From the NCBI GenBank assembly GCA_023144675.1, contig JAGLFE010000124.1, positions 1 to 30,427 of the forward strand: a stretch of DNA of 30,427 nucleotides, read 5' to 3'. Position 1 is the stretch's first letter; each line of letters starts with the position of its first letter. Position numbers and translations under genes: made by a program. The stretch comes from Thiomargarita sp. (GTDB lineage: Bacteria; Pseudomonadota; Gammaproteobacteria; Beggiatoales; Beggiatoaceae). Shown one piece after another: positions 1 through 30,427 of the stretch. The notes under the pieces are model-generated. The model was given only the letters and a program-made list of their open reading frames with translations, ran no database searches and had not been told where the DNA came from.

Positions 1-1070
1 GTTTTAGATGTATCAGCGAGTCCCTGAGATAAACCAAATTCCGCCTTTAAAATATCATCAACCGCCCGCACAATAAAGTTCACAATTGGAGCTGGCGTGT
101 ACCAAACACCCCGTACTTTCCTCAATTTAGCATCATATTCCGCCAAAAAAGTCTCGTAAAAATGGATAATTGGATCTTCCATTTTAGTCGTTTTCCCATA
201 ATTACTCAAAATATCCAACACATTACAAGCCAAAAAAATTTCAGCCAAATCATCAACAATCCACTTAATACGGTCATCAATATCAGGTCCAGCAATATAA
301 CCAAACAGCTTCCGCAAAAATGGATTAGACTTGGGAATCAACTCAGCCGCTTCCTGCCGACTAAACGTATCCAAACTTGAATCATGCAACCGCGCTGCAA
401 ATAGTCCATAAGTAATAGTTTGCGCATAAACATCGGCAAAACTTTTGGGTGTAATATCATGTATCAAAATCTTTTTAAAAGCCGCCATTTGGTCCTTCAA
501 AGTGCTATTTTCATCATTATCCTCATCACTATTCAAAGACCGCTCAATCACATTAGCCAACAGACGCGCCTTTCCCGCCATCATCACCGCTAATTTTTTT
601 GGACTCGTAATGGTTTGTCCTACATAAATACAAAAGTCCTTAATTATATTTTCAAAGGATTCAAAGTTTTGAGGCAGAGCATTAATCCCATTTTTGGTAA
701 CTTCCGCAATCTCTATTTTGGTTACAAATTTACCATCACGATATAGGTGAAAATTAAGGTAATCGGTGAAAATTAAATTGTGCAAAGATGCTTTATAACG
801 ATCAAATTGCTCTTTATTTCCCGCCTTCTTTTTCCCTTCAAGGTCTTTGTTCCCAATATCTTTTGCCTCAATAAACCCAACAGGAATCTCATTTTTAGTC
901 AAAATATAATCAGGCGCACCACAAGCTTGCCTTTTAGGCTCATTAGTCGCCCTAATTTCAGGCATCAAACTTTCTAAAAGCTGCTGCAAATCGCCGCGAA
1001 AACTATGCTCGGTCGCATTTCCAAGTTTATAGCGTTGATTTATGGTATTGATATATTCTTCTAGTGTCAT
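1..1070 (-). CDS. Fused restriction endonuclease / N6-adenine methyltransferase (Type IIG/IIL-like, often annotated type ISP); 5' part only, runs off the left edge
   Basis: Hand translation from ATG at 1070 is open to the window edge: MTLEEYINTINQRYKLGNATEHSFRGDLQ...CGAPDYIL...GFIEAKDIG (PD-(D/E)XK motif)...YAQTITYGLFAAR...DPIIHFYETFLAEYDAKLRKVRGVWYTP (MTase motif X region). Not in the ORF track because it is truncated. Confidence 0.85.
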   Translation of the reverse strand, partial: MTLEEYINTINQRYKLGNATEHSFRGDLQQLLESLMPEIRATNEPKRQACGAPDYILTKNEIPVGFIEAKDIGNKDLEGKKKAGNKEQFDRYKASLHNLIFTDYLNFHLYRDGKFVTKIEIAEVTKNGINALPQNFESFENIIKDFCIYVGQTITSPKKLAVMMAGKARLLANVIERSLNSDEDNDENSTLKDQMAAFKKILIHDITPKSFADVYAQTITYGLFAARLHDSSLDTFSRQEAAELIPKSNPFLRKLFGYIAGPDIDDRIKWIVDDLAEIFLACNVLDILSNYGKTTKMEDPIIHFYETFLAEYDAKLRKVRGVWYTPAPIVNFIVRAVDDILKAEFGLSQGLADTSK

Positions 1071-1235
1071 TATTGATGAAATAGATTGAGTTGCCCTAAC
1101 TTGTTATTTTGGGTCGGAATAGCGATATTTTTTATTACAAATCAGATAATAAATATTTTTTTGTTCAACATCAGTATATGATAATTAAATAACCATCTAA
1201 AATTTAAATAATAAAGAAAATTCAATACCTTACAC

Positions 1236-2615
1236 TTATAATATTTCTAATTGCTCCCTCAATCGTTTTATTGCAATCCGTACTTGACTAGGTGCAGTTC
1301 CGCCAACATGGCAACGGGCATTGACCGACCCTTCTAAAGTTAATATTTTATAAACATCCTTTTCAATAACAGCAGAAAATGTTTGTAATATTTCTAATTT
1401 CAAATCTTCTAATTGGCAATTGGATTCAATACAATGTCGAACCGTTTTTCCCACAATTTCATGGGCATCTCGAAATGTAACATCTTTACGTACCAAATAA
1501 TCAGCCAAATCAGTTGCTGTCATAAAGCCCAATTGTGCCGCCTTGTACATAGATTCACGTTGCACTTTAATACCAGGCATCATATCAGTGAAAGCCCGCA
1601 AACAAGCTTTTAAATTATCTATTGTATCAAATAGCGGTTCTTTATCTTCTTGATTATCCTTATTATAAGCCAATGGTTGGGATTTCATCAAAGTTAATAA
1701 GCTGATTAAATGCCCATAAATTCGCCCAGTTTTACCCCGTACTAATTCAGGCACATCTGGATTTTTTTTCTGGGGCATAATCGAAGAACCCGTGCAAAAA
1801 GCATCACTTAATTCAATAAAATGAAATTGCGCTGATGACCAAAGTATTAATTCCTCTGAAAAACGGGACAAGTGCATCATCACCAGTGCAGCAAAATTGG
1901 CAAATTCAATTACAAAATCCCGATCACTGACAGCATCTAAAGAATTGCCAGCTACTTCAGTAAAATCTAGTAAATTGGCAGTATAATGGCGATCAATTGG
2001 ATAAGTTGTACCCGCTAAAGCTGCCGCACCTAATGGCATGATGTTTACTCGTTGACGGCAATCTTGCAAGCGAGATTTATCCCGCAATAGCATTTCGCAC
2101 CAAGCTAATAAGTGATGCCCGAAAGTAATTGGTTGCGCACTTTGTAAATGGGTAAAGCCAGGCATGATTGTTTCTGCTTCTCGTTCGGCAACCGCAATTA
2201 ATACGCTTATCAATTGAGTTAAATATTGTTGGATAAAATCAATTTCATGGCGTAAATATAAACGAATATCGGTAGCTACTTGATCATTCCTAGAACGCCC
2301 GGTATGTAGTTTTTTGCCAGTAATGCCAATTTTTTCAGTCAACCGCGCTTCAATATTCATGTGAACATCTTCTAATGCAATTGACCAGTTAAATTTACCC
2401 TGTTCAATTTCTTGCTTGATGTCATTTAAACCAGTTACAATCTCCGTCAATTCTTGCTCGGTTAACACGCCAATATGCGCTAACATCTGTGCATGAGCAA
2501 TTGATCCCATAATATCGAAAGAATATAATCGTTGATCAAATTCAACTGAGGCGGTAAAAGTTTCTACAAAGGCATCAGTCGGTACGGTAAAACGCCCACT
2601 CCAAAGTTTATTCAT
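1236..2615 (-). CDS. argH: Argininosuccinate lyase
   Basis: 459 aa; LWSGRF N-terminus, [17 protein letters not shown] and the fumarate-lyase signature [11 protein letters not shown]. Confidence 0.98.
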
Positions 2616-2655
2616 GTTTTTATATTTAATTTAAATTATTAAATCAATCTATATT

Positions 2656-3204
2656 TTATTGATGTTTTTGTTTATAAGTTTTTAACCAACGTAATACCCT
2701 TTTAAGTCCAAAATTTTCTTGCGCTTCACTTAAACTAGAATAAGAACGATTTTCAACAACTTTTGGGGCTGTTTTGGGACCGATACCAATTTTAAATGAA
2801 CATAATTCACTAATTGTTTTAGTATTAAGAAGAGTTAGGAAATCATCAATATCTTTTGGTTCTATGGTAATTTCATTTAATTTCGACAATGTACGTACTT
2901 GTTCAAATACTTTTTTTGATTCGGTAGGTTTAGAAGGGGAAATTAAAAATACCCATAGTTCTTTTAAACCCGCTAATTTTGCCGCTTCAAAAATATCTTC
3001 CCCACTTAATAAGCGATATTTATCGTCTTGCTCAGTTACATAAGCAACTGGTAAAACAAAATTGACTTGAGTATCTTTAAGATTTTCAGATATTTTACTA
3101 ATAACTTTGTTATTGGAAGCATTAGAATTTTCCTCTCCAATCTCTATTTGACCCATAGATAAGAGATAAGGTTGGGTTTTTATACTATCTCGAATTTTAC
3201 CCAT
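2656..3204 (-). CDS. ParB/Srx-like N-terminal domain protein with C-terminal helix-hairpin-helix; partner of the upstream REase-ParA
   Basis: Likely ATG at 3204 overlaps the upstream stop by 8 nt (182 aa). LPVAYVTEQDDKYRLLSGEDIFEAAKLAGLKELWVFLI resembles the ParB box region but without the RR motif; IGIGPKTAPKVVENR is HhH-like. Confidence 0.6.
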   Translation of the reverse strand: MGKIRDSIKTQPYLLSMGQIEIGEENSNASNNKVISKISENLKDTQVNFVLPVAYVTEQDDKYRLLSGEDIFEAAKLAGLKELWVFLISPSKPTESKKVFEQVRTLSKLNEITIEPKDIDDFLTLLNTKTISELCSFKIGIGPKTAPKVVENRSYSSLSEAQENFGLKRVLRWLKTYKQKHQ

Positions 3205-4492
3205 TTTTAGCCTCAAATTCATCAATCACTTCAACTAATTTGTCAGTTAAAAGTTCTATTGATTCTGCAACCTCTTTAGTAGTATCTCGACCATCTCTGA
3301 GTAATGAAATAGGAAGACGATCTCCAATAGCTTCTTTTACACCTACAACATTTTTTATTGCCTGGAAAATGGGAATATTTGGAAAGTAATCTTCAACAAG
3401 TTCTTTAACTGTTACATTTAGTTTTAGTTTACCAGTCATCATTGGTACAATGCCTAAAATATTTCCACGTTCTCCACTAGTATCTTCTTGTACTTCTCTA
3501 GCATTTTGAATAACATTTCTTATTCCATATACAGATAAATATTCCATTTGTGAAGGAATAATAAGATATCTAGCAGCGTATAAACCACTCCATGTTAATC
3601 TACTTTTTCCAGGAGCAGTATCAAAAATAACATATTGATAGTCTCCTGCTAGTTTTTCCAACCCTTTATTGAGATATTTCAATACTCTTGGGCTAGTCGG
3701 AAGACTTTCATCTGTTGTTTTATGACTAGCAGGTAGCACATCAACTCCAAACGAATTAGGAATGCGAGCAATGCAACTCTGATAATCTTTAATGTCTACA
3801 TCTCTATTTACAAATTTTATGAAATCTATAACTTCTAAACGCTCATCTAGGAACTTATATATTTCCTTTAGTTCTTCTATACTTGAAGCATTATTCATTT
3901 CCTCAGCCTTATTGACACCAATTGTCAAACTAGCATTTGCTTGGTCATCTAAATCAACTACCAAGACTTTATTACCTCTTTTGCTTAACTCGTAAGCAAT
4001 ATTAATGGCTAATGTTGTTTTACCAACACCGCCCTTAGAATTGTGAACTGCAATAGTACGCATTTTAACTCCTAAAGATGTTTTTATAAATTCAGCAATA
4101 GATTCTATATCAGTAATGTCCTTTATGTCAAACTGACTTTTTCGTTTAGTTTGTCCATTCTCAAAATGATAAATTTCTACTAAAAAAGGGTCTATTAAAA
4201 TTCCAATTTTAATTCCAGAATATCGTAGATATTTATCAAGTTGTTGCCGAGCAGTAGCATTATTTATACGGGTTTTTGCTGTTTTTACTTCAACTAAAAA
4301 TTTAATATTTTTGGAATAATCCTCTATAAAATAATCCACTTTATCTATTCTTGTGTTTGTTTTATACGGAACTTCAACTTTAAATTGTGGAATCTTTTTA
4401 GATTCAGAATATGGTGATACAAGATTTAATACTCTTTCAACTAAATGTAATTCCACATAACGTTCATTATTCCAATCTGAAGATAAATTCAA
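3197..4492 (-). CDS. Fusion of an HsdR_N-like PD-(D/E)XK nuclease domain and a ParA/Soj-family ATPase
   Basis: N-terminal about 140 aa: NERYVE...KVDY...LVEVK...QQLDKY (QxxxY motif). C-terminal: deviant Walker A KGGVGKTT, VLVVDLDDQAN, Walker B YVIFDTAPG. TTG start lies 1 nt after the upstream stop. Confidence 0.85.
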   Translation of the reverse strand: MNLSSDWNNERYVELHLVERVLNLVSPYSESKKIPQFKVEVPYKTNTRIDKVDYFIEDYSKNIKFLVEVKTAKTRINNATARQQLDKYLRYSGIKIGILIDPFLVEIYHFENGQTKRKSQFDIKDITDIESIAEFIKTSLGVKMRTIAVHNSKGGVGKTTLAINIAYELSKRGNKVLVVDLDDQANASLTIGVNKAEEMNNASSIEELKEIYKFLDERLEVIDFIKFVNRDVDIKDYQSCIARIPNSFGVDVLPASHKTTDESLPTSPRVLKYLNKGLEKLAGDYQYVIFDTAPGKSRLTWSGLYAARYLIIPSQMEYLSVYGIRNVIQNAREVQEDTSGERGNILGIVPMMTGKLKLNVTVKELVEDYFPNIPIFQAIKNVVGVKEAIGDRLPISLLRDGRDTTKEVAESIELLTDKLVEVIDEFEAKNG

Positions 4493-4493
4493 A

Positions 4494-4967
4494 TTATTTA
4501 CCTTTCATCAAACCAATTTCATCACTATATTCAAAAGGCAATTTTGGACCACCTTCTATTATATTTACGTTTCCCGATAATTTGTAATTAAATTTCTGAG
4601 TTAGAATATTGCTAAAACTACCCCAACCAAGAACATCCATTATATTACTACTGGTATCTAAATCAATAAAAGCTTCCCCATTAGCAGGAATAGTTATGGA
4701 TTTTTTCGTTTCCCCTTGGGTAAACACTTTATCATTCAGTTGGAGTTTATAATCCAAACTATTGATAGGTAAAGGAACTGGATTTGGATTTTCCAAACGC
4801 AATTGTAAAGAATAATCCTGTTGAGTTAAATTCATGTTTTTCACAGTAAGATTAGACAAGCTAACTTTTGGAGCCAATGGAGCTAATTGTTGTATCGGTA
4901 AATTACCATTACAAGCGGTTATTAGTAAGGCAATAACTAGGTATTGGATATGTTTGTATAGTTTCAT
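4494..4967 (-). CDS. LEA type 2 (WHy-domain) lipoprotein
   Basis: Lipobox LITAC; P.VSLSNL, LRLENPNPVPLPINSLDYKLQLN and LPFEY are typical of LEA_2. Confidence 0.85.
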   Translation of the reverse strand: MKLYKHIQYLVIALLITACNGNLPIQQLAPLAPKVSLSNLTVKNMNLTQQDYSLQLRLENPNPVPLPINSLDYKLQLNDKVFTQGETKKSITIPANGEAFIDLDTSSNIMDVLGWGSFSNILTQKFNYKLSGNVNIIEGGPKLPFEYSDEIGLMKGK

Positions 4968-5002
4968 AATTTTAATTGAAATATAGTTAAATTATTTATA
5001 AG

Positions 5003-5188
5003 TTAAAAAGCTATTGGTTGAGATTTTTTATTAGGTATCTCAATATATTTGAGACAAAAACCATATAATTCTGAGATTTCTTTAGCTGCGATATGAGATT
5101 TTGCTAAGTATTCATGAATTGATGTGCTTTCCTGAGACAATTTTATTTGAACTCGATGTCTTTCTTTCAATATTTCCGACTGGATCAT
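5003..5188 (-). CDS. Small putative antitoxin downstream of the PIN toxin
   Basis: 61 aa; ATGA overlap with the PIN gene stop. The role is inferred from coupling. Confidence 0.6.
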   Translation of the reverse strand: MIQSEILKERHRVQIKLSQESTSIHEYLAKSHIAAKEISELYGFCLKYIEIPNKKSQPIAF

Positions 5189-5658
5189 TCTTCATCCTCT
5201 TTAAATAATTCAAGTGGAGTAATAATTTCTGGTGTTGATAAACCAAGACGACCATTAATAACCTGAATATGTTTTCGTTTATTTGCATTAGCGAGATGAT
5301 TACAATTCCAAGTAAGAAGATAGTGAATATCGTAAAAGCTAGCATATGCAAGATGTACAGCATCACCTACGAGAGAACTTGGCATAATGTAATTAGAAAT
5401 ATAAAATTCAACAATCTGTTCAATATCATTATTCAACGGCAATAATGGAATATTTGAGATGAAATTTATAATTTCTTTTTTACGCAAATAATTTCCACTA
5501 TTTAATTCTTGAAATACAGCATCTGATATGAAAATATCATAACTGCTAGCCATTTCTGACCACCATTTTTTTGTAATTTCAATGAAAATTGCTATTGATT
5601 CACGTTGATCAAAGTAATAACTCGGAATACTAGAATCAAGATATACTTTTTCTTTCAT
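5185..5658 (-). CDS. PIN-domain (VapC-like) ribonuclease toxin
   Basis: 157 aa; VYLDSSIPS, GDAVHLAYA and LLTWNCNHLAN match the PIN-family acidic and conserved motifs. Confidence 0.85.
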   Translation of the reverse strand: MKEKVYLDSSIPSYYFDQRESIAIFIEITKKWWSEMASSYDIFISDAVFQELNSGNYLRKKEIINFISNIPLLPLNNDIEQIVEFYISNYIMPSSLVGDAVHLAYASFYDIHYLLTWNCNHLANANKRKHIQVINGRLGLSTPEIITPLELFKEDEE

Positions 5659-5699
5659 GGTTATTAAAGTTTATTTCAAATAACTCAGTATCTTTAACC

Positions 5700-6590
5700 T
5701 TAACTCAAACAAAGATTCAAAGCTTGTTCCCAATGAGGTAAATTGATTCCAAAAGTATTTACTAACTTTTTATTGGATAAAACTGAATAAGCGGGACGTT
5801 TTGCTGGAGTTGGATAGTCAACCGTTTTAATTGGTAACACTGTTGGTTGTTTATCAGATAATGCAACAATATTTTTAGCAAATTGATACCAACTGGTTTC
5901 GCCACCGCAAGTTATGTGATATAAACCTGCTAATTCTTCAATATTTGCTTGATAAAAAGGTGAATCCAATTTAGCAATAATATGAGAAGTTGCTTGAGCA
6001 ATCATACGACTCCAAGTAGGGCTACCAATTTGATCCGACACAACTTTTAATTCTTTTCTTTCTGTTGCTAAATGTTGCATGGTGAGTAAAAAATTTTTGC
6101 CGTGTAAACCATATACCCAAGCTGTCCGTAAAATCAAATATTTTCCACCAACCGCACTTACTGCCTGTTCACCAGCTAGTTTAGTTCGTCCATAAACACC
6201 AATTGGATTAACCGCATCTTCTTCCACATAAGCCCGATTTTGTTGTCCGTTAAATACATAATCAGTTGAATAATGAACCAATAAAGCATCTAATTCCAAA
6301 CAAACTTCAGCTAAAATACCAGGTGCAACTCCATTTATTTTATGAGCTAGTTCAGCTTCAGTTTCCGCTTTATCAACAGCCGTATAAGCCGCCGCATTGA
6401 TAATAATATTAGGTTTAATTTGTCTAATAACGCTACGAATACTATCGGGATTAGCTAAATCAATAGCATAATTAGCTAATTTTAGCTGTTGTCGGTCAGC
6501 ACCTATCATTTCACCTAATGGGGGCATACATTGGCATAATTCCCAACCAACTTGACCACTGGTACCAATAATTAATATTCTGTTGTGCAT
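5700..6590 (-). CDS. rfbD: dTDP-4-dehydrorhamnose reductase
   Basis: 296 aa; GTSGQVG Rossmann motif, NAAAYTAVDKAE, HYSTDYVF, YGRTK, DQIGSPT, TPAKRP.YS. Confidence 0.96.
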   Translation of the reverse strand: MHNRILIIGTSGQVGWELCQCMPPLGEMIGADRQQLKLANYAIDLANPDSIRSVIRQIKPNIIINAAAYTAVDKAETEAELAHKINGVAPGILAEVCLELDALLVHYSTDYVFNGQQNRAYVEEDAVNPIGVYGRTKLAGEQAVSAVGGKYLILRTAWVYGLHGKNFLLTMQHLATERKELKVVSDQIGSPTWSRMIAQATSHIIAKLDSPFYQANIEELAGLYHITCGGETSWYQFAKNIVALSDKQPTVLPIKTVDYPTPAKRPAYSVLSNKKLVNTFGINLPHWEQALNLCLS

Positions 6591-6894
6591 ATTTAATAAA
6601 AAACTGACATAAATTAAAGAAAATAATATTTTAATAGAATTAGATAGATAAAAAATTGGTAAGATTATACAAGCTTTGAATTATTTTTTAAACTGTTTAG
6701 AACAGATTAAGAGAGGAATTTTTTTAGGTTTAAAATCTTGTTAATCTATTATTAAATCCATTTCGTTTAAAATATTACAAAATATGGTATTAAAAGAGAT
6801 TGAAAAATAAAAATAATAACTCTTTTTTTAAAAGTAATAAAATAATAGCAAAGTAATTATTATTTAGATTTTTATTTAGCCATTACAAAAATTA

Positions 6895-6924
6895 ACTCCT
6901 AAAATAAAAATTATCTTCAGGAGT
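6895..6924 (-). terminator. Hairpin downstream of dsrE2, probable terminator
   Basis: ACTCCT...AGGAGT inverted repeat, extendable with G-U pairs, about 30 nt after the dsrE2 stop. Confidence 0.45.
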
Positions 6925-6952
6925 CAAAATATTTGATTTTACTAACTCTAAA

Positions 6953-7420
6953 TTAGATATATAAACAAATATCAGATTGTCCAGCAAATTCAAAGAAAGT
7001 AGCTGCACCACCATATTCAACTTCATCAATAAAATCTTTGGTATCAAATTCAAATAAATCAACTGTCATTTGACAAGCTACCATCCTTACTTCAGCTTCT
7101 ATGCAAAGATCACGTAGTTCTTCAACACTAGCTACCCCTTTTTTCTTCATGGTTTTTTTCATCATGCTAGACATCATTGCCTGCATACCTGGCAAGGTTT
7201 GCATAATTACCGGAATCGGCATTGGCATTGGCATAGCAGGATTACCTAAAGAGGTTACTTGCAAATTCAGCTTTTTCTTTAACACTTCTAAACCATAAAA
7301 AGTAAAGAAAATCTCGGTTTCATAACCTAAAGCAGCGGCTGTTGAAGCAAGAATAAAAGGTGGGTAAGCCCAATCGAGGCTTCCTTTTGTAGCAATAATT
7401 GCTAGTTTTTTTCCATCCAT
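6953..7420 (-). CDS. dsrE2: DsrE2-family sulfurtransferase (DsrE/DsrF/DrsH-like)
   Basis: KKLAIIATKGSLDWAYPPFILASTAAALG, FFTFYGL, and two Cys 10 residues apart ending in ACQMT. AGGAG lies 8 nt before ATG 7420, so the start is moved from 7429. Confidence 0.88.
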   Translation of the reverse strand: MDGKKLAIIATKGSLDWAYPPFILASTAAALGYETEIFFTFYGLEVLKKKLNLQVTSLGNPAMPMPMPIPVIMQTLPGMQAMMSSMMKKTMKKKGVASVEELRDLCIEAEVRMVACQMTVDLFEFDTKDFIDEVEYGGAATFFEFAGQSDICLYI

Positions 7421-7452
7421 ATAGTACACTCCTAATCTTTAAGTAAAATAAT

Positions 7453-7683
7453 TTATTTCTTTTTGATTAGAAATACGTATTTACCACCCTCTTCGGCTGA
7501 TTCTAATAATTCGTTGCCAGTTTGATTAGCAAAAGCTTCGAAATCTTTAACTGAACCAGGATCAGTAGCGATTATTCTTAAAACTTGACCGCTTTCCATG
7601 CCATTAAGTGTCTTTTTAGCACGCAAAATAGGTAAAGGGCAATTTAAACCTGAAGCATCTAATTCTTGATCAAAATTAGCCAT
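7453..7683 (-). CDS. tusA: Sulfur carrier protein TusA
   Basis: 76 aa; LDASGLNCPLP with Cys15, ATDPGSVKDF; AAGGAG RBS. Confidence 0.95.
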   Translation of the reverse strand: MANFDQELDASGLNCPLPILRAKKTLNGMESGQVLRIIATDPGSVKDFEAFANQTGNELLESAEEGGKYVFLIKKK

Positions 7684-7981
7684 ATTTTCTCCTTATGGAT
7701 ATTTCAAAATAATAATTTAATATAAATCTATATTTATTATAATTAATAACGCTAAAATATATAAATATTATTGAATTTAAAAATATAAATTTATACTATT
7801 AATATTAGCAAAAAATTTATTATATTATAATATTCTTTTTATTTACTAGATAAATTTATTATATTAATAATAGAAAATCAAATTTTTTCTTTGGCTAACA
7901 ATTTTTAATAAAATTTTTGAATTTAATCTGTAATGTTTAGCCATTTAATTTTTATTCCTTCATAAATAAATATATTTAAAT

Positions 7982-9379
7982 ATGGATTTTTTACCCATTT
8001 TTTTGAATGTTAAAAGTCAAAATTGTTTAGTTGTTGGTGGTGGAGTAACCGCAACACGTAAAGTTGAACTTTTATTAAGAGCCAATGCCAAAATTACTGT
8101 AGTTGCCCCCCAATTATCCAAGCAATTAGATCAATTAAGGCAAGATGGACATATTAGTTATCACCAACAGCATTTTGCTCCAACTAATTTAGAAAATTGC
8201 CACTTAGTAATTGCCGCTACTAATGATGCGGAAGTGAATGAACAAGTTTCCAATTTGGCGCAAGAACAAGGTATTTTGGTAAACGTGGTTGATCACCCTG
8301 ATTTATGTAGTTTTATTATGCCATCTATTATTGATCGTTCGCCAGTATTAATTGCGGTTTCAACTGGTGGCGCATCACCGGTTTTAGCTAGATTATTACG
8401 CTCTCGGTTAGAAAGTCTTATACCAGCCGCTTATGGAAATTTAGCCCGATTTGTTGCCAGCTTTCGTCAACAGGTGAAACAACGCCTTTCAGTAAAAAAA
8501 CGGCGTAAATTTTGGGAAACGGTGTTACAAGGTCAAATTGCAGAAATGTTGTTATCTGGTCATAATAAATCGGCAACGGTTGCTTTAGAAAAATTAATCG
8601 AAGAAAACGCTAATTCTTTGCCCACTCAAAACTATGGTGAAGTTTATTTAGTTGGTGGTGGTCCAGGCGATCCTGATTTATTAACTTTTCGTGCTTTGCG
8701 TTTGATGCAACAAGCAGATGTAGTTTTATATGACCGTTTGGTATCGGATGGTGTTTTAGATTTGGTGCGGCGGGATGCAGAACGTATTTATGTTGGCAAA
8801 GAACCAACTAATCATGTTGTGCCACAAGACGAAATTAATAATTTGTTAATTAAATTGGCTAAAGCGGGTAAACGGGTATTGCGCTTAAAAGGCGGTGATC
8901 CATTCTTATTTGGACGCGGTGGAGAAGAAATTGAAACTTTAATGGAAGAAGGAATTGCTTTTCAAATCGTACCTGGAATTACTTCTGCGCTTGGTTCATC
9001 AGCTTATGCAGGTATCCCCTTAACGCATCGTGATTATGCTCAATCTTGTATATTTGTTACTGGGCATCTCAAGGATGATAGTTTTGACTTAAATTGGCAA
9101 GCGTTGGCACAAGCTAATCAAACTGTGGTTATTTATATGGGTTTGCGGGGATTGCCGATTATATGCAAAAAATTGATAGAAGAAGGCGTGCCAACTAATA
9201 AACCCGCAGCTTTAATTCAAAAGGCAACTACTTCCGATCAACTTGTTTTAACTGGTACTTTGGAAACTTTACCAAATATTGTTGCAGCCGCTGATATTAA
9301 GTTATCAAGTATTATTATTATTGGTGATGTGGTTAAATTGCATGAAAAATTGGCTTGGTTTGAACCGTTGGAAAAGTGA
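7982..9379 (+). CDS. cysG: Siroheme synthase (multifunctional)
   Basis: 465 aa; N-terminal VVGGG dehydrogenase/chelatase with ISTGGASP-like motif; C-terminal SUMT motifs GGGPGDPDLLT and LKGGDPFLFGRGGEE. Confidence 0.97.
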   Translation: MDFLPIFLNVKSQNCLVVGGGVTATRKVELLLRANAKITVVAPQLSKQLDQLRQDGHISYHQQHFAPTNLENCHLVIAATNDAEVNEQVSNLAQEQGILVNVVDHPDLCSFIMPSIIDRSPVLIAVSTGGASPVLARLLRSRLESLIPAAYGNLARFVASFRQQVKQRLSVKKRRKFWETVLQGQIAEMLLSGHNKSATVALEKLIEENANSLPTQNYGEVYLVGGGPGDPDLLTFRALRLMQQADVVLYDRLVSDGVLDLVRRDAERIYVGKEPTNHVVPQDEINNLLIKLAKAGKRVLRLKGGDPFLFGRGGEEIETLMEEGIAFQIVPGITSALGSSAYAGIPLTHRDYAQSCIFVTGHLKDDSFDLNWQALAQANQTVVIYMGLRGLPIICKKLIEEGVPTNKPAALIQKATTSDQLVLTGTLETLPNIVAAADIKLSSIIIIGDVVKLHEKLAWFEPLEK

Positions 9380-9451
9380 GTTTTTTTAAATTCTAGCCAG
9401 TTTTAGACTAAATTTAGGAGAATCAAGCTTGATTATTTGTAACTATCTACC

Positions 9452-9543
9452 AAATTAAGTAGGGTAAAAAATGTAGGATGATGCTAAGAAATGAAGCGCA
9501 TCAATCATGTTAAAGCTATATTTTAACTCTTAATTCGCATTTA
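9452..9543 (+). repeat. GTAG-type REP-like dispersed element, copy A
   Basis: GTAG at 9473 followed by hairpin GATGATGCT...AGCGCATC. Flanks aaattaagt..aaaaaat and atattttaactcttaattc.cattta are shared with the 17.9-18.07 kb copy. It lies between convergent genes. Confidence 0.75.
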
Positions 9544-9653
9544 AAGTTTAGTTGGTGGGTAGTTACAAAAAATAGTCAATGATTTTGTTTCTTATATTTT
9601 AAGTAATTTATTAATAAGTGAAAAATTGGCAAAATTATGATAAATTTAATACC

Positions 9654-10226
9654 CTAGGCAAGTTCCGCCTTTAATTGAATTTTAAATTCATTTTCCATGA
9701 GTTTTGGAAACTCATCACAGAATGGCGTTTTAATCTCATCAAAATACCATGCTCTGTATCTTTCTAATCCATATAAAATAACATCACTCTCCAAAATATT
9801 TAAAATTTCTTCTGACCCCATATATGATTTATACTTTACTTGATTCTTGTTTTTTTCTTTACTGGTAACAAACAGTAAGTAAGTTTTAAAATGCCAAAAA
9901 TTGTCTTTTTCTATGCCTAATATTTTATATAAAAGTGCAAAACTATCTAAAAATTTCTGTTTTATCTTGGGCTTATAGTTACTTTTTATTTCTGAATTTT
10001 TATACTCAACAAAAACAATATATTCCCTTTCCAAATCAAAAAATATCATATCAGTCGTTGCCCAACTCGGATGATATTGTTTTGCGATTTTATCAAAGTT
10101 AAAAAACTTGTTTGTAAAATTACATAAAATGATATGATTTGTACTATCTTCAGAAATAACAGATAATTTATCAAAATGTTTTGAAAATTTATCTTCAAAT
10201 AGTTTTTTAATATCTGATATTGTCAT
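9654..10226 (-). CDS. Putative PD-(D/E)XK nuclease, partner of the upstream ABC ATPase
   Basis: 190 aa; TTDMIFF...FVEYKN gives a D...ExK motif; TAATG overlap with the ATPase stop. Confidence 0.6.
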   Translation of the reverse strand: MTISDIKKLFEDKFSKHFDKLSVISEDSTNHIILCNFTNKFFNFDKIAKQYHPSWATTDMIFFDLEREYIVFVEYKNSEIKSNYKPKIKQKFLDSFALLYKILGIEKDNFWHFKTYLLFVTSKEKNKNQVKYKSYMGSEEILNILESDVILYGLERYRAWYFDEIKTPFCDEFPKLMENEFKIQLKAELA

Positions 10227-11068
10227 TATGATAAACCTAGTTTCATTTTTCGCAGTTCTGCTAATGGCTCTGTCAATTTTTGAAAAATTGGGGATACATC
10301 CATTGTTACATCATGAATAACGGAATATTCATCTTCAGTTTTCTCAGCCAAATAAAAATTATTATTAATTTTTGCCTTATCAGCATAATATTTTAAGGCA
10401 TCTATCATATACGGACTATGAGAAGTTACTAAAACTTTTATTTTAGTTTTAACTAAAGTAACAATAAATTCTGCTAATAATAATTGCCATTTAGGGTGTA
10501 AATGTACTTCAGGCTCATCCAGTATTAAAACAGTACCTTCTTTAATACTTTCATTTAAAAGCAACATCTGGAAAAAACCAAACATCTTGATACCATTTGA
10601 GGTTTTATACATTTCAATAAGTAAATTCCCTTTTTTGTAAAAAATATCATCTTTTGATTTATCATAGTAAACTTCACCACCAATAATATTCTTGATGTAT
10701 TGAAATGATTTGCTATTTTTACTTTTTTTCTGTGGTTGAGAAATACGTAAAATCAAATCAGTTACTTCTATTGATAATGGAAAATTCAGTTTATTTTGTT
10801 GTAAAAGAATAGAAGTATTTTTTATGTAGTTGAATTTGTCCAGCAAGTATGGAGTCTCTATAAAAATAGGGAAATTTAAAATTTCATCATCATTAAGAGT
10901 CATATTTTCATGTTTTTTATTAAACAAAATGTATTCTCTAACTTTCTCAAAGAGAATCTTTCCAACTGTACTCTTACCCGTATCATTCTCTCCAGCAATA
11001 ACACTCAAACCTTCTATTTTAACAATAGCCTCTTTAATTATTCTAGTATTTTTTAATTGGAACTTCAT
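10226..11068 (-). CDS. Soluble ABC-type ATPase (AAA_15/AAA_21, defence-associated type)
   Basis: Walker A GENDTGKS, signature-like SNGIK, Walker B LILDEPEVHLHP, H-loop VTSHSP; no transmembrane segments. Start moved to ATG 11068 (MKFQLKN), 280 aa. Confidence 0.88.
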   Translation of the reverse strand: MKFQLKNTRIIKEAIVKIEGLSVIAGENDTGKSTVGKILFEKVREYILFNKKHENMTLNDDEILNFPIFIETPYLLDKFNYIKNTSILLQQNKLNFPLSIEVTDLILRISQPQKKSKNSKSFQYIKNIIGGEVYYDKSKDDIFYKKGNLLIEMYKTSNGIKMFGFFQMLLLNESIKEGTVLILDEPEVHLHPKWQLLLAEFIVTLVKTKIKVLVTSHSPYMIDALKYYADKAKINNNFYLAEKTEDEYSVIHDVTMDVSPIFQKLTEPLAELRKMKLGLS

Positions 11069-11215
11069 TTTCCACTTCCTTTGTGTAACATCAGTAAAGC
11101 AACTAGCTTTATATGTTTCTACCACACTCTTCAAACATATCTTCAATAAATAACTCACAAGCAATAATAGCTTCTTTCATAACTTTTTTTTTCATATATT
11201 AATCACTAATTACAC

Positions 11216-11312
11216 CTCTGAGTTTCGCATAAAATACTCTCACTATCCATTTTAGTTTAAACAATGAAGCAAAACTTTTTCACATTTCGTCCGAACAGAG
11301 TTTGGAAACGAG
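11216..11312 (+). repeat. Degenerate REP/RAYT-type palindromic repeat remnant
   Basis: Ends in hairpin tcgtccgaacagagtttggaaacgag, with gagtttcgca and gaagcaaaacttt upstream. It resembles, from memory, the ...cccaaacagagtttgggaacgag repeat family. Confidence 0.4.
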
Positions 11313-11367
11313 AAAAATTTAGCAATATCAGCATGGTTTAAAATTACTCCGAGCTATATAATTATTC

Positions 11368-11458
11368 GGTAGTCCTGCACAAAGTAGTGGTGATTTTGTT
11401 GAGTACTTTATACCTTAACGTATTTTTCAGAAAAAACACTACATTATTCAGGACTACC
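11368..11458. mobile_element. 91-bp MITE with IS1-like ends
   Basis: 22-bp terminal inverted repeats, GGTAGTCCTGCACAAAGTAGTG (11368-11389) versus the reverse complement of 11437-11458, GGTAGTCCTGAATAATGTAGTG (19/22 identical). Flanked by an exact 8-bp direct repeat AATTATTC (11360-11367 and 11459-11466). Confidence 0.88.
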
Positions 11459-11491
11459 AATTATTCCAATCTTGGATTACTTAGAAAAACA

Positions 11492-11517
11492 GGGCAAACC
11501 CCAAAAAAATCTTGCCC
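11492..11517 (-). terminator. Hairpin downstream of secF
   Basis: GGGCAA...TTGCCC inverted repeat about 15 nt past the secF stop; terminator or decayed REP. Confidence 0.4.
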
Positions 11518-11531
11518 CAAAACACCTTAGT

Positions 11532-12488
11532 TTACCACCTCAATCCATCTTCACTATCGGGTTTTTTCTTATCTTCACCCTCTTTCTGCACTGGCATTAA
11601 GTCTCGTTTACTAACTCCAAGGGCAAGTGTGCTAGCACTGGCAATATAAATTGAAGAATAAGTTCCAACGAATACGCCAAGTAAAAGTGCAATCGAAAAT
11701 CCATGAATTAATTCTCCACCAACTACAAATAACACAACCAAAACTAATGCGGTTGTTACTGAAGTCATCACCGTTCGACCCAACATTTGGTTTATTGAAA
11801 TATTTATTACATTGACAGATTCTTGCTTGCGTAATTTGACAAAATTTTCACGGATGCGGTCAAAAACCACAATGGTATCATTTAATGAATAACCAATTAC
11901 CGCTAAAAGAGCTGCTAACACGGTTAAATCAAATTCCAATCGAAATACAGAAAAGAATCCAACCACAATCAAAATATCATGGACTAAAGCTGCTATCGAA
12001 CCCAAAGCAAAACGGTATTCAAAACGAAAAGCTACATAAGCTAAAATCCCAAATAAGGTATAAATTATTGCCAAACCACCCTGTTCAATTAATTCTTTAC
12101 CAACTTGGGGTCCAACATATTCGACACGACGCATATCAACTTGTTTGCCATCTTTTTCTAGCAATCTTAAAATTTGGCTACTTAAAGGATCGTCTTTTGA
12201 ATCTTTATGCACGCCTAAACGGATTAATACATCCTCCGCAGTACCAAAGTTCTGAACAACAGCATCATCAAAACCATTATTATGCAAATCATCACGAATC
12301 TTTTCCACATCAGCGGCTTGGGTATAACCAACTTCAACTAAAGTTCCACCAGTAAAATCAATCCCAAAAACTAGCCCTTGATAAATCAAAGAAGCAATAG
12401 AAATTATTATCAATATACTAGAAATAACCAGCGCAATGGCACGTTTTCCTAAAAAATCATAAGAATAATCAAATCGAGTTAAAAACAT
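11532..12488 (-). CDS. secF: Protein translocase subunit SecF
   Basis: GIDFTGGT, VGPQVGKEL, GYSLNDTIVVFDRIREN, GTYSSIYIA. Confidence 0.97.
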   Translation of the reverse strand: MFLTRFDYSYDFLGKRAIALVISSILIIISIASLIYQGLVFGIDFTGGTLVEVGYTQAADVEKIRDDLHNNGFDDAVVQNFGTAEDVLIRLGVHKDSKDDPLSSQILRLLEKDGKQVDMRRVEYVGPQVGKELIEQGGLAIIYTLFGILAYVAFRFEYRFALGSIAALVHDILIVVGFFSVFRLEFDLTVLAALLAVIGYSLNDTIVVFDRIRENFVKLRKQESVNVINISINQMLGRTVMTSVTTALVLVVLFVVGGELIHGFSIALLLGVFVGTYSSIYIASASTLALGVSKRDLMPVQKEGEDKKKPDSEDGLRW

Positions 12489-12510
12489 ATTTTTTTCTCA
12501 CTTATTCCAG

Positions 12511-14382
12511 TTAAATAGGTAATTTAGTTAATTGTTTGTCACCATAGGAAAAATTGACAACGCTACGTGTCAACATAATGGCGGTAAACATAGAAGTTAC
12601 AATACCTATAGATAAAGTAATAGCAAACCCCTTAATTGGACCAGTGCCAAAACTAAATAACATTATTGCGGCGATTAAAGTAGTTAAGTTAGCATCAAAA
12701 ATAGTAACGAACGCCTTTTCATAACCTAAATGAATACTGGTTTGGGGCGAATTTCCATTCGCAACTTCTTCTCGTATTTTTTCAAAAATTAATACATTAG
12801 CATCCACTGCCATACCAAGCGTTAAAACAATACCCGCCATTCCTGGCAAAGTTAAGGTGGCTTGCAATAATGACAACATCGCAATTAAAATTATTACATT
12901 CATCAACAAAGCTAAATTGGCAATCATGCCGAAAATTCTATAACGTAATAACATAAATATCATTACAGCAATAAAACCAATAACAATAGAAATAAAACCA
13001 TATTCAATATTTTCTTGTCCCAAGCTCGGTCCAATAGTCCGTTCTTCAATAATTTCCATCGGTGCTTTTAATGCCCCAGCCCGCAATAATAAAGCCAAAT
13101 TATTAGCTTCACTCGAAGTTAAACCAGTAGTTTGGAAACGATTGCTAAATTCTCCCATAATATTAGCAACGCTAATTACTTCCTCAGTCTTACTGCGATG
13201 TATAACTTTTTTTCCATTTATTATTTCGCTTTTTATATTATATTCAATGAAAACCACAGCCATCGGCTTTCCAATATTTTTACGGGTATTTTGTAACATC
13301 CGTTTACCGCCGCGACTATTTAAATTAATCGATACTGCAGGTTGTCCACTTTGTTGATCAATAGTTGCCGCCGCGCCCGTAATTTGATCACCAGTAACAA
13401 TAATTCGGCGTTTTAGTAACACTGGATCACCATTCCGTTCGTGATATAATCGCGCACTTAATGGTACTTTTCCAGTTTTATCGGCATCAAGCCATTCTTC
13501 CCTTGCTCCATATGTCATGCGGTATTCTAAAGTAGCAGTCGCTCCTAAGATTTCCTTAGCACGAGCAGTATCCTGTATTCCCGGCAATTGCACCACAATA
13601 CGATCATCACCTTGTCGTTGAATCACAGGTTCAGAAACACCTAATTCATTAACCCGATTGCGCAGGGTAATGATGTTTTGTTCCAAAGCATTCTGTTGAT
13701 TTTCTCGTAAAGCTTGTTCAGTAAAAGCCATAAATATGCCATATTGATTAACACCATCAGCATTTGTAATAGTCAAATCATTATATTGTTTGGCAATAAG
13801 TTGTTTCGCTTGTTCACGTACTTTTAAAGTGGTAAAGTTAATTTCAATACCAGTTTGTTCGCCAGTTTTAATATGATTAATGCCTTTATAACGTAATTTA
13901 TTTTCACGTAGTAAAGTACGAAAATCGTTAATATAGGTTTCTTCATCTTGCTGAATGGCTGTTTTCATATCTACTTGCATTAGAAAATGAATCCCGCCCC
14001 GTAAATCTAAACCTAAATACATCGGTTTACCACCAAATGCAGTAAGCCAATCGGGTGTAGCTGGTGCTAAATTTTGTGCAATCACGTAACCATCTAAACC
14101 ATCTTTTAAAACAGAATAGGCTTTAAGTTGAGTCGTAGTATTTTTAAAACGCACTAATAACTTTTTAGTATCACGTTCAACACTTAAAAATTCTATATTA
14201 GACTCTTTTAAGGTTGCTTCAATATCTCGCTGTATGTTTTCATTGATGGGCATATCTCTTGCGTAAGCTGAAGAAATTTGAATGGCGGGGTCTTCTCCAA
14301 ATAAATTTGGCAGGGCATATAAAGTACAAATTGCAATAACAAACGCAATTAATAAGTATTTCCAAACTGGGTATTGATTCAT
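12511..14382 (-). CDS. secD: Protein translocase subunit SecD
   Basis: LGLDLRGG, RNRVNELGVSEP, IGPSLG, GMAVDANVLIFEKIREE. Confidence 0.97.
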   Translation of the reverse strand: MNQYPVWKYLLIAFVIAICTLYALPNLFGEDPAIQISSAYARDMPINENIQRDIEATLKESNIEFLSVERDTKKLLVRFKNTTTQLKAYSVLKDGLDGYVIAQNLAPATPDWLTAFGGKPMYLGLDLRGGIHFLMQVDMKTAIQQDEETYINDFRTLLRENKLRYKGINHIKTGEQTGIEINFTTLKVREQAKQLIAKQYNDLTITNADGVNQYGIFMAFTEQALRENQQNALEQNIITLRNRVNELGVSEPVIQRQGDDRIVVQLPGIQDTARAKEILGATATLEYRMTYGAREEWLDADKTGKVPLSARLYHERNGDPVLLKRRIIVTGDQITGAAATIDQQSGQPAVSINLNSRGGKRMLQNTRKNIGKPMAVVFIEYNIKSEIINGKKVIHRSKTEEVISVANIMGEFSNRFQTTGLTSSEANNLALLLRAGALKAPMEIIEERTIGPSLGQENIEYGFISIVIGFIAVMIFMLLRYRIFGMIANLALLMNVIILIAMLSLLQATLTLPGMAGIVLTLGMAVDANVLIFEKIREEVANGNSPQTSIHLGYEKAFVTIFDANLTTLIAAIMLFSFGTGPIKGFAITLSIGIVTSMFTAIMLTRSVVNFSYGDKQLTKLPI

Positions 14383-14414
14383 AAGTTGGTATTATTTACC
14401 TCAATGGTTTAAAA

Positions 14415-14744
14415 TTATAATGTGTTTTTCATTGTGCCTTTAGGAACAATGCTGGCAATGGATTGGCGTTGTATTTTAACTTCTGTATTAGGTACGAGTT
14501 CAAGCACTACAAAATTATCGCCTAAATTGGTTATTTTACCTAATAATCCGCCATTGGTAATAACCTCATCACCTTTTGCCAGCGAATCAACCATTTGTCG
14601 ATGTTCTTTAGCTCGTTTCGTTTGTGGACGAATTAAGAAAAAGTAAAAAACGATAAACAGAACCACTAACATAATTAAATTAAGAAAACCAGCATCTCCT
14701 GACGGTGCTGATTCAGCCCAAGCGTTTTGAATAAAAAATTCCAT
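14415..14744 (-). CDS. yajC: Preprotein translocase subunit YajC
   Basis: FYFFLIRPQ, KGDEVITNGGLLGKI; upstream of secD-secF; GAGG RBS. Confidence 0.96.
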   Translation of the reverse strand: MEFFIQNAWAESAPSGDAGFLNLIMLVVLFIVFYFFLIRPQTKRAKEHRQMVDSLAKGDEVITNGGLLGKITNLGDNFVVLELVPNTEVKIQRQSIASIVPKGTMKNTL

Positions 14745-14844
14745 AGTGATATCCTCGTAAAAAAGTAATTTAAAATTAAAAGTATTAAATATAATCTATT
14801 CTAATTAATTATCGGCATATTTTCGTTAATAATTTTAGTATTTA

Positions 14845-14866
14845 TAGTAAAAAAGATTTTTTACTA
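14845..14866. promoter_or_regulatory. 22-bp palindrome upstream of yajC, candidate operator
   Basis: TAGTAAAAAA-GA-TTTTTTACTA with perfect 10-bp arms, about 100 bp upstream of the yajC start. Confidence 0.3.
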
Positions 14867-15082
14867 ATATTATCAATACGATATTTGATTGTATTTAAAT
14901 AAAGCGAATTCAAGGGTAAATGGTTGTTAATTAGGATTTAGAATTTAAATAAGGATTGCAAGTATTTAGAATGAAAATTAAGCTTATAATTCCGAGAATG
15001 CTGAAAGTAGTTATTGAATTATAAAGGTAAAAATGCGATTTTAATTAATACTTTGGTCTAACTTTTCTTATATTTACGATGA

Positions 15083-15511
15083 TTAATTTTCGTCAAAAGT
15101 TTCTGTAATGAATCCTAACTTGGTAATTCCAACTTGTTGCGCAATAGACATAACTTGGGCTAATTGTTGATATTGCGTTTTTTTATCGGCTCGAAGATGC
15201 ACTTCAGGCTGTATTTTTTTTTGTGATTCTAATTGTAAAAGTTTCTCCAAATTTTGTAAGCTGATTTTTTTATCATTCCAAAACAAATCGCCTGTTTCAT
15301 CTAATATCAACGTAATTTGGCTAGGTGTTGCAAAATTTTCCTGATGTGATGTCTGCGGTATATCAACCTGTAATCCAGAAACCGTTAATAGAGGTGCGGT
15401 AATGATAAATAAAATAAGTAACACTAACATCACATCAATTAATGGAATCATATTAATTTCGGACATAGCTTGATTACTTCGCTCATCGAAATTATCAAAA
15501 TTTGTATTCAT
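15083..15511 (-). CDS. exbD: Biopolymer transport protein, ExbD/TolR family
   Basis: SEINMIPLIDVMLVLLILFIITAP, VHLRADK..YQ; likely ATG at 15511. Confidence 0.92.
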   Translation of the reverse strand: MNTNFDNFDERSNQAMSEINMIPLIDVMLVLLILFIITAPLLTVSGLQVDIPQTSHQENFATPSQITLILDETGDLFWNDKKISLQNLEKLLQLESQKKIQPEVHLRADKKTQYQQLAQVMSIAQQVGITKLGFITETFDEN

Positions 15512-15538
15512 AATAAGCAATTACAAAAAAAGCTAAAA

Positions 15539-15961
15539 TTAATTTTGCAACTCAATTTCAGAAAACCACTTAGAACCAAATAATCCACCTTCTTTTACTT
15601 TCCATTCGTTATAAAGTATAATTTTTTTTAATCGCCTTTTTAATTCGATTTCAGGCACTCGTCCTTTGCAAGCTTTTTTAAATAGTAGTAATGCTTGCGA
15701 AAACTCTTTTTTATCAACAACTCCATCATTAAGTGCAAATTGTTCAACAACATCTTTAACTTGTTCTTCTACTTCCCTTTCAATTACTAAATCTTTATTA
15801 GTAGCAAGTTGCTTGATAATCGCCATTCCTTCAGTAACAGTAAAACCTTTTTTAATGCCTTCTTCTAAAATACTTTTTTCCTCTTGACGATCAATATATT
15901 GGTCATCATAAACTTGTAACATAATATATTCAATAAATTGTTGTTTAATTTCTTCTATCAT
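15539..15961 (-). CDS. Hypothetical cytoplasmic protein with two acidic DxxxID/VD..E motifs (TerB-like or EF-hand-like)
   Basis: 140 aa with GAGG RBS; YDDQYIDRQEE and NDGVVDKKEF. The fold assignment is inference. Confidence 0.55.
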   Translation of the reverse strand: MIEEIKQQFIEYIMLQVYDDQYIDRQEEKSILEEGIKKGFTVTEGMAIIKQLATNKDLVIEREVEEQVKDVVEQFALNDGVVDKKEFSQALLLFKKACKGRVPEIELKRRLKKIILYNEWKVKEGGLFGSKWFSEIELQN

Positions 15962-16018
15962 AATTACCTCATTATTAAAATAAATACCGTAAAAAATTAA
16001 AGTGATTTAATCACTATA

Positions 16019-16570
16019 TTACTTAAATAAAACTTCTCTTTGAATGGTTGGATAAAAAACAAAATCTTCTATTTCTATTTCACCTTGATAAATCCAGCCA
16101 CGTTTTGCCCGAATACCAATTTCTGTTGTACCTGATAAAATCATTTCAAATGCGGAGTCTGGATTACCAATTAGGTTAAATAATTGGATTAAACGTGCGA
16201 TAGTTGGTAACTCATTTTTACCAACATAAACATCTAATAATTCCTCAGTAAACTTTTCATCCCCATTTGGACTGGCTGGAAAGGTAATTTCAGGAGGTTT
16301 AGTATTACCTAAGTAAATTTTTTGATGATTTCCATCTTTAAATACTAACTCAAAATTGGCATTTTTAAACTTTAATTCTGTTTTAGCTGAAGTACTAAAT
16401 TGTACGATAACTTCTGCTCGAAATTCTTGATCAGTTTGTTTAATTTTAATGCTTTTAATCGCTCTAATATCTATTTTATCCACAACTTCTGTAGAAATCG
16501 CATAACTTGTTTCTAAAAAGATACTGCAACTAATGGTTAATATAATAATAAATTTCAATATATAAGTCAT
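16019..16570 (-). CDS. Hypothetical exported or membrane-anchored beta-rich protein
   Basis: GGAG RBS before ATG 16570; N-terminal hydrophobic segment followed by a beta-strand-like pattern. Confidence 0.6.
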   Translation of the reverse strand: MTYILKFIIILTISCSIFLETSYAISTEVVDKIDIRAIKSIKIKQTDQEFRAEVIVQFSTSAKTELKFKNANFELVFKDGNHQKIYLGNTKPPEITFPASPNGDEKFTEELLDVYVGKNELPTIARLIQLFNLIGNPDSAFEMILSGTTEIGIRAKRGWIYQGEIEIEDFVFYPTIQREVLFK

Positions 16571-16617
16571 TTTTTTCTCCAAAATTATGTAAATTTAATT
16601 GTATCTAATTGATTTAA

Positions 16618-17787
16618 CTACATAAATCTCCAACGTAATGCAATATAACCACCAATAAAAAAGATGAAACTGGTAAAAAATAAATACCATAACGGCGGCC
16701 ATAAATAGCCCATTTCCATCGTTCCCCATTTCCTAGGTTTGAAAAAGGAATTAACTAAAGAGGTATTTTTAGCATGAAGTAAATCTAATTCACTGCGTAC
16801 TTTGGGATTAACTTGCAATTTTAAAATACCACCATTAGCGTAAACATCTGTGGTTAAAATCGCTTCAAAAGCCCAGCGTTGTACTGTAACTGCGTTTAAT
16901 ACATTAGTTACTTGCGACCATACACTACTATTCTCCAAATCTGCCAAAGGTCTTAATAAACCACCAAATAATAGCTGTGGTATCATAATTAATGGGACTA
17001 ATGTTAAAGCTACCCGATAACTGCTAACAACACAAGAAATAAATAAACCGATAGAGGCTGATGTAAAGGCGGCAACCCATAATATTAAGCCAATCCACAT
17101 AGTATGTTGCCAAGATAATTCAAGTAAAAATGGCACCACTAAAATGGCTAATAAGCTTGTTTGTATCCCTAAAATAATGGTTAAAGTGAAAATTTTGGCA
17201 GCTAAATACGGCGAAAGAAATAAATAAGATCGAGTTTCTCGCTTCAAAATATGTTGTTCAGTTACAATTTCTTTGCAAGAACCCATAATTCCAAACCAAA
17301 TGCTGGCAGCAACCAATAAAAAATAAACACTACCCCGCCGCACACTAGCTATATCACTAATAAATAGCATATTGCCAATTAGCTTTTTTACTATAATATC
17401 TGATAATAGTATATTCTTATTTGCAAAAAATGGTTTAATTTTATTTTTTATATAATTTCTTTTAGTATTTTCATTAGTTTCTTGAGCTAAAAAACGAGCA
17501 TATCGATGTAATTTATCAACATGAATTGGTTTATGCGCTTGTTCTAAAGGTTCTTTCATTACTCCAAAGTAATAAAGTATCCTTGCTGCTTCGTCAAAAT
17601 TTTGTTTATCTCGATCAAAGTTATAAAACGCTCCTATAATTAAAGCGGCAATTAAAGGAACTTGTAAAATTGTTAAAGCAAGATTTAGTCTATCAGCAAA
17701 AATCACTCTAAAATTTCGTTGCACCAAAACTAAGCATTGCAATAATAAAAATTTCAAATTAGTATGGGGAAAACGCTGATTAGGCAT
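16618..17787 (-). CDS. ABC-2/ABCG-type permease domain without a nucleotide-binding domain
   Basis: QCLVLVQRNFRVIFADR, IWFGIMGSCKEIVTEQHILKRE, YLAAK and PLIMIPQLLFGG match the membrane domain of FHA-ABC/ABCG exporters. Likely ATG at 17787. Confidence 0.8.
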   Translation of the reverse strand: MPNQRFPHTNLKFLLLQCLVLVQRNFRVIFADRLNLALTILQVPLIAALIIGAFYNFDRDKQNFDEAARILYYFGVMKEPLEQAHKPIHVDKLHRYARFLAQETNENTKRNYIKNKIKPFFANKNILLSDIIVKKLIGNMLFISDIASVRRGSVYFLLVAASIWFGIMGSCKEIVTEQHILKRETRSYLFLSPYLAAKIFTLTIILGIQTSLLAILVVPFLLELSWQHTMWIGLILWVAAFTSASIGLFISCVVSSYRVALTLVPLIMIPQLLFGGLLRPLADLENSSVWSQVTNVLNAVTVQRWAFEAILTTDVYANGGILKLQVNPKVRSELDLLHAKNTSLVNSFFKPRKWGTMEMGYLWPPLWYLFFTSFIFFIGGYIALRWRFM

Positions 17788-17880
17788 AATATTGGGAAAA
17801 ATAATGATTTTTAGGTATTTAACTTGGGAATTCAAAACTTTAACACAATTAATGCGCTGTGCAAACTTAGCAGCGATTCT

Positions 17881-18069
17881 AAATTATTTAATTAAAAAAA
17901 TAGTTATAAAAATTAAGTTAAAAAATGTAGGATGCTGCTGAGAAACGAAGCGCATCAATCGTGTTAAATTATTTAAATTAAAAAAATAGGTATAAAATTA
18001 AGTAAAAAATGTAGCATCAATCGTGTTAAAGATTTCGACTTAAATATTTTAACTCTTAATTCACATTTA
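17881..18069 (+). repeat. Tandem pair of the GTAG REP-like element (copy B with hairpin, copy C with the hairpin deleted)
   Basis: Unit 1 spans 17881-17965 and unit 2 spans 17966-18030. They are near-identical except that GTAG-GATGCTGCTGAGAAACGAAGCG-CATC (17927) is reduced to GTAG-CATC (18011). The shared 3' flank is at 18044-18069. Confidence 0.8.
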
Positions 18070-18086
18070 TATATCCAGTCTAGTTT

Positions 18087-19808
18087 CTACTCGGTACTTG
18101 CAAATTCAAAACAAACTTGTCCTTCTTCATTTTCGGCAACTTTTAATACATAGCCAGTGTTTGCAAGTTGTTTAACTGCTTGATAAAGTCCAATACCATA
18201 TCCATCATGGGATTCTACTGGTCCAGTTAGTAATTGATCAGTAATTTCTTTTGGAATAGCACTTCCATTATCACAAACCATTAATTGTAAACGCCGTTTA
18301 TCAATTTTTAATGAGACTATAATTTGCAATTCGGTTTCCCGTTTACGTTTCATCACAGCATTTTGGATTAAATTTTCGGAAACATTATCAAATAAATCTT
18401 CAGGAATAAGAATATTTTCGGTTGCTAAATCACTGATAAACTTAATTTTGCTTTTACGATAGCGCGCATTTAAATTGCTCCACCATAAACTGACTGGAAC
18501 ATTGGAATAGGTAAATTCAGCTGGTTTTTGTAATTTATCCAAAGTTCTTTTTAGACGTTGGGTTAAATGAGGCATTTGTCCTTGTAACATGCGTTGAGTA
18601 TCATCAAACTCGGTAGTAGAACAAGTTGAAATAATTGAAGTAATAGTATGCAAAGATTGGAGTAAATTTTTAATATCATGGGTTAATTTGGCACCAGTTT
18701 CATAAATAGCTTGTAAATGAGCTTTTTGCGCAAAAGCTGATTCACGACGTTTAGTTTCATGAAAATATTCTAATAATTGGATTAATATCTTTACTTGAAA
18801 ATAATGTACGCTATTAATATGATAAGGGGCATATATAATTACTTCAAGAGATTGGATAACAATTGTAACTTGTTTATCATCAACATATCCAAGCATTTCT
18901 TTATCATCTAAATAATTCCATTCAATACCAGATATCCAAGGTAAAGTAATCATTTCTTTAAAACCAATTTGTAGAAATTCTTGGGTGGTTAAATTTTTAT
19001 AATTACTAGGTTGGGCAATCTTTTCTAGCCATGATTCAAACGCATTATCAATATGATATAAATGGCGTACCCAAAGTGGACTAATACCTTTTTCGCCAGT
19101 AATTAATAACCAAATCCAACTAGTTAATAAAATAAAAATAATAAATCCCAAAATAACTTGAAAAACTGCTAATGGCATAATAGTTTTATTATGTAACATC
19201 AAAACTAAACTAATAAGAATAATAATGCTAATAAAAAAAGTAGTACTTAAACCATGAAAAAAATCAATATGGTAACGATTATTCTGACGTGTATCAACAG
19301 TAAAAAAGATTAATATTAATGGGATAAATAGTAGAGTATAAAAAAGCCATGGTAAAATAATTGGCAAATATTGATAAATTGCAAATGAATTTTCGATAAA
19401 AAATATTTGATTTACATTGATTAATAACAATATTATTACTAAATAGACGATACTAAATACGCTAATAACTTTATCAAAAGTAGTTGCTAAGTCGCGTCCA
19501 CCAATAATACCGATTAGTGTGATTTGCCAAATGGTAATTAGCCAAATGTGGGGGAAAATAATAAATATCGCAATAAATAAGGCAAGTAAAACACTTTCTT
19601 TAAGATGATATATTTCTAGTTTAGTCCATGAAAACCACCATATTGTAAATGTTATAAAATGTAGTAACAGTATAATACGTAGCCATATTTCAGGAAACGG
19701 TAGGGATAGTAAATTCCAACATAGACTAAGACAAAGGCTAAAAAGCATTAAACCAAGTAAACGGTATTCTTGCTTGGGAGAAATAAATAAGGTCAATTTA
19801 TGTAGCAT
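18087..19808 (-). CDS. Multi-TM sensor histidine kinase (PrsK-like H-box)
   Basis: About 8 hydrophobic N-terminal segments; H-box GAKLTHDIKNLLQ, N-box NLIQNA, G1 CDNGSAIP, G2 GYGIGLYQ. Confidence 0.88.
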   Translation of the reverse strand: MLHKLTLFISPKQEYRLLGLMLFSLCLSLCWNLLSLPFPEIWLRIILLLHFITFTIWWFSWTKLEIYHLKESVLLALFIAIFIIFPHIWLITIWQITLIGIIGGRDLATTFDKVISVFSIVYLVIILLLINVNQIFFIENSFAIYQYLPIILPWLFYTLLFIPLILIFFTVDTRQNNRYHIDFFHGLSTTFFISIIILISLVLMLHNKTIMPLAVFQVILGFIIFILLTSWIWLLITGEKGISPLWVRHLYHIDNAFESWLEKIAQPSNYKNLTTQEFLQIGFKEMITLPWISGIEWNYLDDKEMLGYVDDKQVTIVIQSLEVIIYAPYHINSVHYFQVKILIQLLEYFHETKRRESAFAQKAHLQAIYETGAKLTHDIKNLLQSLHTITSIISTCSTTEFDDTQRMLQGQMPHLTQRLKRTLDKLQKPAEFTYSNVPVSLWWSNLNARYRKSKIKFISDLATENILIPEDLFDNVSENLIQNAVMKRKRETELQIIVSLKIDKRRLQLMVCDNGSAIPKEITDQLLTGPVESHDGYGIGLYQAVKQLANTGYVLKVAENEEGQVCFEFASTE

Positions 19809-20097
19809 TATTAAGGTCGCTTTTTTTATAAAAAATGGTCAAAAAATCAGGTTCAACAATTCTAAAATGTTCGTATTTATTTAATCAAAAATATTTTCCT
19901 ACATAAATAATAAATTCAGATAGTTTTTTAAAATTTAGAATTATAAATTTTGAGTTGGGTAAATTAATAATCATTGCAATTTGATATTTTTTAGCATTTG
20001 ATAAAAATTATCTAAACTATATAATAAATATATTATACTAAATAATTATTCTGTCAAATCTAAACAAAAATAGTAGGATTACTTCGATATTTTTTAC

Positions 20098-20868
20098 ATG
20101 ATAAAACAAATTATTACACTTGCAACTTTAGTTATAATAGAAGCTTTACACACCCGTTTTTTTATGATTATTTTTGCTTTTTTACTAACGGGCTTCGGAA
20201 TAGTTTCATTCGTTGGACAAATAGCTATTATTGAAACAGTGGCTTATCAAAGTAGTTTATTGGCAGCTTTTCTACGTTTAAGTGCTATCTATATTATTAG
20301 CTTGTTTGTAATTGTCAGCATGGTCAATGAATTTAATAATAATGCTATTCATTTATGGTTATCTTTACCCATGAAAAGAGCTACTTATTTAATTGGCAAG
20401 TTTAGTGGATTTATGCTCATTGCTTGTATCATAGCAATTTTATTTGGATTGAGCTTATTTATCTTAGTTCCATATTCGCAAGCTGGATTATGGACTTTTT
20501 CTTTATTTTGTGAATTATTAATTATTGCCGCCTTAAGTTTATTATGCGTATTTACTTTTCATAATACTATCCAAGCATTGAGTGCGGTAATTGCTTTTTA
20601 TATTTTAGCCCGTAGTATTTATTCCATTCAGTTAGTCGCACAAAATTTACTAAATAGTTCACAATCTTGGAGCGATTATTTTATTGCTAAATTTATTTAT
20701 TTATTATCCATTATTTTGCCTAATTTAGAACAATTTACTCAATCTGATTGGCTAACTTATTATTCTGGTGAAATAATTGATTTATTGCAAATTACGGCTC
20801 AAACAATAATTTATGTAATATTATTAATTAGCATGAGTATGTTTGATTTATACAGAAAAAATTTATGA
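20098..20868 (+). CDS. ABC-2 family permease-like membrane protein (resembles pilus-associated PilI-type permeases)
   Basis: 256 aa, about 6 TM; LSLPMKRATYLIGKFSG and LPNLEQF motifs; C-terminal FDLYRKNL. Confidence 0.75.
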   Translation: MIKQIITLATLVIIEALHTRFFMIIFAFLLTGFGIVSFVGQIAIIETVAYQSSLLAAFLRLSAIYIISLFVIVSMVNEFNNNAIHLWLSLPMKRATYLIGKFSGFMLIACIIAILFGLSLFILVPYSQAGLWTFSLFCELLIIAALSLLCVFTFHNTIQALSAVIAFYILARSIYSIQLVAQNLLNSSQSWSDYFIAKFIYLLSIILPNLEQFTQSDWLTYYSGEIIDLLQITAQTIIYVILLISMSMFDLYRKNL

Positions 20869-21593
20869 ATCGCAAACAACGTTCTTTAACTGCAGTTCCT
20901 AAGAAAATTATTGTTACATTAGTTTTAATTTTGACATTGCAAATCACTTGGAATCATTATTTACCATCCTTTCCAGCTAAAATAGAACATTTGACAACTC
21001 CACCTCAATTGGAATTATTACAAATATTGAGTTTAGGAGATAATATCGTTGGTTCAAAATTATTAATGTTATGGTTGCAAGCCTTTGACAGCCAATCAGG
21101 ACAATTTCTTTCATATCGACAATTTGATTATGACACTTTAAGAATTTGGTTGAAGCGTATTTTACAACTTGATCCTAAAAGTCAATATCCTTTATTGGCA
21201 GCCAGCCATTTTTATTCTATGGTCAATGATACAACGAAAAAGAAACAAATGCTAAATTTTGTTTACAAGCAATTTTTTATTGACCCCGATAATCGTTGGC
21301 AATGGTTGGCTCATGCGTCTTTAATTGCCAAACATAGGTTAAAAGATTTACCTTTAGCTCTAAAATATGCGCAGGCAATTGCAGCCCATTCTAGTGAAAA
21401 TATGCCTTTTTGGGCAAAAGAAATGCAAATATTTATTTTGGAAGATATGGGAGAATTAGAACAAGTTCGTTTAATTGTTGGCGGAATGTTTGCAAACGGA
21501 CAAATAACCGAATTAAATGAAATTAAATATTTCAACGAAAAATTAGAAAATTTAGAAAATTTAGAGAAACAATTGGGGCGTGTCATAAAATAA
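20865..21593 (+). CDS. Conserved hypothetical protein with an N-terminal membrane anchor and helical (TPR-like) periplasmic domain
   Basis: 242 aa; ATGA overlap with the permease; single TM followed by LQLDPKSQYP and ALKYAQAIA helical repeats. Confidence 0.6.
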   Translation: MNRKQRSLTAVPKKIIVTLVLILTLQITWNHYLPSFPAKIEHLTTPPQLELLQILSLGDNIVGSKLLMLWLQAFDSQSGQFLSYRQFDYDTLRIWLKRILQLDPKSQYPLLAASHFYSMVNDTTKKKQMLNFVYKQFFIDPDNRWQWLAHASLIAKHRLKDLPLALKYAQAIAAHSSENMPFWAKEMQIFILEDMGELEQVRLIVGGMFANGQITELNEIKYFNEKLENLENLEKQLGRVIK

Positions 21594-21601
21594 CTTTGAA
21601 A

Positions 21602-24406
21602 ATGAATAATTCCCAAACTAATAAACCCATAAAATGTTTAGGTTTAGAGTTTAAAAATAATGAAACTTGCCAGGACTATTTTTCAGCTTTACTAAAAGAA
21701 AAATTGGCAAACCCACAATTCAAAAATATTGCTGGTTTTCCCCAAGCAACAAACGAAACTATTTTAAATTTATCTACGCCGCCTTTTCACACATTTTGTC
21801 CCAATCCTTGGTTGCCTGATTTTTTAGAATCCCCACAAAATATTTCCGATGATTATTATCGTCAAGCTTTTATCGCTGATATTAGCGAGGGCAAGCATGA
21901 AACCAGTTACAATATCCATTCCTATCATACCAAAGTACCTTACAAAGCAATCATGCGCTACATTTTGCATTATACTGACCCAGGAGATATTATATTTGAT
22001 GGCTTTTGTGGAACTGGTATGACTGGAGTGGCAGCACAATTATGTGATAATCAGGCTGCTATTGAAAGTTTAAGTTATCAAGTTTCATCAACAGGGGAAA
22101 TTAAAAAACAGGTTGAAAAAGGCAACTATCTTGCTTGGGAAACATTCGCTAAACTAGGTAAAAGAAAAGCCATTTTAAGCGATTTATCCCCCATCGCCAC
22201 TCTAATTGCGCATCATTATAATAAACCTATTGAATCTGATAAATTTGAACAACAAGCACAGCAAGTTTTACAAACTATTGAAAATGAATGCAATTGGCTT
22301 TATCAAACTGTACATAGTTGTCGCAAAAATATGTCGGAATATGCCCATGAAATTGAGCAAATTATGTTGGGGGAAAAAGTTTGCCCTGATTGGCTGACTT
22401 TAGGGCGCATTCATCACACAATTTGGTCAGATGTATTTAATTGTCCCGAATGTAGGCAGGAATTAGTATTTTGGGAAGTAGCGGTCGATGTCAAGCAAAC
22501 TAAGATAAAAAAACGGTTTAATTGCCCCCATTGCAACGTTATTTTAACTAAATCCTTAATAACGCGGGTTTGGATAAAACGATTTGATCCTGTTTTACAG
22601 CAAACAATTCAACAAGTTAAACAAATTCCCGTAATAATAAATTACACAATTGCTAATATTATATTCCAAAAAAAGTTGGATAAATTTGATTTGATTCTGC
22701 TGGAAAAACTGAATAATAATCCTATTCCATATTGGTTTCCAACCGAAAAGCTACCTGATGGACAAAATACTTCGCAAGCTAAAAAATCGCACGGTTTTAC
22801 CCATTCCCATCATTTTTATACCCAACGTAATTTGTGGGTATTAAGCTGTTTGTATAAACATTGTTCCCAAGGTAATTTGTTACTATTATTTCAATCCATT
22901 GCCGTAACCCTGGCTTCTCGTTTGGTAAGATATAACTTTGGCAATCGAGGAAATAGTATTTTACCAGGGACTTTATATGTGCCTTCATTAGCAGCGGAAA
23001 ATAATATTTGTAAACTATTTGCTAATAAAGTAAAAAAAAATAATTATACCAATTGCGTAACAGAACATAATTTAATTAGCACCCAAAGCTCAACCAATCT
23101 TCAAATCTCGAATAATTCAATAGATTATATTTTCCTTGACCCGCCCTTTGGAGCAAATATTATGTATTCGGAACTTAATTTTTTATGGGAAGCTTGGTTA
23201 CAAATATTTACTAATAATCAACAAGAAGCCGTTATCAATAACCAACCAAGCAAAAATTTATCGCATTATCATAAAATAATTAAAGCTTGTTTCAGCGAAG
23301 CATTTCGTATTTTAAAACCACAGCGGTGGATAACGGTAGTATTTTCTAATACTCAAATTCAAATTTGGAATATTTTGCAAACCAGCTTACATGAGCTTGG
23401 TTTTATTATCGCTAACACCACTATTTTAGATAAAAAACAAGGTAGTTTTAAAGCCGTAACGACAACTACTGCGATTAAACAGAATATAGTTATTTCTGCT
23501 TATAAACCTGATTTTGTTTTAGAACAACAGTTTGAACTAATGCTTGATGCACAGGCTTGTTTGTGGGAATTTATTGAACAGCATCTTTGTTATTTACCTG
23601 TTATCAAGCTGCAAGAAAATGGGCTGGAATTTATTAACGAACGTGAAGCTAATATCTTGTATAATTGTGCCACCAATTATTTTGCTAAACACGGTGATTT
23701 TATTCCCATATCCAATCAGCAATTTCAAATAGAAGTAATAAATCATTTTGCAGAACGTGATAATATGATTTTTCGTGCAGATCAAGTTGCCGAATATGAT
23801 CAAAAGCGTAAAAAAATGCCTTTATTAACTTCGATGGAAATTATAATTTATGATGAACGTAGTGCTATTGATTGGTTGCAACATTTTTTAAAACAACAAC
23901 CTGCTACTCGTCAAAAAATTTATACGCAATTTGCCCAATTAATAGCTAATAATTGGAAAAAATATGAACCATTGATAGAATTAGATGGCTTATTGGCGTT
24001 AAATTTTATGCAATATGATGGTGAAATGACTGTTCCGAAACCAATTTATAATTACTTGACTCAACATTTTAATAGTTATCGCCATCTTTTAGCGAATGAT
24101 ATTATTTTAAAGCAACGAGCCGCTAAATGTTGGTATATTCCCAATACACAGCAAGCTAAAAAATTAGCCCAGTTGCGAGAAAAACAGTTATTAAAGGAGT
24201 TCAAACAATATCAAAAAACCGAACGGAAGTCTTTGAAAAAATTTCGCTTGGAAGCGATACGCTGTGGATTTAAACAGGCTTGGGCAGAAAAAAATTATCC
24301 TGTTATTATAGAAATGGCTGAAAAAATTCCTGAAGTTATTTTATATGCAGATGAAAAGTTATTGCAATTATGTGATTTAGCCCGTTTTCGTTTAATGAAA
24401 AAATAA
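21602..24406 (+). CDS. Large amino-DNA methyltransferase, BREX type III PglXI-like, orphan
   Basis: 934 aa from ATG 21602; motif I FDGFCGTGMTG, two CxxC pairs (CPEC, CPHC), motif IV DYIFLDPPFG. The termini (CLGLEF...CPNPW; KFRLEAIRCGFKQAW) resemble PglXI-family proteins as I recall them. Confidence 0.85.
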   Translation: MNNSQTNKPIKCLGLEFKNNETCQDYFSALLKEKLANPQFKNIAGFPQATNETILNLSTPPFHTFCPNPWLPDFLESPQNISDDYYRQAFIADISEGKHETSYNIHSYHTKVPYKAIMRYILHYTDPGDIIFDGFCGTGMTGVAAQLCDNQAAIESLSYQVSSTGEIKKQVEKGNYLAWETFAKLGKRKAILSDLSPIATLIAHHYNKPIESDKFEQQAQQVLQTIENECNWLYQTVHSCRKNMSEYAHEIEQIMLGEKVCPDWLTLGRIHHTIWSDVFNCPECRQELVFWEVAVDVKQTKIKKRFNCPHCNVILTKSLITRVWIKRFDPVLQQTIQQVKQIPVIINYTIANIIFQKKLDKFDLILLEKLNNNPIPYWFPTEKLPDGQNTSQAKKSHGFTHSHHFYTQRNLWVLSCLYKHCSQGNLLLLFQSIAVTLASRLVRYNFGNRGNSILPGTLYVPSLAAENNICKLFANKVKKNNYTNCVTEHNLISTQSSTNLQISNNSIDYIFLDPPFGANIMYSELNFLWEAWLQIFTNNQQEAVINNQPSKNLSHYHKIIKACFSEAFRILKPQRWITVVFSNTQIQIWNILQTSLHELGFIIANTTILDKKQGSFKAVTTTTAIKQNIVISAYKPDFVLEQQFELMLDAQACLWEFIEQHLCYLPVIKLQENGLEFINEREANILYNCATNYFAKHGDFIPISNQQFQIEVINHFAERDNMIFRADQVAEYDQKRKKMPLLTSMEIIIYDERSAIDWLQHFLKQQPATRQKIYTQFAQLIANNWKKYEPLIELDGLLALNFMQYDGEMTVPKPIYNYLTQHFNSYRHLLANDIILKQRAAKCWYIPNTQQAKKLAQLREKQLLKEFKQYQKTERKSLKKFRLEAIRCGFKQAWAEKNYPVIIEMAEKIPEVILYADEKLLQLCDLARFRLMKK

Positions 24407-24562
24407 ACTTTATAATTTTTATTTAGGATTTAAAGAAAAAAGTATTTTTCGTATAAAATAATAGCTTTTAATCATGAATAGATTTTTTATAAGCTGTTTA
24501 AACAAAAATAATCACCCCTAAAATTTAATAATTAGTATCCTTAATTGACCCAGAGATTTTTT

Positions 24563-24892
24563 ATGTTTGTTAAAAATATAGATTCTGACGAATTAGTAGA
24601 GTTGTTAGAAAAAAAACCTATACCTATTTTAATTGATGTGCGTACTCCACAAGAAATGGCGCAAGCATCAATTCCAAATGGAAAACCTATGCCATTAAAT
24701 ACTTTACCTTTGCGTTTGGACGAAATTTCTAAGGAAGAACAGGTGGTATTTTATTGTCGTACTGGCGCACGCTCGGCACAAGCATGTATGTATTTGGGTG
24801 ATCGAGGTTATGATAATGTTTACAATTTGTATGGCGGAATCATTAGTTGGGCAAAAAGTGGTTTGCCGATTCAACCGATGATATTTGACTAG
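24563..24892 (+). CDS. rhd: Single-domain rhodanese resembling the Allochromatium vinosum Rhd of the rhd-tusA-dsrE2 relay
   Basis: IDVRTPQE, active-site loop CRTGARS, NLYGGIISWAKSGLPI; ATG at 24563. Confidence 0.88.
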   Translation: MFVKNIDSDELVELLEKKPIPILIDVRTPQEMAQASIPNGKPMPLNTLPLRLDEISKEEQVVFYCRTGARSAQACMYLGDRGYDNVYNLYGGIISWAKSGLPIQPMIFD

Positions 24893-24910
24893 GAAATAAT
24901 GGCTTGGTTA

Positions 24911-25059
24911 TTTGTAGGTGGCAAGGCAGCCTCTTACAAAAATAGGAATTTTTTTTGAATTTCTCAATGCGTAAGTTCTAAAAAAATTAAAATACAGGCA
25001 TAAAAAAGTGAGCAAAAAATCTTACCCACTTTATGGAGAGAAGGTATAAAATCTACCTT
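24911..25059. repeat. Cluster of short inverted repeats between convergent genes (REP/MITE remnants or a bidirectional terminator)
   Basis: TTTGTAGGTGGC..GCCTCTTACAAA (24911-24940), CAATGCGTAAGTTCT (24965-24979) inside a 14/16 inverted repeat, AAAGTG..CACTTT and AAGGTA..TACCTT. Confidence 0.45.
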
Positions 25060-25079
25060 ATTATGCAAAAATAATCAAA

Positions 25080-25613
25080 TTATTCTGTTTCAGAAACTGC
25101 TGCTATTTCTTCTTCTTCAGAATAAGTAATCCATAAATAAGCTAATCCGCCACCAGCAACAGCTAAAACAATAGGGGCTGCAACTAAAGTAGCTGCTCCA
25201 GCTAATGCACCACCACCAACTACACTACCAATAGAAACTAAACCAGCAGTACTTAATCCTTCCATTACTACTGCACCGATAGCGGCTAATGTACCAACAC
25301 CAGCACCAGTATAAGTACCAATTTGAGCGGCATCACAAGCTTTTTGTTGGTTTTCACAATCGGTAAATATCTTATCATTCATAACTTTTGCAGTTGCAGC
25401 TCCTAAACCAGCTCCAACAACAGGACTTGCAATGGCAGCAGCCATACCAGCGGCAGTTGCACCAGCAATCATTGCAGCTCCTTCGGCAGCCATAACACCT
25501 TCAGCAACAACAGCACTACCAGCTGCAACACTAGCAGTAGCAGGTTCTGCATAACTAGAAGTCATGTAAGACATAGAAATAGCCAAAGTACCAATTACCA
25601 ATAATTTCTTCAT
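25080..25613 (-). CDS. Exported Ala/Gly-rich membrane protein with glycine-zipper-like segments
   Basis: Signal peptide MKKLLVIGTLAISMSYMTSSYA; two long GxxxG/AxxxA hydrophobic tracts around a C-x6-C polar linker; acidic tail SEEEEIAAVSETE. Confidence 0.75.
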   Translation of the reverse strand: MKKLLVIGTLAISMSYMTSSYAEPATASVAAGSAVVAEGVMAAEGAAMIAGATAAGMAAAIASPVVGAGLGAATAKVMNDKIFTDCENQQKACDAAQIGTYTGAGVGTLAAIGAVVMEGLSTAGLVSIGSVVGGGALAGAATLVAAPIVLAVAGGGLAYLWITYSEEEEIAAVSETE

Positions 25614-26384
25614 ATAATTAAAACCTTATTTAAATCAAAATTAAGTTAAAAAAAGAGAAAATAATAAAATTTAAACTACTAAAAAATTTCAAGTTTTTTC
25701 TATTATTTAATATTGCTATTTTAAGCAATTGTATCATAAATATAAAAAAATTATTCTACTACATTTACTTGTAAAACTTTTTGCAAAATTTAATCAATCA
25801 GAAAAAATTTGAAATCTAATAACTAATTATAGTAATAATATATAATTAATCAAGTCATTTTAATAAAAAAAGCTTTATTTTTTAATTAATTAAGAGCTAT
25901 ATTTAATACTAAATATAAAATATTTTTTAAATTATAGCAATTATCAAATTATAATTAATTATAACTTTTTTAAATCATTTTTGTAAATAAATAAAATTTA
26001 ATATTTTTTATATTTTATAATTACTTAACAACTATATAATAATAGACTTGCTTTTTATCGCACTTATAATGTAACAACCTAGGAATTTAGAAAATAATTA
26101 AAAAACCTCATACACAGGCATTATTAAATATTTTCTTGAGCAAATGTATTATGTCAATTCTAAATATGGCATTATTTCTGCTTTAAAACTTCGAGAGGTT
26201 AATTAGATTGTTTTTAGATAACGAACCCATTGGTGAAATTAAAACAATAATTACCTGTTTTTTTAAAGGTCTTTAGTGTAAAATATATAAAGCTAAAATT
26301 TTAAACCCCAAAATTGCAAATTTTTATTAAGTAATTATAAAATTTATAATATTTTTAAATATTAAAAAAGGTAGCTAAATTAAT

Positions 26385-29300
26385 ATGAATAAAATCTTTT
26401 CCATAAAAAGTGGCAAAATTAATCTTAATTTTTTCCATTCGTTGCGATTTAAATTAATTGTTTTATTTTTAATCGTATCTCTTGTACCTTTAATGATAGT
26501 TGGCACGCTTAGTTACATCCAAGCAAAAGAAGCTTTGGAACATGAAACTATTAATAAATTAAGTGCAACTCGTGATATTAAAATTCATCAAATTGAAGCC
26601 TATTTTAAAGAGCGAATAGGTGATCTTGATGTATTTGCTCATAATTTATTTCTAATTAATGCCGTAACTGAATTTGAAGAAGCAATTCATAACGAAATTA
26701 AAATTAATGGCAAAGATAATGAAACCCAAGTTATGGAACAATATCAGCATTTATATGCCAAACAACCTAATCTTAATAGTGCTGGTAATAGTAATTACGA
26801 TAAAGTTCATGAAAAATATCACCCCTATCTTAAACGCTATTTAGATACTTATGGCTACTATGATATATTCCTTGTTGAACCCAATGATGGAACCATTATC
26901 TACTCAGTAATGAAAGAAAAAGATTTTGGAACTTCTTTAAAAACTGGAATTTATGCCAATAGTAATATAGGACATATATTTAAACAAACTATTATCTCTA
27001 ATGACCATGACTTTACCGCTTTAGAAGATTTTGCTTTTTATGAACCTTCTAACAATGCGGCTGCCTTTTTGGCTGCACCAATTTGGAAAAATGACAACGA
27101 TTTAATAGGAGTCCTTATATTCCAAGTATCTACTGCTCAAATTAATAGAATTACTCAAGAAAAATCGGGATTAGGCGAAACTGGTGAAACAATTCTGGTT
27201 GGTTCTGATGATTTTCTTATGCGTTCTAACTCGCCCTTATCTGAAGAACCTACTTTGTTTAAACAAAAAGTAGATAGTAAAGCCACCCGTGCCTCTGCTC
27301 TTGGTCAAACTGGGATCAAGAAAATTATTGATTATCGAAATAAATTAACTTTCATTGCCCATGCGCCTTTAAATATTCCTGGAGTCAACTGGTCATTAAA
27401 TTCCAAAATGGATGTAGAAGAAGCGACTGCGGTAACAGAAAAGATGTTTAAAGAGATGTTAATTATTACCATCATTGGTGCAATAATTGTAGCTATTATC
27501 GCCTTCTTTTTAAGCAGTTCAATTGCCAAACCCATCCAACTTATGACCAAAATTGCTAGTAAATTAGCCGAAGGAGATATTAAACAAAATATTGAATTTA
27601 ACCGTAGTGATGAAATTGGAGTAATGGGTCAAGCTTTTCGGCAAATGATTATTAATTTACGCATTGTAATTGAAGATATTGTTTATGTTTCACAAGGTTT
27701 GGCTAATGGAAAACTAAACGTTACTCCAGAAGCTAGTTATAAAGGTGATTTTATCGAAATCAAAGAATCCTTAGAAATAGCCTTAGCTACTCAACGCAAG
27801 GTGATAGAAGACATCGTTCCAGTTTCACAAGGATTAGCCGCTGGCAACTTAGCGGTGCAACCACAAGCCGAATATCCTGGAGATTTTAATAAAATTAAAG
27901 GTTCTTTAGAAAGGACATTAACTGATTTACGGGCGGTAATTGCGGATATTGTCAATGTTTCTCAAGGATTAGCTGAAGGTAAAGAAGCAGTTAAAACTCA
28001 GACCGAATATCGTGGAGATTTTGCTAAAATAAAAGAAGCCTTAGAATCAGCAGGTATCAAATTAGCCACCACTACCGAATACAACACTACTCAAGATTGG
28101 CTTAAAACTGGACAAAATCAACTCAATGACCAAATGAGTGGCGACCAAAATATCATTGAATTAACGCATAATGTGGTTTCCTTTTTAACTCTTTATTTGC
28201 AAGCTCAAGTCGGTATATGTTACGTTGTCGATGATTCGATTATAACTCAAGAACGTAAATTGAAATTGGTAACCAGTTATGCCCATACTCGGCGTAAAAA
28301 TATCAGTGAAGAATTTGAATTTACTAAGGGCATGGTGGAGCGGTCGGCTAAAGAATTGAAAGTTATTACGATGGAATTAAGTTCTGATTTAGGTGAAGAT
28401 ATTCCACCTTATATTTTAATTACCCCGTTTTTACATGAAAATATATTAAAAGGGGTATTATTAATTGCATCTTTGAATAAAATCACTGAAATTCAGCAAA
28501 AGTTTTTACAACTGATTATGCCCTCTATCGGTGTATCAGTTAATGCGGTTGAAGCTCGTGAAAAAATGCAATTGTTATTAAATCAAACGCAAGAGCAATC
28601 AGAAGAATTAAGAAATCAACAAGAAGAATTAAAACAAAGTAATGAAGAATTGCAAAGTCAGCAAGAGGAATTGCAAAGTCAAACGGAGGAACTGCAAACT
28701 CAAACTGAAGAATTACGCCAAACTAATGAAGAATTAGAAACTCGTACTCAGGATTTAGAAAATCAGCGTAAAGCTATTCGTGATAAAAATACTACTTTGG
28801 AAAAAACCCAAGAAGTTATTGAAGCCAAAGCCCAAGAACTTGAATTAGCCAGTAAATATAAATCAGAATTTTTGGCAAATATGTCGCATGAATTGCGCAC
28901 ACCTCTAAATAGTATGTTGATACTCGCCCAATTATTAACTGAAAATAAGCAGAATAATTTGAGCGATAAACAAGTAGAATATGCTAGAACTATTCACAGT
29001 GCAGGTTCAGACTTGTTAGCTTTGATTAACGAAATTCTTGATTTATCTAAGGTAGAAGCTGGTAAGATTGAAGCCAATATTGAGAAAGTATTTATTGCCG
29101 ATTTAATGGAAACACTTGAACCTAAATTCAGTCATGCCGCTGAAGAAAAAGGTGTTGCTTTTGAAATTAATTTGGCAGAGACTTTACCTGATACTATACG
29201 TACTGATGCTCAAAGGTTGAAGCAAATTATTAACAATTTGTTATCCAATGCCTTTAAATTTACCTCAAAAGGTTCAGTTAAACTAGATATACAACGTCCC

Positions 29301-30427
29301 GATATTGACGTTTCTATGTACAAGTTAGATAACGAAAAAAGCATTCAAATTGCGGTAACTGATAGTGGTATTGGCATTCCCAATGATAAACAAAAGGTTA
29401 TTTTTGAAGCTTTTCAACAGGCAGATGGGACTACAAGTCGCCGTTTTGGTGGTACTGGTTTAGGTTTATCTATTTCGCGCCAATTGGCTCGTTTATTAGG
29501 TGGAGAGCTTAAATTAGTTAGTGAGGAAGGTAAGGGCAGTAAATTTAGTTTATATATTCCTGAATCTTTGGAACCAAAATCTTCGGAATCTATGGAGGTA
29601 AATCATCCAAGTCCATCACCTTCTGCTTCCTTACCAGCTAGTTCTGCTCCAAAAATAGCAATTAATAACAAAGAAAACGAAGAATCTGGATTAGAATTTA
29701 TTTCCGAAACTCCAATAGCAACTATAAATGATGATCGTGATGATATTACTGCTGATAGTAAATCTTTGCTTATTGTGGAAGATGACCGTAATTTTTCTCG
29801 TTTAGTTATGGAATTAGCTCAGGAAAAAGGCTTTAAATGTATTTTAGCTGAAGATGGTAAGATAGGCTTGGAATGTGCTGAATATTACCAACCTAGAGCG
29901 ATTATTTTGGATATGGGATTACCCAAGATAGATGGTTGGACGATGATGGAAATTCTAAAAAATAATCCAGAAACTCGCCATATTCCAGTACATTTTATTT
30001 CTGCTAATGATCAAACCATGGATGCTAGAAAAATGGGAGCTATTGGTTATTTATTGAAACCTGTAAGCATGGAACAATTGGGCGAAGCTTTCCTAAAAAT
30101 AGAGCATTTTATTGCTCAAAAAACCAAAAATTTATTGATTGTAGTAGATAACGAAGAACATCAACAAGCTATTTTAAAAATTGTGGGCAATGATAGTATT
30201 AATATTACAGTTACTGCTACAAAAGATGAAGCCATGTCTAAATTACATATTGAAGATATAGATTGTATTATTTTAGATGTTGATGTTGAAGATAAATCTG
30301 GAATTCGTTTACTGGAAAAACTGAATAATGAAGATAGCATTGCTCAAATACCGATTATTCTTTATAGTGAACGAAGATTGTTAGCTTCTGAAGAAGAAAT
30401 TATTCAAAAGTGTACCAACCACTTAAC
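26385..30427 (+). CDS. Hybrid sensor histidine kinase: TM-dCache-TM-HAMP x4-GAF-coiled coil-HisKA-HATPase-REC-REC; runs off the right edge
   Basis: Hand translation from ATG 26385: YGYYDIFLV (Cache), SDEIG (HAMP), FLANMSHELRTPLN, NLLSNAFKFT, DSGIGI, GGTGLGLSI, LIVEDD...ILDMGLP...LLKP. Not in the ORF track because it is truncated. Confidence 0.93.
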   Translation, partial: MNKIFSIKSGKINLNFFHSLRFKLIVLFLIVSLVPLMIVGTLSYIQAKEALEHETINKLSATRDIKIHQIEAYFKERIGDLDVFAHNLFLINAVTEFEEAIHNEIKINGKDNETQVMEQYQHLYAKQPNLNSAGNSNYDKVHEKYHPYLKRYLDTYGYYDIFLVEPNDGTIIYSVMKEKDFGTSLKTGIYANSNIGHIFKQTIISNDHDFTALEDFAFYEPSNNAAAFLAAPIWKNDNDLIGVLIFQVSTAQINRITQEKSGLGETGETILVGSDDFLMRSNSPLSEEPTLFKQKVDSKATRASALGQTGIKKIIDYRNKLTFIAHAPLNIPGVNWSLNSKMDVEEATAVTEKMFKEMLIITIIGAIIVAIIAFFLSSSIAKPIQLMTKIASKLAEGDIKQNIEFNRSDEIGVMGQAFRQMIINLRIVIEDIVYVSQGLANGKLNVTPEASYKGDFIEIKESLEIALATQRKVIEDIVPVSQGLAAGNLAVQPQAEYPGDFNKIKGSLERTLTDLRAVIADIVNVSQGLAEGKEAVKTQTEYRGDFAKIKEALESAGIKLATTTEYNTTQDWLKTGQNQLNDQMSGDQNIIELTHNVVSFLTLYLQAQVGICYVVDDSIITQERKLKLVTSYAHTRRKNISEEFEFTKGMVERSAKELKVITMELSSDLGEDIPPYILITPFLHENILKGVLLIASLNKITEIQQKFLQLIMPSIGVSVNAVEAREKMQLLLNQTQEQSEELRNQQEELKQSNEELQSQQEELQSQTEELQTQTEELRQTNEELETRTQDLENQRKAIRDKNTTLEKTQEVIEAKAQELELASKYKSEFLANMSHELRTPLNSMLILAQLLTENKQNNLSDKQVEYARTIHSAGSDLLALINEILDLSKVEAGKIEANIEKVFIADLMETLEPKFSHAAEEKGVAFEINLAETLPDTIRTDAQRLKQIINNLLSNAFKFTSKGSVKLDIQRPDIDVSMYKLDNEKSIQIAVTDSGIGIPNDKQKVIFEAFQQADGTTSRRFGGTGLGLSISRQLARLLGGELKLVSEEGKGSKFSLYIPESLEPKSSESMEVNHPSPSPSASLPASSAPKIAINNKENEESGLEFISETPIATINDDRDDITADSKSLLIVEDDRNFSRLVMELAQEKGFKCILAEDGKIGLECAEYYQPRAIILDMGLPKIDGWTMMEILKNNPETRHIPVHFISANDQTMDARKMGAIGYLLKPVSMEQLGEAFLKIEHFIAQKTKNLLIVVDNEEHQQAILKIVGNDSINITVTATKDEAMSKLHIEDIDCIILDVDVEDKSGIRLLEKLNNEDSIAQIPIILYSERRLLASEEEIIQKCTNHL
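27669..28073 (+). repeat. Three intragenic 135-bp (45-aa) HAMP-like tandem repeats
   Basis: I(E/A)DIV.VSQGLA.G......Y.GDF..IK..LE starts at 27669, 27804 and 27939. Confidence 0.85.
28596..28742 (+). repeat. Seven 21-bp heptad repeats (xxEELxx) in the kinase coiled coil
   Basis: QSEELRN QQEELKQ SNEELQS QQEELQS QTEELQT QTEELRQ TNEELET. Confidence 0.8.

Follow-up and report, generated by a model that had tools for sequence, protein, structure and literature searches.

Could the machinery that partitions chromosomes also serve in immunity? In a study by computation only, Li, Burroughs and Aravind have defined the effector-ParAB system and predicted it to be immune (22 Oct 2026; bioRxiv 10.64898/2026.10.19.760177). 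In this system, ParA and ParB are encoded in an operon and an effector, mostly of the REase fold, is located N-terminal to ParA, while the ParB is predicted to be inactive, with a C-terminal HhH replacing the HTH (bioRxiv 10.64898/2026.10.19.760177). The ParA belongs to the ConB1 clade, in which the Walker A Val is conserved, and the system is enriched in multicellular bacteria, such as cyanobacteria (bioRxiv 10.64898/2026.10.19.760177). Our literature search found no experimental work on any effector-ParAB member.

Here, we analyse a gene pair of this kind in a DNA stretch of 30,427 nt from Thiomargarita sp. (hereafter, the window). A previous sequence-only reading had taken the pair for an undescribed system; however, the architecture was already defined in the above preprint, which came first, and the idea itself is not new. 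With a probability of about 0.65, we consider the pair to be a conflict system of the effector-ParAB kind, in which partition parts make up a chromosomal module for immunity or cell suicide.

Architecture of the fusion and its partner

The features of the module, all on the minus strand, are as follows.

2656..3204, minus strand: ParB-like partner gene (182 aa), with a predicted ParB/Srx-fold N-domain and a C-terminal HhH
3197..3204, minus strand: overlap of the fusion stop and the partner start (8 nt), with GAGG 5 nt before the ATG
3197..4492, minus strand: nuclease-ParA fusion gene (effector-ParA; 431 aa), with a TTG start at 4492 and the stop codon at 3197-3199
3197..4063, minus strand: ParA/Soj-type ATPase domain (residues 144-431)
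4061..4073, minus strand: domain junction, with AGGAG (4073-4069), a 5-nt spacer and the in-frame ATG of Met144 (4063-4061)
4073..4492, minus strand: N-terminal predicted PD-(D/E)XK (HSDR_N_2-type) nuclease head (residues 1-140)

The fusion gene starts 1 nt past the stop of the upstream LEA_2 gene, and its full-length homologues share 44-75% identity. In Pfam, the whole 431-aa protein matches AAA_31 (E 8e-37) and, below threshold, HSDR_N_2 (E 8e-5); scanned alone, the N-domain reaches 25.9 bits versus a cut-off of 25. Among the N-domains of the family, HSDR_N_2 matches 20 of 20 members and PDDEXK_3 matches 17 of 20. The motifs K51-V-D53, E68-V-K70 and Q84xxxY88 can be read directly off the translation, and the predicted catalytic residues are E10, D53, E68, K70, Q84 and Y88. 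All three alignments show E68 and K70 to be invariant; D53 does not vary in one of them and reaches at least 90% conservation in the two others, and E10, Q84 and Y88 are conserved across the family alignments; such a pattern indicates that the catalytic residues are under selection.

In the AlphaFold model of the fusion (pLDDT 83), residues 10-100 form an alpha-beta-beta-beta-alpha-beta core (H10-25, E32-43, E46-58, E63-69, H79-92 and E96-100). The best match of the N-domain profile against PDB sequences is Cas4 (4r5q), with the ExK and QxxxY motifs aligned, at a marginal E of 0.22. It should be noted that the Foldseek search with the whole fusion was dominated by the ParA domain. With both the core and the D...(D/E)xK residues present, the head is assigned, from sequence and model, to the PD-(D/E)XK superfamily, HSDR_N_2 type. 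Its active-site geometry is drawn from sequence and secondary structure only, and its presumed nuclease activity is suggested by the conservation of the catalytic residues.

The ParA domain carries KGGVGKTT (153-160), DLDDQ (180-184) and DTAPG (291-295), including the signature Lys153, the Walker A K158, D180/D182 and the Walker B D291, and these motifs are invariant in the alignment of full-length homologues (A1). The Walker A Val, V156, is likewise invariant in KGGVGKT, a motif that is also common to classical ParAs. The top Foldseek matches of the domain are the Soj proteins of H. pylori (6iub) and T. thermophilus (2bek) and McdA (6nop), with E values of 1e-15 to 1e-14 and a target-normalised TM-score of about 0.8; Vibrio ParA2 and P1-type structures are also among the fold matches of the fusion. 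Judged by its motifs, the ParA/Soj domain is confidently predicted to be ATPase-competent. Met144, at the junction, is invariant in 30 homologues, and in the natural split forms the ParA gene begins exactly at the equivalent Met, although GGAG precedes Met144 in only about 9 of 28 fused genes. The ATG of Met144 is a possible start of a ParA-only isoform.

According to the starts of its homologues, the partner really begins at the ATG at 3204, and from the gene arrangement the fusion and the partner are clearly predicted to be translationally coupled. The model of the partner matches the N-terminal regions of KorB, ParB and Noc (Foldseek E 7e-6 to 4e-5, probability 1.0). The GxxRxxA motif reads G68-E-D-I-F-E-A74, and none of the CTP-binding arginines of ParB is conserved at this position across 14 partner homologues. 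A GIGPKTAP hairpin is located at residues 139-146. Pfam matches to HhH are seen in partner homologues, two of which have a duplicated HhH tail, while the window's own partner has none at E 0.01. Taken together, sequence and model strongly indicate a ParB fold that lacks the CTP-binding arginines and ends in a DNA-binding HhH tail where an HTH would be usual. At nearly all of the loci examined, the ParA gene is followed directly by the gene of a homologous partner, and one clade carries a ParA-only paralogue instead.

Most of this architecture had been proposed in the sequence-only reading. The ORF, the motifs, Pfam and the family conservation all agree with its PD-(D/E)XK-ParA fusion of 431 aa, and the secondary structure of the model gives the core expected for such a head; the three motifs cited for an intact ParA were recovered in the translation, and both sequence and Foldseek bear out a ParB-like fold plus HhH in the next gene, with the 8-nt overlap.

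Locus context and distribution of the family

In the window, LEA_2 and argH closely flank the module, with no terminator-like site seen between these genes, and the promoter and terminator scans around it gave no excess over shuffled controls. No dnaA, replicon or transposase gene was found in the annotated parts of the window (the ORFs at 14415-16582 and 24545-25613 lay outside the scan), and for these parts the earlier statement that oriC-type, replicon and mobile genes are missing nearby holds. The repeat search within 7 kb of the module returned short chance matches only, with no parS-like or centromere-like array. A canonical ParA and ParB are present elsewhere in the same genome (contig C123), and the module has a type IIG RM gene at a distance of 1.6 kb. 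The PADLOC survey that had been proposed for the pair yielded no full-length match to an established system model (PADLOC-DB v2.0): the matches of the fusion are confined to the Walker A (PDC-M28B, E 5.6e-8 over 42 residues; mad8, E 3.3e-5), and the partner has none. An empty-site search was uninformative as regards synteny, for none of the genes next to LEA_2 homologues in 40 related genomes has a counterpart beside LEA_2 in the window. A contig scan with the full-length alignment, driven by generic Walker A patterns, picked up ordinary ParAs (25-33% identity) and gave no information on context.

The fusion-partner pair is conserved, but patchily, in Beggiatoaceae, Achromatium and filamentous cyanobacteria. 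We found it in 14 of 55 Beggiatoaceae genomes (10 of 27 genera) and in 5 of 301 cyanobacterial genomes; the loci in filamentous cyanobacteria agree with the statement, in the sequence-only reading, that similar pairs occur there. The proteins do not evolve fast: between phyla, the fusion shows 44-50% identity over its full length. A set of 72,556 plasmids yielded no full-length member, and the family was not found on 50,697 phages or IMG/VR contigs. As regards homologues at oriC or on plasmids, which would have pointed to partitioning, the plasmids thus gave none, but one homologue is located 3 kb from dnaA.

Could the pair then truly serve to partition or position a replicon or a cellular cargo, in the manner of type Ia ParABS or McdAB, with an N-domain that is only DNA-binding or regulatory? 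The N-terminal HTH of P1 ParA is a precedent for a regulatory N-domain. The fold of the ParA is closest to Soj and McdA, the gene order is ParA then ParB-like, and, besides the homologue close to dnaA, CO2-uptake genes are found near one Microcoleus copy. However, a module that only binds would have no need of invariant catalytic residues, such as those of the head. Classical ParABS was rejected since the arginines of ParB and the HTH are absent, there is no centromere-like repeat array within 7 kb, a canonical parAB is encoded separately, and the family occurs in 14/55 genomes. McdAB-type carboxysome positioning was rejected since the partner is a folded ParB-like protein, unlike the disordered McdB, and the head has retained the catalytic residues. 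Because the family was found on neither plasmids nor phages nor viral contigs, we also rejected plasmid partition and phage carriage. Consequently, a partition role is highly improbable, and the earlier view that ordinary partitioning is unlikely is upheld by the separate parAB, the lost arginines, the lack of parS-like repeats and the patchy occurrence off plasmids and phages.

In cyanobacteria, the copies are located directly after psaA-psaB in 20 of 21 informative loci, across orders, and one split copy interrupts a conserved operon, with nuoJ/K on one side and nuoL on the other. On long contigs, Microcoleus and Nostoc strains have broken copies, and truncated remnants of the module were found after psaB. 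In Nostoc XA013, the interval from psaB to the methylase gene contains MazF-like and DUF433/DUF5615-like cassettes, and the module is absent.

The fixed position after psaA-psaB, together with the strictly chromosomal occurrence (no plasmids, phages or viral contigs), would suit a nucleoid system with a housekeeping task in large, polyploid, filamentous bacteria, namely to organise, space or prune chromosome copies. The high conservation, the operon-like packing with housekeeping genes in the window and the restriction to Beggiatoaceae, Achromatium, Thiomargarita and filamentous cyanobacteria, all of them large and polyploid, point the same way. However, the distribution is patchy even inside genera, close relatives have broken and truncated copies, TA cassettes occupy the same site instead, and the exchange for HEPN and the extension by TIR or CHAT (see below) are hard to reconcile with chromosome handling. 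Such a housekeeping system is rather unlikely. It is quite improbable, too, that the pair has no part in immunity and that the nuclease of a Soj-like, nucleoid-riding ATPase acts on surplus or damaged chromosome copies in giant or filamentous polyploids, to prune or process them under the control of the ParB-like adaptor; if it did, the psaA-psaB position in cyanobacteria would be due to a link with a core operon of high expression.

Head exchange and the conflict reading

At the psaB site, a HEPN_Swt1 head (E 2.7e-34) replaces the nuclease on an orthologous ParA with an HhH partner. There are also split three-gene forms, in which the N-domain is joined to either TIR or CHAT and is followed by separate genes for the ParA and the partner, and the N-domain is also found alone as a separate gene. 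HEPN domains are RNases, TIR domains are NADases and CHAT domains are peptidases. By the domain assignments, the effector head position is clearly one that can be exchanged (HEPN) or extended (TIR, CHAT) with other toxic effector domains.

As for the neighbours, copy 2 of Parabeggiatoa is flanked by four MmeI-type IIG RM genes, one locus has PIN, YoeB and AAA_21-DUF4276, another has ParE/RelB, and a third has HicAB, PIN and a methylase. Lamassu, NsnA, PD-T4-2_A and Csx1 are among the 67 neighbours of 9 metagenome loci, which are raw counts from TA-rich genomes without a matched background, and no defence-gene enrichment is claimed. In the neighbourhood survey suggested in the sequence-only reading, RM, TA or Lamassu genes were found at many loci, but most neighbours of the family loci are housekeeping genes.

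The order of a toxin-like gene followed by a small, translationally coupled partner, the hot spot shared with classical TA cassettes, the many copies flanked by TA genes and the split copy within the nuo operon could be explained by a selfish addiction cassette, in which the nuclease-ParA toxin is restrained by the ParB-like partner, and the pair persists since losing it is lethal, with no net benefit to the host. However, neither an integrase nor repeats nor target duplications were seen, the frequent decay of copies means that loss is tolerated, and an ATPase, a DNA binder and swappable effectors exceed the needs of an addiction module. This explanation, which is unlikely, overlaps abortive-infection defence and is computationally hard to separate from it.

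A role in defence or conflict is the best-supported reading of the gene pair because the head domains swap (HEPN, TIR, CHAT); this, with the patchy distribution, backs the candidate defence system proposed earlier. The swappable head, the frequent broken copies, the TA cassettes at the same Nostoc site and the nearby RM, TA or Lamassu genes argue for conflict and not for partition. The preprint, by independent computation, places this architecture in effector-ParAB and predicts the same role. In a conflict system of this kind, dimers of ATP-bound ParA would be bound to DNA of any sequence, in the manner of Soj. The HhH tail of the ParB-like partner would recognise a DNA feature, probably an invader or a replication-associated structure, and the partner would then engage ParA; assembly on the recognised DNA would pair two nuclease heads and switch them on. 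Since in relatives HEPN replaces the nuclease, and TIR or CHAT precedes it in a fusion, the output would most likely not be restriction at specific sequences but a generic damage that leads the infected cell to abortive infection or dormancy. A ParA-only isoform started at Met144 may serve to dilute or gate the form with the nuclease. By contrast, the suggestion of the sequence-only reading that ParA may steer the nuclease onto plasmid ParB-parS complexes fits HEPN, TIR and CHAT heads poorly, because these do not cut DNA.

Some observations stand against the conflict reading. No PADLOC match extends past the Walker A, the neighbours are mostly housekeeping genes, the proteins do not evolve fast, and the module is tightly packed with LEA_2 and argH in the window. 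In addition, the constant psaA-psaB position looks more like that of a stable resident than that of a mobile defence cassette.

If the prediction is true, the ParA/ParB partition machinery would have been turned into a switch for immunity or suicide that is favoured among multicellular and giant bacteria, and the biochemistry of chromosome segregation would be linked to abortive infection. The window pair is a clean, compact and intact member from a non-photosynthetic lineage, convenient for a first bench test, and the comparative data offer several handles, such as the catalytic residues, the possible ParA-only isoform, the split and head-swapped variants and the conserved site after psaAB.

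Comparison with known systems

The chromosomal ParABS (Soj/ParA, Spo0J/ParB and parS; type Ib) likewise has a deviant Walker A with the signature lysine, a Soj-like fold and a ParB/Srx-fold partner encoded directly downstream. However, only the window ParA bears a nuclease head, and ParB of the chromosomal system has the GERRxRA arginines and an HTH, whereas the window partner has neither and ends in an HhH tail instead. Chromosomal ParABS is near-universal and accompanied by parS, while the window family is patchy, with no parS-like repeats nearby. The type Ia plasmid ParAs (P1 ParA and F SopA) are likewise about 400 aa long with an extra N-terminal DNA-related domain, but this extension is a regulatory HTH, whereas that of the window fusion is a catalytic-looking PD-(D/E)XK domain; they are carried by plasmids or phages, whereas the window family was not found on the 72,556 plasmids.

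PARIS (AriAB), Septu (PtuAB), Gabija (GajAB) and the OLD family likewise combine an NTPase sensor or switch with a nuclease effector, and are likewise co-located with TA and RM genes. They use ABC/OLD-type ATPases and TOPRIM or HNH effectors, whereas the window pair has a SIMIBI-class ParA and a ParB-like third element.

With effector-ParAB, the window pair and its family share the operonic coupling (8-nt overlap in the window), a variable effector N-terminal to ParA, mostly of the predicted REase fold, a partner with an apparently inactive ParB/Srx fold and an HhH tail, and the occurrence in multicellular bacteria such as cyanobacteria. The preprint makes no mention of Beggiatoaceae, Achromatium, the psaAB-linked position, the TIR-bearing split forms or the internal start at the junction. 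What is new here is the members in Beggiatoaceae and the near-constant position just after psaA-psaB in cyanobacteria.

Architecture of the nuclease-ParA fusion and its partner

The two genes of the module are arranged as follows.

3197-4492 (-), fusion gene, 431 aa, TTG start (ORF reading)
2656-3204 (-), partner gene, 182 aa, ATG at 3204 (ORF reading and homologue starts)

The stop codon of a LEA_2-family gene sits 1 nt ahead of the fusion start, and the 3' end of the fusion overlaps by 8 nt the partner ATG at 3204, which is the true start as judged by homologues, while argH begins 40 nt beyond the end of the partner ORF (2656). The two genes are tightly translationally coupled.

In sequence reading, the head of the fusion carries K-V-D53, E68-V-K70 and Q84xxxY88, and the ParA part carries KGGVGKTT (153-160), DLDDQ (180-184) and DTAPG (291-295). 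Across a 30-sequence alignment there is no variation at D58, E68, K70, R82, Q84, Y88, D180/D182, D291 or anywhere in the Walker A, and conservation of E10 and D53 reaches at least 90%. The whole fusion matches AAA_31 in Pfam (E 8e-37) and, below threshold, HSDR_N_2 (E 8e-5); the latter passes when the head is scanned by itself (25.9 bits, cut-off 25). Among the heads scanned, HSDR_N_2 matches 20/20 family members and PDDEXK_3 17/20. The AlphaFold model (pLDDT 83.4, pTM 0.70) forms the alpha-beta-beta-beta-alpha-beta core of a nuclease over residues 10-100, with the ParA domain after it, and so agrees with these matches in assigning the N-terminal domain to PD-(D/E)XK, as the sequence-only reading had done. 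The Soj-like domain is predicted to be ATPase-competent, and the nuclease head, judged by its sequence, keeps the conserved catalytic residues.

Foldseek matches the partner model (pLDDT 75.7) to the N-terminal and DNA-binding parts of KorB, of the ParB proteins of Myxococcus and Caulobacter, and of Noc (E 7e-6 to 4e-5, probability 1.0). Where ParB has its CTP-binding motif GxxRxxA, the partner has G68-E-D-I-F-E-A74, and across 14 partner homologues arginine is not conserved at this site. A GIGPKTAP helix-hairpin-helix (HhH) lies in its C-terminal part, and this tail is duplicated in some homologues, which match several HhH Pfam families. A ParB fold without the conserved motif arginine but with an HhH tail points to a disabled ParB, in which HhH replaces the HTH. 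Consequently, every detail first observed for the fusion and its overlapping ParB-like/HhH gene is borne out by ORFs, motifs, Pfam, AlphaFold and Foldseek.

Distribution and exchange of heads

Full-length fusion homologues (44-75% identity, 100% coverage) were found in Parabeggiatoa, Achromatium, Thiomargarita and many filamentous cyanobacteria, such as Microcoleus, Nostoc, Anabaena, Aphanizomenon, Trichocoleus, Phormidium and Floridanema. The head itself is a very narrow family: out of 1.84 billion cluster representatives, a profile search picked up just 28. The fusion family occurs in 14/55 genomes and 10/27 genera of the window organism's family, and in 5/301 sampled cyanobacterial genomes, where scoring was limited to five candidates per genome. 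The tree contains two old Beggiatoaceae clades; the window fusion belongs to one, and the other joins the cyanobacterial clade (support 99/98), a grouping that would be consistent with inter-phylum transfer.

The ParA domain is closest in structure to chromosomal Soj proteins and McdA. However, the window genome, with one fusion copy, carries on a different contig a canonical ParA whose neighbour is a ParB_N gene, no repeat array was seen near the fusion and partner genes, no full-length member was found among 72,556 plasmids or 50,697 phage records, and IMG/VR holds no relative of head or partner. The fusion was therefore rejected as the partition system of the cell, given also its patchy presence; the earlier judgement that ordinary partitioning is unlikely holds, and a true partition or positioning system is very improbable.

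The strongest functional signal is the variation of heads within one orthologous ParA/partner pair, and the heads are exchangeable. In one cyanobacterial genome, the nuclease head gives way to an RNase domain, a HEPN of the Swt1 type (E 2.7e-34), which is fused to a ParA 43% identical to that of the window, and the homologous HhH partner comes next. In split forms, three genes encode the head, the ParA and the partner in that order, and the head is standalone (142-167 aa) or is fused to the C-terminal side of a TIR domain (E 1.8e-13) or of a CHAT peptidase domain. Such a set of alternatives at a single position (nuclease, RNase, NADase, caspase-like) typically marks toxic effectors in conflict systems. 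Since chemically unrelated domains sit at the head position or are added to it, the system would probably act by general damage to the cell, through abortive infection or dormancy, and not by sequence-specific restriction. We thus favour, at a probability of about 0.65, a conflict system in which partner-guided ParA assembly switches on the heads. ATP-bound ParA dimers would bind DNA non-specifically, the partner would recognise a DNA feature via its HhH tail and then engage ParA, and assembly on DNA could bring two heads together and activate them.

The ParA-only gene of the split forms begins precisely at the position of Met144, which is invariant in the fusion family, and two further signals lie there in the window.

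4061-4073 (-), internal AGGAG and ATG (Met144) at the head/ParA junction, spacer 5 nt (sequence)
4131-4102 (-), promoter-like TTGACA-18-TAGAAT, best such match of the region, ahead of Met144

Taken together, these features make a ParA-only isoform possible; GGAG is present at that spot in only about 9/28 fused genes.

Two other arrangements were observed. One locus (L110, 1727-3803) has a split form composed of a 142-aa head, a 294-aa ParA and a 246-aa partner with two HhH units, placed between nuoJ/nuoK and nuoL within the NADH dehydrogenase operon, and its contig bears a fused copy 4 kb further along. One clade is without the ParB-like partner and has a ParA-only paralogue after the fusion (loci L113, 4083-7693; L095; L185, L187-L189); in L113, the gene after the paralogue encodes a GspK-like protein that bears an HHH_3 motif, and dnaA is 3 kb downstream.

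Genomic setting

The module is located directly after psaA-psaB in 9/9 cyanobacterial genome loci and 11/12 informative metagenome loci, which are not mutually independent (20/21 informative, counted over L081, L085-L087, L105-L109 and L166-L194). Inheritance of a single ancient insertion accounts for the copies at psaB, though not for the CHAT-type copy (L151) 1.3 kb after psaE. Broken copies are present on long contigs in several Microcoleus and Nostoc strains, and some genomes and metagenome contigs keep truncated head remnants after psaB. In two Nostoc genomes the flanks correspond (the 3' end of psaB on one side, a DNA methylase gene on the other), but the interval is not the same: 2.84 kb in L081 (5926-8764), with the module, a 103-aa ORF and a DUF7689 gene, and 1.59 kb in L146 (192-1781), with MazF-like, DUF433-like and DUF5615-like genes. 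This interval in Nostoc looks like a cassette-swapping hot spot.

Three defence-related features accompany the module in the window.

3-1070 (-), type IIG restriction-methyltransferase, N-terminal third only, truncated by the window edge (PADLOC REase_MTase_IIG, E 4.4e-119)
9654-11164 (-), compact AAA_21/AAA_15 ATPase (PADLOC HEC-02A, E 1.4e-30) and a coupled 190-aa protein
21596-24406 (+), full-length PglXI-type (BREX-like) methyltransferase (PADLOC PglX|PglXI, 1091 bits)

The type IIG gene is 1.6 kb from the module and resembles the four MmeI-type enzymes around the second Parabeggiatoa copy (L084). The ATPase pair, whose 190-aa protein has no Pfam match, is a separate candidate defence pair amid housekeeping genes, and no further BREX genes were found among the scanned neighbours of the methyltransferase. 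Restriction-modification (RM) and toxin-antitoxin (TA) genes often neighbour module copies, with PIN, YoeB, HicAB and ParE/RelB beside some, and Lamassu, NsnA, PD-T4-2_A and Csx1 near metagenomic ones. Such company could also suit a purely selfish addiction cassette, which we regard as quite unlikely. The neighbourhood evidence is supportive only, because the majority of neighbours are housekeeping genes and the RM and TA counts stand without a background rate. Housekeeping nucleoid handling is an unlikely reading beside the exchangeable heads.

Comparison with effector-ParAB systems

In a bioRxiv preprint dated 22 October 2026, ParA in immunity was surveyed and the effector-ParAB system was defined, an operonic ParA-ParB pair with an inactive ParB (Li, Burroughs, Aravind; 10.64898/2026.10.19.760177). 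There, the effector N-terminal to ParA is mostly REase, but also HEPN, caspase, TOPRIM or phosphoesterases, HhH or HeH is found at the ParB C-terminus, and the class is significantly enriched in multicellular bacteria, e.g., cyanobacteria. Its authors proposed that ParB recognises invader DNA and draws ParA into a static coat, the effector serving as a fallback that kills the cell. The preprint is purely computational and mentions neither Beggiatoaceae nor photosystem genes, and no experimental study of any member was found in the literature. Therefore, the module can no longer be called undescribed, as it first was, although the defence or DNA-surveillance interpretation survives in part, a defence-like role being likely from the swappable heads. 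The narrower idea in that interpretation, a targeting of plasmid ParB, is hypothetical. The window module extends to a further lineage a class defined so far by computation alone, of which it is a new member. Its partner differs from classical ParB in being without the CTPase arginines and in having HhH where ParB has HTH; the architecture of the module is the same as that of the effector-ParAB system.
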